A DNA stretch of 64,000 bases from an uncultured archaeon (lineage in GTDB: Archaea > Asgardarchaeota > Thorarchaeia > Thorarchaeales > Thorarchaeaceae). Under the pieces are notes generated by a model that ran no database searches, was not told the origin of the DNA, and worked only from the letters and a program-made list of their open reading frames with translations. This document shows, in pieces, positions 1-64,000 of this stretch. The DNA is taken from the NCBI GenBank assembly GCA_964458565.1, contig CAYWJO010000008.1:37995-101994 (forward strand), in the 5' to 3' direction. Position 1 is the first letter of the stretch, and each line of letters begins with the position of its first letter. The position numbers were made by a program, and so were the translations under genes.

Positions 1-548
1 TCCAGAATTAGTGAAGTTGCAATTGTTGCTTGAATTGGTACGCCTTTGAATGATGATGCACATCCTACAAAGAAACCTATCTTAGATTCTTGATTCAATT
101 TATCCAACAACGCCTCCTCATCTGGATGCCAATAGGACCATCCTTCAACCCTATCCATCTGTGGTTGGCCATTGATATTGAAATCTTTCAACATGGTTTC
201 ACGAGTCATATTGAGTGCTTCTGGCCAAAGCCCTTTTTTGAGAAAATCAGCTCTAAGGCATTGATATACTTCCACAAAGGGGATGTCTACCTGACATATC
301 TCTTCACAGCCTCCACAGAGCGTACAACCGAAAATAGCATCTCTTAGTCCAATCAAACCCTCTGAAGGTCTAATTCTACCCTCCATCAAAGCTTTGGCAA
401 GAACCATCTTTCCCTTACCCGAATAACTGTCAAGTCGTTTCACTTTGTATGTAGGACAAGCACCATTACCAATCTGGCAGTAACTGCATTGTGCACATTG
501 GTATGGAGTCTGTTGCAGTCCGTGCTGTTCAAGTGTGGGGAATTTCAT
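1..548 (-). CDS. GlcF/HdrD-like (Fe-S)-binding CCG-domain protein, N-terminal part (runs off the window edge; absent from the ORF track)
   Basis: Manual translation from ATG at 548: MKFPTLEQHGLQQTPYQCAQCSYCQIGNGACP...CTLCGGCEEICQ...KIGFFVGC. Two 4Fe-4S motifs and the start of a CCG domain. Open to position 1 and colinear with the paralogs at 14389 and 18622. Confidence 0.9.
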   Translation of the reverse strand, partial: MKFPTLEQHGLQQTPYQCAQCSYCQIGNGACPTYKVKRLDSYSGKGKMVLAKALMEGRIRPSEGLIGLRDAIFGCTLCGGCEEICQVDIPFVEVYQCLRADFLKKGLWPEALNMTRETMLKDFNINGQPQMDRVEGWSYWHPDEEALLDKLNQESKIGFFVGCASSFKGVPIQATIATSLIL

Positions 549-726
549 CCTATATCGCTCCAAATGTAGTCAAGTGATAATCTTTCTGGCGGAAATCGGA
601 CACAAATACTTTTGGTCGTAGCAAGCTGCTGAGCGAAAATCAAATCAGTTCGCTAGCTTTTTATGTTGCCAGATTTCACAAGTGACTCACAAAGCAGCTC
701 CACATTGAGCTACGGAGAGCGTTCTC

Positions 727-2661
727 ATGGGCTTGAAAGTGAAGTACGTGGAACAACTAAAAGAAATATTTGAGGATCGTCTCATTACTGCAAAGCACGA
801 ACTTCTCCTCCAAGGGATTGACGTGGGCACACTTCCAAAACAGGTTGGATGGCTCATGAATCCAAATCCAGATGCTGTGGTACAACCGATATCCCCTGAG
901 GAAATTCAATCTCTATACAAGTTCGCCAATGAGACAAAGACCCCAATTGTACCTAGAGGGGCAGGGACATCAGGTTACGGGGGTGCGATTCCACGTAAAG
1001 GTGGAATAGTTGTTGATATTCGTCGAATGGACAAAATCCTTGAAATCGACAAAGAGAATATGACTGTAACAGTGGAGCCAGGAATCACTTGGTCTAATCT
1101 ACAGTTCGAACTAAGTCAACACGATCTTGATGTGCCATGTTATCCATCCTCCGGTCTCTCAGCAACAATCAGTGGATGGGTCGCTCAAGGTGGAGACGGT
1201 ATCGGGTCTCTTAAGTATGGAAAAGTCAATGATATAGTTGAAGAGTTGCAGGTCGTTCTTCCTGATGGTAGAATAGTCACAACGAAAGATAACGACCTCT
1301 TCTGTGACACCGAAGGAATTTTGGGAATCATCACAAAGATCACGCTTAAGATAAAACCACTCAGACCAATTCATCCTATTGTTGTCAGCTTTCCTGAGAA
1401 CTACCAACTAGTATTCGCTATTGAGCACATCTTAGAAGAAGGTCCATTACCCTACACAATGAAATTCAAGGAATCCAAATACATTGACTTGAAGAAGAGA
1501 GCTTGGGATAGCGATGAGCCCTTCCCATTCCCCGTACATCATGGTGTCTTGATGGTCGCCTATGAGGGTGATGATATAGAAGAAGGCTTTCGAGTTGTTG
1601 AAGCGGTCACAGAGAAATTTCAGGGGACCGTCTATGACCAGCATGTTGCTGACCATGAATGGGAAGAGAGATTCTACCCGATGAAGATAAAGAAACTTGG
1701 TCCTACCCTTGTTGTTGGCCAAGCATTTGCACCACTTGAAACTCTTGAGGCGCTCCTTGATGATTTCCATTGGGAACAAGCTTCAGCAGAAGCAGGTATG
1801 GATGGTTGGGTGACGACGAAAAATGGTGTGACCCTCATGGGTTATTTCCTTGAAGATGAACGTCGAAGATTATTCATGCTCTCCTGGTCTCAAAGCTTCC
1901 TCATCTGGAAGCTCGCGCAAAGGCATGGTGGTCACCCTCACAGCACAGGCATATGGTTTGCCAACTATGCACCGCAGTACTTTGGAAAACGGAGACTCGC
2001 TAGGATTCGTGCTGCGAAGACTGAACTTGACTCGAAGAACGTATCGAACCCTGGTAAGATATTCGCTTACTGGTTACCCTGGATGCTTCGAATTGGGAAG
2101 TATTTCATGTGGATTACTTTCGACATGATGCGAAATGGATTCGGTAGAAGCGCACCCCCCTATCTTCGATTGTTGCAGAATATGCCTCCAATCAAATGGA
2201 TTCTCCGATGGGGTAGGGCACACAGTCCTTGGCCGCTTCAGTATGGTCTAGGTTGTTGCATGGTAGAAGGTGCTGCCGCAGTTGCTTCAAGATGGGACTT
2301 CGAACGTTTCGGAATGCTACCACTCTTCGCACCAAGGCAGACCGATGTGTTATGGATTTCTGGATCCCTTACAAAGAAGATGGCAAAGCGTCTCAGAAGA
2401 ATCTATGAACAGATGCCTGAACCCAAGTTCGTTATTGCTTATGGCCAATGTGCTGCGAGTGGCGGCATGTTTTGGGATGGCTACAGTCTCATTTCACCAC
2501 CTGACTCAGTTGTACCTGTAGATGTTTACGTACCTGGATGTCCACCAAAACCATCCGATCTCATGCGAGCACACATTATTCTACAGAACAAGATTCGCGC
2601 TGGTACAACTCACTGGCAACAAAACTATGAGAATCAAGATGCTATGGGATTCTGGAAATAG
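727..2661 (+). CDS. Fusion of a FAD-binding oxidoreductase (GlcD/VAO fold) and a C-terminal complex I NuoB subunit
   Basis: N-terminal PRGAGTSGYGGAIP, VEPGI, ATISGWVA, TEGILGIIT and NPGKIF (ends ~2064). From ~2209: WGRAHSPWPLQYGLGCC...ERFG...PRQTD...YEQMPEPKFVIAYGQCAASGG...PVDVYVPGCPPKP, which is NuoB with the tandem CC. No stop between the two parts. Confidence 0.93.
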   Translation: MGLKVKYVEQLKEIFEDRLITAKHELLLQGIDVGTLPKQVGWLMNPNPDAVVQPISPEEIQSLYKFANETKTPIVPRGAGTSGYGGAIPRKGGIVVDIRRMDKILEIDKENMTVTVEPGITWSNLQFELSQHDLDVPCYPSSGLSATISGWVAQGGDGIGSLKYGKVNDIVEELQVVLPDGRIVTTKDNDLFCDTEGILGIITKITLKIKPLRPIHPIVVSFPENYQLVFAIEHILEEGPLPYTMKFKESKYIDLKKRAWDSDEPFPFPVHHGVLMVAYEGDDIEEGFRVVEAVTEKFQGTVYDQHVADHEWEERFYPMKIKKLGPTLVVGQAFAPLETLEALLDDFHWEQASAEAGMDGWVTTKNGVTLMGYFLEDERRRLFMLSWSQSFLIWKLAQRHGGHPHSTGIWFANYAPQYFGKRRLARIRAAKTELDSKNVSNPGKIFAYWLPWMLRIGKYFMWITFDMMRNGFGRSAPPYLRLLQNMPPIKWILRWGRAHSPWPLQYGLGCCMVEGAAAVASRWDFERFGMLPLFAPRQTDVLWISGSLTKKMAKRLRRIYEQMPEPKFVIAYGQCAASGGMFWDGYSLISPPDSVVPVDVYVPGCPPKPSDLMRAHIILQNKIRAGTTHWQQNYENQDAMGFWK

Positions 2662-2931
2662 ACGTATGAACTTCGATACTACTCAGTCAAGCAAGAGATT
2701 AGGAATTTGAGAGTTATACTACTATTACCTGAGATGATTATCGGATTAAATAAATGGTAACTTCTCCCTCGTAGGATAGATATCTGGATGTTCAAAATCA
2801 AGCATTTTTTGGTTTTCAAGTTTCAAAATACATACTCAACTATCGTTAAAACTGATTCAGAACGAACAAGTATATATGGCCATAATTGCCGATGCTTTAA
2901 ACACCTTCCAGAAGAATGGAGCTAAAAACAA

Positions 2932-4311
2932 ATGGTTCGATATACTGACAATCCAACAGTCAATAAGCGGCTGGTTGCAGGTTACTACCTGTTCCTCTGC
3001 TTAGTTGGGTTCACCATTCTTCTAGGACCAACTGGTTCCGGAATCCCAATCACTCTGGTTGGCGATGACGGAAGATACGAGCACCAGCTCGCGTATCCGG
3101 GAATGGGTACGGACTCAGCTTCCTGTGGCGCTACAGACTGTCATGATGACCAGTGGGACTACTGGAATCATACCAGCCACGCAAATGACCTGATGTTCAA
3201 TGGTACACATGTGTCACTTGGACATGGTTGGAGAGATCTTGCATCCTTCAACTCGTCATGTGCATGGTGTCATGCAACAGGCATAGACAATGAAACCTGG
3301 ACTGAAGTAGGTGTCGGTTGTCTTGCTTGTCATGATGGTACATCACCCTATCTATCATATGATGGTGAAGTATGTGGAGATTGCCACAATCCAGAACATC
3401 ACGAAACTGCAACCTCATATCCTGATTGGGAGGCATCAGTCCATGCTGATTCAATGACGGATCTAAGAACAAGTGATCATGCCAGTTCATCATGTATGCA
3501 CTGTCAGGCCACTGAATCTTTCATCCATCAACAGAATCCCGGAGACCTAGCTAGCTTTGTCAACACAACATTTGATGTTGATGGCGACTATACATCGATT
3601 TCTTGTCCAGCGTGTCACTCTGTACACTCAAACTGGTCAATGGTAGAAGGCAATGGTCTGCTTCGTGCAAACGATGCAACAGAGCTTTGTTCTCTCTGCC
3701 ATGTTGGAGATCATCACCCACAGTACCAAGTGTGGGAAGGTGGTCCTCACGATTTAGCAGGTGTTGAGTGTATTAGCTGTCATGGCTATCAGCTTATTTG
3801 GTCATCCCATGGTGGATGGACCCCAGTCACTAACCACACATTTGCTCTCAATGCGACAGCAGCTTGTGGTCAGGATGGCTGCCATGAAGGTGATAGAGCC
3901 GATTGGGCAATTACCATGATGGAAGCACGCGCTGACGCGTACACAGCTCTAACTGGAGAAATCGAAGACGAAGCTACAAGTTTAGCAGCTTTAGTCGATG
4001 CGTACAATGTAACCACTGGTGCCAACTACTCGCTTTCAGCTGATGTCTATGAAGCTATTGACGCAGCTGAACTGCAGGTTGACATCTACAATGCTGACAA
4101 ATCCATGGGCATGCATGATGGTGCTGAAACATTCACTACCCTCAATGCTGTCTTTGCTGATTTACTCAATGCAAAAGCCATGTTCTATAAGCTGTCATCG
4201 ACAGCAGCTCCTACTGGAGCATCTATGGACATGATTATTATCATTGGTGGTGCAGCAGGTGGTCTTGTACTTGGTTTGGTTCTAGGAGTATTGGTCGGAC
4301 GACGTAGATAA
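2932..4311 (+). CDS. Membrane-anchored multiheme cytochrome c (6 CxxCH, 2 Cx4CH, 1 CxxCQ)
   Basis: Motifs CGATDCH, CAWCH, CLACH, CGDCH, CMHCQ, CPACH, CSLCH, CISCH, CGQDGCH. N-terminal hydrophobic segment, helical C-terminal region with ADKSMGMHDG, then a TM helix and RRR. Confidence 0.92.
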   Translation: MVRYTDNPTVNKRLVAGYYLFLCLVGFTILLGPTGSGIPITLVGDDGRYEHQLAYPGMGTDSASCGATDCHDDQWDYWNHTSHANDLMFNGTHVSLGHGWRDLASFNSSCAWCHATGIDNETWTEVGVGCLACHDGTSPYLSYDGEVCGDCHNPEHHETATSYPDWEASVHADSMTDLRTSDHASSSCMHCQATESFIHQQNPGDLASFVNTTFDVDGDYTSISCPACHSVHSNWSMVEGNGLLRANDATELCSLCHVGDHHPQYQVWEGGPHDLAGVECISCHGYQLIWSSHGGWTPVTNHTFALNATAACGQDGCHEGDRADWAITMMEARADAYTALTGEIEDEATSLAALVDAYNVTTGANYSLSADVYEAIDAAELQVDIYNADKSMGMHDGAETFTTLNAVFADLLNAKAMFYKLSSTAAPTGASMDMIIIIGGAAGGLVLGLVLGVLVGRRR

Positions 4312-4337
4312 TACGAAATGGAGAAACCACGGATGGG

Positions 4338-4375
4338 AACGGATGTAAATCATCCGTTTACCTCCTATTTTTTTT
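4338..4375 (+). terminator. Stem-loop plus T-tract after the multiheme cytochrome gene
   Basis: AACGGATG-taaat-CATCCGTT followed by T8 at 4368-4375. Confidence 0.65.
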
Positions 4376-4496
4376 CCATTAGGCCTTCCACTTGGAACTA
4401 GGCACTCTCTTTTTACCATTCTGATCTATTCTATGAACATCCATATGATGTACGTTCATAACTCATGATTTCACAATTTAAGGAGTATATTGACAA

Positions 4497-6665
4497 ATGA
4501 GCAAGAGACACGCAATGGTCGCACTAATACTGGCACTCTTTATGACCAGTATCGGAAGTGCAGGAGTACAAAACACTGGAATTAAGGTCTCGATGATTGA
4601 CAATTCCAAATCTCCACTCTTAAGTCAAACAGTCGCGAATGTAAGCAATTACCGCGATTATGCATTATCAACAAGTAGTCTATTACTGAGATACCTATTT
4701 GCTTCGAGTGATGGATTTGTGTATCACTTTAGTGATTTCAATTGGAGTCAGTTTAGTGGATTGCAGCTCTTAAGTAATTACTATTGGAGCATAGCAGGTC
4801 TTCAAAGAATATATAATATAACATCCAATTCCACTTTAATTCCAATAATCAGTAAAGCCGCAAATATGATGGTGCAGCTCTTTAAGGATCCTGACTATCC
4901 TGGTTATTACGTCAATCTTTACGATGAATTGAGGATAAGTGAATCAAAGAGAGCTGGTATTCAAGCTTATGCCTACTGGGCTTTGGATATTGCTGAATCT
5001 TTGAATAGTTCTCTTGATTTTTCAGCTGAGAAGCAATGGGCTATTGATTGTTTAACACAGATGCTTTATGATCCGATTTATGGTGGATTCTATTTCTATA
5101 CTGCTCGCAATGGCTCATTAGATCTTACACCTAATCCAGAAGATGTGTATCCTCATGATGGAAAGCGTCTGGATCATATGGCATTAGGTGCTTCAGTTCT
5201 TTATGATGCAGGTGCTGAAACAGGTAATTCGACCTACATTCAAATCGCAGATAGAGCGATGTCCTTTATGATGAAGAATATGAGGTCATGGAACCAGTCA
5301 TATTATTTCGGATTGAAATTAGCCACAGCAAGAAACGGTAGTGTTGCTAATATCCCTAGCTACGAGCGTTCAGCGGAATCAGTTCAATCTGACATCAATG
5401 CGATTGCTTTGAGAACTTTTGTAAAAGCCTATACAGATACAGGTAATTCATCCTATTTGAATTTCGCAATGGACACTAGAAATGCTTTGCTTCGTTTTAG
5501 CTGGGACCAATTATATGGTGGTTGGTTTGCAGAAACGCTATCAGGAGAGCCCTATGACCCAGTATTCGATGAGGATGTCAGATACTACAAATATGCTGAG
5601 GTTCAATTTCAAGCAGTAATGGCATTAGGATCTATATACGAAATTACGAAAGAATACGACAATATTCAGCTGATATTCGATACCCTAGAAATTTCAACAA
5701 AGATGTGGGATTATCCGATAGGAGGATTTGTACAGAATACTAATCGCAATGGTGAGTTTCTCAATGTTGAGTGGCAAATTCATTTGACCGCAATTCAGAA
5801 TCAAGCAATATTGGCATTTGAGCGTATTTGGAGTTATGGACTTCCTGTTGTTTCATATGTGCAGGTTGCTCCAACTAATCCTCGCCCTGAAGATGAGGTG
5901 TTCATCTCCACAATCGCCTTGGATGACGATGGAATTGATATAGTGATGGTGAATTATACAGTGACCGTAGGTTCAACTGACACAGATGTATCGGTATCTC
6001 TTCTGCCAAATCCCGAGGTGGGCGGCGTCTATAATACCTCTATCGGAACTCTACCTGATGCTGCGAATGTTAATTTCTTTATCATTGCTAATGATACCAT
6101 AGGAAATCAGTTTGTTGCAGGAATCTATCATTTTGCCGTTCGTGCTGACATATGGGAACCTGTCGTTCACTATCGTACCGTTTATCCTAGTGCAAATCCT
6201 CAACCAGGTGAGACAGTCATTGTTGAGATTGGAACCTATGAATTTCCTACTCATTGTGGAATTACATGTTGTACACTCTACTGGCGTCTTAATGAGGGGG
6301 AATTTACTGCTATGAACATGACAGCAGTAGGTATTGATGAGGACTATATTGTATGGCAATGTGTCCTTGGAGTCTTCAACGTTGGTGATGAGATTTCTTT
6401 GTACTGCATCGCAGAGGATGAAGATGGAAATGTTGGACAGAGCCGGTATGCAACAATCAAAATACAGAGTCCAGTTTCAACTGTTACTCCTGTGGGATTG
6501 TATCAATTTGCCATGATTGTTGGATTAGCTGCTGCCCCAGCGGGATATGTTGGTTACAAATACCTTGGTCGGAAACGAGTGATGGGTGAAGAGCGTAGGC
6601 TCAAAAAGGAGGCTAAAAAGAGAGCAAGACGGAAACGTAGTGCTCGATCTAGATCCAGAGATTAA
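4497..6665 (+). CDS. Secreted, membrane-anchored (alpha/alpha)6-barrel protein (AGE-epimerase/glycosidase-like) with two Ig-like domains
   Basis: Signal peptide. Repeated YDPIYGGFY / WDQLYGGWF / WDYPIGGF motifs. Ig-like repeats (IANDTIGN, AEDEDGN). C-terminal TM and Arg/Lys-rich tail. Confidence 0.6.
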   Translation: MSKRHAMVALILALFMTSIGSAGVQNTGIKVSMIDNSKSPLLSQTVANVSNYRDYALSTSSLLLRYLFASSDGFVYHFSDFNWSQFSGLQLLSNYYWSIAGLQRIYNITSNSTLIPIISKAANMMVQLFKDPDYPGYYVNLYDELRISESKRAGIQAYAYWALDIAESLNSSLDFSAEKQWAIDCLTQMLYDPIYGGFYFYTARNGSLDLTPNPEDVYPHDGKRLDHMALGASVLYDAGAETGNSTYIQIADRAMSFMMKNMRSWNQSYYFGLKLATARNGSVANIPSYERSAESVQSDINAIALRTFVKAYTDTGNSSYLNFAMDTRNALLRFSWDQLYGGWFAETLSGEPYDPVFDEDVRYYKYAEVQFQAVMALGSIYEITKEYDNIQLIFDTLEISTKMWDYPIGGFVQNTNRNGEFLNVEWQIHLTAIQNQAILAFERIWSYGLPVVSYVQVAPTNPRPEDEVFISTIALDDDGIDIVMVNYTVTVGSTDTDVSVSLLPNPEVGGVYNTSIGTLPDAANVNFFIIANDTIGNQFVAGIYHFAVRADIWEPVVHYRTVYPSANPQPGETVIVEIGTYEFPTHCGITCCTLYWRLNEGEFTAMNMTAVGIDEDYIVWQCVLGVFNVGDEISLYCIAEDEDGNVGQSRYATIKIQSPVSTVTPVGLYQFAMIVGLAAAPAGYVGYKYLGRKRVMGEERRLKKEAKKRARRKRSARSRSRD

Positions 6666-6668
6666 TGG

Positions 6669-9098
6669 TTGGAGGTAAAAATTATGTTTGACTTCGGAAC
6701 AATATTCTTAGTGATTTCAGTGATACTGGCAATGATTGATGTATTCATCTTAGTCATTGGACCAAAAATACTGTCTGAGGAGGATTCAGATAGATACTCA
6801 TTCCTCTTCTCAGGAGGCGCATTTCTCGCTACTGTCGGTGCATTTCTCTTCATGGCTGTACTGATTTTCACGAATGATATCTCATACCAGTATGTGGTTC
6901 AGACAACAAAGAGTACAGCACCATTATTGCTGAAGCTATCTGCCCTTTGGGCTGGACAAGCTGGATCCCTACTCTTTTGGGCATTTCTAGCTTTTACACT
7001 CTACTTTGGGTTTAGGTACCTTATCCGCGGATATGAAGATGATATCATAGTATATCGTGCTTCTGCGATTATGGGAGTTTCCTCAATTCTGATTGTCATT
7101 AACGCTATCATCTCATCTCCATTCGCACCGTATCAGGGACCTGATATCTCAGATGGATATGGTCTCAACCCTCTCCTATCAACTATCTTGAATGTCATTC
7201 ATCCTCCGATTGTGTTTATTGCATACGCTCTTCTAATGGTGCCATTTGCCATTAAGCTCGCAGGTTTTACAGTAAGATCCGAAGAGCGACGGGATGAACC
7301 AATTCCAATCGTTGAGAGATATGCTTCATTCACAACTTCCTTTGCTTGGCTTATGCTTTCTTTAGGCATTGTCATTGGAGCCTACTGGGCATACAGCACA
7401 CTTGGTTGGGGTGGTTACTGGGGGTGGGACCCCGTCGAAACTTCGTCGTTGATTCCTTGGTTGCTCCTTACAGGCTTTTATCATGCAAAAGCGATTTTCA
7501 AGGATAATGATGTTCTTAGGGATTCTTTTCTTGTTTTCTCGTACATAACGGTATTATTCGCCACATGGGTCACTCGAAGTGGAGTTCTCACTTCAGTTCA
7601 TGGATTTACAATAACGGTTGTAAGCTGGACAATGTTTCTTACTCTGCTCGGGAATTTCATTTTCAGTATCTTACTTATTACACATGCAGGACTCAAAGAT
7701 ATGTCAGATGATGAGGAAGAGAGTGGGTGGCCAAGTATTTTCTCACTTCAAGATCTAAGGAAGTTTTCTATTTTCATTGCACTTATTGGTATACTTGTTG
7801 TCTCGTTTACTTCGTTTGCTGGAGTTGCTATGCCTGCTGCTATCAATATTGGTACTGCGATTTTCGATCCTACTAATCTAGAGAACAATATGGTTGGAAT
7901 AAACATAGAATTCTTCTGGTTGGGTTTCTATATTGCATCCTTCTTCCTCTTTGTTTCTGCATTCTATTGTATGAGGAATACTGCTATTTCAGCTCGAACA
8001 AAAAGTGTGATAGCACTAATTCTCATCGTTATTGGAGCAATTATCGGACTGTTCTCTTATGCTTATCCGGATTCATTACTCCCCACAAACTCGCTGATAG
8101 CAAACATGCTTGTTCCCCTAGCGATTGGAGCAATAGTCTATCTAGGGGTTACATTTGTCCGATATATGGCTGGTAGAGAATCAGGTGCATTTACAATGCG
8201 TCAAATGGGTAGACTAATGTTACATCTAGGTCTAGTGATGCTTCTACTTGGTGTATTCATGAGTTCGAATATTGAGTACCAATCCAGACAAGACTTCATA
8301 AGAAATATTCCGCAAGAGATTGCTCCGGGGCTAGAGTTACGAGTCAGTGGTATTCAACTGTCTGAAGATGGTTTGACGCTTTATGTTGCAATTCAATTAT
8401 TCCAGGATAACATGTCTATAGGAGTTGGTGTCGCATCACTCACGTTATTTCCTGGGTATGAAAACCCCGTTTCAAACGTGTATATACATTCAACAGCTGG
8501 ACAAGATATCTTCATTGCTATTGCAGCGTACTCTGGGTCCACAGGGAATATGGTAACACTTCAGACCAAGGTCCTTCCATTGATATCATTTGTATGGCTA
8601 GGTATCTTCTTCATGATTATGGCTATACTCCCATCTTTCGTCATGGAAGCATCCGGATTGTTCAAGGCAGTCAAGCGAAAACATGCACACCTTTATGGTG
8701 AGGAGGAAGAGGAGGCTATCGAGACAGATATGCTGCATCATCTGGAAATGCTACTGAAATCTGAGGTTCCTGCGGAATTAATCCGAAGTCTCAGCATGAC
8801 TCCACTATTACTCACACAAGGTAGGTACTCGGAAGCAGAGTTGGAGCTTAGAACAGTAACTGAACTCTATCCCGGTTATATGAGAGCTTGGTATCTCTTT
8901 GGTGCAGTATTAAATATCCAAAGGAAATATGCTGAGGCTGAAGCTGCATTCAGACGAACTGTGGAACTTGATTCCGAATTCGGTGAAGCATGGTACATAC
9001 TTGGCAATACCCTGAGAAATTTGGGTAAGGATGAAGATGCAGATGAGGCATTTCAACAAGCTAAGGTATTAGGATACAATCCTCGTTCCGAAGAGTGA
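6669..9098 (+). CDS. ccmF: Cytochrome c heme lyase CcmF with fused C-terminal TPR domain
   Basis: WAGQAGSLLFW, GLNPLL, HPP, WAYSTLGWGGYWGWDPVETSSLIPW (WWD domain), TRSGVLTSVHGF. About 3 TPRs at the C-terminus (AWYLFGAVL...AEAAFRRTVELD...AWYILGN). Confidence 0.92.
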   Translation: MEVKIMFDFGTIFLVISVILAMIDVFILVIGPKILSEEDSDRYSFLFSGGAFLATVGAFLFMAVLIFTNDISYQYVVQTTKSTAPLLLKLSALWAGQAGSLLFWAFLAFTLYFGFRYLIRGYEDDIIVYRASAIMGVSSILIVINAIISSPFAPYQGPDISDGYGLNPLLSTILNVIHPPIVFIAYALLMVPFAIKLAGFTVRSEERRDEPIPIVERYASFTTSFAWLMLSLGIVIGAYWAYSTLGWGGYWGWDPVETSSLIPWLLLTGFYHAKAIFKDNDVLRDSFLVFSYITVLFATWVTRSGVLTSVHGFTITVVSWTMFLTLLGNFIFSILLITHAGLKDMSDDEEESGWPSIFSLQDLRKFSIFIALIGILVVSFTSFAGVAMPAAINIGTAIFDPTNLENNMVGINIEFFWLGFYIASFFLFVSAFYCMRNTAISARTKSVIALILIVIGAIIGLFSYAYPDSLLPTNSLIANMLVPLAIGAIVYLGVTFVRYMAGRESGAFTMRQMGRLMLHLGLVMLLLGVFMSSNIEYQSRQDFIRNIPQEIAPGLELRVSGIQLSEDGLTLYVAIQLFQDNMSIGVGVASLTLFPGYENPVSNVYIHSTAGQDIFIAIAAYSGSTGNMVTLQTKVLPLISFVWLGIFFMIMAILPSFVMEASGLFKAVKRKHAHLYGEEEEEAIETDMLHHLEMLLKSEVPAELIRSLSMTPLLLTQGRYSEAELELRTVTELYPGYMRAWYLFGAVLNIQRKYAEAEAAFRRTVELDSEFGEAWYILGNTLRNLGKDEDADEAFQQAKVLGYNPRSEE

Positions 9099-9282
9099 TT
9101 TGCTAAGACAGAGCAACCATCACAGGTCATCTTGTTGGTTGCTTCTGCTAGTATTATTTACATGATGGAACTGATTCAAGATAAAAAGGATACAGAGTGT
9201 AAAGACCAACATCTTTATGGGTATGATTTAGTGGCAGAATGAACATTATTGCTGCCTGTGATAGCGCTCAAATTGAAATCAT

Positions 9283-9921
9283 TTGGTGAGATTTGCTTTG
9301 GTTCGAGTCATTGGAATATCAGGAACACACCGAAGTGGAGGAAATACAACAGTCCTAGTTGAGGAAGCATTGAAAGCTTCTTCGGAATTGGGTGCTGAAA
9401 CTGCACTTATCGAACTCTGTGGACTTAAGTTGGTTCCCTGTAAACACTGTGGAGAATGTACAAAGTTACGTAGCTGTAACCAGGACGATGATCTGAATCG
9501 AGTTGTTGACACTATGCATGCTGCTGACGCAATAATATTGGGGGCTCCTGTTCACTTTGGTTCAGTTCCTGCACCCATGAAGAACCTAATAGACCGCGGT
9601 GGTCGTTTTGCAGATTTTGCTGGTAAGGTTGGCGCAGCACTCGTAGTCAGCCGAAGATCCGGAATAGACATGACCCTTTCACAACTTCACTTTTTCCTAT
9701 TGGTCAAGGAGATGATTGTTCCAGGTATCCCTTCATGGCCTATCGGATTTGCTCTTAATCCTGGGGATATTCGAGCAGACACTGAAGCAATGGCAGCAGC
9801 AAGAACTCTTGGATATCGCGTTACAGTACTCACTCAGTATTTGAAAGAAAAGCCACTTCCTTGGACAAATGGCATCCCGGTTACAAAGGATTCGAAGAAA
9901 TTTGGTGATGAGTGGAAATAG
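9283..9921 (+). CDS. Iron-sulfur flavoprotein (Isf)/multimeric flavodoxin family protein
   Basis: GISGTHRSGGNT, CKHCGECTKLRSC (Cx2Cx2Cx5C), ADAIILGAPVHFG, MKNLIDR. Confidence 0.85.
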   Translation: MVRFALVRVIGISGTHRSGGNTTVLVEEALKASSELGAETALIELCGLKLVPCKHCGECTKLRSCNQDDDLNRVVDTMHAADAIILGAPVHFGSVPAPMKNLIDRGGRFADFAGKVGAALVVSRRSGIDMTLSQLHFFLLVKEMIVPGIPSWPIGFALNPGDIRADTEAMAAARTLGYRVTVLTQYLKEKPLPWTNGIPVTKDSKKFGDEWK

Positions 9922-9932
9922 GTTCCTGCTCT

Positions 9933-10307
9933 TCAAGTTTCATATTTACTTGGACACTGAACAAGCACTTGATTTGCTCTTATGGTACTTGGAGCTTGAT
10001 ATGTCCCAATAGCGACAATATCTTGATCATCTTGCATTGCCGGAACTTCCCCTGTAAGTATCACAAGAAGTGTATGATTAACTCCATAAATTGTGAATGT
10101 CGTATTTGATGTACTTGTGTCAAGTGAACCTGCCAGATACTTTCCTTTTATCTGAACAGAGTATCCGTCATATAGTTCGGGGTTTTCAACCACTCTGTCA
10201 ACACTGAGGTATGGATCTACAAAGGAGTTCAACATTACAACCGCTACAATTCCAATAGTTGCAATCAAGATGACTGAAACTGCAATTGCGGTGTGTTTCT
10301 TCTTCAA
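9933..10307 (-). CDS. ccmE: Heme chaperone CcmE, System I* CxxxY variant
   Basis: N-terminal TM, OB-fold-like body, C-terminal QCPSKYET; lies downstream of ccmABCD. Confidence 0.9.
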   Translation of the reverse strand: MKKKHTAIAVSVILIATIGIVAVVMLNSFVDPYLSVDRVVENPELYDGYSVQIKGKYLAGSLDTSTSNTTFTIYGVNHTLLVILTGEVPAMQDDQDIVAIGTYQAPSTIRANQVLVQCPSKYET

Positions 10308-10312
10308 TTATC

Positions 10313-10450
10313 TTATTCCTCCTCTTCGGTAGTTATGATTGTCTTGAGTGCTTTGTCAATTCGTTCCATCTTGAGGTAAAGCCAAAGCAAGAATACAAAC
10401 ATTCCTCCCCAGAGGATAGTTGCTACTGTGAATAATTCAGCTTGTTGCAT
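10313..10450 (-). CDS. ccmD: CcmD-like small membrane protein (45 aa; not in the ORF track)
   Basis: MQQAELFTVATILWGGMFVFLLWLYLKMERIDKALKTIITTEEEE: one TM helix plus a charged helix, filling the gap between ccmC and ccmE. Confidence 0.75.
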   Translation of the reverse strand: MQQAELFTVATILWGGMFVFLLWLYLKMERIDKALKTIITTEEEE

Positions 10451-10454
10451 TATA

Positions 10455-11123
10455 CTAACTCCTTGTCATTCTGTACTTCATTAGTTTTTCTTCTGCAGAA
10501 TCCACCAGGTATGTCAAATCCAGCAGTAGAATATAGAGAAGTCCTATTGCTATCATACTAAACATGAGGGTGATTCCGTGTTCCATTCCCATCTGCAGAC
10601 CACTTCCAGTGATGACTTGAGGATGAAGTGTATCCCAGATCTGTATTGAGAAATAACTGAGGATAACAGCTGGAAATGCAATTACTCCAAAAATGGATCC
10701 GAATTGAGCTTGCATTTCTCTGTCATCAACAGATGATCTATAGACTAAAAGACATGCATAGGCTATCCACAGAATCAATGTAGTTGTCTCTCTAGGGTCC
10801 CAATTCCACGGTGTTCCCCAAGTGGCGTTTGCCCACATCATGCCACTAAGTAGTGTAATTGTAGTGAACGCTAAACCGATTTTGATTGAAGCTGCAGAGA
10901 TTACATCATACTTCAAATTACCTTTCCATAGATAAATGACTGAGCATACCAGAGTTACTCCAAATGCCGCATAGGAAACCAGTGCTGGAGCAACATGTTG
11001 GAAAAAGATCCTGATAAGTTCTTCAAGCTCTTTCTCAGGAGGGGCGAATATCCAAGTTGTCCAGAGATAGATCACGCAGAATATTCCGACAATCTCCATG
11101 AATATGAGCCTTTTTGTCAACAC
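10455..11123 (-). CDS. ccmC: Heme exporter CcmC
   Basis: RIFFQHVA, WANATWGTPWNWDPRET (WWD), TLHP. Confidence 0.92.
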   Translation of the reverse strand: MLTKRLIFMEIVGIFCVIYLWTTWIFAPPEKELEELIRIFFQHVAPALVSYAAFGVTLVCSVIYLWKGNLKYDVISAASIKIGLAFTTITLLSGMMWANATWGTPWNWDPRETTTLILWIAYACLLVYRSSVDDREMQAQFGSIFGVIAFPAVILSYFSIQIWDTLHPQVITGSGLQMGMEHGITLMFSMIAIGLLYILLLDLTYLVDSAEEKLMKYRMTRS

Positions 11124-11189
11124 TTGAGATTCCTCTCGAATGGCTGTTCTGAAATCTTTCGGAATATGAAGGTTACGTTATAGTAAATT

Positions 11190-11900
11190 TCAAGGTGAAA
11201 GAGCATAGCTAAATACTCCTGCTGATAGCGTTATCATTGCAACTAAATGTGCTAGTAAAGCTACAAATAGTAACGAGACAGTGAGTCCTGCGGCAATTAC
11301 AACAACCGTTCCGGTGGCCATCACTCGCGTTATTTCAATAAGTAGTATCAACCCTGAGGTTGCTGTTGGGAAATACACTAGAGGGAAGATGGTAGCTTTC
11401 GATTCTGAGGGCATCGTTAATGCAGAAGCCATGGAACCAACCGCAGCCAAGTCAAGTGTTCCAATAATAAGAGTTGCAACGACAAGGAGTGGTTCTTCAC
11501 CAAACATCGTGAATCCAAAGAGTACCTGGATTACAGGAATTATGAAAATCTCTACCAATGACATCAAAACGAACCCGTAGATCACTTTTCCTATATAGAC
11601 TGACCAAGCTGGAATTGGTGCAACTGAGAGACCTCGAAGTGTTCCTGATTCTGATTCTGCGAGGAAGATTGGAGCAAATCCAAACATTCCTGTAAAGAAA
11701 ACAATAACCCAGATGAGTGCAGCTCCAATTGCCGCCTCTCCTCCTAAATCTTCAACAAGAGCAGAGGGAAGTGCAAATGAGAAAGCTAGTCCTGCAATCA
11801 AGGCAAAAAGGAGCATGGAGAAGATCTCAAACTTCTTCCTCACCTGACTCAGAATGTCCTTCTTTGCTATCTTGAGAGCTGCATGAAATCCTGACGCCAT
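11190..11900 (-). CDS. ccmB: Heme exporter permease CcmB
   Basis: 6-TM ABC-2-like permease, KKDI...ESESGTLRGL...GK; lies between ccmA and ccmC. Confidence 0.85.
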   Translation of the reverse strand: MASGFHAALKIAKKDILSQVRKKFEIFSMLLFALIAGLAFSFALPSALVEDLGGEAAIGAALIWVIVFFTGMFGFAPIFLAESESGTLRGLSVAPIPAWSVYIGKVIYGFVLMSLVEIFIIPVIQVLFGFTMFGEEPLLVVATLIIGTLDLAAVGSMASALTMPSESKATIFPLVYFPTATSGLILLIEITRVMATGTVVVIAAGLTVSLLFVALLAHLVAMITLSAGVFSYALSP

Positions 11901-11910
11901 TTATTTCACC

Positions 11911-12600
11911 TCAAAGTACTCCATCAAACTCCGATGCTGGACCAGAACTGAGAACCTCTCCCTTTCTCAGAGTGACATAGTCATCACATAACTCAACCCC
12001 TAACTGGAGATTGTGAGTGGTCAGAATTACTGTGCGAGATTTTCGTATCTCTCCCAGATATTCTTTGAATACTTCAGTTGTGTCCCGGTCAAGGCCTGAA
12101 AATGGCTCATCTAGAAGAAGTAATTCAGGTTCGTGTAATAACGATCTAACGATGTCAAATCGTTTTCGAAGACCAGTTGAAAGAATTTTGACAGGTTCGT
12201 GTAACCAGCTTTTGACTCCGAAAATTTCAGTAAGTTTTGTGGAGTTCACGTTGAGTATTTCTTTACTTAGTCCATATAGTCCAGCATAGAATTCCAAGTT
12301 TTCATATCCCGATAATTCTCCGTAGAGGAGATCCTTGTCTCCTACTATCCCAATGCGCTCACAAACCTCTATCGACTCTTCAATGGGATCGTACCCTAGA
12401 ACACGTATTTTGCCACCATGAGGACGAAGGAGTGTCGAAATGATTCGCATCAGAGTTGTTTTACCTGCACCGTTGGCACCGAAGAGACCGTGGATTCCAT
12501 TTACAGGAAATTTGATGTCTACATTCTTTAGGGCTACTCTGTATCCATATCTCCTAGTAAGTTTGGTTGTTTCGATAGCCTCACTTGACAAATGACTCAC
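11911..12600 (-). CDS. ccmA: ABC ATPase CcmA
   Basis: Walker A GANGAGKTT, LSTG signature, LLLLDEPFSGLD; operon context. Confidence 0.85.
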   Translation of the reverse strand: MSHLSSEAIETTKLTRRYGYRVALKNVDIKFPVNGIHGLFGANGAGKTTLMRIISTLLRPHGGKIRVLGYDPIEESIEVCERIGIVGDKDLLYGELSGYENLEFYAGLYGLSKEILNVNSTKLTEIFGVKSWLHEPVKILSTGLRKRFDIVRSLLHEPELLLLDEPFSGLDRDTTEVFKEYLGEIRKSRTVILTTHNLQLGVELCDDYVTLRKGEVLSSGPASEFDGVL

Positions 12601-12658
12601 CTATTCTCTCATCTCTTGATGCCGTGGTAATCCAGCTACATTGAAGAATGTTGTTCTC

Positions 12659-14389
12659 CTAATGGAATATCTTCCTGAACAGACGCATGAATGGTCCGCC
12701 CATTGTCAGAGTAAATGGCATTGGTACATAGTTTGCTACTTCAACCACTGCTGTGCCTGCAATCAACCCAATGATAACAGCCTGGAAAACTGTCCAGAGG
12801 TCTTTTATCATTAGCCAGCTAACAAATCCTGCTAATAGATCAGGTACAATGAGTCCTGCTACCCATAATCCGATAGGTGCAGCAATCGCGGCCCCAATTA
12901 GTATCAAGAGATTCATTCTCAGTGAAAGACGCATCGGTCCAGGAAATACCGCATGTGGATTCAGCTTACCCTTTGGGTCAGTCTTCTTCTTTAATTCCGC
13001 CATCTGAGCATACCGGTCCTCTCCAAAGTATCTCCGTGAATGTGATACGTTCCACATTCCAATTGAATACGGACGTCCACCATTCTTGAGACCAATATCA
13101 ATGAAGTCCAATGATCTATACCATCCCATCAGGAAGGATATTTTCTTACGTTCATCATCTAGGAACCAGCAAAGAACAGCCACTTGTTTATCGATGTTGA
13201 CAGCTCCTTCAGCTGCAAATCTTTCACCCTTGAAATGTTTCTCAATTTGTTCCAAGAAGAGATCCATCTGGTCCAGAGGAACATACACTTCGGATGGTGC
13301 AACACTTGGTCCAAGCCTTTTCACTCGCATTGGATAAAACCTTTCAGCCCATTCATGATGGGCGATCTCATCAGATTCGATAGTACCTCCATGGTAACTG
13401 ACTATCTTCTTGAAATCCTCCACATCTTGAGTGATTTGCTCGTCGATATCTTCGTATGTACATGAGATTACCCAGGGGCCGGTGGTATCTGGAGCAAGTC
13501 CTAACTCTGCCAGCATTCCGTAGAAAACATCAGTGACAAAGTGAAGATAGAATGGGTTGGTGGTTTCCTTGATGTGCATACAAGCTGCAAGCATCGATTC
13601 CTTGTCCTGAAATGATGCAGCTAGAGGTTTTACTGTCCTTAGTGGAATAATCTTCAAAACAACTTTGGTAATTATACCCAAAGATCCGTTACTATCAATG
13701 AAGAGATCTGTCAGGTTGAATTTCTTTTCAATTTCAGGAGACCAGTAGTATGTGTCATTTCCTGGAAAGTATGTATATTCCTTCTTGATGAGATTATCTA
13801 CAAGTCCTTCGGGAGCATCTGCAGTTCTTATGATTTCTCCATTTGGTAACACGATTTCTAGGTCAACAACTTGTTGTTCAACACCACCATATTTCGTGCT
13901 ACCTATTCCAGTGCCACCTGCAGCTACCCAACCTCCAACAGTTGAAGCTGGTGCACTAGATGGATATGCACATAGAGTTAGGCTTTGTTCCTCAAGAGCT
14001 TCTAGTAGAGTGCTCCAAATTATTCCTGCTCCAACTTCGATTGTCATATTGTTCCTATCGATACTGTGGATTTCATTCATTCGTGTTGTTTCCACAATTA
14101 ATCCGCCTACCGTGGGAATGGCACCTCCATAACCTGACGTACCATGACCCCTAGGAACGATAGGAATCTTATTGGCAAGACAATATTGAATCAGTTTTGA
14201 AACGACTTCCGAGGATGTAGGTTGAGCAACTCCATCAGCTTCTGTGTAGAGCAAATCATTGACAATACCTGGAAGTGAGGCTATGTCATGGGAGTATAAT
14301 TTCCTCATGTAATCGTCAGCTGAGAAGAAGTCTTCACCAACGATATCAGCAATATCTTGTTTTTGATTGTCCTTGAGCATTGTATTCAC
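12659..14389 (-). CDS. FAD-binding oxidoreductase (GlcD fold) with C-terminal transmembrane hairpin
   Basis: PRGHGTSGYGGAIP, STVGGWVA, SNGSLGIIT, EWAERFYPMRVKRLGPS, LNP; two hydrophobic helices at the C-terminus. Confidence 0.9.
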   Translation of the reverse strand: MNTMLKDNQKQDIADIVGEDFFSADDYMRKLYSHDIASLPGIVNDLLYTEADGVAQPTSSEVVSKLIQYCLANKIPIVPRGHGTSGYGGAIPTVGGLIVETTRMNEIHSIDRNNMTIEVGAGIIWSTLLEALEEQSLTLCAYPSSAPASTVGGWVAAGGTGIGSTKYGGVEQQVVDLEIVLPNGEIIRTADAPEGLVDNLIKKEYTYFPGNDTYYWSPEIEKKFNLTDLFIDSNGSLGIITKVVLKIIPLRTVKPLAASFQDKESMLAACMHIKETTNPFYLHFVTDVFYGMLAELGLAPDTTGPWVISCTYEDIDEQITQDVEDFKKIVSYHGGTIESDEIAHHEWAERFYPMRVKRLGPSVAPSEVYVPLDQMDLFLEQIEKHFKGERFAAEGAVNIDKQVAVLCWFLDDERKKISFLMGWYRSLDFIDIGLKNGGRPYSIGMWNVSHSRRYFGEDRYAQMAELKKKTDPKGKLNPHAVFPGPMRLSLRMNLLILIGAAIAAPIGLWVAGLIVPDLLAGFVSWLMIKDLWTVFQAVIIGLIAGTAVVEVANYVPMPFTLTMGGPFMRLFRKIFH

Positions 14390-15573
14390 TACTCCAATCC
14401 TAATGCTTCGGTAACAATTTCTGAGAGATCTTTGAAGACAATCTCTGATTCCATACTTTCAAGACCATCGTTGAATGACATTGTGCAAGACGGGCATTCG
14501 CTTGCTAGGAATTCCGCCCCGGTCTTCTCTGCAGCTTTTAGTCGTCTTTGAGAGATTCTAATAGACATAAGCGGATTTGTACCTTTGAGTAGTCCGCCAC
14601 CACCACAGCAATCTGCTTTATTCCGATTGTGCTTCAACTCCTTCAATTCCAGTCCAGGAATTGCTTTGAGAACTTCACGAGCGGGATCGTAGATATTCTG
14701 ATGGCGACCCAGTTCACATGGGTCATGCCATGCCACCTTGTGATTATAGGGTTTCGTAAACTTGATTTTTCCTTCCTGTATCTTCTTCAAAATAAATTGT
14801 GAGAAACTAAGAAATTCGAATCCTTCAATTGCTGCGTGTCCTAGAAGATGTTCATATTCTTCGGAAAATGCTCGGTGACAACCTGGACAATTGAATACTA
14901 CTGTCTTTACTCCAAGTTTTCTTAGCTTTGAGAGATGGTGCTCTGCTGTTTCTCTTGCTTTTTCAAATTCACCCGCAACAAAGTACGGATTCCCACAGCA
15001 ATATTCTTCCTCTCCTAAAATTGTGAAGTCAAGTCCAAGATGGTTGAATATTTTGATTGTGTTTTCTCCCAGCTTTGCCAAAGTTCCCTTGAATGAGATA
15101 TTGCAACCAGCAAAATACGCTACTTCTGCTTCGACATCAATTCTGTCCTCAACAAGATCATCAATCATGTCAGTCCAGATAGTACGGTCAGATTGGTCAA
15201 GATCCATTATGTTGTGGCTATTCTCAATCGATTGGTCCAAGAATTTCACAGTCTCTGGCCATTCATCTAGATTACCTATTTCATTTCGAATAAGTTGCCA
15301 GAATCTCAGTAGGGGTATGTTTGTCTGACAAATATCTTGACATGCTCCACATAATGTACATTTGAAAATACGGTCTGCGAAATCAGCGGGAATTGGTTTT
15401 CCTTCCTTTATGAGGGATTTCAGTTGATATAACTTCCCTCGCGGTGATTGAGAGTCCCATAAAGTGTCTAAGTATGCTGGGCAGACAAAGGTGCAATATC
15501 CACATCTTGCACATACTGTGGGCTCGATGTCTAGGGTTTCCTTTTTCAGTGCTTCAAAGAGATCGTTTCCCAT
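14389..15573 (-). CDS. GlcF/HdrD-like Fe-S protein (2x4Fe-4S, 2 CCG domains)
   Basis: CARCGYCTFVCP, CTLCGACQDICQ, YCCG...CPGC, HDPCELGR, CCGGGG...CPSC. Confidence 0.92.
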   Translation of the reverse strand: MGNDLFEALKKETLDIEPTVCARCGYCTFVCPAYLDTLWDSQSPRGKLYQLKSLIKEGKPIPADFADRIFKCTLCGACQDICQTNIPLLRFWQLIRNEIGNLDEWPETVKFLDQSIENSHNIMDLDQSDRTIWTDMIDDLVEDRIDVEAEVAYFAGCNISFKGTLAKLGENTIKIFNHLGLDFTILGEEEYCCGNPYFVAGEFEKARETAEHHLSKLRKLGVKTVVFNCPGCHRAFSEEYEHLLGHAAIEGFEFLSFSQFILKKIQEGKIKFTKPYNHKVAWHDPCELGRHQNIYDPAREVLKAIPGLELKELKHNRNKADCCGGGGLLKGTNPLMSIRISQRRLKAAEKTGAEFLASECPSCTMSFNDGLESMESEIVFKDLSEIVTEALGLE

Positions 15574-15594
15574 TTTGTTCTCCTCTTAATTTCT

Positions 15595-16098
15595 TCATGG
15601 CCAAGGTAGACCTATCCAATGGAGTAATGGGTCCAGAATAGATTCTCCATAAACAGCAACACCACCCAAAGCTCCCAGGAAGACCATAAGCATCCCGCCG
15701 ATGATGGCTACAATGCCATAGGTTAAGAATGATACTCTGCCAACCCAGATACGGTCTCCGACTTTGGCACGTACGACTACAAGAAATATGTAAAGCTCTG
15801 TTGCGATGACTGACCAGAGAATCTTGAATCTCATAATTGGATCCGCAATAAGAATATCAACAGGCCAAGCTGGTTCCATAAATCCAGTTACCATTCCTGC
15901 AATTAGACCAATGAGTCCTATTATATTACCCCAGAAAATGAAGATGTCTAGCTCATGGAATATCTTTGCCATTCTTGTGCCGGGTGTTCGAATCGCTTCG
16001 CGGTACATCAATCGAAGCAACAAATTAATCATGACCACAACTGCAACTGCTGCAAGAATTCCTGTATGGAAGTGGACAAATGTTGGATGAATTGCCAT
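15595..16098 (-). CDS. DUF2231-like 4-TM membrane protein, possibly heme b-binding
   Basis: Start reassigned to MAIHPTFVHFHTG (HPxxVHF motif); four TM helices; GALGGVAVYG near the C-terminus. Confidence 0.65.
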   Translation of the reverse strand: MAIHPTFVHFHTGILAAVAVVVMINLLLRLMYREAIRTPGTRMAKIFHELDIFIFWGNIIGLIGLIAGMVTGFMEPAWPVDILIADPIMRFKILWSVIATELYIFLVVVRAKVGDRIWVGRVSFLTYGIVAIIGGMLMVFLGALGGVAVYGESILDPLLHWIGLPWP

Positions 16099-16100
16099 TA

Positions 16101-16694
16101 TTATGCCCTCCTGATGATATAGATTGCTAATATGATCATTATAATCCCAACAAGCGGTATCAGTATAAACATCATTGTGTACCAAATGCTGATGAGTTCA
16201 GCAGGATCAACTGGTTCAGTAGGTGTGAATCCAGTTGTTGCTCCTTCAACATCAACTTCGATATCAACACTATTCGCGTTTGGATATTCTCCACCGACCC
16301 AAATTCTAAGAGTATACTGTCCTCCTACTAAAGGTGTCACTTCTATTTCTACAGAAATTTCGCCTTCTGCAGAATTTGTGTCACCAGCACCATTGTCATG
16401 GACCACTTGTGTGGAATAATCAAACATATCGTTGTCAACAGTACTCCAAGATTTTTCTATACGCAAGAGAATGGCGCCTCCAGTGGCATCTATGGTTACT
16501 GTGAATGGTTCATCAACTGAAGCCGCCACAGTCCCTGTAACATCTGTGTTGATATTGATTGATGCAGCATTATCATGGCATCCTCCACACTCAGCTGTTT
16601 GGGTCAAAGTTGCTGAAACTATATTCGCTCCAGCGGTAACAATAAGAATTGTGCTTAGGAAACCAAAAATAAGAATCATATGGGTTCTCTTCAT
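16101..16694 (-). CDS. Membrane-anchored monoheme cytochrome c with Ig-like domain
   Basis: Signal peptide (start MKRTHM), CGGCH, beta-rich domain with DNGAGDTNSAEG, C-terminal TM and RRA. Confidence 0.75.
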   Translation of the reverse strand: MKRTHMILIFGFLSTILIVTAGANIVSATLTQTAECGGCHDNAASININTDVTGTVAASVDEPFTVTIDATGGAILLRIEKSWSTVDNDMFDYSTQVVHDNGAGDTNSAEGEISVEIEVTPLVGGQYTLRIWVGGEYPNANSVDIEVDVEGATTGFTPTEPVDPAELISIWYTMMFILIPLVGIIMIILAIYIIRRA

Positions 16695-16921
16695 TGTTTC
16701 ACCGTATCCGCATTTTCCATTCAAATTTTACAATTTGAATTTCGATTTGAAACCAAATGAATGATATATGAGCATATCGGAATATTCCTTATTCTCTCAC
16801 ACTGTATAAACAGTTACACTTGGAAGCCAATTAACGTATAAATGGTTTCGAGATATAATTAGCTGATGGAATTAGCTATCCTCTTCTATATATTTTGAAT
16901 AAGAATTTAATCAAATGATTA

Positions 16922-18646
16922 CTATTTGTTCCAAATTCGACCCATTAGACGTAAAAATGGTAGAGCTAATGAAAAAGCCAAATTCAGTGTCATTAAGTGA
17001 GCCATAATGTAACCCAAGATACCTCCCCCGATACTGCCAAGAATAAAAACTGGTATTGGAAAATTTGGTAATATAGGATTCATTAAGAATTCAGTAAGCC
17101 AACTCAATCCTAGTAAAGGTGGACCAAATAGAGCTGCAATCAAAAATACGATTGCTCCTGCGATAAATCCAGCTGCTTGTGTCTTCCTACCTGGAATAAC
17201 TCTTCCACCAAAGACTTTCATTGGATTCATTAGATTATTGGGATCTACTTTCTGTTTCAAACTTCGGAGTGCATAGTATAGATCTTTGCCAAAGAAATCT
17301 TCTGAATATTTGGCATTCCACAATCCTATTGCATATGGCTTACCGCCATAGCGTACAGCTCTGGATGTAATCTCGAAAGGTCGATACCATCCAGCTAGGT
17401 ATGAATACTTGTTTCGCTCATCATCAAGGACCCATGCAAGAAAACCAGTGAAACCATCTTTGCTAATGGTACCTTCCACTGCGAATTTTTCCCACTCGAT
17501 TGAACTTGATATTTCCATATAGAACTCATTTAGATTCTCAAGTGGAATCAGTACTTCAGATGGTACAATGCTGGGACCATATCTCTTTATTCGAAGTGGA
17601 AAAAGCCTTTCTCTCCAATAATAGCTAGCCCGTTCTTCACTTAATATGATTCCTCCTGTTTCTTTCAGAATTATATCAATGAATTCTAAGCTATCATCAT
17701 TTTCGTAAATCGTATTCATCAAAGCTCCAGTCAGAATAAACTCGTTCATTTCAGAATCGTACCCAATGAGTGCTTTGAGTTTTGATGTATAATTATCAGC
17801 AAGAAAGCGAAGATTGAATGGTTTTGCTTTTTCTAGAATCAATATTGCTGCTTTCATCAGAGTCTCCATGTCATGGAATGCACAAGCAAAGGGTCTCAGC
17901 TGCAGCATGGGTACTATCTTGAGAGTAGCTTTTGTGATAAAACCAATCGTTCCATATGTTGCTACTACTGCTTCGAGGAGGTTATCATGTGGAAAATTTT
18001 CTTCTAACCAACTACATTCATTCTCATCTAACGGATCGTTTTCTAACACCAATTTTCCTATTCGAACTATTTTGCCATTGGCTAGCACGACCTCGAGACC
18101 AAGAATCTGATCTGCAATTTCACCAAACATAGCAGAGCCAATTCCAATACCTCCACTAGCTATGAATCCTCCAACAGTTGCAGCAGTTGCACTTGATGGA
18201 TAAACAGGAAGTGTTGATCCCAGCTTTTCTAAAAACATCAATAGTTCTCTGTATATTATACCTCCCTCTACTGTCACAGTAAGTCCAAAATTATCAAGGT
18301 GTAATATCGTTGACATTCGATTGAAATTCACGCATATTCCAGCCTTAGCAGGAATTGCACCTCCCCATCCCGAAGTCCCGCTGCCTCTTGGTACTAAGGG
18401 CATCTTTTTTTCATTCGCGTACAACACAAGCCTCCGAAGAGATTCCACCGTTCTTGGCTGAGCGATTAGATCAAATTTTTTTCTAATTATCTGCTCGGTC
18501 AGACTTGGTAAACTAGCTACATCGTTTTCGTATGCAACGCAAGACTCTCTAATGGTTGAAACTCCATCAGCTCCAACAATGTCTTCTATATGTTGGATCT
18601 CCGTGCTATCTAAATTGACCACTACTCCTTTTCCTCCTTGAGACAC
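16922..18646 (-). CDS. FAD-binding oxidoreductase (GlcD fold) with C-terminal transmembrane hairpin
   Basis: PRGSGTSGWGGAIP, ATVGGFIA, TYGTIGFIT, WRERLFPLRIKRYGPS, MNP; C-terminal TM helices. Confidence 0.9.
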   Translation of the reverse strand: MSQGGKGVVVNLDSTEIQHIEDIVGADGVSTIRESCVAYENDVASLPSLTEQIIRKKFDLIAQPRTVESLRRLVLYANEKKMPLVPRGSGTSGWGGAIPAKAGICVNFNRMSTILHLDNFGLTVTVEGGIIYRELLMFLEKLGSTLPVYPSSATAATVGGFIASGGIGIGSAMFGEIADQILGLEVVLANGKIVRIGKLVLENDPLDENECSWLEENFPHDNLLEAVVATYGTIGFITKATLKIVPMLQLRPFACAFHDMETLMKAAILILEKAKPFNLRFLADNYTSKLKALIGYDSEMNEFILTGALMNTIYENDDSLEFIDIILKETGGIILSEERASYYWRERLFPLRIKRYGPSIVPSEVLIPLENLNEFYMEISSSIEWEKFAVEGTISKDGFTGFLAWVLDDERNKYSYLAGWYRPFEITSRAVRYGGKPYAIGLWNAKYSEDFFGKDLYYALRSLKQKVDPNNLMNPMKVFGGRVIPGRKTQAAGFIAGAIVFLIAALFGPPLLGLSWLTEFLMNPILPNFPIPVFILGSIGGGILGYIMAHLMTLNLAFSLALPFLRLMGRIWNK

Positions 18647-19842
18647 TTAGCAACAAGCTCAGCTAAATCCAACCTGTCTATTGAATAATTGATTGAATTG
18701 AATGCGATATCGAATGCAATCTTGCATCTTGGACACTCAGTCACAAGGAGTGTAGCAGGAGTTACAGATACCTCTCTACATCTTCTCTCTGCAATTCTTG
18801 AAGCCATTAGTGGGTCTACGCTACTCAAGAGGGCATGGTTTCCACAGCACTTTGTTTCCTTCTCTGAAGCCAACATTTCAACATTGTATACTCCCGGGAT
18901 TCTTTCGATAACATCTCTTGGTTCTCGCGTAATCCCTAGTCTTCTGGCGGAAACACAAGGATCATGAAATGTTGCTGTAATCATTGGCTGTTCTTCATAT
19001 TCAAGTCTGCCCTCTGCATTCAACCTGTGTATGAATTGTGAAGTAGTTAAAAGTTCAAATTCCTTAGCAATCGATACTCCAAGAAATTCTCTATAAACGG
19101 TCCGCCAGGTATTGATACAAGAAGGACAACTAAACACAATGGTGTTAACACCCAAATCTCTCATTAAGTCAGTATTCTTATTTGCTAATTCAGGAGCACT
19201 TTCGTAGTCTCCTGTCCATAATAAAGGAGCTCCACAGCAAACTTCCTGCTCTCCTAAAAGAGTAAAGTCAACATCAGCGTGCTGCATGATTTTTACCATT
19301 GATCGCGGTATTCCTTGCACCTGTGCCTTCATAGTAGCGTTGCATCCTGCAAAATATGCAACACTCGCATTTCTCCTGATATGGGGATTCACCATGTCTT
19401 CAATACCTTCTGCCCATATCATACGATTACCTGGTCCCATCCAAAACGGGTCTCCGTATTTCAACATGGAGTCCCGAATTGCCTGAATTGGTGCTGGTAA
19501 GAGTCCTGCTTTAGCCGCTTCAGCTCTGGTGAGTTCCCAGAATCGATCTAATTGTATAGACGTTGTACAAACTGATGAGCAATGTTCACAAAGACTGCAA
19601 AGGAAAATCTTTCTTGCAAATTCTTCATCAAAGTCTGCTTTACCTTCGAAAATTGATTTCATTACGGAAAGCTTACCTCGAGGACCGTATTGCTCCCATT
19701 CCATTTCATTGAACACTGGACAAACCATTGTGCAATTTCCGCATGAAGCACATACATAGGGTTCTGCCTTCTGTCCCTTCATTCGAAGTGCTTCAAAGTC
19801 AGTCATGGAATAGTCCTCGGAGTCATTTGCTACTTTTTTCAC
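18622..19842 (-). CDS. GlcF/HdrD-like Fe-S protein (2x4Fe-4S, 2 CCG domains)
   Basis: CASCGNCTMVCP, CSLCEHCSSVC, VCCG...CPSC, HDPC, KCCG...CPRC; the start may be ATG 19806. Confidence 0.92.
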   Translation of the reverse strand: MKKVANDSEDYSMTDFEALRMKGQKAEPYVCASCGNCTMVCPVFNEMEWEQYGPRGKLSVMKSIFEGKADFDEEFARKIFLCSLCEHCSSVCTTSIQLDRFWELTRAEAAKAGLLPAPIQAIRDSMLKYGDPFWMGPGNRMIWAEGIEDMVNPHIRRNASVAYFAGCNATMKAQVQGIPRSMVKIMQHADVDFTLLGEQEVCCGAPLLWTGDYESAPELANKNTDLMRDLGVNTIVFSCPSCINTWRTVYREFLGVSIAKEFELLTTSQFIHRLNAEGRLEYEEQPMITATFHDPCVSARRLGITREPRDVIERIPGVYNVEMLASEKETKCCGNHALLSSVDPLMASRIAERRCREVSVTPATLLVTECPRCKIAFDIAFNSINYSIDRLDLAELVAKCLKEEKE

Positions 19843-19863
19843 AGGGAGCTTAAAGAAGTCTTG

Positions 19864-19885
19864 GGAGTGCCTGTTATGGCACTCC
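19864..19885. terminator. Intergenic perfect 8-bp stem-loop inside the operon
   Basis: GGAGTGCC-tgttat-GGCACTCC. Confidence 0.5.
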
Positions 19886-19899
19886 TCGTTTCAGAATGA

Positions 19900-21228
19900 T
19901 TATGTGAAGTCTTCTGTCATCTCTTTTGCACATGCAATACCGGATCTAGATGCAGCTTCCATTGAGGCATAATAGATTCCGCAATTTGCATGTGAACCGG
20001 CAACATATAGGCCTTCAACGCCAGTTCTGTTTGTTTTCAGCCGGTCTCCTAAAATACCTGGGGGTTGAGCTAATAGTGATCTCCATATCTTCCAACTCTT
20101 CTTCCATGTGACCTTGTCCTGAACACCTGGTATCAGTTCCTTTAGTTCATCAAGGATTGCAGATGTTGCTTCTTCGTCGCTCATTTTGAGAAGCTCCTTG
20201 TCGATACTAGTAACTGTCAAGAGTGACTCTCCGATAGGTGCTAAGACTCCTGAAACTCTTTTCGCCTCAGCAATGATATTAATTTTCTTTCCAGGAACAA
20301 ATCCACCTACGTTGAAGTCAAGGACACGAGATGAGAGTCCGAAATATGCGACAGTCGAAGGTACATATGAAAACTTCTTACATGCATTAGTAAAATCACT
20401 GGGTAATTTGTTCATATTCACAAGGTTTGGAAGTAAATCAATTGGAGTTGTGATTACAGCAATGTCAGTTTCAACGGTATAATCAACACCGTCCTGTTCA
20501 TATTCCACTGCATGTACCTTATTATCTTCAATCACTACTTGCTTTACGGTACAATTGACTTTTGGTTCAACAGCAAAGTTACGTGCTTGTAGCATGAGTG
20601 TATAGGGAACACTACCAAGACCGCCTCTTTCTGGATACATTGCAACGAATCCATCTTCATACGCAAAACGCATTTTCTCTGATTGGAGGTATTGTCCTGC
20701 TGAAACCTCCTGTGGTGTCATAAATGTGGTGGTACGAATTAGTGGGTCATAGAAATCATTGAGAATCTCTTCAGACATCTTATCCTCAGCATATTCAGCG
20801 AATGTCACATTGTCAAGTTGTGCGAATTCCTCATCAGGTCTCCGAATGTTATCCTGAACAATAGTCCCTAGTTTAGCTCTATCGCCTCGATCCAAGAGAC
20901 CAAACCTTGCTAAGTCTGTAACTGACTGACGCATGACATATCTCTCGCCACCTTTCAGCCAAACTGCTCCTTCACCAACTGTTGTCATTCGAATCCCGCT
21001 TCTTTCAAGAATCGGTATAAGGGACTTGAAGCCACCTACGAAGAAGTGAAGACCTTGATCAAAGACATAACCAGACTCAGTGTATGAACGAGCCCTTCCT
21101 CCAACAGTTTTTTCTTTTTCTAGAATTGTACATCGTGCTTTCAAACCTTTCAGTTCAAGGGCGCAACTGAATCCTGCGATTCCAGCTCCCACAATGATGA
21201 CTTTCGTTCCTCTTTTCTTTTCACTCAT
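19900..21228 (-). CDS. FAD-dependent oxidoreductase of the amine oxidase/phytoene desaturase/HpnE superfamily
   Basis: IIVGAGIAG, LEKEKTVGGRARS, GYVFDQGLH, GLYVAG...ASMEAASRSG. Confidence 0.8.
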   Translation of the reverse strand: MSEKKRGTKVIIVGAGIAGFSCALELKGLKARCTILEKEKTVGGRARSYTESGYVFDQGLHFFVGGFKSLIPILERSGIRMTTVGEGAVWLKGGERYVMRQSVTDLARFGLLDRGDRAKLGTIVQDNIRRPDEEFAQLDNVTFAEYAEDKMSEEILNDFYDPLIRTTTFMTPQEVSAGQYLQSEKMRFAYEDGFVAMYPERGGLGSVPYTLMLQARNFAVEPKVNCTVKQVVIEDNKVHAVEYEQDGVDYTVETDIAVITTPIDLLPNLVNMNKLPSDFTNACKKFSYVPSTVAYFGLSSRVLDFNVGGFVPGKKINIIAEAKRVSGVLAPIGESLLTVTSIDKELLKMSDEEATSAILDELKELIPGVQDKVTWKKSWKIWRSLLAQPPGILGDRLKTNRTGVEGLYVAGSHANCGIYYASMEAASRSGIACAKEMTEDFT

Positions 21229-21232
21229 TTTC

Positions 21233-22357
21233 TTATTCCTCCACTACAGATGACCTTGCTAGGTCTAGAATCAATTCATCCAACTGAATAACTTCAATAT
21301 CGAAATCTCGTGCGTTATAACTCAAATTCTTGAAACAAGATATACAGGTTGTAATGAGACCATCCGCACCAGTATCAACAGCTTCTTGGACACGCTTCTT
21401 ACCAACTGCCTCAGCGAGATCGGGATCTAGAACTGCGAGAAAACCTCCACAACAATTGGAATTCTCATGATTTCCAGCCATTTCTCTTAATTCAATACCT
21501 GGAATTCCACGAATAATCTCTCGGGGTGCTTCATAGATACCAAGAGCACGACCAAGATGACAACTATCATGAAATGTATACACTCCCTCCAAGCTCTTGA
21601 ACGTTAGAACACCATTCCGAACCATATCTGCTATGTACTCAACGGTATGATGTACTTCAATATCGAACTCAGGGATAAGACGTTTGTAATGCTCTGCAAG
21701 TGTTCCGAAACATCCACCACAACCTGTGACAATGTGGTCCACTCCTGCTTTTTTGAAGGCATCATAATTCTTTTGGGCAATCTCCTTGAATCCTTTATCA
21801 TCACCAGCCCAATAATTCATTAGCCCACAGCAGACTTCACTTGGTATATATCCTGCATTTATCTTCAATTTCTCCATCAGGTCTACAACCATCTCAGATT
21901 GATCTGGGAAATAATATGAACCCATACACCCACTGAAGATCGCAGTGTTGGATTCAGGTGGCAGTTCTAAGTCCTCGGCCCAGACATCTCGGTCTTCGCC
22001 CTCGAATCCAATAAAAGGCGTTCCCTCTTGCTTTACCCAGGCCAATACTTGGATGAGCGAGTCTGACATCTTACCACCACTATTGAGTAGTGATGCTTTT
22101 GCGTCATGCCAAATGTCAGTGACAGGCACATTTGCAGGACAGACTGCCTCACACATTCGACAATCTGCACAGTATAGTCGATTCAGTAGTTCTTGTGGTG
22201 GATTCCACATCTTCTCTCGATAAGCTCTAAGAGCTCGTATTTTTCCTCCTGGACTGTCTAATTCCGAACCAAGTTGTTGATACATGGGACAGAAGTCTCG
22301 ACAGTAATTGCAAGAGCCACAATGTCGTAGTAGTTTATCATCTATGTCAATCTTCAC
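21233..22357 (-). CDS. GlcF/HdrD-like Fe-S protein (2x4Fe-4S, 2 CCG domains)
   Basis: CGSCNYCRDFCP, CADCRMCEAVCP, VCCG...CGGC, HDSCHLGR, CCGG...CISC. Confidence 0.92.
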   Translation of the reverse strand: MKIDIDDKLLRHCGSCNYCRDFCPMYQQLGSELDSPGGKIRALRAYREKMWNPPQELLNRLYCADCRMCEAVCPANVPVTDIWHDAKASLLNSGGKMSDSLIQVLAWVKQEGTPFIGFEGEDRDVWAEDLELPPESNTAIFSGCMGSYYFPDQSEMVVDLMEKLKINAGYIPSEVCCGLMNYWAGDDKGFKEIAQKNYDAFKKAGVDHIVTGCGGCFGTLAEHYKRLIPEFDIEVHHTVEYIADMVRNGVLTFKSLEGVYTFHDSCHLGRALGIYEAPREIIRGIPGIELREMAGNHENSNCCGGFLAVLDPDLAEAVGKKRVQEAVDTGADGLITTCISCFKNLSYNARDFDIEVIQLDELILDLARSSVVEE

Positions 22358-22364
22358 TTCTGAA

Positions 22365-23888
22365 TCACGCTCCTATGAACTTCGAGAGCCATCTAAACTT
22401 AGTGGCAAGTTGGAAAAGGATATCGATTCGACCATATGATGTCAAACATGATGTAATCCTATCAGGATTCATGATGTTAAGAGGATCCCATTCCTCTTTC
22501 GCCCTCTTGATTTCTTCGTATTTTATCGGATATGCTCTCTTCATATAGATGCTATTTTGTAAACCAATGGTATATGGTGCTCCACCATGACTAATGGACT
22601 TCTTCACCATTTTGTGAAGAACTCCCTTACTGGCGATAAATTTCAGATAATGATCTGGATTTATCATAGCAAACAATTCAATACGCATGAACTCTTGCGT
22701 TCCCAACATACCGTACCAGAGGGCAGGTACTTTGTGTGAAACTCTGTAGTCTTCGTATTTCTTTAATAAATCGTATACAGATTCTAGCGGAACCCAGAGT
22801 TCTTGAAACATGAGTGTTTCGCAGTGTTCCTTTGGATTAAATTCTGAATCATGTCTTAGTTCCCACTCTTTATCTGAAAACTCTTCACCTAAGAATTCTC
22901 CTCCATGACCCGTAGTTGCTGCTTCAAGTTCAAATTTACTAGTGGGATCGAAATTTTGCAGTATAGCATCTGAAGAATAGGTTACAGTCAGGACAAAGTT
23001 TCCTTTCTCCAAAGGATTGCTATACTTCTGCAGTTCCTTGTCTGCAATCTTCAAGAAGATTGGTTTGTATGCCATTTTGGTAATTTCTCGCACAGCAAGG
23101 CAGAGATGCTCTAATCTTTTGAATCCGTACGAGTAGGTTTCGTAATTCTCAGGTTGCTTGTGTACCTTAAGAGTGACCTCTGTAATAACACCAAGTATTC
23201 CATAAGACCCGCAAATAATTCCAGCTTCTTCTCCTGTAAGTGTCATCATTTCACCATCAGGTTTGACAACTTTGAGTTCAAGAATGTGGTCCTCGAGTAT
23301 GCCATAGAATGGAGTACCAATCCCCGCACGTCCACCACACCCAATCCAACCGCCAATGACTGCAGATTTAGCGCTGGTTGGATAGATGCCAAAGGTTAAT
23401 CCCTTTTTTACAAGTTGTTTTTCAAGAGCATCGAAAGTGACGCCTGGTTCAACTGTTACATATTCTTGGTCTTCGTTTATTTCCAGAATATGATTCATGA
23501 GTTTTATATCCAATGAGATACCACCTCGTGTTGGACTTGATGAGCCCAAACAACTCGAAGCGCCGCCTCTTGGAATCACTGGCACCTTAGATGCATTGGC
23601 AATCCTCAATACGCTCTGTACTTCTTCAACTGAAGTAACTCGAACAACATAATCCACAAGGCTTTTTCTCTTCCATCGATAATGGAACTGTGGTAGTGAC
23701 GCCGGATCACCACTATACACGATTCTCTCAAGTTCCATATCTGAAGCACGACTTTCCCCCACAACAGCTATAAGCTGATTTAGTATTGGGTCAACATCTT
23801 GTCCTTCTTCAGGAATAGGCTCCATCTTTTTTCCAGTTTCTTCATCAGCAGGAGATACCTCAGTTTCTACTTTGTCTTCGCTTCCCAT
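22365..23888 (-). CDS. FAD-binding oxidoreductase (GlcD fold)
   Basis: Start reassigned to MGSEDKVE; PRGGASSCLG, VEPGV, AVIGGWIG, GSYGILGVIT, MNP; short amphipathic tail. Confidence 0.88.
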   Translation of the reverse strand: MGSEDKVETEVSPADEETGKKMEPIPEEGQDVDPILNQLIAVVGESRASDMELERIVYSGDPASLPQFHYRWKRKSLVDYVVRVTSVEEVQSVLRIANASKVPVIPRGGASSCLGSSSPTRGGISLDIKLMNHILEINEDQEYVTVEPGVTFDALEKQLVKKGLTFGIYPTSAKSAVIGGWIGCGGRAGIGTPFYGILEDHILELKVVKPDGEMMTLTGEEAGIICGSYGILGVITEVTLKVHKQPENYETYSYGFKRLEHLCLAVREITKMAYKPIFLKIADKELQKYSNPLEKGNFVLTVTYSSDAILQNFDPTSKFELEAATTGHGGEFLGEEFSDKEWELRHDSEFNPKEHCETLMFQELWVPLESVYDLLKKYEDYRVSHKVPALWYGMLGTQEFMRIELFAMINPDHYLKFIASKGVLHKMVKKSISHGGAPYTIGLQNSIYMKRAYPIKYEEIKRAKEEWDPLNIMNPDRITSCLTSYGRIDILFQLATKFRWLSKFIGA

Positions 23889-23892
23889 ATCA

Positions 23893-25101
23893 TCACATCC
23901 TAAATAACACACCGAGATAAACCCCAGTAAATCCAAGTAATGTCCAAAGAATAACAGCAGGAAGTCCTAGATTACATGTCTTCCATCCACCAAGATGTGT
24001 AAGGAATGCAAGTGTGCCAAGAATCATGCTAGTAATTCCAATCCAAATATGCCAACAATGTATGAAAGTTAACATATTTGTAAGGTCGAATAGATACTGC
24101 GGGTTCATATTGTTCCATGTTGATGGTCCTTCGAGTAAGAGAAATAGGACATTAATTGATGTGAGGATATATGCCAGACTGAGCATGATTCCATGTCCTC
24201 TAGTGAATCGCTCCTCATCATAATATTCTAAGGCTGTACCAATGTATGCTAACACCAACGCAGGTAATCCCAAATACCATCCATAATGTAATTGTGGAAT
24301 CTCAATAGGTTCCACTGGGATGAATCCTGCAACATATGAGTTCACACCTGATTCAGTTTCTAGTCCATCAATATCAGACGCGATCACCTTGTAAAGTACT
24401 TCAGTACCATAAACTTGAGCTGGAATATCGCCATCATAATAATATGAAGACACTTCAGTCATAGTGACGTTATTCCATGATGTCCCATTATTGATTGAGT
24501 ATGAAAGAATGACTTCATCAATATCTGCGGTTGATTGCAAGGTGGCATTTATTGTAACATCTTCATTTGCTGGAGGATACTCAGAACTCTGACCAATACT
24601 TGTAAAGATAGGTCCTTCTCCAGAAGCAGCAACGGTGACAGTTACACTCACTTGATCATTATTTTGTGAACTACCAACTGCAAAAAGAGTTAGAGTATAT
24701 TCTCCTGGAAACGCAGGAGCAGTTATGGTATATGAGATGGTCATTGCACCAGATGCTGGGTTATCATCACCCTCCCCATTATCGTAAACTCCACCCTGTG
24801 CATTCTCAGGGGATATATCGAAATTGGTATTATCGTCAACATCTCCTGGGAATTTAGCATAGAGATACGATAATGAACCTCCACCGGTTATATCTACATC
24901 CAACTGAAATTCTTGACCAGTTTCTGTTGATATAGATGATGGTGCACTTATCGAGATTGTTCCTGTATTATTGTGGCATGAAGCACAGTTAATATCATAG
25001 GTACTGTTTGCTCCAACAAATCCTATTGATACAACAATAACCGCGACTAAACACGATGCAATAAGGATGCCAATTTTTGTGTTCCTTTTCAACTGAGTCA
25101 C
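23893..25101 (-). CDS. Monoheme cytochrome c + two Ig-like domains + C-terminal His-containing 4-TM (cytochrome b561-like) domain
   Basis: Signal peptide, CASCH, DNGEGDDNPASG, second Ig domain (YSINNGTSWNNVTM), TM helices carrying His (LHYG, GHGIM, HCWHIW, THLG). Confidence 0.7.
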   Translation of the reverse strand: MTQLKRNTKIGILIASCLVAVIVVSIGFVGANSTYDINCASCHNNTGTISISAPSSISTETGQEFQLDVDITGGGSLSYLYAKFPGDVDDNTNFDISPENAQGGVYDNGEGDDNPASGAMTISYTITAPAFPGEYTLTLFAVGSSQNNDQVSVTVTVAASGEGPIFTSIGQSSEYPPANEDVTINATLQSTADIDEVILSYSINNGTSWNNVTMTEVSSYYYDGDIPAQVYGTEVLYKVIASDIDGLETESGVNSYVAGFIPVEPIEIPQLHYGWYLGLPALVLAYIGTALEYYDEERFTRGHGIMLSLAYILTSINVLFLLLEGPSTWNNMNPQYLFDLTNMLTFIHCWHIWIGITSMILGTLAFLTHLGGWKTCNLGLPAVILWTLLGFTGVYLGVLFRM

Positions 25102-25324
25102 CTTTTAGGGAGAAGTCCATCTGAATCTGGTTTCATGTCCGCTCTAATCGGGTCTTAAAGCTTTACGGTCATAACTGAATAATGAGAAAATCATCCAATA
25201 TTAGGTTACAATACGTATTCAACTCTGAACCATGAATGACCAACTGTAATTCTATATGTATGACTTATCAGAATCGGCAATACTTATCTCTAGGAATGTT
25301 ACACGCTGCAAGTGGCGAAAATAA

Positions 25325-25870
25325 ATGAAACTGCGAGAAGATACTGATCAGTACTGCCTGCTGTGGGTTGGAGTACTTATCCTTGCAACTTACTATTTCA
25401 ATTTCCTGTTTCTTTTTAGTATAGGATCGGCGGACTTTACACCATTCGTCACATTATCATTACCTCTTCTCGGAATACCCCTCGTACTTATCTCGACATT
25501 CATGGGATACTTACGTCCTGAGAGAGGGAAAGCAAAACCGAATGCATTAGCACTCTCTGTCGTTTTTTCGCTTTTCTACATGCTCTCCTGCATATTTGCA
25601 TATGATTTATTCAATGCTTGGAATTTCTCGAATTTCATAGAGAGTATGGGCTTTGCATCTTGGGGTATCGGTTCTGCAATCCTAACAGCTGGTGGCCTAT
25701 CAATTATGCAATCTTTTGAAGACAGCGTAGAGGGAGACATTCTTGATCTTAGTAAACTACACTATCCTCCTGGTGAGATTCCAGAACCAGAATCAGAGAA
25801 TAGTGCTCAACCTGAAATAGCAGAACCTGATGTACCTGAAGCGAAAGAAGAGCCAATCCCTGAAGAATAG
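25325..25870 (+). CDS. Hypothetical 4-TM membrane protein with acidic Pro/Glu tail
   Basis: Hydrophobic segments; fills the intergenic space. Confidence 0.65.
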   Translation: MKLREDTDQYCLLWVGVLILATYYFNFLFLFSIGSADFTPFVTLSLPLLGIPLVLISTFMGYLRPERGKAKPNALALSVVFSLFYMLSCIFAYDLFNAWNFSNFIESMGFASWGIGSAILTAGGLSIMQSFEDSVEGDILDLSKLHYPPGEIPEPESENSAQPEIAEPDVPEAKEEPIPEE

Positions 25871-25898
25871 AATTAGTCCTTCAGGGTTGATTGCTCTT

Positions 25899-26261
25899 TT
25901 ATTCAACCATCCATGCTAGTACAGAAAATGCTAGAAGCAACCCAAATGCTATCCATGCAAAAAGGATTATACCCGCACCTGGAGTGAAGAATATGATATC
26001 CATATATCCATGAATTCCGCCAAGTGAACCAGAAACCATCGTTGTTGCAATTCGCTCATTTCTCGTCTTTGCAAATCCAAGTGCTAAAGTTGAAACAACC
26101 AAAAGTATTGCAGTAATCACTAGAATATTACTCACACTTGGGCTTGGATAGCTGGCAAGTCCAAATGGATATATCAGATACCAGAGGTATGATCCAATGA
26201 ATGCCATTCCAGTTAAGAGACCTAAGTAGTGCCAGACCGTTCCATCATCTTCCATCGTCAT
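25899..26261 (-). CDS. Hypothetical 4-TM membrane protein
   Basis: Hydrophobic segments; convergent with the previous gene. Confidence 0.6.
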   Translation of the reverse strand: MTMEDDGTVWHYLGLLTGMAFIGSYLWYLIYPFGLASYPSPSVSNILVITAILLVVSTLALGFAKTRNERIATTMVSGSLGGIHGYMDIIFFTPGAGIILFAWIAFGLLLAFSVLAWMVE

Positions 26262-26548
26262 TCACTTCAATAAGAATCTGAAGTCGGCGAATGGTTATCT
26301 CTTATTTAACTTCTTTGACAATTGTTGCGAAGCTCTTTTATAATGCAACTTTGTACGCGGCTAATTCGTATCAGAAGCTAATTACCTGTATCATAGCAGG
26401 TCTTTTAGTTTCTGAATGAAGCTTGCATAGGATCCAGATAGTTTCGAGTACAAAGAAAATCAAAACTGATAGGTTTTTGATTACCTTTGTAATCACAATT
26501 TGCTATCATTTGGAAACATGTACGCTTTGAAAAGACAGGTGATAGCAT

Positions 26549-26992
26549 ATGCGGCTCTTCATGGACTTCCTTCCAGTAATAATCTGGGCTATACTTGCAG
26601 GTGCACTCGTTGTTATAATGCTGCTCACATCGTGGTTTTTGAGACCTCATACTCTACAGAATTCCGAAAAAACCGCGTCCTATGAATGTGGTGAGGAACC
26701 CATAGGTCCCGCTAGAATCTCATATCCCTATAATTACATCGTATATACCGTTCTGTTTGTTGTAGTTGATGTATTGACGGCATTCCTATGGCTATTCGCA
26801 TCTGCGTCTTGGGATATTCGAGGTTCCGTTCTTATTGTTAGTCAAGCTATCATTTTTACTCTCATCATAATGATTGGTATCTGGTATGCTGTAAGTAGAA
26901 TTCCGGAAACCATTCTCGATGGATCCGAAACTCTTGCGTTGTATAGAGAAGCAAAAGCCAAACGGGACAAGGAGGTTGAAACGACACATTGA
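26549..26992 (+). CDS. nuoA: Complex I-like subunit A
   Basis: KTASYECGEEP, LFVVVDV; 3 TM helices. Confidence 0.9.
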   Translation: MRLFMDFLPVIIWAILAGALVVIMLLTSWFLRPHTLQNSEKTASYECGEEPIGPARISYPYNYIVYTVLFVVVDVLTAFLWLFASASWDIRGSVLIVSQAIIFTLIIMIGIWYAVSRIPETILDGSETLALYREAKAKRDKEVETTH

Positions 26993-27660
26993 TGCAACTG
27001 GATGAAGCCACACTTATCGGTATAGCTGAACCCTTAGAATTCTTAGCTGTCACAATTGCAGTGATCATCCTCGCGTATCTTGCACTTGAGCATAAGGACA
27101 TTGTATATGCGGCATTCTTCTTCGGTCTGATGGCTGCTGTTGTGTCAGGGTATTTCCTATTCCTCGAAGCCCCCTTTGTTGCCGGTATGCAGATTGCAGT
27201 GTACACCGGCGGAATTAGTGCATTAATCGTCTTTGGTGTTCTTTTGCTCCCAAGATCTCAGGATTCATCATTGGAAACTTTCCCTTCACTAGAAAAGAGC
27301 AGAATTGGTAAGTTGATTGCTGCAGCTGTGACAGCACTTTCTGCGGCTCTTGCTTTGACTTACCCTGGTGTTTGGCAGACTGCACCCTCATATGCTGGTA
27401 TTGAAAGCGAAGGAGCGAATTATTTCTTAGAGGAACTTGCAGTCTGGCTTTGGCAAGATCACGGTATCCTAATACAAATTGTTGGTTTGATTATTCTAAC
27501 AACTCTCGTGGGCACAATCGCCATAATGAGAATGGAGAAAGCTGAGCGACTAATACCTCTGAAATCTGATTTTGGAATTGAAGTCATTGACCTTGAAAAA
27601 GAGGATGATCATGAAAGTGATCAAGAAGTATCGTCTTCTTCGGAGGTAGAGGACCAATGA
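26989..27660 (+). CDS. nuoJ: Complex I-like subunit J
   Basis: LEAPFVAGMQIAVYTGGISALIVFGVLL. Confidence 0.88.
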   Translation: MMQLDEATLIGIAEPLEFLAVTIAVIILAYLALEHKDIVYAAFFFGLMAAVVSGYFLFLEAPFVAGMQIAVYTGGISALIVFGVLLLPRSQDSSLETFPSLEKSRIGKLIAAAVTALSAALALTYPGVWQTAPSYAGIESEGANYFLEELAVWLWQDHGILIQIVGLIILTTLVGTIAIMRMEKAERLIPLKSDFGIEVIDLEKEDDHESDQEVSSSSEVEDQ

Positions 27661-27986
27661 TGCCACTTTATGCATATGTTTTGGTAGCCTTTATCCTAGT
27701 TGGGATGGGCGCATACGGGATGATGGTCAAACGCAATCTCATTCGTATTCTTATCGGAGCAGAAATTATGGGTAATGGGGTTCTAATTGCACTAATCGCA
27801 TTTGCCATGTATGGCCCTACTGCTGGTGTCTATACTTTTGCAGGTCAAGGGCTAGTAGTCCTTGTCATATCCGTTTTTGCAGCCCATACAGCACTAGCTA
27901 TGGTCTTGATGCTTATGTACCATAGAAGATATGGACATGTCGATCTGGGAAAGGTGGTTATTTTGGAGGATGAGCATTTTGACTGA
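27657..27986 (+). CDS. nuoK: Complex I-like subunit K
   Basis: KRNLIRILIGAEIMGNG, GQ; 3 TM helices. Confidence 0.88.
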   Translation: MMPLYAYVLVAFILVGMGAYGMMVKRNLIRILIGAEIMGNGVLIALIAFAMYGPTAGVYTFAGQGLVVLVISVFAAHTALAMVLMLMYHRRYGHVDLGKVVILEDEHFD

Positions 27987-28536
27987 AGTACTACATGTCG
28001 CAGCAGCGACATTTGCTCGAGAGGTGATCAACAAATTTCCAGATGTTGAATCTAAGCCTCTTAATGATAATGGAGTTGAGCTCATCACTCCACGAACACA
28101 TATCAGAGATATCGTAAACATGATTGACGAACGATTTGACGACGCATTTCCAGAATTAGTCTTTGGTGTTGATTTGGAAGAGGGTAATTTCGAAGTAATC
28201 TACATATTCTGGATGAGATCCTCCAGTCTTCTTCTCCAGATACGCATTCCCTTACAAGAGAATGATCTCTGGGTAGACACTGTTTCAGATATATTCCCAG
28301 GTTTTGAGTGGCATGAGAGAGAAACCCATGAAATGTTTGGCATTGATTTCAAAGGTCACCAAGATCTTCGACTTCTTCTGTTGCCTGATGAGCTAGAGGG
28401 GCAGTATCCCCTGCGAAAGAGCTTCAAGACTGATAGAAGCCGATTGGAAGAGAGTGGATTGACTGTCCCGAAACCAAAGCCATCCCCCTCAGCGAGACCT
28501 GATGATAAACCAGCAAAGGAGGCTGATAGCGAATGA
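27970..28536 (+). CDS. nuoC: Complex I-like subunit C
   Basis: WHERETHEMFGIDFKGHQDLRLLLLP...YPLRKSF; start probably ATG 27970 or TTG 27979. Confidence 0.9.
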   Translation: MSILTEVLHVAAATFAREVINKFPDVESKPLNDNGVELITPRTHIRDIVNMIDERFDDAFPELVFGVDLEEGNFEVIYIFWMRSSSLLLQIRIPLQENDLWVDTVSDIFPGFEWHERETHEMFGIDFKGHQDLRLLLLPDELEGQYPLRKSFKTDRSRLEESGLTVPKPKPSPSARPDDKPAKEADSE

Positions 28537-29672
28537 AGCCGGATATATCTGACGAAGCTGTTGAATTGTGGTTTGGCCCGCAGCACGTAGCAGCACATGG
28601 TTGGGCTACGAAACTGACTCTCGTTGGAGACTATATAGTTGAATGTGATCCTAATGCAGGTTATTTCCATAGGTCAGCTGAGAAATGTTTGGAGTTCCGG
28701 AATTTCCGGCAGGGTGCACTTATCATGGAACGATTGTGTATGCCTGAAGCATTTCTTGCAGAATATCCGTATGTTCAAGCCGTTGAAAAAATCGCTGAGA
28801 TTGAGGTACCTGAAAAAGCGAAGTTCATGAGAACCATCATGATGGAGGTCAGTCGAATTCATAGTATCCAATTCTGGTGGGGTCAACTGGCAGGTGAACT
28901 AGGACTCTTTACAATGGTACTATGGCCATGGATTGATCGAGAGTACACATTGGATGCATTCGAAGAACTTACTGGCTCACGCCATGCCGTTACATACAGC
29001 ACTCCTGGTGGCGTCAAATACGATTTCACAGATGAATTCCTTAGAAGATTGGATTTAGCAATCTATCATTTAGAAAATCATCTTGGTAAATTCAAAGATA
29101 TGATTTTAAAAAGTCCCACTTTCAAAGCTCGTGCGCAGAATGTAGGTTTATTCTCTACCAAAGAAGCATTGAAACTTGGACTTAGTGGTCCCAATATCCG
29201 TGCATGTGATTATCCAATGGACCTACGGAAAGATGCTCATGATCCCAATCTCAAATACGACCAAGTTGACTGGGAAGTCCCTGTTTTGGTGAGTGAGGAG
29301 CATGGTTCAGGAATGTGTGATGCATATGACAGGATGATTCAGCGTTTCAATGAAGTTGATGTAGCCCTTCAGATTATCAGGGGTCTCCTGCCACAAGTTC
29401 CTGAGGGTCCTATAATCGACCCCAAAGTTAGAGCTAAGACCAATAGACTCCCCGCAGGGGAAGCGTACGGACGAGTTGAGGGTGCAAGAGGAATCTCAAC
29501 ACTTTGGCTCAAGACTACAGATAAGGCACAGACTCCATATAGAGCCAAAATCCGAGGTCCATGCTTTAATTCGTATTATGCCTTAAAACATTTAATGCCC
29601 GGACTCCGGTTCGCAGACTTTGTTCTCGTCTTTGGGAGCCTAGATCCCTATGTCGGGTGGTGGGATCGATAA
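28533..29672 (+). CDS. nuoD: Complex I-like subunit D (no NiFe ligand set)
   Basis: GPQHVAAHG, GYFHRSAEK, EVSRIHS, LSGPNIRA, EGARG, C-terminal SLDPYVGWWDR; both CxxC pairs of hydrogenases are missing. Confidence 0.88.
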   Translation: MKPDISDEAVELWFGPQHVAAHGWATKLTLVGDYIVECDPNAGYFHRSAEKCLEFRNFRQGALIMERLCMPEAFLAEYPYVQAVEKIAEIEVPEKAKFMRTIMMEVSRIHSIQFWWGQLAGELGLFTMVLWPWIDREYTLDAFEELTGSRHAVTYSTPGGVKYDFTDEFLRRLDLAIYHLENHLGKFKDMILKSPTFKARAQNVGLFSTKEALKLGLSGPNIRACDYPMDLRKDAHDPNLKYDQVDWEVPVLVSEEHGSGMCDAYDRMIQRFNEVDVALQIIRGLLPQVPEGPIIDPKVRAKTNRLPAGEAYGRVEGARGISTLWLKTTDKAQTPYRAKIRGPCFNSYYALKHLMPGLRFADFVLVFGSLDPYVGWWDR

Positions 29673-30814
29673 TGGGAGGTTTGACATTGATGCAGTTTGA
29701 AGATTTCATTAATTGGCTGAATGGGATTCCTGGCTGGCTCTATGATGTCCTCGTCTGGTGGTTTAATGCTATCTGGTGGTGGATTAATCTACTCTGGGAC
29801 TCCATTGTTATAATCTGGGCTTCAATGTTTGGAAACGCAGAGGTATTGGCCTACTGGTTCAAAGCCATAGTGTTCCCTGGACTTGTCTTTATCCTTCTGG
29901 GAATTATATTTACAGTTTGGGCGACTCGTAAAACATGGGGCCGCATTCAAGGTCGACGAGGTCCATACAATCTTGGGAAATATGGTGGTCTACAGCTCTT
30001 CGCAGATGCGATAAAGTTGATTGGAAAAGAATCTATTATTCCTAAAGGAGCCAAGCGTTGGATGTACAGGTTCCTTCCATCCTTTCTATTGGTTATTGTT
30101 CTATTACCGTTTGTATTTATTCCATGGGACACTGATTGGGTGATTGTAGACCTTTCAGTTAGCTTGGTCTTGATCTTTGCATTTCTTACTGCAATTCCTG
30201 TTATTTCGCTCCTAGCAGGATGGATTAGTGGATCCAAGTATACCATTATCGGAGGTTTCAGAGCTGCAAATAACCAGTTTGCTTCTGAGATTCCATTAGT
30301 ACTGTCAACAGTTGGTCCTGCTATGCTAGCAGGTTCACTTAGCGTCTTGAGTATAGCACAGGTTCAGGCAGATTCTTTCTGGTTCATTTTCCTGTTGCCA
30401 TTGAACTTCGTTACGTTCCTGATTAGCGCTGTTATGTCAGTTGGAATGGTACCATTCGATGCACCTGTTGCCGACTCTGAGATTCTGTTTGGATGGCGAA
30501 CGGAATTTTCAGGAATTTGGTTCGTTATGACCTATTTTGCTGAATTTGCAGAGATGCTCTTTTACTCAGCAATGATGGTAACTCTATTCTTTGGAGGTTT
30601 CTCGGGTCCTGCATTCCTCCCTGGAATTGTAATCTTTCTCATCAAGCTCATGATAGTGATGTTCTTCTTCATTATAGTGACTTCATCATTCTATAGGCTC
30701 AGACAGGATCAGATTGTTTCGTTTAGTTGGAAGTACCTTCTTCCCTTGACAATACTAAACATTCTGATAGTCATGTTTGGAATGGCCTATTTTGGATTGT
30801 ACATAGGAGGTTAG
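29672..30814 (+). CDS. nuoH: Complex I-like subunit H with Trp-rich N-terminal extension
   Basis: RKTWGRIQGRRGP, GLQLFADAIKLIGKE, SKYTIIGGFR, PFD, RLRQDQ...WKYLLP; start uncertain between 29672 and 29690. Confidence 0.92.
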   Translation: MGGLTLMQFEDFINWLNGIPGWLYDVLVWWFNAIWWWINLLWDSIVIIWASMFGNAEVLAYWFKAIVFPGLVFILLGIIFTVWATRKTWGRIQGRRGPYNLGKYGGLQLFADAIKLIGKESIIPKGAKRWMYRFLPSFLLVIVLLPFVFIPWDTDWVIVDLSVSLVLIFAFLTAIPVISLLAGWISGSKYTIIGGFRAANNQFASEIPLVLSTVGPAMLAGSLSVLSIAQVQADSFWFIFLLPLNFVTFLISAVMSVGMVPFDAPVADSEILFGWRTEFSGIWFVMTYFAEFAEMLFYSAMMVTLFFGGFSGPAFLPGIVIFLIKLMIVMFFFIIVTSSFYRLRQDQIVSFSWKYLLPLTILNILIVMFGMAYFGLYIGG

Positions 30815-30817
30815 AAA

Positions 30818-31249
30818 ATGAGTAAGTTAGGAACAATAGCAAACTCGCTCAGAATACTGCGACATGTATTCAGACGTATCTTCAAACGTCCGTTTACTTA
30901 CTTCTATCCTTGGGAGGATAGATATTATCCTGAATTGACTCGTGGAAGACATATTCATGTTAGAGAGAATTGTACCGCATGTAGTCAGTGTGTACGCGCC
31001 TGTCCAGTTGTTGCAATTCGTATTGACAAGGAGGACAAGAAGTATGAGAAGGACGCCGCCTTATACTTCGATTACTCACGCTGTCTCTTCTGTGGACTTT
31101 GTGTTCAAGCATGCAATTTCGATGCACTATTTCACACTCCTATCGTCGATCTAAGCGCTGATAGCCAAGAGAAACTCATCTATGGACCTGACAGGATAAC
31201 GAAGATCGAACGGGAACCACTCGAGTGGCGAGGGAGGAAGATCAGATAA
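30818..31249 (+). CDS. nuoI: Complex I-like subunit I (2x4Fe-4S)
   Basis: TYFYP, RGRH, CTACSQCVRACP, CLFCGLCVQAC. Confidence 0.92.
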   Translation: MSKLGTIANSLRILRHVFRRIFKRPFTYFYPWEDRYYPELTRGRHIHVRENCTACSQCVRACPVVAIRIDKEDKKYEKDAALYFDYSRCLFCGLCVQACNFDALFHTPIVDLSADSQEKLIYGPDRITKIEREPLEWRGRKIR

Positions 31250-32802
31250 TGCAACTAGGTGCCCTGCTTGATTTCCCATTTATGACTCTATCATTGGGAA
31301 TATTATTCATAGGAGCTCTCTTCATCTACCTATTCAGAAACTCGCTAAAAGAACAAGCTGGAAAGGTTGCTGTCATTTACTCATTCTTAGGAATGCTAGC
31401 AATGATTCCTCCGTTTTACGAACTAATCGTAAATGGTCATCCAGCAAGTGAAACCGCCAGATGGTCCATCGTCATTGGCGAGTGGGGCCTCTATCTAGAT
31501 GGCATCGCTTTTCCAATCACCTTTGCAATAGTAGTTCTTGGTTTCCTTTCAGTAGTGTACGCTGTCGGATATACCGAACACACAAAGAACAAACCAACAT
31601 TCTTTGCAAATCAACTGTTCTTCCTCATGGGAATGCAATGGGTGACACTTGCTACAAATCTCATCGAGTTTTTCATAGCTTGGGAATTAATGCTGGTTCC
31701 ATCTTATTTCCTAATTCTCTTCTGGGGTCTCCCAGAAACTCGTAAGCGAACAGCTCTGAAATTCTGGCTGTACACACAATCAGGTGCAGTCTGTATTCTA
31801 GTTGGTTTTGGTCTCTTGTATGCATTTACCGGAACCTTCGAATTATATGCCCTTGGTTCGGGCATTATTGATGTTCTCGCTGCAACTCCAATTGCACTTG
31901 AATTGTCAAAACTAATCTTCATACTTCTCGCAGCTGGCTTCTTAGTCAAGATGGCTGTATTTCCGATCCACTGGTGGTTACCTCCAGTCCACGCTGAAGC
32001 ACCCACTCCAATCTCAGTCTTGCTTTCTGGAGCGATGATCGAGACCGGTGCCTATGCACTTGTTCGATTTGCTCAGATTACTCTAGGTTTTGAAACTGCA
32101 ATCGACTTGAGTTTCTATATCGGGGCTATCGGTGTAATTACGATGTTCTATGGAGGTTTCATGGCTCTTGCCCAGAAGGACATCAAGCGACTCCTCGCTT
32201 ATAGCTCGGTTTCTCAGATGGGCTATGTTCTGTTTTCTTTAGGAATGTACACATCCTTTGGAATGGCCGGAGGTCTCTTTCATCTCATCAATCACGCTTT
32301 CTCGAAGGGTCTCTTGTTTATGACTGCCGGGGCGGTTATACATCAAACTGGTTTACGGGATATCGATAAAATGGGCGGCCTCTCAAACAAAATGCCAATC
32401 ACTGCATTCGCTGCGGCGATCGGAGCATTGAGTATAGCAGGGAGTCCACCTCTCTCAGGATTTGCCAGCGAGTGGATGATGTTTCTTGGAGGATTCCAGC
32501 GTGCTTTTGATAGTACTCCTATCAGCCTTCCGTTTCTCATCCTATCAATACTTGCAGTATCAAGCTCCATCCTGAGTGCAGGCTACATGCTCAGATTCCT
32601 GTGGAGAGTATTCCTTGGTCCTCATCCAAACGAACTCGAGAATGTCACAGAGACGTCACGATGGATGTTATTACCCATGGTTGCACTAGCCGTGCTTGTC
32701 GTCATCTTTGGTGTCTTCCCAGGATTGGCTTTGGATATCATTGGTGGAGCGGTGGAGCATATTTCGGAAATCATTGGTACCTTTGCAGGAGGTGGACATT
32801 AG
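31249..32802 (+). CDS. nuoM: Antiporter-like subunit, additional NuoM-type copy (M1)
   Basis: FFIAWELMLVP, KFWLYT, KMAVFPIHWWLP...AEAPTP, KRLLAYSSVSQMG, GFASEW; start ATG 31249 overlaps the nuoI stop. Confidence 0.8.
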   Translation: MQLGALLDFPFMTLSLGILFIGALFIYLFRNSLKEQAGKVAVIYSFLGMLAMIPPFYELIVNGHPASETARWSIVIGEWGLYLDGIAFPITFAIVVLGFLSVVYAVGYTEHTKNKPTFFANQLFFLMGMQWVTLATNLIEFFIAWELMLVPSYFLILFWGLPETRKRTALKFWLYTQSGAVCILVGFGLLYAFTGTFELYALGSGIIDVLAATPIALELSKLIFILLAAGFLVKMAVFPIHWWLPPVHAEAPTPISVLLSGAMIETGAYALVRFAQITLGFETAIDLSFYIGAIGVITMFYGGFMALAQKDIKRLLAYSSVSQMGYVLFSLGMYTSFGMAGGLFHLINHAFSKGLLFMTAGAVIHQTGLRDIDKMGGLSNKMPITAFAAAIGALSIAGSPPLSGFASEWMMFLGGFQRAFDSTPISLPFLILSILAVSSSILSAGYMLRFLWRVFLGPHPNELENVTETSRWMLLPMVALAVLVVIFGVFPGLALDIIGGAVEHISEIIGTFAGGGH

Positions 32803-35037
32803 ATGCTGTTTGGTCTTCCTTACTATCTAATCCTAGTACTCCCACTTGGAGGGTCTTTACTAGTCCCGCTGGTTGGGAAATTCAGTGAAAAACTGCGAGA
32901 CTGGACTCCTGCTATCTTTATGGGCTTCGCTATGATTCTCTGCTGGTCTCTTCTCTTCGATTCATTTGATCCAGCACATCCGCCAAGTTGGACGTGGATT
33001 GAAATTCTAGGATTGAACTTTGAAATTCTACTAGACTCCCTGTCAGTAATAATGGCAATCCTATCTAGTACACTCTGTTTCCTCATCTATGTATACAGTA
33101 CAGAATACATGGCCCATGAGGAAGATAAGGACCGATTCTTCTTCATGATGCTTGCCTTCGGTGGAGGAATGCTCACTCTTGTACTCAGCAATAATCTGCT
33201 CATTGCCTTTATTGGATGGGAGATTATGGGATTCTGTTCTTACGGACTTATCGGATTTTGGAACGATAAACGTAATCCACCTGAAACTGATCCGACAGAT
33301 ATAGAGACCTCAAACCCTCTTCTGAAATTTGAGACCGAGGGTGAATACAATACACATTGTGGAACAAAGGCATTCATTGTAACACGAATTGGTGATGCCT
33401 TCATGTTGGGTGGTATCCTTCTACTCTTCCTATACACGGGAACCTTCTCATTCACCGAGATGGCAGCTGATTCACAGCATTGGTGGGGTACCATGGCAAG
33501 TGTCGGAATGCTGGTTCCAACATTTCTCTTGATTTTTGCTGGTGCTATTGGAAAATCTGGACAAGCCCCATTACAGGTGTGGCTTCCAGAGGCAATGGCT
33601 GGACCTACTGCAGTTTCTGCCCTAATACATGCTGCAACCATGGTAAAAGCGGGTGTGTACATCAGTGCACGTTTTCTAGTCACTATGGTTGGAGCATCGG
33701 GAGGTGGACATGCGGAGGAAGGTATGGTCGCATTACAAGCAGCGGGTCTGGAGGTCGCATCTGTGTTCTTTACGACCGTAGCAATAGTAGGTGCGATAAC
33801 AGCCATCATGACTGCAACAATGGGCATGGTTTCAAACGAGCTTAAGCAGGTTCTTGCATTTTCAACCTTGAGTCAACTTGGATATATGATGTTGGCAATA
33901 GGTACAGGAGGTCTCCTTGAACATTATGATCACGCGTATCTTGCTGGGGTGCTGCATGTTGTTTCTCATGGTGCGTTCAAGGCGCTGCTGTTTCTTGCAG
34001 CAGGTGGAGTCATTCACGCGATTCATACGAAGTATATGACGAAGATGGGAGGTCTCAAAAAGTATATGCGGAAGACCTTCATTGTGATGTGGATTGGTGT
34101 TCTTGCATTATCAGGTATACCGCCATTCTCTGGATTCTGGTCAAAGGACTCCATCATTGAATATACATACGAGCTCGCAGCACATGGAAGTGCTCTAGGT
34201 TGGGTGCTCTTTACATTTGCAGTACTCGCAGCAGCATGTACAATATTCTATAGCATGCGGCTTATGGGAATGACATTCTATGGTCCTGGCCGAGATGATG
34301 AGCATCACGAAGATACAGATCATCATGAGGAACTTGAGCATCACGAGGAACAAGAGGACAAAGATGAGCATGAACAAAATGACCATGGTCACTCAGAGCC
34401 ACATGATCCGGGTCCTGCTATGATGATTCCTCTATACATCCTTGCCGCCTTCACCATATTAGCTTTCATCGTGTATCCAATCATACAAGAATTCGTCTTA
34501 CAAGAGGGTCATACGTGGATAGAGAACTTGACCTATATGATTACTGTCAAGTTTAGCGCTGAGGGGATTACACCCTTCGTGATTACTCTGGGAGCTCTTG
34601 CTCTTGGAGGTATACCCGGGTACATGATGTACATTAAGAACTCAGACAAGCCCAACACATTCGTACCGGAAACTGGAGCACGACGTAAAGTGTTCAACTT
34701 CCTACGTCATCGGTGGTACATCAATGAGGCTTACGGTTGGGTACTCAATAAGTTCCTTAACTTTGCATCTTGGTGGAGAGAACGTATAGACAATATTATC
34801 ATTGATGGCATCGACTTCAAGTCTCGGGATGCTGCGTTAGCAATATCCACAAAGGTTCGCTGGGTCGATGATCATCTTGTTGATGGATTTGCTGAGGCAA
34901 TTTCAACAAAGAGCGTAGGTGCATCTGAAACAAGTAAGAAGGCACAGACTGGACTAATCAACGACTATCTGGGAATGATGCTATTCGGAGTTGGAATAAT
35001 GGTCATCATTCTTCTAGTAACACTAGGGGTGATCTGA
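32803..35037 (+). CDS. nuoL: Complex I-like subunit L with extended transverse helix
   Basis: WEIMGFCSYGLIGFW, KAFIVTRIGD, GKSGQAPLQVWLPEAMAGPTAVSALIHAATMV, GFWSKD, WY...DG...DG...QTG. Confidence 0.93.
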   Translation: MLFGLPYYLILVLPLGGSLLVPLVGKFSEKLRDWTPAIFMGFAMILCWSLLFDSFDPAHPPSWTWIEILGLNFEILLDSLSVIMAILSSTLCFLIYVYSTEYMAHEEDKDRFFFMMLAFGGGMLTLVLSNNLLIAFIGWEIMGFCSYGLIGFWNDKRNPPETDPTDIETSNPLLKFETEGEYNTHCGTKAFIVTRIGDAFMLGGILLLFLYTGTFSFTEMAADSQHWWGTMASVGMLVPTFLLIFAGAIGKSGQAPLQVWLPEAMAGPTAVSALIHAATMVKAGVYISARFLVTMVGASGGGHAEEGMVALQAAGLEVASVFFTTVAIVGAITAIMTATMGMVSNELKQVLAFSTLSQLGYMMLAIGTGGLLEHYDHAYLAGVLHVVSHGAFKALLFLAAGGVIHAIHTKYMTKMGGLKKYMRKTFIVMWIGVLALSGIPPFSGFWSKDSIIEYTYELAAHGSALGWVLFTFAVLAAACTIFYSMRLMGMTFYGPGRDDEHHEDTDHHEELEHHEEQEDKDEHEQNDHGHSEPHDPGPAMMIPLYILAAFTILAFIVYPIIQEFVLQEGHTWIENLTYMITVKFSAEGITPFVITLGALALGGIPGYMMYIKNSDKPNTFVPETGARRKVFNFLRHRWYINEAYGWVLNKFLNFASWWRERIDNIIIDGIDFKSRDAALAISTKVRWVDDHLVDGFAEAISTKSVGASETSKKAQTGLINDYLGMMLFGVGIMVIILLVTLGVI

Positions 35038-36612
35038 ATGCAACTAGTAGACTTCGTTCTTAACCTCCCATTAGGAATCCTTGAGATAATGTTGCTCCTC
35101 CCCATTGCAGGAGCATTCTTGGCTTTCTTGGCCGGCAATAAGGCTTCAAGGATTGTAGCATTACTCATCACCACAATCGAACTTGCCTTATCCCTTATCC
35201 TCGCTCTGGCATATGTTCCCCCTACAACAGTATCAGATTTAGGCATCATGTTCAACTCAACTTATCCAATAGCTGACCTAAGTAGTGTCGGTGGAACAAC
35301 ACTACAGTTTGAGCTGGGTGTTGATGGAATTTCAGTTGTCATGATTATACTAGCTAATCTTGTTGTTTGGATAGCAGCGATAAGCTCGAATCACATCCAT
35401 GAATCAGAGAAGTCATATTATTTCTTCTTTCTCTTGCTTCAGACAGGACTCCTAGGAGTTTTCATGTCATTAGATTTGATTGGATTTTTCGTATTCTGGG
35501 AGCTTGTTCTAATCCCCATGTTCTTCATAATAGGGCGCTGGGGTGAGGAAGGTTGTCAGCATGCAGCAATCAAGTTCTTCATCTATACCCACTTAGGATC
35601 AGCTGTATTGATAGTGAGCTTCTTTTCACTCTACTTCTTAGCACCTGAACCTACTTTCAGTATGATTGCACTGAGAGGAATGGGACTTCCTATGATGGTG
35701 CAGTTTGGTTTTGCAATCGCTGTCTTTGTTGGTGCTGGAGTTAAACTACCAGTCTTTCCACTGCACAACTGGCTTCCATGGGCTCATGTAAAAGCACCTA
35801 CGCCAGGTTCTGTCATCCTTGCAGGAATTCTGCTTAAAATGGGTGGATATGCCTTCATTCGTCTGGGTCTCTGGATGGTTCCTGAGGCTTTCTCACGATT
35901 AGCACCAATATTTGCAATTGTTGCAATATTCACATGTATCTACGCGGCATTTACTGCGATGGCTCAAACTGATATGAAGAGCCTTGTCGCTTACACTTCC
36001 ATCAACCATATGTCGTGGGTGCTACTAGCAGTAGCAGTTGCTTCCATTGGAATCTATCCACCAGCTGGACTTGATATTGCTACAACAGAACTGCTGAAGG
36101 CAGCTGCAAATCTTGCAATTCAAGGTGCAGTGTTCATGATGTTCTCACATGGGACAATAATCTCAGTGATGTTCATTATGGCGGGTCAACTCAAATATGC
36201 GGCAGGAACCAGAGAGATTCCTGCTATTCAAGGCCTGATGGAGAAAGCTCCGCGTATGGCTGCAATTCTAATACTTGCTGCTTTTGCGGCTTTCGGTCTT
36301 CCTGGATTTAGTGGTTTCATCGCAGAGGCTTTGATACTCTTTGGCTCTGTTTCAATCTACATATGGGCTGCAGTAATTGGATTTGGTATCTTCATCACGG
36401 TTGGATATATCCTTTGGATGCTAAATAGGATCGTCTTCAGCGATCCCGATCCTGAAAAGGAAGTGACTGAGGCTCCATGGTCTGATCTGATTGCCCCAAT
36501 TCTGATGATGATCCCAGTTATTCTTCTGGGTCTCTGGCCCGATTTAATATTGTATCTAATTGATCCGATATCAAGATTGATGCTCGGTCTTCCACTTGGA
36601 GGTGTTCCATAA
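35038..36612 (+). CDS. nuoM: Complex I-like subunit M (M2)
   Basis: FFVFWELVLIPMFFIIGRWG, KFFIYT, KLPVFPLHNWLPWAHVKAPTPGSVILAGILLKMGGY, GFIAE. Confidence 0.92.
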   Translation: MQLVDFVLNLPLGILEIMLLLPIAGAFLAFLAGNKASRIVALLITTIELALSLILALAYVPPTTVSDLGIMFNSTYPIADLSSVGGTTLQFELGVDGISVVMIILANLVVWIAAISSNHIHESEKSYYFFFLLLQTGLLGVFMSLDLIGFFVFWELVLIPMFFIIGRWGEEGCQHAAIKFFIYTHLGSAVLIVSFFSLYFLAPEPTFSMIALRGMGLPMMVQFGFAIAVFVGAGVKLPVFPLHNWLPWAHVKAPTPGSVILAGILLKMGGYAFIRLGLWMVPEAFSRLAPIFAIVAIFTCIYAAFTAMAQTDMKSLVAYTSINHMSWVLLAVAVASIGIYPPAGLDIATTELLKAAANLAIQGAVFMMFSHGTIISVMFIMAGQLKYAAGTREIPAIQGLMEKAPRMAAILILAAFAAFGLPGFSGFIAEALILFGSVSIYIWAAVIGFGIFITVGYILWMLNRIVFSDPDPEKEVTEAPWSDLIAPILMMIPVILLGLWPDLILYLIDPISRLMLGLPLGGVP

Positions 36613-38135
36613 TGCAACCATTGACAGACTTAGTGAACCTCATAAGAGCACTGTTTAAACCATTCACAGATGTATTATTACAAGTCATGACTGACCTCAA
36701 TCTCGAGAGTTGGATAGGATCTCTTCCAGTCTTGACCCTAATCATCTTCGCACTATTGTCATTAGTAGCAAAGAAAGGGCGAATCCCAATTGTAATGAGC
36801 TTCATAGGTGTAATCCTTGCCACTATTCAAATGATAATGATTGAACCTATGGATTCATTCGGTGGCCTTTTCACGAGAGATGCATTTGCTGACTTCTTCA
36901 TCTACCTGATACTCATTGTAGCATTTCTTGTACTTCTATCAGCAACCACATTTGGAGGGGACAAGGGGACATATACCTTCATGTTGATGATGTCCTTTGC
37001 TGGAGCTATTTGGGTAGTTATGGCTACAGATCTGATTGCTTTGTTTCTCGCGTGGGAGCTGATGTCAACTCCAACCTATATCTTAACTGCGTTGGGTCCA
37101 CATCGAGGAGCTGTTGATGGTGCAACGAAGTACTTCATCATGGGTATGATGGCAACCGTATTCATGTTGTTTGGCATCGCTCTTGTTTATGGGGTCACAG
37201 GAGAGACCACGTTAAGCAAACTTGCAGAAGTGGTTAACACGATTTGGATATCAGGGTCTATCATGGATAATGCGGCATGGACACTAATCCTAGCAATGGT
37301 ACTATTTGTGATAGCCTTTGGTTTCAAAATAGGTATCTTCCCCGGATGGATGTGGGTCGCTGATACTTACGGGACTGCCGACGGGAGTGTTGTTGCATAT
37401 CTAGCTGGTGGTGCAAAGAAGACTGGTGTGAGTGCTGTCATGCGAATAATGATAGTAGGCTTCTTCATAGCACGATTCGAATGGATGCCTTTACTAATCA
37501 CGGTATCAATACTCACGATGGTCATAGGTAATGTTCTTGCTTTGCAATTCAATGAAGGTAAGTTCCCCATCAACAGAATGCTGGCGTATTCCAGTATTAC
37601 CATGATGGGATATCTCTTTGTTGGACTTGCTGCTGCTTCTGAGCTTGGAGCTGCTGCCGCGATGTTTCATGCATTCGCACATGCTTTGATGAAATCAGGG
37701 GCATTTATTCTAATTTGGGCGATGGCAATAACACTTGGTAAAGAGATTGATTACAATGATCTGAAGGGTCTTGGTAAGAGGGCTCCGACTTTGTCAGCCT
37801 TCTTAGCGATTCTAATATTCGCTCTTGCTGGTTTCCCATTGACGGTAGGCTTTTGGTCAAAGTGGATTCTTCTTCCGCAAGCTGCAGTTGAGGTTGGTCT
37901 CTGGTGGTTGGCGTTAATACTTCTATTGAATTCAGTCTTCTCTCTGGGATACTATCTTAGAGTATTGAAGTTCTGTTATTTCATGGAGCCAGAAGATGAC
38001 ACTCCGATAGTAATTCCAAAGCTACCAATGATTGCGGTAGGCATAACTGTGGTTGCAGTTTTAGTGCTATTTGCGTTCCCAGGTCTTGTTCTAGACTATG
38101 CGCTAGCGGCTGCAAACCTTCTATTCACCCCATGA
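36612..38135 (+). CDS. nuoN: Complex I-like subunit N
   Basis: WELMS, KYFIMG, GFKIGIFP..MWVADTY, RMLAYSSI, GFWSK, YYLRV. Confidence 0.92.
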   Translation: MQPLTDLVNLIRALFKPFTDVLLQVMTDLNLESWIGSLPVLTLIIFALLSLVAKKGRIPIVMSFIGVILATIQMIMIEPMDSFGGLFTRDAFADFFIYLILIVAFLVLLSATTFGGDKGTYTFMLMMSFAGAIWVVMATDLIALFLAWELMSTPTYILTALGPHRGAVDGATKYFIMGMMATVFMLFGIALVYGVTGETTLSKLAEVVNTIWISGSIMDNAAWTLILAMVLFVIAFGFKIGIFPGWMWVADTYGTADGSVVAYLAGGAKKTGVSAVMRIMIVGFFIARFEWMPLLITVSILTMVIGNVLALQFNEGKFPINRMLAYSSITMMGYLFVGLAAASELGAAAAMFHAFAHALMKSGAFILIWAMAITLGKEIDYNDLKGLGKRAPTLSAFLAILIFALAGFPLTVGFWSKWILLPQAAVEVGLWWLALILLLNSVFSLGYYLRVLKFCYFMEPEDDTPIVIPKLPMIAVGITVVAVLVLFAFPGLVLDYALAAANLLFTP

Positions 38136-38155
38136 GAGGATTAATTCCTCTCTCA
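38133..38155 (+). terminator. Stem-loop at the end of the nuo operon
   Basis: GAGAGGA-ttaat-TCCTCTC overlapping the nuoN stop, followed by a pyrimidine-rich tract. Confidence 0.5.
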
Positions 38156-38232
38156 CCCTTTCGTTTCTGACCTGCCTTGGACTTGTCGTGTTCTCGGTTA
38201 AGGTTTGTAGTTGTAGCGAACTAGATGAAAAT

Positions 38233-38721
38233 CTAATCAAACAAAGCTCGTACAAACCGTAATCCAGGTTGGACGATGAATTTCCTAAGAATCTCTTTCA
38301 ATGTTTCATTCTTTCTTGCTCTTCTGGCGATTGATGGTGACAATTCATAGTAAGTAAAAACAAAAACACGTCCCAAGGGATTGGCCATCAACCAATCATC
38401 TCTAAATCTTCTCAACTCATCTAATCTAGGATCGAGTGGAGTGCCAAAAACTGCAGTGGCAATAAAACACTCTGAGATATGCTCTTTGCAATAAATCTCA
38501 TCATCCTTTACCTTCGCCTTATGTTTATCACAGAGATATACAATCTCTCCACATGTTACACATTTTCCTGCTGCATCAAATCCCTCAGGTAACGGGATTC
38601 CGCATCTATCACAGAATATTCGTTTCACTGCGTCGCTCAAGCTTGCTCCACAATGGATGCATTCTGTAGCATTGGCCTCATTTTTTCTTCCACAATATCT
38701 GCATTCCACTTTCTCTGGCAT
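38233..38721 (-). CDS. Zinc-ribbon protein with C-terminal CFI-box-CTERM domain
   Basis: Start MPEKVEC; CRYC, CIHC, CDRC, CVTC, CDKH, CKEH; CFIATAVFG...LRRFRDDWL...GRVFVFTYY..SP. Confidence 0.8.
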   Translation of the reverse strand: MPEKVECRYCGRKNEANATECIHCGASLSDAVKRIFCDRCGIPLPEGFDAAGKCVTCGEIVYLCDKHKAKVKDDEIYCKEHISECFIATAVFGTPLDPRLDELRRFRDDWLMANPLGRVFVFTYYELSPSIARRARKNETLKEILRKFIVQPGLRFVRALFD

Positions 38722-38858
38722 TCTTTTCCCCTCAAGGATAGTGGCACGAGGAACCCTCTGCACGTTTTTCTTATAGTAGAAGAATATCACGAATCTGATA
38801 AAAGCATTCGCTAAACGAGAGTAAGTTATTAGTACAAGTTGCGCATTAGTAATTGTTA

Positions 38859-38913
38859 GGATCTGGGGTCACGCCGGTGAGACCGGAAGCACGCCGCTGA
38901 AGTGAACCGATCC
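38859..38913 (+). ncRNA. Candidate structured RNA / 5' leader (unclassified)
   Basis: GC-rich island. GGATC/GATCC and GGTCAC/GTGAACC outer stem enclosing CCGGT-gag-ACCGG and AGC-acgcc-GCT. Confidence 0.35.
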
Positions 38914-38939
38914 ATGTTTGGAATGGGGAATCCTTACAC

Positions 38940-41900
38940 ATGGAGAAAGGTAGTAGAGAAAGAGCCGTACGCGTTGCAGATACAATGCAACTTTTGGCAC
39001 GTTTGATTGTCTTAGTTATCATCATCCCAACAGCTGTTCTCTTGGCCGTTTATTTTCTGCTCGAACCAATTATCCTGGATGATTTCATCCGAGTCTTCTT
39101 CTCTGGATCGGTTGGTATTGGTCTTGGTGGATTACTGTTAATTCGTATGAAACGACCCAAACTGGGTGCGATTTTAATCGCAATTTCATCCTTACTGGGT
39201 GTTGTATCATTGTCACTTCTCTGGCAATATACTCATGCAATTGCGATTGCGATTCATTCCTTTCTTTTATTGAATCTTATTTCGTGTTATAACTTGCGAA
39301 GATCTGATGTCCTCAATGAAACCTCATGGAAAATTCTGAAGTCTCTCTTGGGAGTAATTGTCATATTATCTGGTGTGACAGCTAGTAGTCTATATTTCAT
39401 TGCTTTAGGATATGAATTGACATTTGTGGTTTTCACAACTGCTGCAACACTTTCTGTATACTTACTACTGAGTCAATATTTCTTGAGAACTCCCCAACTT
39501 GGAGTGCCAAATATCTGCATTCTATCTCTCAGCACTGGACTTTATGGTAACCATCTTCTCATTGAAAATATCATTTCTCCATCTATAGATTTAGTCTTCT
39601 CTTTCTTCCTGTTCAGTATCGGAATCGGATTTTTTGTATCATCTCTAGCTCTGCGTAGAATACAACTCTACTTATTCGAGCGTCCTCAACTAGAACAGAT
39701 CAAGAAGGAAAAGAAACGGCGTATTGACGATATGATTGGAATCGAGATTGAACAAACTGAGGAGGAGCCAATCGACGAAGTAGAAACTCCAGTTCAGATA
39801 GAACCTTGGGTTGTTGATCCCTTTCTTGCGTATGCTCTCACAGGTATTGGTACGTCTCTAATCGCAGCTGGAGTTCCATTCATCTTCCTTTGGTTTGCTT
39901 CCTTAACAGAGTGGAGTTCACTACCCACATTTCATCTTCTCATGTTCCCACTAGGAATGTTGCTAGGATTTCTTTTCTTTACACCATCTCCTGTCCTTTT
40001 TAGATTAGGGGAAAAAATCAATCGAGATACGGAAGGAATCATTGTACGAATAATTGGTACAACTATAATTGTCATATCATCTTTCTCTCTCTTTTCTTGG
40101 ATGCAGCACTTCAACTGGAATATTATCTACTCAATAGGAGCAAGCTTCATTCTGATTATTTCTGGTGTTACTGGTCTTTTCAGGGAAATTAGAAGATGGT
40201 GGCGAAGACAATGGTTGCGAATTGTTAGTACTTTCCGATATGTGAAATTATGGGTTCGAACACACCCGATTGGATCGGGATTATTTGCAAATATAATTTT
40301 CACTTTAGCAATTGTCTATTATCTTTCTCCATCTCTGATGGAATTTCCTCAGGCTCTTTTTGTACTTACTCTGATAGGTGCAACTATTTTCAGTGGAGTC
40401 GGTGTTATTGGTTTAGCAGCTTTTCGTGCTTTCCCAAAACGAAATCAGTTCCTCTCATACAGCTGGTTGGTCTTTATTGGTACTATTACTATGCTTGTCT
40501 ATTGGTATTTGAGCACAGTACTCGCATTCACACCAATCGATTCAATACGGTATTCGATGTTAGTTCTCCTTTGTACTGCGGCATTATTAAAAATCGAAGT
40601 TTCAAGAAAATTAGTTGCAGTGCCATACATCCCCGGTGTTCTAGCTGCATTATGGATTGTTTGGGACATCGAAACAGCTTCTTTGATTGTGTTCCGTCCA
40701 CTTCTGACAGTAGTTTTTTCAATTTGTTTGTGTGCACCAATCTTACGACCCGAATATACGCGGTTTGCGATTGCAGTTCGAGATACTCTTGTTGCTATAG
40801 GCTCAAGGATTAAAATAGTGTTGCTCCGAATAGGAGGAAAAATCAAGGTATTTCTAATTAGAGTTGGGACAAGAATAAAATCTGCACTGATACGGTTTGG
40901 CTCAGCAGTTAAATCTGTCTTTGTGAGAATTGGTACTGCCATTTATCGTGCCGTAGTATTCATAGGTCGTCTGCTAGTCAGTTTCATCTTTATTTCGTAT
41001 GCAGTGCTGCTCTTTGGTGGTTTATTCTTTGTAGGGTTCAACTTCATGTATCTTGGACTAGGATACGACTTTCTACTGATTGCCATCGTAATGGCAGTCT
41101 TATTCTTTATCCTATATCTTCCTCTACTTTCATGGAAAGGGAAGACTCAGACTCCTTTGATGTTAATTTGCTTACTTGGCTTAGCAATTTCTTCATCTAT
41201 CGCACTCTTCTATTTCCTTGATTCTTTTCCCATTGTAACTCGAATACTTGCTTCATTGGTTGTTGGTTCTTCTATCCTCTCATTAGGTAAGAGTCAACTT
41301 CCAGAATCAATGAAACAGCGTATAATTATCGTTACATGGATTTCAGTCGTGATTCTAATTAGCTCAATCTTCTATTATACTCAAACACACATACTTGGCT
41401 CAAGAAATGCCCTCTTGTTTGCCATTACATTCATCGGATTTGGAATCCTACCGCTTAAGCTATCTGAATCACTAGATTCACGTATTGTCGATCTCGTCTA
41501 CGTGGTGTGTGTAGTTCCTGCAGGTTTCCTTCTAATATTGGACTATTTTTGGATTTATGAAATCCTAATAGTCGGCATATCTTCTCTAATCGGTTTACTC
41601 GTGATGCTTTTACCGGTAGCTTATGACGAATACTACCGCGGTATAGCTTGGTTGTATCGGAAATTTGTATTTGCAGCCAAAATGATTGTCATGGTAATTG
41701 CACTCTATATTGTGGCATTCCTAGGACTTGTAGCACTTTCATTTGCTGCTCTTCTTATGTGGTTAGCTTGGCCAATTTTCGCTATATATTCCATTCCCAT
41801 TCTTCCAGCTACTATTACATTTCTAGTCATTCTCTTACTATTTTGGTTGCCAATTCTGAATCTACGTCGTGACGACAATCCTGAGCTCTACAGTTATTGC

Positions 41901-44900
41901 GTTTTGGCTTTTGTATTCTTAGCAAGTTTTGATGTTTACTTGTTGTTTGATTTTGGTGGAATGATTGAGTCCGTCCTTGTTATGACAAGCATGATTGGAA
42001 TTCTTTTGACCCTAGTAAGCTCTGAAATTCATTTTATTCGGGACAGACGTGTTCCTGGCTTTATTGGTCTCATTAGTGTTCTTCTTCTCGTAGTATATCT
42101 ACTTCCAGTTGATTTGGTAACCAAGATGCTAATTCTTTCATGTGGTTTTTCGTCAGTGGGATTCAACGTTTTGACTAACCGTTCAACACGCACTGCGCTC
42201 TTCGTTTTACTATCATCCTCTCTGTTTGGAATAGTTTTCTGGAATCTTTATCTAATGGGTTTTGATCCGATAATCGTCATTCTCGAATTTCTCATTCTCG
42301 AGTCACTGACACTTAATTTATCGGAATATACTCGATCATGGTCCACCTGGTATCTCCTTTCATTTGCTATTGGAGGTCTACTCCATATCTTTCTCATACC
42401 CTACACAATAGCTGCTCCATTCTTTGCTTTCCTTGTATCCATGGAGATGATTCGGATCACACCTGAAATTGAGTATCGGTTCATGGAACATTTCATGATT
42501 CTTGATTTCTTGAGAGCACTATTAATTGGTATATCTGTAGGATTATACCTCATAACGATTTTCGATTTTCTGATAACACTAGAAATTTCGATAATACTTT
42601 CATTATCAGTACTTGTTGCGTCTTCCCAGAACTATCGAGGTCCTCTGGCTTCAGCTTCATTAGGTCTAACTTTAGCCTTTGCATCCTCAACTCTGATTTT
42701 CACAATGATGCATGACTACCTTGGCATCAGCTTACTTGCTATTACCATTCCTGCTTCTCTTCCGATTCTGATTGTAAGTCTTCTTAGATCAAAAATGGGT
42801 CCATTCAAAACTCCACATTGGTACCTGTTGGCAACAACTTTGATTCTTGATGCAGGAGTGATTTGGTATACTCTTTACAATTCAGTTGAGTCTTTATTGC
42901 TTGCTCCACCCTCCATACTTCTTGCATTCTGTGTTGCTTTACAGTGGCATCCTGAGGCGGAGGGAGAACGAACCTCACGAGTTCCAGAGTTAATTGGATC
43001 CACGATTATATTTCTCGAAGCGGTTTGGATTTGGCATGCCTTTTACATCATTCATTTTGATTGGATTTTTATCCTGTTCGGAATTGGCTTGATTCCTCTT
43101 TTGTCAATATTCTATCCTCTATTAGAGATAAACGTGAATGAGGATTTCGAGTTTGTTTGGGATTTGATTTCAATAATCGCAGCTATAACAACCGGTTCAT
43201 ATCTTACATCTTGGAACCTATTTTCATTCACTCTTCCAGAATTTCCAATTCTTACATTCGGAGCAATTCTCTCACTATATCCCCTCTTTGCTATCCCCGG
43301 TTTTGTAGTCTGTGAACGTTATACTAAGCTTGAGCGTGCATTTCATTATGCTTGGTCCACTTCACTCCCAGGTTGGGCTTTGCTCTTCTATTATTATGGG
43401 ACCTATACAACATCAATTCTCTATTGGCAAGTTGCTCTTGCACTAATTGGGTTCTCACTAGCAGGGATAATCTACGCTTTATTGGATCCCGAACCTAGAC
43501 AAACATCGCTCTTAGTATTCAATTTGACAATCTCATCATCTGTTGCACTGATGTATTGGACTAACCTGTCTGAGCCATTCGCAGATATCTGGATGAATCT
43601 GTTTTGGACGTTCATTCTTTGGTATATTCTCAGTCTACCCACGCTAGCCCGTCCAACTTGGAATTGTGGGATGCTCTGTGTCAACAAAATGAAGCAGAAT
43701 ATTGATGTTGTTGCTACGATTCTACCTGTTTTCATCGGTGGCTTGCTGTCTCTCAATTCCTTAGCCTTTGAACCAATAGTTGTTCTTACACTTCCAATCA
43801 GGCATTATATAATGGCGCTTGCTGTTTTTCTTAGTGTAACGGGTTTCATCTATTTGGTTGAATGCTTCAACATGGATCGTGTGAAGGTAGAGCATTTGAA
43901 AATACCCGGAGTGTTCATGTTTGCTTATGGCATATTCACTGGAATCCTTGGACTAGGGCTTCATGAGCAGGTAATGAATTTGTTCTCATTAGTATTCGTT
44001 ACATCAGGCGCGTTTTCTGTTTCAGTATTTATTGCACTTCCATTGTGTTTGGGCTTAGGATGGAATGAACAGGCAAAAACTCTCCTTGCGTTAGTCGGAC
44101 TTGCTATGGGTCCTACTGCTTTGATTGGACTAACAACATTCATGGCTTTTACATTACCATTTGCAATCGTAGTCACTCTAGTCATTATGTTTATTCTAAT
44201 TGCACCTGTCTTCTGGGACCAAGTACGGAAAATACTTGCTTTGATTAGAAACCTCGGATTACTTCTTGTAAAAGCCTTCAATATGTTAAAGGATGCTTTG
44301 AAAAGGCTCTTTGAGAAATTTGGATACGTAATGTGGGCAATATTCTCAATAGCTTTCTCAGTGGGTTTGGGAATTGTTTCATACCCGTTCTTCAGTGAAC
44401 TAATGAGTATGCCACAAGGAGGACTCCTCTATGCTGTACCCAGCATCACAATTCCAACCCTTATTCTTGGTTTACTCTTCATGACAATGGCAATTGTCCG
44501 TAGGAGAGTGAGGTCCACACTTGGTTCTATAAGTGGATTCTTGATTTCATCTGGAGCTGGTATTACAATTGCAGTCGCGCTCTACGAGAAAGGATATTGG
44601 TATCTAGCACTCTTTACTGCGATTCTTGCGTTCTGCTTCCTTGGTCTAATAATTCAAGTGGAAGCTGTCATCGATGAGAAATACACATCCGTGTTGTTCG
44701 TTCCAATTCCAATCAGTGTCGGGTCGATTATTCTATATTATCTGTTGATTCCTGCAATCAGCATCGAGGCGAAGTTCACAGCATTTGTCTTAGCTACACT
44801 CGTAGTAGTTCTAATATTTCTAGCATCCACCTATTTCAATATTATACCCTCAAAGATTCGAGGTGCTCTATGGATTGCTCTCTCCGTTAATTCTGGACTT

Positions 44901-45263
44901 GCAGCTTACTTCTCATCATACATGGCATACTATGATGAGGTTGCAAGTATCTATCTCTGTTTCTTCATCGCATCTTGGATTCTGTATCCTGTGACTGGAA
45001 GGAAGCAACCACAATTATTCTACGCACCGCTTTTCTTCTCTCTGACAGGATTCGCATTCTCCATCTTTCTTGGTACTACCATCCAGAGCCTGCTTCTTGC
45101 AATAGCAACTTTACTCTATTTTGTCAGTAGATATGTGAAAGAAGAAGAGCAGACCCGACCGAATCTTGTTTACTTGCGTATTGTCATACTAATTACACTT
45201 GTAGTATGTCTTGCATTATTCGGTCTTCTCTTTTCTATGGGATTAATGCAAGCTCCTACTTAG
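38940..45263 (+). CDS. Giant polytopic membrane protein (2107 aa, tens of TM helices), function unknown
   Basis: Uninterrupted 6.3-kb ORF made almost entirely of hydrophobic helices with short loops. Confidence 0.85.
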   Translation: MEKGSRERAVRVADTMQLLARLIVLVIIIPTAVLLAVYFLLEPIILDDFIRVFFSGSVGIGLGGLLLIRMKRPKLGAILIAISSLLGVVSLSLLWQYTHAIAIAIHSFLLLNLISCYNLRRSDVLNETSWKILKSLLGVIVILSGVTASSLYFIALGYELTFVVFTTAATLSVYLLLSQYFLRTPQLGVPNICILSLSTGLYGNHLLIENIISPSIDLVFSFFLFSIGIGFFVSSLALRRIQLYLFERPQLEQIKKEKKRRIDDMIGIEIEQTEEEPIDEVETPVQIEPWVVDPFLAYALTGIGTSLIAAGVPFIFLWFASLTEWSSLPTFHLLMFPLGMLLGFLFFTPSPVLFRLGEKINRDTEGIIVRIIGTTIIVISSFSLFSWMQHFNWNIIYSIGASFILIISGVTGLFREIRRWWRRQWLRIVSTFRYVKLWVRTHPIGSGLFANIIFTLAIVYYLSPSLMEFPQALFVLTLIGATIFSGVGVIGLAAFRAFPKRNQFLSYSWLVFIGTITMLVYWYLSTVLAFTPIDSIRYSMLVLLCTAALLKIEVSRKLVAVPYIPGVLAALWIVWDIETASLIVFRPLLTVVFSICLCAPILRPEYTRFAIAVRDTLVAIGSRIKIVLLRIGGKIKVFLIRVGTRIKSALIRFGSAVKSVFVRIGTAIYRAVVFIGRLLVSFIFISYAVLLFGGLFFVGFNFMYLGLGYDFLLIAIVMAVLFFILYLPLLSWKGKTQTPLMLICLLGLAISSSIALFYFLDSFPIVTRILASLVVGSSILSLGKSQLPESMKQRIIIVTWISVVILISSIFYYTQTHILGSRNALLFAITFIGFGILPLKLSESLDSRIVDLVYVVCVVPAGFLLILDYFWIYEILIVGISSLIGLLVMLLPVAYDEYYRGIAWLYRKFVFAAKMIVMVIALYIVAFLGLVALSFAALLMWLAWPIFAIYSIPILPATITFLVILLLFWLPILNLRRDDNPELYSYCVLAFVFLASFDVYLLFDFGGMIESVLVMTSMIGILLTLVSSEIHFIRDRRVPGFIGLISVLLLVVYLLPVDLVTKMLILSCGFSSVGFNVLTNRSTRTALFVLLSSSLFGIVFWNLYLMGFDPIIVILEFLILESLTLNLSEYTRSWSTWYLLSFAIGGLLHIFLIPYTIAAPFFAFLVSMEMIRITPEIEYRFMEHFMILDFLRALLIGISVGLYLITIFDFLITLEISIILSLSVLVASSQNYRGPLASASLGLTLAFASSTLIFTMMHDYLGISLLAITIPASLPILIVSLLRSKMGPFKTPHWYLLATTLILDAGVIWYTLYNSVESLLLAPPSILLAFCVALQWHPEAEGERTSRVPELIGSTIIFLEAVWIWHAFYIIHFDWIFILFGIGLIPLLSIFYPLLEINVNEDFEFVWDLISIIAAITTGSYLTSWNLFSFTLPEFPILTFGAILSLYPLFAIPGFVVCERYTKLERAFHYAWSTSLPGWALLFYYYGTYTTSILYWQVALALIGFSLAGIIYALLDPEPRQTSLLVFNLTISSSVALMYWTNLSEPFADIWMNLFWTFILWYILSLPTLARPTWNCGMLCVNKMKQNIDVVATILPVFIGGLLSLNSLAFEPIVVLTLPIRHYIMALAVFLSVTGFIYLVECFNMDRVKVEHLKIPGVFMFAYGIFTGILGLGLHEQVMNLFSLVFVTSGAFSVSVFIALPLCLGLGWNEQAKTLLALVGLAMGPTALIGLTTFMAFTLPFAIVVTLVIMFILIAPVFWDQVRKILALIRNLGLLLVKAFNMLKDALKRLFEKFGYVMWAIFSIAFSVGLGIVSYPFFSELMSMPQGGLLYAVPSITIPTLILGLLFMTMAIVRRRVRSTLGSISGFLISSGAGITIAVALYEKGYWYLALFTAILAFCFLGLIIQVEAVIDEKYTSVLFVPIPISVGSIILYYLLIPAISIEAKFTAFVLATLVVVLIFLASTYFNIIPSKIRGALWIALSVNSGLAAYFSSYMAYYDEVASIYLCFFIASWILYPVTGRKQPQLFYAPLFFSLTGFAFSIFLGTTIQSLLLAIATLLYFVSRYVKEEEQTRPNLVYLRIVILITLVVCLALFGLLFSMGLMQAPT
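40761..40991 (+). repeat. Seven tandem 11-residue amphipathic repeats within the giant membrane protein
   Basis: RFAIAVRDTLV/AIGSRIKIVLL/RIGGKIKVFLI/RVGTRIKSALI/RFGSAVKSVFV/RIGTAIYRAVV/FIGRLLVSFIF. Confidence 0.75.
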
Positions 45264-46650
45264 ATGACATTCTTCCTAAAACACGTGCAAGTGCAATAGC
45301 TCCGCGTTCTGGTGATGAGAATACTGGTACTCCTCCTTCTTCAAACTCACTCCGGCCTGGTGGATGTCTGCTTTCAGGTGAATTGAGAATTGCTACCACT
45401 ATTGTGTCACTACTCTCATGCACTCTGAGAATCTCGTCGACAGGCATTCCACCCCCAATGTCTTCTTGATAATTTGGTGAAAAAATGGTTATAATTGCAT
45501 CATAATCATTACTTCTGCAGATGAGATCAAACGCGTTTGCGAAGATTGAAGGATTAGCCCATCCCTGAGCGAGTAAATCAATAGGGTTTGAGATGTCTAC
45601 ATTGACCGGCATTCCAAGTAATTTCTCTATGCTTCGTGAATACTCATCCCGGGGTTGTGGAAGCTGAATTCCCTTTTGTTCAAGAATCTGGGCTGCGATT
45701 AATGCAGGACCTAAAGTGTGAGTGATAATCGCAACATTCTTCCCTTTTGGAGTTGTAGGGAAATATGATAGTATTTTGGCTGTGTCCATCATCTCCTGCA
45801 CATTATCAACCTCGATTGCTTTTGCTTGTCTGAAAGCAGCACTGTATAGATCTGAACTTCCCGCAAGACTACCAGTGTGACTCAGAGCGGCTGATCTTGA
45901 AACTGGGGTCTTCCCTACCTTATACACGATCACAGGCTTTTTGGATGACACATTTCTTATCTCTGAATACAACTCTCTCCCAAATTCAGTCCCCTCAATA
46001 AACAAACAGATTACCTCAGTTTCATCATCGGTATCAAAATAGCGCAGAAGATTATGAAAATCAATATTTACTCGATTACCCACAGACGCGAATTTTGAGA
46101 TTCCAACTCCCGAATCTGCAGCTGCATAAATCATAAGTCCTACGACACCTCCACTCTGACTTACTAGAGATACCTTTCCTTTTTTGGGAGGAACTGGCAT
46201 TGGAAAGAATGTAGCATTTAGATCTAGATTGAGATTACCTGCACCAAGACAATTTGGTCCGATGATTGCTATTTTTGATTTATCTGCGAGCTCTTTCAAC
46301 GCTTTTTGAGTTTCTTCTCCAATGGGTCCCAATTCTTTGAAACCTGCTGAGAAAATAATAGAGGATTTTACTCCTGCTTTACTACAATCCTCTAGAGCCT
46401 GTAGGACAAAAGGCGCTTGAAGTGCAATAATCGCTAAATCGATTGTATCAGGAATCTCATTCACTGTTTCAAAGCATTTCAAATCATTAATGAATGAAAG
46501 CCTTGGATTGACGGGATAGAGTTTTCCTTTGAACTCATTAAGTGCGAGTAGCGTGAGTCCTCCAAGTTTAGCTGTTTTATCCGATGCTCCAATTATAGCA
46601 ATGGTTTTTGGATTGAATAATCTTGCGAGTGACTCCGTCTTCCAGCTCAA
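45256..46650 (-). CDS. acdA: ADP-forming acyl-CoA synthetase alpha subunit (AcdA-like)
   Basis: FNPKTIAIIGAS, YPVNP, FSAGFKE, IIGPNCLG, SQSGG, SHTGSLAG (phospho-His), NPIDL. Confidence 0.85.
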   Translation of the reverse strand: MSWKTESLARLFNPKTIAIIGASDKTAKLGGLTLLALNEFKGKLYPVNPRLSFINDLKCFETVNEIPDTIDLAIIALQAPFVLQALEDCSKAGVKSSIIFSAGFKELGPIGEETQKALKELADKSKIAIIGPNCLGAGNLNLDLNATFFPMPVPPKKGKVSLVSQSGGVVGLMIYAAADSGVGISKFASVGNRVNIDFHNLLRYFDTDDETEVICLFIEGTEFGRELYSEIRNVSSKKPVIVYKVGKTPVSRSAALSHTGSLAGSSDLYSAAFRQAKAIEVDNVQEMMDTAKILSYFPTTPKGKNVAIITHTLGPALIAAQILEQKGIQLPQPRDEYSRSIEKLLGMPVNVDISNPIDLLAQGWANPSIFANAFDLICRSNDYDAIITIFSPNYQEDIGGGMPVDEILRVHESSDTIVVAILNSPESRHPPGRSEFEEGGVPVFSSPERGAIALARVLGRMSSK

Positions 46651-46702
46651 TTGAAAAGCCTCGAATTATCAATGAACATTCACTCAGATATGAGTATGTT
46701 CT

Positions 46703-47611
46703 TTACTCATCTGTTTTGCTTTGAACCGATTCTACAAGATTTGATAGATGCTCAAAGATGATTCCGTTTATTTTATTCTCGGTTTCTTCGTATGACTCGA
46801 GGTTGACTATTGGGATATCATTAATTTTTGCCTCATTTTCAAAATAGTCTTGAATCTCCCTAGTAGCGGAATATTCTAGCTGCCTTGAGTCGAGATTAGC
46901 ACTCACTGTCTTCAAACCACTACCTTCTGCTTTATTCATAAACATCCCCCAATGTGTAGAATCGTCTGGATGAACTAAGACTTCGATAATGCTTTGACTA
47001 AGGTCTCTCAATGACCCAGGTATTATATGCACTCCCTCAATAACTGCTGCAACACCCTCTTTGATCACACGTTGAATTGTGTTCTGAATCGAAGGAGTCA
47101 ATAGTTCAACCTGGGCGAAGTAACCTCGTATTGATGGAGGTAGGTTTTCCAAACCTATCTGTTTGTATTTGTGAGCCTGATATGTATGACAGAACAATTC
47201 AGGAACATCTGCTTTGTTTGATTGCGTGCGAAGAATCTGTCTGATTGAGTCTGTGGTGACCACTCTTGTAGCTGCGATAGTCGGAATTAGATTCAATGCT
47301 AGCATTGATTTTCCCGTTGCTGAAGCCCCTTCTATAACTAGTATTATGTGTGGGAGTCTCTTATGTCTAAGCAGCCAATTGTACTTTATTACTTTCAGAA
47401 ATGGATCAGCAAAATCAGGGGTATGTTGCTCAAGCAATCTTCTGCATTCAATAAGCATTGATTCTTCAGACGGATTTGAAAACCGGGTTTGTGAAGATAT
47501 CACATCTATAATGCTACAAGCATCTAGTCGTGAAACTCCGGAGATGCGAAGATACCCCATCATAATACTCATAGGATAGGGAATGGTGCCTCCTGCAATG
47601 TTGATTCTCAT
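46703..47611 (-). CDS. 2-phosphoglycerate kinase-like P-loop kinase
   Basis: IEGASATGKS, TDSIRQILR, IEGVHIIP, REIQDY; start reassigned to MRINI. Confidence 0.75.
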   Translation of the reverse strand: MRINIAGGTIPYPMSIMMGYLRISGVSRLDACSIIDVISSQTRFSNPSEESMLIECRRLLEQHTPDFADPFLKVIKYNWLLRHKRLPHIILVIEGASATGKSMLALNLIPTIAATRVVTTDSIRQILRTQSNKADVPELFCHTYQAHKYKQIGLENLPPSIRGYFAQVELLTPSIQNTIQRVIKEGVAAVIEGVHIIPGSLRDLSQSIIEVLVHPDDSTHWGMFMNKAEGSGLKTVSANLDSRQLEYSATREIQDYFENEAKINDIPIVNLESYEETENKINGIIFEHLSNLVESVQSKTDE

Positions 47612-47650
47612 GTAACAGATTCTCTCCAAATGGAGATATATCAAACTCAT

Positions 47651-48205
47651 TCAAAAGGTCTTCCGCGAGCAGTATCCCTTTGTTTCTCTTCCCCTTTTTC
47701 CTGAAAATGATTTTCCCGGATTGTAGCTCTGTTTTCTCTTCTTGGGTTTCTTCCATGCAAAAGGTCGACTCATGTCTTTTAATTCATTCAATTTTTCAAT
47801 AATCATATCACTTGGTATTATTGTTCCATATTGACCCTTGGATAATCGCATAGAATAGTTATGCATTGTTACGTAACCTCTAGTTAGCGAATAACACTTG
47901 TTAACCTCTATCATGTCGATTTCGTCATTCCAAAGGGTGAGTGAAATCTGGCCTGATTCATCAGCTACCAACGCATCAACAACCTCATGTAGTTGTCCAC
48001 TGAATTTCGCCCTTACTTGACGAACCTCTCCAATTTGCAGCACATTGAAACTCACATTGACAGACTTAATCTCTGGAGTAATCGCTTCGATGAGAATCCT
48101 CTGATTATCTGATTCAATTGAATTATTTTCCTTCTGCACAAGAATTCTACCAGCTAATAGTCTTGTATAGCAGTAAAAAACTCCCCCCAGAACAACACTT
48201 TTCAT
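47651..48205 (-). CDS. Single OB-fold ssDNA-binding protein (crenarchaeal SSB/RPA-like) with basic tail
   Basis: VNVSFNVLQIGE, ALVADESGQISLTLWN, GYV, LSKGQYG; the true start is probably downstream (~48139). Confidence 0.75.
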   Translation of the reverse strand: MKSVVLGGVFYCYTRLLAGRILVQKENNSIESDNQRILIEAITPEIKSVNVSFNVLQIGEVRQVRAKFSGQLHEVVDALVADESGQISLTLWNDEIDMIEVNKCYSLTRGYVTMHNYSMRLSKGQYGTIIPSDMIIEKLNELKDMSRPFAWKKPKKRKQSYNPGKSFSGKRGRETKGYCSRKTF

Positions 48206-48294
48206 CTAGTTCGCCGTATCTATTAGATACGAGGAATGTAGTACGCAGCCGCTAGACCACATCCTCTGAGAGCCTATCGAAGAGGAATCCAGAG

Positions 48295-48678
48295 ATGGGA
48301 AAAAGAATATTGATTGTTGATGATGACCCTGAGACCGCGCAGCTTATTGAGATAACCCTTAGAAAATTCATTGACGATTTTTTCATTTATTCTGCTGAAG
48401 ATGGTGAAGCAGCAATAGCAACTGTAGAGCTTCTCATTGATGCAGGGACATCTCCTGATATCACAATAATGGACTTGAGAATGCCTAAAATGGACGGAAT
48501 ACAGTGCACTAGACTATTAACAGAGCTTGGTGTTTCTAATATTCACATTCTCAGCGCATTTTTAGAACCAGAGATGATTGAATCTGCAGATGAAGCTGGT
48601 GCAGCAGCCATAATGGATAAGGGGGAAGGCTATACACGCATCGCAACTAAGATTGCGGATAATTTGCGTGGTAGATAA
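48295..48678 (+). CDS. Stand-alone response regulator receiver (CheY-like)
   Basis: ILIVDDD, PDITIMDLRMPKMDG, LSA, K. Confidence 0.9.
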   Translation: MGKRILIVDDDPETAQLIEITLRKFIDDFFIYSAEDGEAAIATVELLIDAGTSPDITIMDLRMPKMDGIQCTRLLTELGVSNIHILSAFLEPEMIESADEAGAAAIMDKGEGYTRIATKIADNLRGR

Positions 48679-48826
48679 TCTATCCTACTATTAGCTCAAA
48701 ATCCGGAGAAAAGAATAGGTTTTGGACAATCTATGATGTCAATAGATGGATCCTGTGTATCAGCACAATCCTTTTTTGTCAGATATCTAAACTACTCGGG
48801 ACTATGTACTAGGAGTAGAGGTATAT

Positions 48827-50413
48827 TTGCCGCGAATAAGATCCAAACACTTGCTTTTTGGGATGATCATTTACATTTCATTAATCTTCATTCTAGCTCC
48901 CACAAATGTCACTGCTCAAGCGCCTGGAGACTGGATGGGGAGTACATCTGATCCACTGCGAGTACTTCTCTTGCTTGATGGACGAAGTGTGACTAGCGCT
49001 CCTGAAGATAATCCGATACTCATCGACTTAGATGATGACGCAGATCCAATGATATTTTTCATAGAGATACGCTCAAACAGTACTGAAGAACTTGTCCTTG
49101 AAGGCGAGATCAACTTTTACTATCAAGGAATATCAGTACTACCAATTCAGCTGGTGACTGAAGGAAATTCAACTAAAGTCCCAATTCCTGCAGGTGAAAT
49201 GATCCAAAATGTTACCGCAGAAATAAACTGGAGGCAGGCATTCGGAATTGGACCTTTTGATCTTATGACTGGCTTATTCGAATCAGATGCAAGCTTTACC
49301 TATTACCCCGCAAGTGACCCTAGTGATGTGCATGAAATACAGCAGAAGTTCTACCTTAGCATTCCAGTGGAAGATATTCTGGATGTAATAACTTCTGTAA
49401 CTGGCGTAAGTGCCGTAGTTGTGACTATCACAACAGTCTATGGAGCTGGTAATAGTCTATGGCAGCTCTTCGAGGGAATGAAAACTGCATCAAAATTAAG
49501 GGGCATTCATAAGAAAGTTTCCGAGATTAGATCCCTACCAAATCTAACTGTTATCGGTGCTACTCCTGTACTCTTCAGCATGCTAGCTGGAATGGGCATG
49601 ATTAAGAAGAAGAAGAAGAGCAAGGAGGAAGAAGAGAAGGATCGTGAAAGCGGTGTCACTGATTTCCTAGTTCGTCAGAAATTACGTGAAATTGCTCCAG
49701 AGGCTTGGCAGAAAGATAAGTGTCCAAAGTGTAAGCGGAATTGGCATGAAAAGACAAACACCTGCAAGAAATGCAATATAGGTGAGGAAGAAGCGAGACG
49801 AGAGTATGCTGACCTTCTTGCCTCAAAGGTTCCTGCCGCACTCAAAGCTCTTGGCAATAAGAAATCAATGAATGTAAGCCAACTTGCTAAAGTTACTAAA
49901 TCAACTGACTACAATGCAGGTGTTATTGCAATCGCTCTTGTTGACACAGGTGTGACTGAAGTCGAGAAGGTTTCCACACCATTTAGAGGCTTTCTGATGA
50001 ATACTGCAGGTCTTGTATTTGTGGTGATTACTTGGCAGCAGCTCCTAGGTGATAGTGCTAGTCAATTGCAGACAACCCTTACACTCATCGGTGCTGCATT
50101 ATCATTCGGGGTTATCTTGGTCCTCTATGTTGCAAGAAAGTCTCAGATTCAGAAGTTCCAAACTGAATATGGCGAAACTCCTGTAGAGGAACCACCTACT
50201 GAACCGATGGATGATACTGAAGATGAATCAATGGAACCTCCTATGCCTGAGGAGGAAGAGCCTCCTGCTTGGAAAGAAACTGAAGAGACGGTTGAAATAG
50301 ATGAGGAGGTTGATGATGGACCTACGGAACCTTCCTCTGATGACGAATTCATTGATGATATGGATGATGAGGTAACAATAGATTCAGATGAATCAGATGA
50401 GGATGTCTACTAA
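48827..50413 (+). CDS. Membrane protein with extracellular N-domain, Zn ribbon and acidic tail
   Basis: Signal peptide, TM helices, CPKC...CKKC, very Asp/Glu-rich C-terminus. Confidence 0.7.
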   Translation: MPRIRSKHLLFGMIIYISLIFILAPTNVTAQAPGDWMGSTSDPLRVLLLLDGRSVTSAPEDNPILIDLDDDADPMIFFIEIRSNSTEELVLEGEINFYYQGISVLPIQLVTEGNSTKVPIPAGEMIQNVTAEINWRQAFGIGPFDLMTGLFESDASFTYYPASDPSDVHEIQQKFYLSIPVEDILDVITSVTGVSAVVVTITTVYGAGNSLWQLFEGMKTASKLRGIHKKVSEIRSLPNLTVIGATPVLFSMLAGMGMIKKKKKSKEEEEKDRESGVTDFLVRQKLREIAPEAWQKDKCPKCKRNWHEKTNTCKKCNIGEEEARREYADLLASKVPAALKALGNKKSMNVSQLAKVTKSTDYNAGVIAIALVDTGVTEVEKVSTPFRGFLMNTAGLVFVVITWQQLLGDSASQLQTTLTLIGAALSFGVILVLYVARKSQIQKFQTEYGETPVEEPPTEPMDDTEDESMEPPMPEEEEPPAWKETEETVEIDEEVDDGPTEPSSDDEFIDDMDDEVTIDSDESDEDVY

Positions 50414-50422
50414 ATAGTGATC

Positions 50423-50447
50423 TAGAGGAGGTGACTAGCCTCCTCTA
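50423..50447. terminator. Perfect 9-bp stem-loop downstream of the gene
   Basis: TAGAGGAGG-tgactag-CCTCCTCTA. Confidence 0.55.
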
Positions 50448-50541
50448 TGAATTTCTTAGCAAGTTCTCCCCCTTCCTAAACATTGAAAATAGGGTTTTTT
50501 CCGAGATACTATACTTATCAGAAGGGTTCGGAGCTCTAAAG

Positions 50542-51903
50542 ATGACTAATAAAATTGCAATAATTGGTTGCGGTGCTGCAGGAGCTACTGCAGCTATGCA
50601 GGCTCGAAAATTCAACAGAAACGTTGAGATCACAGTCTTCAATTCCGAGAACTATTCTCAATATTCGCGTTGCGGACTGCCTTATACAATATCTAAGAAA
50701 GTCAAAGAATTTGATAACTTGATTCTTATGCCGCTTGAAAACTGGACGATGTTGAAAATTGATGTGAAGATTGGAACAACAGTGACAGCAATTAATCATA
50801 AATCCAAAATCATAACATTCGAAGGTGATGTTGAATCAGGTACCTTTGAATACGACTCTCTTATCTTTGCTACCGGAGGGCTTAATGCTAATCCTCCAAT
50901 AAAAGGACTTGATAAGAAGAGAGTCTATGGTCTGAGAACAATAGATGATGCAAAGGATTTGGATGCAGAGGCGAGTAAAGCAAAGAATGTTGTAGTGATA
51001 GGTGGGGGTCTTGTTGGGATGGAAACTGCAGAAGCATTTGTTGAACGAGGCGTAAATGTAACTGTTGTAGAATTCCTGCCCTACATACTTCCAACAATGG
51101 TTGATCAGGATTTTGGGGAATTGATTCAGGAGCATTGTCATGAACATGGCTTGAAGATTCTTGCCAATACCGCCGCAATGGAGGTATTAGGAAATGAATC
51201 CCCAACGGGTGTCCTAGTTAAGAGTCGTGAGAATGATGAAATCTCCGAGCTTCCAGCTGATGCGGTTCTTGTCGCTACAGGAGTAAGAGCTCAAACCCAG
51301 CTTGCTGAGAGTATTGGATGTGAGGTTGGACCAATGCGTGGGATAAAAGTCGATGATAAAATGATGACCAATATTCCTGATGTATATGCATGTGGTGATT
51401 GTGCCGAGCATGTTGAATTCATAACAAGGAAACCAATGCCTGGTGGTCTTGGCACCATCGCAGTGAGACAAGCGCGAGTTGCTGGAATTAATGCGTCTGG
51501 TGGAGATGTTAAGTTTCCTGGGATTGTAGGTGCAAAGGTTACAAAGTTATTCGGTTTAGAAATAGCGAGCACAGGTTTCACAGATGACTTAGCTAAACGG
51601 TATGATGTATCGGTAACAAAGGGATCTATCAAAGGCAGCAGTAAACCCCCTTACTTCGAAGGTGGCAAAGACCTCAAGGTAAAAACATACTACGACAAGG
51701 AAACCGGGAAATTAGTTGGAGGTCAACTCCTCGGTCTAGAAGACGCAGCAATGAGGATCAATGTTATCACACTTGGTATCCAACATAATATCGATGCGGC
51801 TGAACTATTCGACTTTGAAAATTGTTATGCTCCTGCAATATGCGATACTTGGGATCCCATAGTTGAGTCAGCAAGTGTTGCGAGAAAGAGATTGAAGATT
51901 TAA
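50542..51903 (+). CDS. CoA-disulfide reductase / NADH oxidase family flavoprotein
   Basis: IIGCGAAG, YSRCGLPY (single redox Cys), VIGGGLVGME, VYACGDC, CYAP..WDP; start reassigned to MTNKI. Confidence 0.88.
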   Translation: MTNKIAIIGCGAAGATAAMQARKFNRNVEITVFNSENYSQYSRCGLPYTISKKVKEFDNLILMPLENWTMLKIDVKIGTTVTAINHKSKIITFEGDVESGTFEYDSLIFATGGLNANPPIKGLDKKRVYGLRTIDDAKDLDAEASKAKNVVVIGGGLVGMETAEAFVERGVNVTVVEFLPYILPTMVDQDFGELIQEHCHEHGLKILANTAAMEVLGNESPTGVLVKSRENDEISELPADAVLVATGVRAQTQLAESIGCEVGPMRGIKVDDKMMTNIPDVYACGDCAEHVEFITRKPMPGGLGTIAVRQARVAGINASGGDVKFPGIVGAKVTKLFGLEIASTGFTDDLAKRYDVSVTKGSIKGSSKPPYFEGGKDLKVKTYYDKETGKLVGGQLLGLEDAAMRINVITLGIQHNIDAAELFDFENCYAPAICDTWDPIVESASVARKRLKI

Positions 51904-51922
51904 ACGGTGTGTAGGTAATTCA

Positions 51923-52396
51923 TCATTCACGAGCGACTACACTGATATTTTGTAATGTGTACTGGAATGAACTCACCTGAGTTGGTGATGCTGCAACCAG
52001 CAGGACTTTGTCAATGGTACTATCAAGTTTGGAATGTTTGTGGATTACCCGCACTATCTCTTCGGCAATTTCCCAACTGGGAACATGTGATACCTCAAGA
52101 CCCATTGTAAAGAAACCAATATTCTTTACATCTTTGGATAGGGCTTGGGTCAGGATGCGTTCTACAGCTTCGAATATCAGTTGTCTTCGATTCGAATCCA
52201 TTATACTTACTTTGGGCCAGTATTCAACTTGTGTTGCATTACTTGCCTCTTTAATGGTGATTACAGGAACCCCCTCACTACTTTCACCCATTCCTAAGGG
52301 GATATTCTGAGTCTTCACTGCGATATCCAGATCTGAGTCATCAAATGGTCCTAATTCAAGCTGGACCTTAATTCCCCCTAGTTCATAATCAGTTAC
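51923..52396 (-). CDS. Degenerate macro-domain-like protein (start codon uncertain)
   Basis: The frame stays open upstream of GTG 52318 and reads VTDYELGGIKVQLELGPFDDSDLDIAVKTQN, matching a macro N-terminus. NIGFFTMGLEV aligns with EIVFPAIGAGV of the upstream paralog. Confidence 0.6.
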   Translation of the reverse strand, partial: VTDYELGGIKVQLELGPFDDSDLDIAVKTQNIPLGMGESSEGVPVITIKEASNATQVEYWPKVSIMDSNRRQLIFEAVERILTQALSKDVKNIGFFTMGLEVSHVPSWEIAEEIVRVIHKHSKLDSTIDKVLLVAASPTQVSSFQYTLQNISVVARE

Positions 52397-52947
52397 CCCT
52401 CATCCCCCCAATGCTCAAGTATAGTTTCAATCTCTTGGCTCGAAGATTCACTATATCCAACTAAAATCACTGATTTCAGCGAATTACAATTAATAGAGTG
52501 CTCCTTTATTGCATCAAGGATTGCATGCGTTGATTCCTCCACTGAGAGACCTCCCACTCCCGCTCCGATTGCAGGAAATACAATTTCAGACACTTGGTTT
52601 TTCTCAGCAAGAGATAATCCCATCAACGATGAGGTTCTAACATAATCCTGATTTGCTAGTCCTCCAGGTGGCATACCTGCACAATGAACCACTTTTCTTG
52701 CATTTAGTCTACCTGCATTGGTAATAACGGCTTCACCTGGTTTTATCGGGCCCTGTGCTAGGGCTTCTCTCTCGATCTCTAATCCTCCCTTCCTCTTGAT
52801 AGCACCAGCGACTCCACTACCCATCCATAGGTCCGAATTTGCGGCATTTACAATAGCATCGGTTTCTATTTCTGATATATCTCCTTGCTGAACTGATATC
52901 CTAATGGGACCGATGTATTTCTCTATCGCTACTCCCTCTATATACAT
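52393..52947 (-). CDS. Macro domain protein (O-acetyl-ADP-ribose deacetylase/YmdB-like)
   Basis: QGDI, DAIVNAAN, GSGVAGAI, AGRLNARKVVH, FPAIGAGVGG. Confidence 0.9.
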   Translation of the reverse strand: MYIEGVAIEKYIGPIRISVQQGDISEIETDAIVNAANSDLWMGSGVAGAIKRKGGLEIEREALAQGPIKPGEAVITNAGRLNARKVVHCAGMPPGGLANQDYVRTSSLMGLSLAEKNQVSEIVFPAIGAGVGGLSVEESTHAILDAIKEHSINCNSLKSVILVGYSESSSQEIETILEHWGDEG

Positions 52948-52969
52948 TGTGACATAAGCTCGTAAATAC

Positions 52970-53602
52970 TTGTCGTGTTCCACAACTCTTTATTGGGAAT
53001 ATAACATCGATATCAGGGCGAGAACATTGATTGATATCTCTGAATCTCAATACGCGGAACTGGTTGAGAGATACGGTATTCCAAAGAAATTGGAATTCTC
53101 TGCAGACTTCCTTGATTTTGAATGTGAATTGGTTCAGCGGAGTGCCAAAAAAGGAAGAAATCACGACATCACTTGCTTCATCAGAGATGGGGACAAATAT
53201 GTTGTGATTCAAAAGCACGCATATGCTGACACAGGTATTTATCGCGCACCATCTGGTGGAGCTCATCAAGGCGAATCCATCGAAGCTGCCGCAGTACGAG
53301 AAATGTATGAAGAAACTGGTCTTGAGATAAAACTAGTTCGTTTTATTCTAGATTTGACTTTAGATGTTCAATGCAGTGATGGTATGATTCCTTGGAGGTC
53401 ACTTGTATTTCTAGCAGACAAGGTTGGTGGGGAGATGAAACCTATCGATACATATGAGATATACGACGTTAAACATATGTCACGGACAGAGATGATGGAT
53501 GATGTTCAATCCCTTATGATCAAATCCGGTTGGGGTGGTTTTGAGTATAGAGCATTTCTCACTGAATCGTTCTTCTCAACTCTTGATGAGCTTGGAATAT
53601 AA
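52970..53602 (+). CDS. Nudix hydrolase
   Basis: Nudix box GGAHQGESIEAAAVREMYEETGL; the true start is probably TTG ~53027. Confidence 0.88.
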   Translation: MSCSTTLYWEYNIDIRARTLIDISESQYAELVERYGIPKKLEFSADFLDFECELVQRSAKKGRNHDITCFIRDGDKYVVIQKHAYADTGIYRAPSGGAHQGESIEAAAVREMYEETGLEIKLVRFILDLTLDVQCSDGMIPWRSLVFLADKVGGEMKPIDTYEIYDVKHMSRTEMMDDVQSLMIKSGWGGFEYRAFLTESFFSTLDELGI

Positions 53603-53661
53603 GTACTAAAACGACATTGGTGCTATATTCTCTAGTTCTTGAATTTTACAAAAGAAGTTGT

Positions 53662-53680
53662 GAGCAGCCCGAGGCTGCTC
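53662..53680. terminator. Stem-loop between the convergent Nudix and tfb genes
   Basis: GAGCAGCC-cga-GGCTGCTC, followed on the minus strand by CTTCTTTT. Confidence 0.55.
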
Positions 53681-53688
53681 TCTCATTA

Positions 53689-54687
53689 CTATACTGGGTC
53701 CATTGTAATCCCAAGTGCTCGTACGAGTTCCTTATAGCGATTACGAATGGTGACCTCAGTCACTCCGGCGGCGGCGGCTATCTGACGCTGCGTAACACGA
53801 TTGTCGGTCAAGATTGAAGCTATGTAGATGGCTGCTGCAGCAAGACCTCTTGGGTCTCTGCCTGTCACAAGATTATGCTTTGTCTTTGCCATTTCAATAA
53901 TTTCCAGAGTTGCAGCCTGTACTTCTCCTGGTAAATTCAAATCAGTCACCAGACGCGTTACGTAGTTGGCTGGATCTGAAATAGGCATGCGTAGCTTCAG
54001 CTTACCAACAAGCATTCGATAGTGCTTTCCTATCTTCTTCTTGTCTACACGAGTGTAGGCCGCAATCTCCTCAAGGGAACGGGGTGACTCTCTGAGTCGA
54101 CACGCAGCATAAACCGAGGCAGCCACAGTTGCATCAATAGACCTACTTCGTACAAGTCTTTTGACGATGAGCTTCCTGTATATCATAGCTGCAAGTTCCT
54201 TAATGCCCTTGCTGAGTCCAAGCTGGGAAGATAGTCTGTCAAGTTCTGTCATTGCCTGAGCTAGGTTTCTATCCACTGAACTATGAACACGGCTACGTAA
54301 CTGCCATTTCCGAAGTCTGTGAATCTGAGCCCTCTGCTTTGCGGAGAACCTTTTACCTGAGGAGTCATGATCACGCCAGTCTATCATTGTAGATAGACCT
54401 TTATCATGCATGGTGTATGACATTGGTGCACCAGTTCTTGCACGTGAGTCACTCTCCTGTTGAGTGAATGCTCTCCAGTCAGGACCTCTGTCAATTCTGT
54501 GATCATTAACAACTAGACCACAGGTTGCGCAGATCTCGTCACCTTTCTCTTGGTCACGAATGACCTCGTGCCCTCCGCACTCAGAGCAGGTGAACTCAAT
54601 TTCTTCGCTGACTGGATCTCCACTATTCTTTGCTTGTGAGATTTTGGATGCCAATTCTTTATTTCTCTCTCCTAATATTTGCGACAA
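53689..54687 (-). CDS. tfb: Transcription initiation factor IIB
   Basis: CSECGG...CATCG Zn ribbon, GPDWRAF, HDKGLST, RLRKWQ, two cyclin folds, GVTEVTIRNRYKEL. Confidence 0.95.
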   Translation of the reverse strand: MSQILGERNKELASKISQAKNSGDPVSEEIEFTCSECGGHEVIRDQEKGDEICATCGLVVNDHRIDRGPDWRAFTQQESDSRARTGAPMSYTMHDKGLSTMIDWRDHDSSGKRFSAKQRAQIHRLRKWQLRSRVHSSVDRNLAQAMTELDRLSSQLGLSKGIKELAAMIYRKLIVKRLVRSRSIDATVAASVYAACRLRESPRSLEEIAAYTRVDKKKIGKHYRMLVGKLKLRMPISDPANYVTRLVTDLNLPGEVQAATLEIIEMAKTKHNLVTGRDPRGLAAAAIYIASILTDNRVTQRQIAAAAGVTEVTIRNRYKELVRALGITMDPV

Positions 54688-54701
54688 TCATTTAATGATT
54701 A

Positions 54702-55652
54702 TCAGGGTGCCATAGTTATGCCCAACTTCTGCACCAATTCTTTGTAGCGATTTCTCACTGTCACTTCTGTCACACCTGCAGCCATTGCAATGTCTCGTTG
54801 TGTCACTCTGCTATCTTCTAAGATGGATGCTATGTAGATAGCCGCTGCTGCAAGTCCTCGTGGGTCTCTGCCGGTCACGAGAGTCCTTTGTTTCTTCGCA
54901 TCTTCTAGTATCTGCAAGACCCTTCTCTGTACCTTGCCTGGCAACTTCAGTTGCGCTATGAACCTTGGTACATAGTTCGCTGGGTCTGAGATAGGCATTC
55001 TGAGTTTGAGTTTCTCAACGAGTAAACGATAGTGCTGGCCTATCTTTTTCCTTGATACTCGTGAGTGTCTCGATATCTCCTCTAATGAACGGGGTGCTTC
55101 TCTCAATCTACATGCTGCGTAAATCGCAGCTCCAACCATCGCATCGATTGATCTGCTTCGAGCAAGTCTTCGTACGATAAGTTTTCTGTAGAGCAGAGCC
55201 GCAAGTTCCTTGATACTCTTATTGAGTCCAAGCTGTGATGACAGTCTATCTAGCTCCGACATTGCCTGGGCGAGATTTCTATCTACTGAGCTGTGAACTC
55301 GTGTTCGTATCTGCCATTTTCTGAGTCTGTATATCTCAGAACGTTTCTTGGCGGTGAATTTCTTCCCTGAGGAATCATGGTCTCTCCAATCTATAATTGT
55401 TGAGAGGCCTTTGTCATGGATTGTGTAGCTCGCTGGTGCCCCCGCTCTAGACCGAGCATCTTTCTCATCCGCAGTAAAAGCTCTCCATTCTGGTCCTGTG
55501 TCGATACGATGATCACTCACAACAAGACCACATGATGCACAGATCCGCTCACCTTTCTCAAGGTCTTGAACGACATCCTTACCTCCGCATTCAGGGCAAG
55601 TAAAGTCTGCGGTTTCCGGCGATTTTCTGCCTTTACCCGTTTTTGAAGACAT
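54702..55652 (-). CDS. tfb: Transcription initiation factor IIB (paralog)
   Basis: CPECGG...CASCG, GPEWRAF, RLRKWQ, GVTEVTVRNRYKEL. Confidence 0.95.
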   Translation of the reverse strand: MSSKTGKGRKSPETADFTCPECGGKDVVQDLEKGERICASCGLVVSDHRIDTGPEWRAFTADEKDARSRAGAPASYTIHDKGLSTIIDWRDHDSSGKKFTAKKRSEIYRLRKWQIRTRVHSSVDRNLAQAMSELDRLSSQLGLNKSIKELAALLYRKLIVRRLARSRSIDAMVGAAIYAACRLREAPRSLEEISRHSRVSRKKIGQHYRLLVEKLKLRMPISDPANYVPRFIAQLKLPGKVQRRVLQILEDAKKQRTLVTGRDPRGLAAAAIYIASILEDSRVTQRDIAMAAGVTEVTVRNRYKELVQKLGITMAP

Positions 55653-55777
55653 CTTGTAATCCTCTCATTATAGTATGCGATACAGTAGAGTATGATAATT
55701 ACGACTGCTCAAAACATGTCTGGTGGGGGCGTCTTTGTTGAGAGTTATCGTTTCCTTCCCCGTCTGTTCCGCTACAT

Positions 55778-55844
55778 TTATAAGTGTGTATTTTGCACTT
55801 ATAAACTTTACTAAAATACTATATATATTTGAGCTTCGTTATAA
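55778..55844 (-). promoter_or_regulatory. Array of four TATA-like hexamers upstream of the tfb pair
   Basis: TTATAA 55778, TTATAA 55799, TATATA 55820, TTATAA 55839 (spacing 21/21/19). Confidence 0.45.
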
Positions 55845-55850
55845 ACCTTT

Positions 55851-56102
55851 CTATGCACATTCATTGCTTCTAAGATGGGTGATTCTTGTTTTTTGCAAGT
55901 TTCTTTTCAATTTGGAGGGTCTTAGTCTGATAACTGATCTGACCTCTCTACAAGCTGGTAGGCCGCAACTTGAACAGAACCACTCACCACATGGGTCATA
56001 TGTCAAATCCCTTCCACCACACTCAATACAGGTGAAATTGAACCTAACCTTCCTGTTAATTTCCTTATCATCCTGCATAAAGAACACCTCGATATTCATC
56101 AA
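55851..56102 (-). CDS. Small stand-alone TFIIB-type zinc-ribbon protein
   Basis: FTCIECGGRDLTYDPCGEWFCSSCGL resembles the adjacent TFB ribbons (FTCPECGGKDVVQDLEKGERICASCGL); basic tail. Confidence 0.6.
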   Translation of the reverse strand: MMNIEVFFMQDDKEINRKVRFNFTCIECGGRDLTYDPCGEWFCSSCGLPACREVRSVIRLRPSKLKRNLQKTRITHLRSNECA

Positions 56103-56451
56103 GACCCCATTGATATAAACATTGATATAACATTTCTAATAATCATAGATTTTCACCATTCAGGAATCATTCCCTAACTCGTCTTCTCGATATAGTATTG
56201 TTTGACCAACCATTTTGCAATCAGCTTCGATCTCCAATTATCATTCGAGAAAAACATACTATCCTCATACATACATACGAGATGATCACTATCTCAGTAG
56301 ATTGCATAGTTATATTAGCATGCACAAACTAAGATTTACAGCAACACGTAATATATACAATTGATAGGGATTACATGGCTGGGGCAACCTCGATTCAAAA
56401 ATATCTCGTGTTTGTGGTTAGAGGACTAAAGAGGAAACAGGAGGAATTGAG

Positions 56452-58530
56452 TTGCTCTTATCAAAAGAAAAACTTGATTATAGACGAAAATTAGCAATGG
56501 CATTACTGGTTATCCTATTTATTTCATTGATTCCTTATTTTTTGGATCTGTCATATGGAACTACGAATGGACCTATGAAAGAAGAATCATTCAGGCGAAC
56601 TAACGTTAGCTTTGCATATGCCTATACACCCCATGCGACGATGGATATAGTTGGAGATGATGCTCTTAATAATACCGCTCAAATTGAAGGATGGTCCGGT
56701 AATGGAACAGAGACAAATCCCTTTATTATTGAGAATCTACAAATTGATGGTGAAGACTTTGATGATCACTGTGTACAATTTCGGCACACTCGTTTATATT
56801 TCATCATTCGTAATTGTTTCATTGGAAATACTACAATGGCATGTCTAAGAATGTTCAATGTATCAAATGTTATAGTTGTAAATACTATATTTGAGAATGG
56901 TAATAATGGAATACAGCAGTTAACCTGCGAGAACATTCTCATTATGAATAACACTTGTCTTCAAAATCAGAGGGGGATAAATATTCGTGGGGGATCAACA
57001 AATATCGATATTATCAACAATACTTGCACTTCTAATGGAGATGGCATTTGGATTTGGGAGAATTCAGATTATAACAACGTGATAAACAACACTTGCTCAT
57101 GGAACAATAATGGTATCTATGTTGAAGACATCTCTAGCAATACGCAATTGATTGGTAATATCTGTACCAATAACACTCAGAATGGTCTATGGACTGAAAA
57201 TGCGAACTATCAGAATATCGTAGACAATGTCTGTAATGACAATGGAGTAGATGGCTTAGTTGTTGAAAACTCATATGAAACCAATATTACTGAAAATACA
57301 TGTAGTGGGAATGGCAATAATGGAATCTATGTCCTTAGATATGCCGATATGGTCTTAGTATCAAACAATACCTGCAATTCTAATAGTGACAATGGTATTG
57401 CTATAGATAATCAATGCAATAATACCATTCTATCTTCCAATAACTGTACAGATAATACTGAAGATGGTATTTATGTTAAGAGTTCTCAGAACATTGAGAT
57501 TACAGATAACGAATTGATGGAAAATGATGCCGGTGTGCATTTGTATCTATGCAGTGCCATTACAATATTCCTTAACAATATCACCAACAGCAACATCGGG
57601 ATTCATATTTCCAATTCGGAACCATCTCACATCTTCAATAATACGATTTTAGATAATTTTCGTGGCATCTATATCTACAACTGTAATGAAAGCATTATCG
57701 AGTGGAATTGGATTACTAATGGTATGTATGGTAATGTAGGCATCGATATCCTCCAAATTTCATCCAACCACACTTTAACTAACAATACAATAACTGGCTT
57801 TGATGATGGTATAATACTTGGTCCTTCAGTCACATTGTGTGTTATAACATGGAACGCTTTTGAGGCAGTTTGGTCAGATGGATTGGATGATGGGACTAAT
57901 AATTTCTTGAGCTACAATTACTATGGATCTTACCCGGATTATGACGCAGATGGAAATGGTATTGGCGACGAACCCTTCTATCTATCCGGAACTGCGAACA
58001 ATACAGATGCTACACCTTTGATGCTACCTCCTGGGTCTCCAATAAGCTGGTTGGAAGAACCACAGAATCAGGTATGGTATCCCGGAGTTCCCACGTCGTA
58101 TGATTTGAACGCATCAGCAATGCCTCCTGGATTGGACCACTGGTGGATTAATAACAGTGTGCAATTTTCGATAAGTTCAATTGGAATTGTAACAAACATT
58201 ACGATATTAGATGATGGAGATTATACTCTTCAAGTATGGGTGTGGGATACTCTTGGAACTGCGCTCCATACTCAATTCACAATTAGGGTTCTGAGTACAG
58301 AACCAACGACCTCAACCTCGACAACATCATCACAGGTTTCAGAAACGACTTTGACAACATCTTCCACTTCACAAACACACTCAGTGAGTACCACCATAAC
58401 TACTACGACGACAACTACAACGACCACACCAATCATTGAGCCTCCTGATTATACATTGTTGATTTTGATTGCTATTGGCGGAGTAGTAGTCATAATAGTG
58501 ATTGTCATTCTTCTAAGAAGAAAGAGTTAG
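56452..58530 (+). CDS. Cell-surface parallel beta-helix (NosD/pectin lyase-like) protein
   Basis: Signal peptide, GNGTETNPFIIENL, many NNTC..N..GI repeats, DADGNGIGD, Thr-rich linker, TM and RRKS. Confidence 0.85.
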   Translation: MLLSKEKLDYRRKLAMALLVILFISLIPYFLDLSYGTTNGPMKEESFRRTNVSFAYAYTPHATMDIVGDDALNNTAQIEGWSGNGTETNPFIIENLQIDGEDFDDHCVQFRHTRLYFIIRNCFIGNTTMACLRMFNVSNVIVVNTIFENGNNGIQQLTCENILIMNNTCLQNQRGINIRGGSTNIDIINNTCTSNGDGIWIWENSDYNNVINNTCSWNNNGIYVEDISSNTQLIGNICTNNTQNGLWTENANYQNIVDNVCNDNGVDGLVVENSYETNITENTCSGNGNNGIYVLRYADMVLVSNNTCNSNSDNGIAIDNQCNNTILSSNNCTDNTEDGIYVKSSQNIEITDNELMENDAGVHLYLCSAITIFLNNITNSNIGIHISNSEPSHIFNNTILDNFRGIYIYNCNESIIEWNWITNGMYGNVGIDILQISSNHTLTNNTITGFDDGIILGPSVTLCVITWNAFEAVWSDGLDDGTNNFLSYNYYGSYPDYDADGNGIGDEPFYLSGTANNTDATPLMLPPGSPISWLEEPQNQVWYPGVPTSYDLNASAMPPGLDHWWINNSVQFSISSIGIVTNITILDDGDYTLQVWVWDTLGTALHTQFTIRVLSTEPTTSTSTTSSQVSETTLTTSSTSQTHSVSTTITTTTTTTTTTPIIEPPDYTLLILIAIGGVVVIIVIVILLRRKS

Positions 58531-58556
58531 CATGTTATAACTTTGAAATGGGATTG

Positions 58557-58591
58557 GAAAGGTTTGAAGACGAGTTGCTTTCAAACCTTTC
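58557..58591. terminator. Perfect 12-bp stem-loop
   Basis: GAAAGGTTTGAA-(11 nt)-TTCAAACCTTTC. Confidence 0.55.
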
Positions 58592-58875
58592 ACTCTTATT
58601 TGATTTATTTCGTCAAAGTGACTTCTACGATTTTTTCCTATCATGCACATTCTCATTATAGCGTAGAATAAACTCCAACAGCTCCAACTCCGACTAATAG
58701 TAGTACGATTTGGGTTTTTCATTTAATTGATATTTCACATCTACTTCTGGAATAGGTGATGCATTTGCGAATTATCAGAATCATCTTTTTCGTAGAGGTG
58801 CGATATCACGAAATTAGGGGCAACATCTTAATATATTCAGGTCGAGTAGATTGGATTGTAATGAGGTAGTCACCC

Positions 58876-60276
58876 ATGCATAAACAGATTTCAACGCTCC
58901 TTCTAACATTGCTTCTGTTCAATTCAATATACGTATCATATGCACTAGGTATGCACTTCACGCTTTCCCAAGTCTATACAGTTGAGGAAGAAGCAGAGTC
59001 CCTTTTCTCGGGAGTGTTTGATGGTATTCGTGATTTGTTCATTCACGATATGTGTCTAGGACCTGACTTGAATGCATACTCTATATGCACTCACTCATCA
59101 GAGGGTGATGATGGTCTGAAATCCGTTTTACACATTGTGAAATGGAATCAAGAAGCTCAACCTATCTGGGCGACTGTGTGGAATACAAACGGTTCAGTAT
59201 ATCCTGACAAAATCATCTCAAGCGATGATGGAATCTTTATTACTGGGCGATACTCCGAGAACAGTGAAATGAAGCTCTTTCTACTCTGTTACAGCCATTC
59301 AGGGGAAGAGCTATGGGTTCGTTATTTCTCTGAAGGTGTACGAAATGAAGGTTATTCCTTAGCGACAACGAAGGATGGGTCCATTTATGTCGGTGGTCAT
59401 GTCCGGTGGAATATAATGGGTGCAGAAGAGTGGAATGCTTCAGCCATTATACTGAAATATGATTCTTCAGGTGAGTTACTTTGGCAATGGGAACGCGACC
59501 TAGGTGAGTATTTCTGGTATCTACAAGTTAATGCATTAGTATCTCATGATGAATCCATTTATGTGGAAATACCTGGATTTCATTATTTAGAGAAACTGAA
59601 TCCCTTGGATGGATCAGTGCTTGATGGAATCTCAATAGAAAACAGTACATATTACCATCGCCACAAAATATCACCAAGCGGGGATTTTGTATCAGCTGAA
59701 GGCGGACTCATATATCAAATAAGTTGGTTTAATACAACCACAGGAACTGAAGAGTGGTCGTACGAACCCCCACTTATTTGGTCACTCTTGGGTCCTAGTA
59801 TCGAGCAAAATGGTGGGTTCGATATAGCACCTGATAATAGTGTGTACACTCTTTGCAAGCTACAAGTGAACGAGAATGACACCTGGATTCTAACAAAATT
59901 CGATGAACGAGGTTCTATGCTATGGACTCGCTCGTTGAACTTTGATGATTTCTTTGTTAGAGGAATTGAAGTTGCTAATGATGGTTCGATATATATCGGG
60001 TCTGGAACAGCTCAGGGAGATATTGTCCTCCACATTTACAAAATTGGTGAGTTCACGCCCTATTGGCAAACCACATCATCAACAGGTCCATCAATAAGTC
60101 CAACTACACCACCAGAAGAGGAATCATTATTGATGCTAATTCTATTGATTCTTGGTATTGTAGGAATCATAATTGTTGTTCTATTGATTATACGGAAAAG
60201 AATACATAAGGCAATAGATGAGAATTGGATCGACAACTCGAGTGAATCCTCGATAAGTGAAACAAATTCAGGTTAA
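58876..60276 (+). CDS. Cell-surface beta-propeller protein
   Basis: Signal peptide, repeats of type DGSIYVGG / LKYDSSGELLW / KFDERGSMLW, Thr/Ser/Pro linker, TM and RKR. Confidence 0.75.
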   Translation: MHKQISTLLLTLLLFNSIYVSYALGMHFTLSQVYTVEEEAESLFSGVFDGIRDLFIHDMCLGPDLNAYSICTHSSEGDDGLKSVLHIVKWNQEAQPIWATVWNTNGSVYPDKIISSDDGIFITGRYSENSEMKLFLLCYSHSGEELWVRYFSEGVRNEGYSLATTKDGSIYVGGHVRWNIMGAEEWNASAIILKYDSSGELLWQWERDLGEYFWYLQVNALVSHDESIYVEIPGFHYLEKLNPLDGSVLDGISIENSTYYHRHKISPSGDFVSAEGGLIYQISWFNTTTGTEEWSYEPPLIWSLLGPSIEQNGGFDIAPDNSVYTLCKLQVNENDTWILTKFDERGSMLWTRSLNFDDFFVRGIEVANDGSIYIGSGTAQGDIVLHIYKIGEFTPYWQTTSSTGPSISPTTPPEEESLLMLILLILGIVGIIIVVLLIIRKRIHKAIDENWIDNSSESSISETNSG

Positions 60277-60320
60277 TAGAATAGTCAGATATAAATTAGA
60301 TATTCAATTGGTTTACAAGA

Positions 60321-61022
60321 GTGGTTGTTATGAGGATTCAACGTTCATTTGCAGGTATATTATCCATATTATTTGCGATAATCAATTTAGTCACAGTTGT
60401 GTTGCTTCTCTCTTTTAGCTATGTCACGTTCTATTATGGCCCGGAAGAATGGACCGCAGGCGTTCAGAATATAATCTATGTTACTATGGTCTGGGGAATA
60501 TTGAATTCAATTATTGCCTCGACTATTACAATATCTCACTATATCTTTCCTACCCAATTGAATAACAGAAAGCGGTTTCTACCCGCAATTTCTATGATAT
60601 TAGGTTCGATTCTTTTCGCAATCGCATTTTTTGGGTTACTTGAATTCATTAGTTTCACAAATGAGATTCAGGGTGCGCCAGATATAATTATTCCAAATGC
60701 ACTACGCAGGCTAGAGGGGATCGGATTCATTATCTCTTTATATTTTGGATTCGGATTTGTTTTCTTCTGTGGATTAGGTATTGGAACCTTGGTAATTTGG
60801 GATTCAGAGGAACATATACAACATGTTCTGCGTTTATTAGGTCTGAGTTTGGCTGTCTATGGATTTGTCCTGGGTTTATTCGTATTTTATCAAGGAATTC
60901 CTGAACTAGGTCTTCTTCTCGCTGATGTTATGATTCCTATAGGTTTCGTCTTTCTCTCAATCTGGATGTTTGCATTTGGTTATAGGCTGTTAAAGCCAGA
61001 ATCAAAGAATCACTTGGATTAA
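60321..61022 (+). CDS. Hypothetical 6-TM membrane protein
   Basis: Hydrophobic segments. Confidence 0.65.
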   Translation: MVVMRIQRSFAGILSILFAIINLVTVVLLLSFSYVTFYYGPEEWTAGVQNIIYVTMVWGILNSIIASTITISHYIFPTQLNNRKRFLPAISMILGSILFAIAFFGLLEFISFTNEIQGAPDIIIPNALRRLEGIGFIISLYFGFGFVFFCGLGIGTLVIWDSEEHIQHVLRLLGLSLAVYGFVLGLFVFYQGIPELGLLLADVMIPIGFVFLSIWMFAFGYRLLKPESKNHLD

Positions 61023-61123
61023 AAGGGAAAAAATCATTTCATCAATTTGAATATTGCTATAATTGTGACAATTATTAAGCACGCGGATGTACTCAAATCA
61101 GTCATTCCTGGAGTCTGAGTGAT

Positions 61124-61702
61124 TTGGCGAAATTTCAATTCATTGCTTCACTGATGATTCTGTTATCAAGCGTGAACATGGTTTATGCAATTTCTCCTAT
61201 ACAGAACTCTAACACTACTGCACTTGGCTACAGTTGTGAAGGTAACGCTGTTCCTGTCGAATCAAATCTGCTAAAACTCAATGAAAGTGTCTTCACAATT
61301 GATATGGATATAGCACCCGATGGAAGTATCTATTCGCTTTGTAGAACTGGATACTATACCGGAGAACCTGGTGAAAACTATCTCATGATAGTGAAATGGA
61401 CCCGAGAGGCTAGATATATCTGGCATGCAATCTGGAATGTTTCTGACTATATCAGTGCAACTGACCTCGCGGTTAACGATGACGGTGTCTATGTGACAGG
61501 TTCAATCCCATCACCCGAGGGTTCAAGGGTCTTCCTAGTCAAGTATAGTCATTCAGGTGAATATGTTTGGGTACAGTATTGGTACCAGGGTGAATCTCAA
61601 TACGGAACCATGGTGAATTTCGGGTTGGATGGTTCAGTTTATGTTGGCGTTGTGATGCTTTGGGAAAGCCCCCCAAGGCATTCAGTAATAGAAGGAACAA
61701 AA
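61124..61702 (+). pseudogene. Truncated beta-propeller surface protein (paralog of 58876), running in-frame into an ATP-cone gene
   Basis: Signal peptide, IVKW...IWHAIWN, DDGVYVTG, YSHSGEYVWV, DGSVYVG match the first half of 58876; similarity stops at ~61665. Confidence 0.55.
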
Positions 61703-62008
61703 ATGCAAGTTAGAAAACGTGACGGCTCTACTGAAGCATTCATGCCAGAGAAAGTCGTCGTTAGCATTGTGAAATCTGGTGCTCCTTACAAAGACGCAAG
61801 AAGCATCGCTGACTCATTATCGAATCGTAATGAAAAGATAATGGAAACTACTGATGTCAGAGAATTTGTACATTCCGAACTCAAGTCAAGGGGACACAAA
61901 TCCTCAATTGAGAATTGGAACAGATACGAGACAGAGGAAAAGAGTAGTCGGACTCAAGCTCCTACACATCGATCTGAACATACAAGTGCTCATATGACAC
62001 ATGCATAG
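61703..62008 (+). CDS. ATP-cone domain protein
   Basis: MQVRKRDGSTEAFMPEKVVVSIVKSG...TTDVREFVHSEL; own ATG preceded by GAAGGA. Confidence 0.75.
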   Translation: MQVRKRDGSTEAFMPEKVVVSIVKSGAPYKDARSIADSLSNRNEKIMETTDVREFVHSELKSRGHKSSIENWNRYETEEKSSRTQAPTHRSEHTSAHMTHA

Positions 62009-62021
62009 TCAATATCTCCTT

Positions 62022-62134
62022 ACGAGTTGTGAATAACTCATTTGTGAAAAAATCTAAGCCTCCGAAACGAGGAGTGTTGCATCTTGATGCTACACACACC
62101 CATTTCGTGAGTCCTTAGATACTCGTTTTTTTTT
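62022..62134 (+). ncRNA. Candidate multi-hairpin RNA element ending in T9
   Basis: ACGAGT/ACTCGT and ATCTAAG/CTTAGAT long-range pairs enclosing CCTC-cgaaac-GAGG and GTGTTGCAT-cttg-ATGCTACAC. Confidence 0.35.
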
Positions 62135-62208
62135 GACACCTACAAACCACTGGTTCATAAAGCGTATATTCTCAGAAATCAAGTATTATTCAAGAAGAAC
62201 TGAGATCA

Positions 62209-62379
62209 ATGTCGCATAAGCATCAAAGAAAGAATCACAAGAAATCGTCATTGCGGACTATTCCCCCTGCATATGCAGAATTTCCTCCAATGATAACTCG
62301 TTGGACAACTGATATTGATAGATATGCAAGACATAAGCATCACAAACTGCCGCGTGCTCTCAGACACCACTACGATTAG
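62209..62379 (+). CDS. Small His/Lys/Arg-rich hypothetical protein (56 aa; not in the ORF track)
   Basis: MSHKHQRKNHKKSSLRTIPPAYAEFPPMITRWTTDIDRYARHKHHKLPRALRHHYD; sits in otherwise empty intergenic space. Confidence 0.35.
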   Translation: MSHKHQRKNHKKSSLRTIPPAYAEFPPMITRWTTDIDRYARHKHHKLPRALRHHYD

Positions 62380-62649
62380 GTTAGAGTCGTTGTAGATCGT
62401 ACATCAATATCCCTCCGATTTTTTTGATATCATATCAAATAATTAGTACTATCATGAAAAACGGCCCAATTCGTAATTCTATTCCTTGCATCTTCATCTC
62501 TCAGCTTTATTTTTTTCATTAGATACAATAGCTTCAAATAAAGCGTAACATTCCATTACCAATTCTGTCGTCATGGGACAATTAGATTGTCAGTTGTTGT
62601 CTTAATCGATTCAGTCCTCTCAATCAAAAGATAGATATTCAGGCTTGAA

Positions 62650-63912
62650 TTGCAAACAATCACGCGAAGATGTTGGAGGGATAACATCACTTTGACCGAA
62701 GACTCACAGTTCGACTCTGATTCCAGTGAAGCACAAGGTAGTTATCGCTTTCTTGGACCGATTCTTTACTTCCTTTTTGCAGTAGGTCCCTTGGTTTCCA
62801 ATGCTGTTCTTGTGTTACTTGGTGCCATATCTGCTGACTTTGTAGTCAATCCAACAGCTGTCTTGATTGCGTACCCTGCGTTTATGTTTCCCTTTGCAAT
62901 TCTCCAATTATTTTCAGGGGCAATCAGTGATGTGTATGGTCGGGTCGTATGTATTGTTGGCGGACTTGTTATATTCATTGTTGGAATAGTGATTATAACA
63001 CTCTCAACATCCATCGAATTACTCGCAATAGGAAATCTTGTAGCAGGAATCGGATTTGGATTTGCTAATCCCGCATTACTTGCTCTGTTATCAGATTCCA
63101 CATTTCCCGAAGATATACCCCGAAGAATGGGGATTGCATCTGCTCTGGCGACCTTTGGTGTTGGACTAGGTCCTTTCATAGCAGGGCAAATGGTTGTATT
63201 AGGTTGGCAATCATACTACATTCTGTTTCTAATCATAGTGATTATTAGTACTATTTTATTAATGGTTACCGATCGACCTCCCAAACGTGTTCACGGTGAA
63301 ACAGGTATCAGAGTTTTTCTCTCCAATCTTGGTACTGAAATCAGAAGACCTATTGTAATCTTGATGTTATTGACAGCATTTATGGTTTCATTGACCTATA
63401 TGGGAACTCTGATTTGGACCTCACGTGGATTGACTGGTGCTCTAGATGAAACTCTTATTGGCGTTCTTCTCTTATGTGCAGGTATATCCAGTGGTGTTGC
63501 AGGATTTCTTCTAGGTTCAATAGTCCGAAGATATTCATACGAACCTCCACTTGCGATTGGATTTGTTGCATTGCTTGGTGGTGCTTCAATCCTCATTCTC
63601 GCTGGGGATATTACTCTTGCAAGTTCCACAATATTGGTACTTCTTGGGCTCGTTGCCGTAGGTTGGGGTGGGGGACTGCTCTTTCCAATTGTGATTACAT
63701 ATAGCCAGGTATTCTCACCAGAAAGGCGTGGTGTGCTTACCGGAGTAGTCACTTTCGCATTCTTTCTGGGGCTGGCTCTCATCCCATCAATCTATGAGCC
63801 GTTGTTCAATGTTGGTATGACCTTTGTTTATGTAGGAATTCTACTGGCATCAATAATTCTTATGGTTCTCTTTGTTATTCTGCATCGTGCGTTGCAATCG
63901 AATGCTTCCTGA
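62650..63912 (+). CDS. MFS transporter (DHA1-like)
   Basis: GAISDVYGR (motif A), GVGLGPFIAG (motif C), ERRG; about 12 TM helices; start probably TTG 62692. Confidence 0.88.
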   Translation: MQTITRRCWRDNITLTEDSQFDSDSSEAQGSYRFLGPILYFLFAVGPLVSNAVLVLLGAISADFVVNPTAVLIAYPAFMFPFAILQLFSGAISDVYGRVVCIVGGLVIFIVGIVIITLSTSIELLAIGNLVAGIGFGFANPALLALLSDSTFPEDIPRRMGIASALATFGVGLGPFIAGQMVVLGWQSYYILFLIIVIISTILLMVTDRPPKRVHGETGIRVFLSNLGTEIRRPIVILMLLTAFMVSLTYMGTLIWTSRGLTGALDETLIGVLLLCAGISSGVAGFLLGSIVRRYSYEPPLAIGFVALLGGASILILAGDITLASSTILVLLGLVAVGWGGGLLFPIVITYSQVFSPERRGVLTGVVTFAFFLGLALIPSIYEPLFNVGMTFVYVGILLASIILMVLFVILHRALQSNAS

Positions 63913-64000
63913 GTATAGTCTTCAGAAATTACATACTCGAAAGACTTATTCTTTCGTTAGGGACGCGAATTCTTGGTTGGAGAGTTACCTTTGAAGATGA

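What the first reader, a model, noticed from the sequence alone, without database searches (positions are those of the whole stretch)
34714..34953. NuoL transverse helix lengthened by a 26-residue internal duplication
Seen: WY to QTG spans 80 aa. The DxxxxDG motif occurs twice (IDNIIIDG at 34786 and VDDHLVDG at 34864), exactly 78 nt (26 aa) apart, and AISTK is also repeated. Known, from my recollection: ordinary NuoL has one such motif and roughly 55 aa in this interval, and 2M complexes carry an insertion of about this size to span one more subunit. Inference: independent structural evidence that the second NuoM is really built into the membrane arm, possibly as a convergent origin of the 2M design.
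Basis: partly seen in the sequence, partly recalled or inferred. Interest (0 to 1): 0.82.

Follow-up and report, generated by a model that had tools for sequence, protein, structure and literature searches.

The report
Lengthened NuoL strap helix, four-pump complex I
In this Thorarchaeota-type archaeon, the long side helix that straps the proton pumps of respiratory complex I together is one 26-residue module longer than usual and its operon encodes a fourth pump subunit, which is the already described "2M" design and not a new kind of machine.

Summary
In NuoL (32803-35037), W638-Y639 to Q715-T716-G717 spans 80 aa. IDNIIIDG (34786) and VDDHLVDG (34864) lie exactly 26 aa apart. AISTK also occurs twice, but 19 aa apart, so it is out of register.

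Compared with E. coli NuoL and 54 single-motif relatives, the lateral helix HL carries a net +26 aa. This is the insertion size reported for "2M" complex I (Chadwick 2018, read only through PMC9040806 and PMC6606698).

The second copy looks canonical. The first is strongly diverged (4/26 identical). The window sequence alone does not prove a duplication. Family profiles do support it: in-register hhalign E 1.3e-5, and 92 of 96 Thorarchaeota homologs keep both motifs 26 apart.

The lengthened NuoL defines an Asgard clade. Every locus examined there has four adjacent pump genes in the order X-L-M-N. X is M-type but is not a copy of the neighbouring nuoM.

Outside this clade, the same or longer helices occur with only three pump genes. 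Helix length alone is therefore weak proof that the fourth pump is built in.

This scan has noted 26-aa HL modules in at least 21 other genomes.

Verdict: a real, ordinary new member of a known kind.

The parts
32803..35037 (+). nuoL (P0001, 744 aa), the distal antiporter-like subunit that carries lateral helix HL
   Evidence: TIGR01974 NDH_I_L scores 466 bits against a cut-off of 407.5. PF00662 and PF00361 also match. The best solved relatives are NdhF and NuoL chains.
34678..34935 (+). Lateral helix HL, residues 626-711 (short helix 626-635 followed by one 74-residue helix 638-711)
   Evidence: AlphaFold2 model m6a67a636d769. pLDDT is only 40-50 over residues 666-720, as expected for a strap helix folded without its partner subunits.
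34714..34719 (+). W638-Y639, the conserved anchor at the start of the measured interval
   Evidence: R637 and W638 are invariant and Y639 nearly invariant in alignment A1.
34762..34839 (+). HL unit 1 (residues 654-679), the extra, diverged 26-aa module; its motif IDNIIIDG lies at 34786-34809
   Evidence: This segment falls in the alignment gap of canonical NuoLs. The canonical-unit HMM hits residues 662-670 at 1.9 bits, E 0.011. G669 is conserved in at least 90% of A1 rows.
34840..34917 (+). HL unit 2 (residues 680-705), the canonical-type module; its motif VDDHLVDG lies at 34864-34887
   Evidence: The canonical-unit HMM hits residues 686-701 at 15.8 bits, E 4e-7. It aligns to M. smegmatis NuoL VDDKAVDG...QTG. 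D689 is invariant and aligns with E. coli D563.
34945..34953 (+). Q715-T716-G717, the end of HL just before TM16
   Evidence: G717 is invariant and Q715 and T716 are nearly invariant.
34954..35022 (+). TM16 (residues 718-740), the membrane anchor at the far end of the strap
   Evidence: Helix 718-740 in the model.
31225..32802 (+). Extra antiporter-like subunit X (P0002, 525 aa), M-type but not a nuoM duplicate; its stop abuts the nuoL start codon
   Evidence: TIGR01972 scores 309.5 bits against a cut-off of 263.8. X has TM5 E154, TM7 K242, TM8 E273 and TM12 E416. It is 31% identical to NuoM. In the subunit tree it lies outside the NuoM clade. It sits directly upstream of the long nuoL in every Thorarchaeota contig that reaches that far.
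35038..36612 (+). nuoM (P0003), a bona fide NuoM
   Evidence: TIGR01972 scores 418.7 bits. It falls in the 100*-supported NuoM clade with E. coli NuoM.
36612..38135 (+). nuoN (P0004)
   Evidence: TIGR01770 scores 265.7 bits, below its cut-off of 332.6. It falls in the N clade of the subunit tree.
26549..31249 (+). Upstream part of the same operon: nuoA, J, K, C, D, H, I. There is no nuoB and no nuoEFG here.
   Evidence: Pfam and NCBIfam matches. ORF coordinates.

Best explanation
The flagged stretch encodes lateral helix HL of NuoL. HL is the amphipathic strap that leaves the distal pump subunit, runs along the neighbouring pump subunits and ends in the anchor helix TM16.

In ordinary NuoL the span from the W-Y anchor to QTG is about two 26-residue units, and one of them carries a D-x-x-h-h-D-G module. 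Here there are three units. An extra module (residues 654-679) sits just before the canonical one (680-705). It is most likely an ancient tandem copy of the canonical module that has since diverged down to the motif.

Twenty-six helical residues add about 39 A, which is half of the canonical two-unit span that covers NuoM and NuoN. The operon encodes a fourth antiporter-like subunit, X, directly upstream of nuoL. The extra module therefore most likely lets the strap cross one more pump, so that TM16 still reaches the proximal end of a four-pump membrane arm. This is the design proposed for 2M complex I.

Shown here:
- the +26 aa insertion;
- the doubled module;
- its conservation across a whole Asgard clade;
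- strict linkage with X within that clade.

Inferred, not shown:
- that the insertion arose by duplication;
- that X lies under the strap;
- that the enzyme moves one more ion per cycle.
For: Insertion. A MAFFT alignment of Asgard L-type C-termini with E. coli NuoL shows a 26-27 aa gap in canonical sequences exactly between the two motifs. Among 144 nearest 50%-cluster representatives, the anchor-to-Q distance falls into four classes: about 25 aa (7 proteins), 46-55 (54), 74-84 (73) and 100-107 (8).

Repeated module.
- An HMM built only from 40 single-motif relatives hits P0001 twice: residues 662-670 (E 0.011) and 686-701 (E 4e-7).
- hhalign of the clade's unit 1 against unit 2 gives an in-register match: Prob 80.5, E 1.3e-5, score 20.3. 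Control pairs of other 26-aa HL segments score 0.4-4.0.
- Solved NdhF aligns to copy 1 and solved NuoL to copy 2.
- Relatives still hold near-identical repeats. P0130 has 21/26 identical, and L037 reads WFDNVIVDGVYRGLAWL / WFDNTVVDGVYRGLAWL.

Linkage with the fourth pump. All six lineages examined in the window's all-long clade have X-L-M-N: the window, L050, L032, L036, L052 and L053. X lies adjacent upstream in every Thorarchaeota contig that extends far enough. Nine of nine Asgard clusters with a canonical-length helix have three pump genes. A one-unit helix (P0122) goes with L plus one pump.

Operon structure. The genes abut or overlap: I/X overlap, X stop at 32802 and L start at 32803, L/M abut, and M/N overlap by 1 nt.

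Model. AlphaFold2 gives one 74-residue helix, 638-711, between TM15 and TM16.

Docking. Complex prediction on L residues 1-500 with X residues 18-515 gave weak support: ipSAE 0.58 against a best control of 0.00. That mark was reached by 58 of 80 solved complexes and 2 of 110 mismatched pairs, but a score of 0.60 or under was seen in only 7 of those 80 and in both mismatches that passed. The runs agree in at least 95% of contacts and partner pLDDT is at least 79. Because neighbouring antiporter-like subunits have been solved, this pass may be from memory.

Literature. A 26-aa HL insertion in NuoL of 2M complex I is postulated to bridge four pumps (PMC9040806, PMC6606698, both citing Chadwick 2018).
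Against: Helix length does not track pump number across the wider family.
- P0197 and P0129 have +26 helices but three pump genes in their clusters.
- G053 and G056 have a +26 helix with only L, M and N. G053's two other pump genes belong to a separate two-pump cluster.
- P0271 and P0266 have +52 helices but only L-M-N.
- Manganitrophaceae show the same mismatch (PMC9040806).

Only two phylogenetically independent contrasts were available, so the co-occurrence has no statistical weight.

In the window sequence itself the two units share 4/26 residues and the self-similarity is not above shuffles. There is no DNA repeat at 78 nt.

The HL model has low confidence, pLDDT 40-50.

No experiment or whole-arm model places X under the strap.
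Confidence: 0.62

Rival explanations
1. Surplus strap. The extra 26-aa module is an inherited feature of this NuoL lineage and has nothing to do with X. It covers lipid, small subunits or nothing, as it seems to in the many lineages with long helices and three pumps. X joined the operon independently.
For: Long helices occur without an extra pump gene in P0197, P0129, G053/G056, P0271 and P0266. PMC9040806 notes insertions in NuoL of three-pump clusters. Earlier notes of this scan report the same mismatch in many genomes.
Against: Within the window's clade the long helix and X never separate. Asgard clusters with a canonical helix always have three pumps, and a one-unit helix has two. The added length equals the per-pump spacing of the canonical strap.
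Confidence: 0.22
2. No duplication. A 26-aa stretch was inserted or grew by other means, and it acquired a D..hhDG motif by convergence because every pump subunit offers the same docking surface.
For: The two units are only 4/26 identical in the window. Self-similarity is not above shuffles, and the first copy scores only 1.9 bits against the canonical unit. There is no nucleotide repeat at 78 nt.
Against: The profile match is in register, with E 1.3e-5 and clean controls. The period is exactly 26 in 92 of 96 homologs. Other lineages show a graded series from 21/26 down to 4/26 identity between the two units, and some have three units. That is what repeated tandem duplication followed by decay would leave.
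Confidence: 0.2
3. X is not between NuoL and the strap's anchor. It docks on the distal face of NuoL, extending the arm outward, or it forms a separate L-X module, so the strap does not need to cross it.
For: Gene order is X-L-M-N. In family f28 an L-X pair stands apart from all other complex I genes. X is related to the subunit that neighbours L in Asgard three-pump complexes.
Against: A distal X would leave the +26 helix unexplained in a clade where the two are strictly linked. In three-pump Asgard clusters the X-like subunit follows L, and the canonical two-unit strap must pass it.
Confidence: 0.15

Closest known systems
2M complex I (Chadwick et al. 2018, ISME J 12:2668). I could read it only through citing papers: PMC6606698, PMC9040806, PMC7117926, PMC7300363.
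   Same: Four antiporter-like subunits in one complex I cassette. NuoL is lengthened by a 26-aa insertion in helix HL. No nuoEFG in the cassette. The design is proposed to move a fifth ion.
   Different: The extra subunit here lies upstream of nuoL (X-L-M-N), not between L and N as in the Chloroflexi L-M1-M2-N order (PMC7117926) or the L-M-M-N locus L058. It is not a duplicate of the resident nuoM. In L058 the two M genes are sister duplicates. The host is a Thorarchaeota-type Asgard archaeon. nuoB is missing from the operon. I could not check whether Chadwick's clades already include Asgard sequences.
Canonical NuoL/Nqo12/ND5 (E. coli NuoL, 3rko_L; M. smegmatis 8e9g_L; T. elongatus NdhF 6hum_F)
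   Same: The same fold and family: 14-TM core, TM15, helix HL, TM16, one D..hhDG module followed by QTG. E. coli D563 aligns with D689.
   Different: Canonical proteins have a single module and 46-55 aa from anchor to Q. The window has two modules and 77 aa.
Complex_I_1/2/3 of Ca. Manganitrophaceae (PMC9040806)
   Same: A 26-aa insertion in helix HL, read as room for additional pumps. That paper also notes that such insertions occur in clusters without an extra pump.
   Different: There the five-pump complex carries the insertion in an MrpD-like subunit. The host is bacterial and the subunit make-up differs.
Asgard three-pump complex-I-like / Mbh-like clusters (loci L041-L048, L051)
   Same: The same phylum. 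An L-type subunit with a full HL is followed by an X-like subunit. X is most closely related to these L-adjacent subunits.
   Different: These have a canonical-length helix with one module and only three pump genes.

Membership tests
NuoL / NDH-1 subunit L (TIGR01974) | Score above the curated cut-off, with Proton_antipo_N and Proton_antipo_M domains | tested here: met
   TIGR01974 scores 466.1 bits against a cut-off of 407.5. PF00662 and PF00361 match. The equivalog NF005141 scores 494.9, below its cut-off of 556.
NuoL / NDH-1 subunit L (TIGR01974) | C-terminal extension made of TM15, a long amphipathic helix HL and TM16 | tested here: met
   The model shows helices 586-612, 626-635, 638-711 and 718-740. 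The C-terminus aligns with E. coli NuoL.
2M complex I | Four antiporter-like genes in one complex I cassette | tested here: met
   X, L, M and N lie at 31225-38135. They are the only PF00361 genes in the genome.
2M complex I | An insertion of about 26 aa in helix HL of NuoL | tested here: met
   +26 aa relative to E. coli and to 54 single-motif relatives.
2M complex I | The extra subunit is a second NuoM | tested here: inconclusive
   X is M-type by TIGR01972 (309.5 bits, cut-off 263.8) and by its TM12 Glu. However, it lies outside the NuoM clade, is only 31% identical to NuoM, and scores as well against MrpA and MbhH-type chains.
2M complex I | All four pumps are assembled under one strap, and one more ion is moved per cycle | not testable with these tools
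   There is only a weak pairwise docking score for L with X: 0.58 against a best control of 0.00. A whole-arm model exceeds the size limit.
Internal tandem duplication | Two adjacent copies in register with similarity above chance | tested here: met
   At profile level the match is in register with E 1.3e-5, and controls score 0.4-4.0. The period is exactly 26 in 92 of 96 homologs. For the window sequence alone the test is not met (839 of 2000 shuffles).
Internal tandem duplication | Nucleotide-level repeat, as expected for a recent event | tested here: not met
   No direct repeat at 78-nt spacing. The only repeat is the 15-nt AISTK repeat at 57 nt. If there was a duplication, it is old.

The most novel reading that the evidence does not exclude
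The Asgard X-L-M-N enzymes are an independent origin of the four-pump complex I design. On this reading the extra pump was recruited from the Mrp/Mbh-type subunit that neighbours L in older Asgard complexes, not made by duplicating nuoM. The strap then grew by tandem duplication of its own 26-residue docking module. HL would be a modular ruler whose unit number (one to four seen here) is reset repeatedly in evolution.
Probability: 0.35. Interest if true: 0.5.

Novelty: new member of a known kind. Interest (0 to 1): 0.3.

Why it matters
This gives a clean, lineage-wide archaeal example of the four-pump complex I design. The lengthened strap and the extra pump gene are strictly linked across Thorarchaeota and related Asgard lineages.

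That is useful for two reasons. It bears on the energy budget of these organisms, since one more ion per cycle would help with low-energy or reverse electron flow. It also gives a matched positive case to set against the many lineages where the strap is long but no extra pump is encoded.

It does not change what is known about complex I. It does caution against using helix length alone to infer pump number.

Tried and rejected
- Chadwick et al. 2018 could not be read by DOI or PMC id. What it says is taken from citing papers only. I could not check whether its clades already include Asgard sequences or whether it noted a duplication origin.
- A PDB sequence search with the isolated HL region (residues 615-744) gave no significant hits.
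- The self-similarity test on the window sequence alone was not significant.
- The independent-contrast test of helix length against pump number found only 2 usable pairs and has no power.
- AISTK as part of the duplication was rejected. The two copies are 19 aa apart, and the family signal at that offset is weak, with a mean score of 5.3.
- The idea that the number of HL units always equals the number of pumps crossed was rejected as a general rule. +52 helices occur with L-M-N only, and +26 helices occur with three pumps.
- The first attempt to build an antiporter HMM timed out and was repeated with a faster alignment.
- Literature searches for Thorarchaeota together with NuoL/NuoM or 2M found no paper describing this complex in Thorarchaeota. 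Absence from the held library is not proof of absence.
- A whole-arm complex prediction was not possible, because X plus full-length L alone exceed 1000 residues.

Full report
**What is there**

The flagged interval lies in a 744-aa ORF at 32803-35037 (+). It is a NuoL: TIGR01974 scores 466 bits against a cut-off of 407.5, and PF00662 and PF00361 match.

It sits in a tightly packed operon: nuoA-J-K-C-D-H-I (26549-31249), an extra antiporter-like gene X (31225-32802), nuoL, nuoM (35038-36612) and nuoN (36612-38135). The genes abut or overlap.

These four are the only PF00361 genes in the 3.7-Mb assembly, which is 93% complete. The closest homologs are named Candidatus Thorarchaeota.

**Checking the observation**

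- W638-Y639 starts at 34714.
- QTG ends at 34953, so the span is 80 aa.
- IDNIIIDG starts at 34786 and VDDHLVDG at 34864, which is 26 aa apart.

AISTK also occurs twice, but 19 aa apart, so it is out of register. It is the only DNA-level repeat in the region.

Taken alone, the window sequence does not prove a repeat. The two 26-aa units share 4 residues, and 839 of 2000 shuffles reach the same self-score.

Comparison with relatives settles it:
- 92 of 96 Thorarchaeota homologs keep both motifs exactly 26 apart.
- The family-averaged self-score peaks at offset 26.
- A profile comparison of unit 1 (654-679) with unit 2 (680-705) across the clade aligns them in register at E 1.3e-5. Control segment pairs score near zero.
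- An HMM built only from single-motif relatives hits the protein twice, strongly at 686-701 and weakly at 662-670.
- Solved NdhF aligns to the first copy and solved mycobacterial NuoL to the second.

**Net insertion**

Aligned with E. coli NuoL and with Asgard L-type subunits of ordinary length, the window protein has a 26-27 aa insertion between the two motifs.

Among 144 nearest cluster representatives, the anchor-to-Q distance falls into four classes: about 25, 46-55, 74-84 and 100-107 aa. These carry zero, one, two and three motifs respectively. The helix therefore behaves as a string of 26-residue units.

The AlphaFold2 model gives a single 74-residue helix, 638-711, between TM15 and TM16. 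Confidence is low there, as expected for a strap folded without its partners. Twenty-six helical residues add about 39 A, which is half of the canonical two-unit span.

**Co-occurrence with the fourth pump**

On a tree of the NuoL core with the helix region removed, the window protein sits in a ten-row clade in which every member has the long helix. Its inner six-row clade has 99* support.

Every locus examined in that clade has four adjacent pump genes in the order X-L-M-N:
- the window;
- G323 (L050), another Thorarchaeota genome;
- G397 (L032), whose cluster carries a Heimdallarchaeota name;
- G311 (L036);
- P0109 (L052);
- P0110 (L053).

In the Thorarchaeota family, X lies directly upstream of the long nuoL in every contig that reaches that far. 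Nine of nine Asgard clusters with a canonical helix have three pump genes. A one-unit helix (P0122) goes with L plus one pump.

The rule fails outside this clade:
- P0197 and P0129 have +26 helices with three pump genes in their clusters.
- G053 and G056 have +26 helices with only L, M and N.
- P0271 and P0266 have +52 helices with only L-M-N.

Yu et al. report the same mismatch in Manganitrophaceae (PMC9040806). This scan has noted it in many other genomes. Only two independent contrasts were available, so the link cannot be tested statistically here.

**Nature of the extra subunit**

X passes the NuoM subfamily model and shares the M-type TM12 Glu (E416). It has the TM5 Glu and the TM7 Lys, but carries Glu in place of the TM8 Lys.

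It is only 31% identical to the neighbouring NuoM. It scores at least as well against MrpA and MbhH-type chains.

In a tree of pump subunits, the window's M falls in a 100*-supported clade with E. coli NuoM. X falls outside it, among the subunits that neighbour L in other Asgard complexes. A classical L-M-M-N locus (L058) behaves differently: its two M genes are sister duplicates. The fourth pump here therefore looks recruited, not duplicated in place.

A docking prediction of the L core with X gave weak support only. The score was 0.58 against a best control of 0.00. That mark was reached by 58 of 80 solved complexes and 2 of 110 mismatched pairs, but a score this low was seen in only 7 of the 80 and in both false passes. 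The runs agree in at least 95% of contacts and partner pLDDT is at least 79. Because neighbouring pump subunits have been solved, the pass may come from memory.

**Origin**

Helix length changed many times:
- at least 13 changes are forced by well-supported branches among 155 rows;
- at least 6 are forced among 53 rows;
- an AU test rejects a single clade of all long-helix proteins (delta lnL 590, p 0.0003).

Identity between the two units ranges from 21/26 down to 4/26 across lineages, and the window is at the bottom of that range. This graded series, together with three-unit forms, fits repeated tandem duplication followed by decay. In this clade the event predates the split of Thorarchaeota from the G397 and G311 lineages.

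**Comparison with what is known**

A lengthened NuoL plus a second NuoM defines 2M complex I (PMC6606698). The insertion there is 26 aa and is thought to let the strap bridge four pumps (PMC9040806). Four pump subunits per complex are accepted in the structural literature (PMC7419157). Insertions of six to seven residues in the E. coli helix between L and M impair pumping (PMC3274701), so helix length does matter.

The window is therefore a new lineage member of a known design. Its particular features are the gene order, the origin of the extra pump and the absence of nuoB from the operon.

**Verdict**

The design is known and the interest is modest.

Noticed in passing
window 727-2661 (+): A 644-aa ORF fuses a GlcD/VAO-type FAD dehydrogenase (PF01565 and PF02913) to a NuoB domain (PF01058). 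The nuo operon 24 kb downstream has no nuoB, so this fusion may be the electron-input module of the complex.
   Followed up: partly
representatives P0236/P0266 (locus L055), P0226/P0271 (locus L054), P0181, P0235, P0137, P0143, P0190, P0142: These NuoL proteins carry three D..hhDG modules 26 aa apart (anchor-to-Q 102-105 aa). The two loci examined encode only L, M and N. What lies under the extra 78 A of helix is unknown.
   Followed up: partly
window 34291-34413 (NuoL residues 497-537): A loop of about 40 aa rich in His, Asp and Glu lies between TM14 and TM15 of NuoL (HHEDTDHHEELEHHEEQEDKDEHEQNDHGH). It looks disordered in the model (pLDDT below 50), and is His-rich but variable across the clade.
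   Followed up: no
window 33262-33360 (NuoL residues 154-186): An insertion of about 30 aa, relative to solved NuoL/NdhF chains, lies between the TM5 region and the next helix. It is conserved in Thorarchaeota (NDKRNPPE...NTHCGTKA) and has low model confidence.
   Followed up: no
window 32041-32043 (X residue E273): The extra pump subunit has Glu where NuoM and NuoN carry the conserved TM8 Lys. Its TM5 Glu, TM7 Lys and M-type TM12 Glu are present.
   Followed up: partly
locus L058 (contig of P0120): This classical L-M-M-N cluster also lacks nuoB and nuoI and lies next to two FAD_binding_4 / FAD-oxidase_C genes. That echoes the FAD-dehydrogenase-NuoB link seen in the window.
   Followed up: no
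loci L033, L034, L038 (G298-G300) and L061: In one Asgard family a long-helix L and an X-like gene form an isolated pair, away from other complex I genes. Two further pump genes sit on another contig with K and a fused C-D, H and I.
   Followed up: partly
locus L049 (G373:C12); also G357:C54: A second, divergent cluster in some Thorarchaeota genomes (D-H-I-K-L-X'-N') has an L subunit with a helix about 26 aa longer but no D..hhDG motif, and only three pump genes.
   Followed up: no
window 34840-34854 and 34897-34911: A 15-nt direct repeat (13/15 identical) encodes AISTK twice, 19 aa apart. It is not conserved as a repeat in the family and is probably chance.
   Followed up: yes
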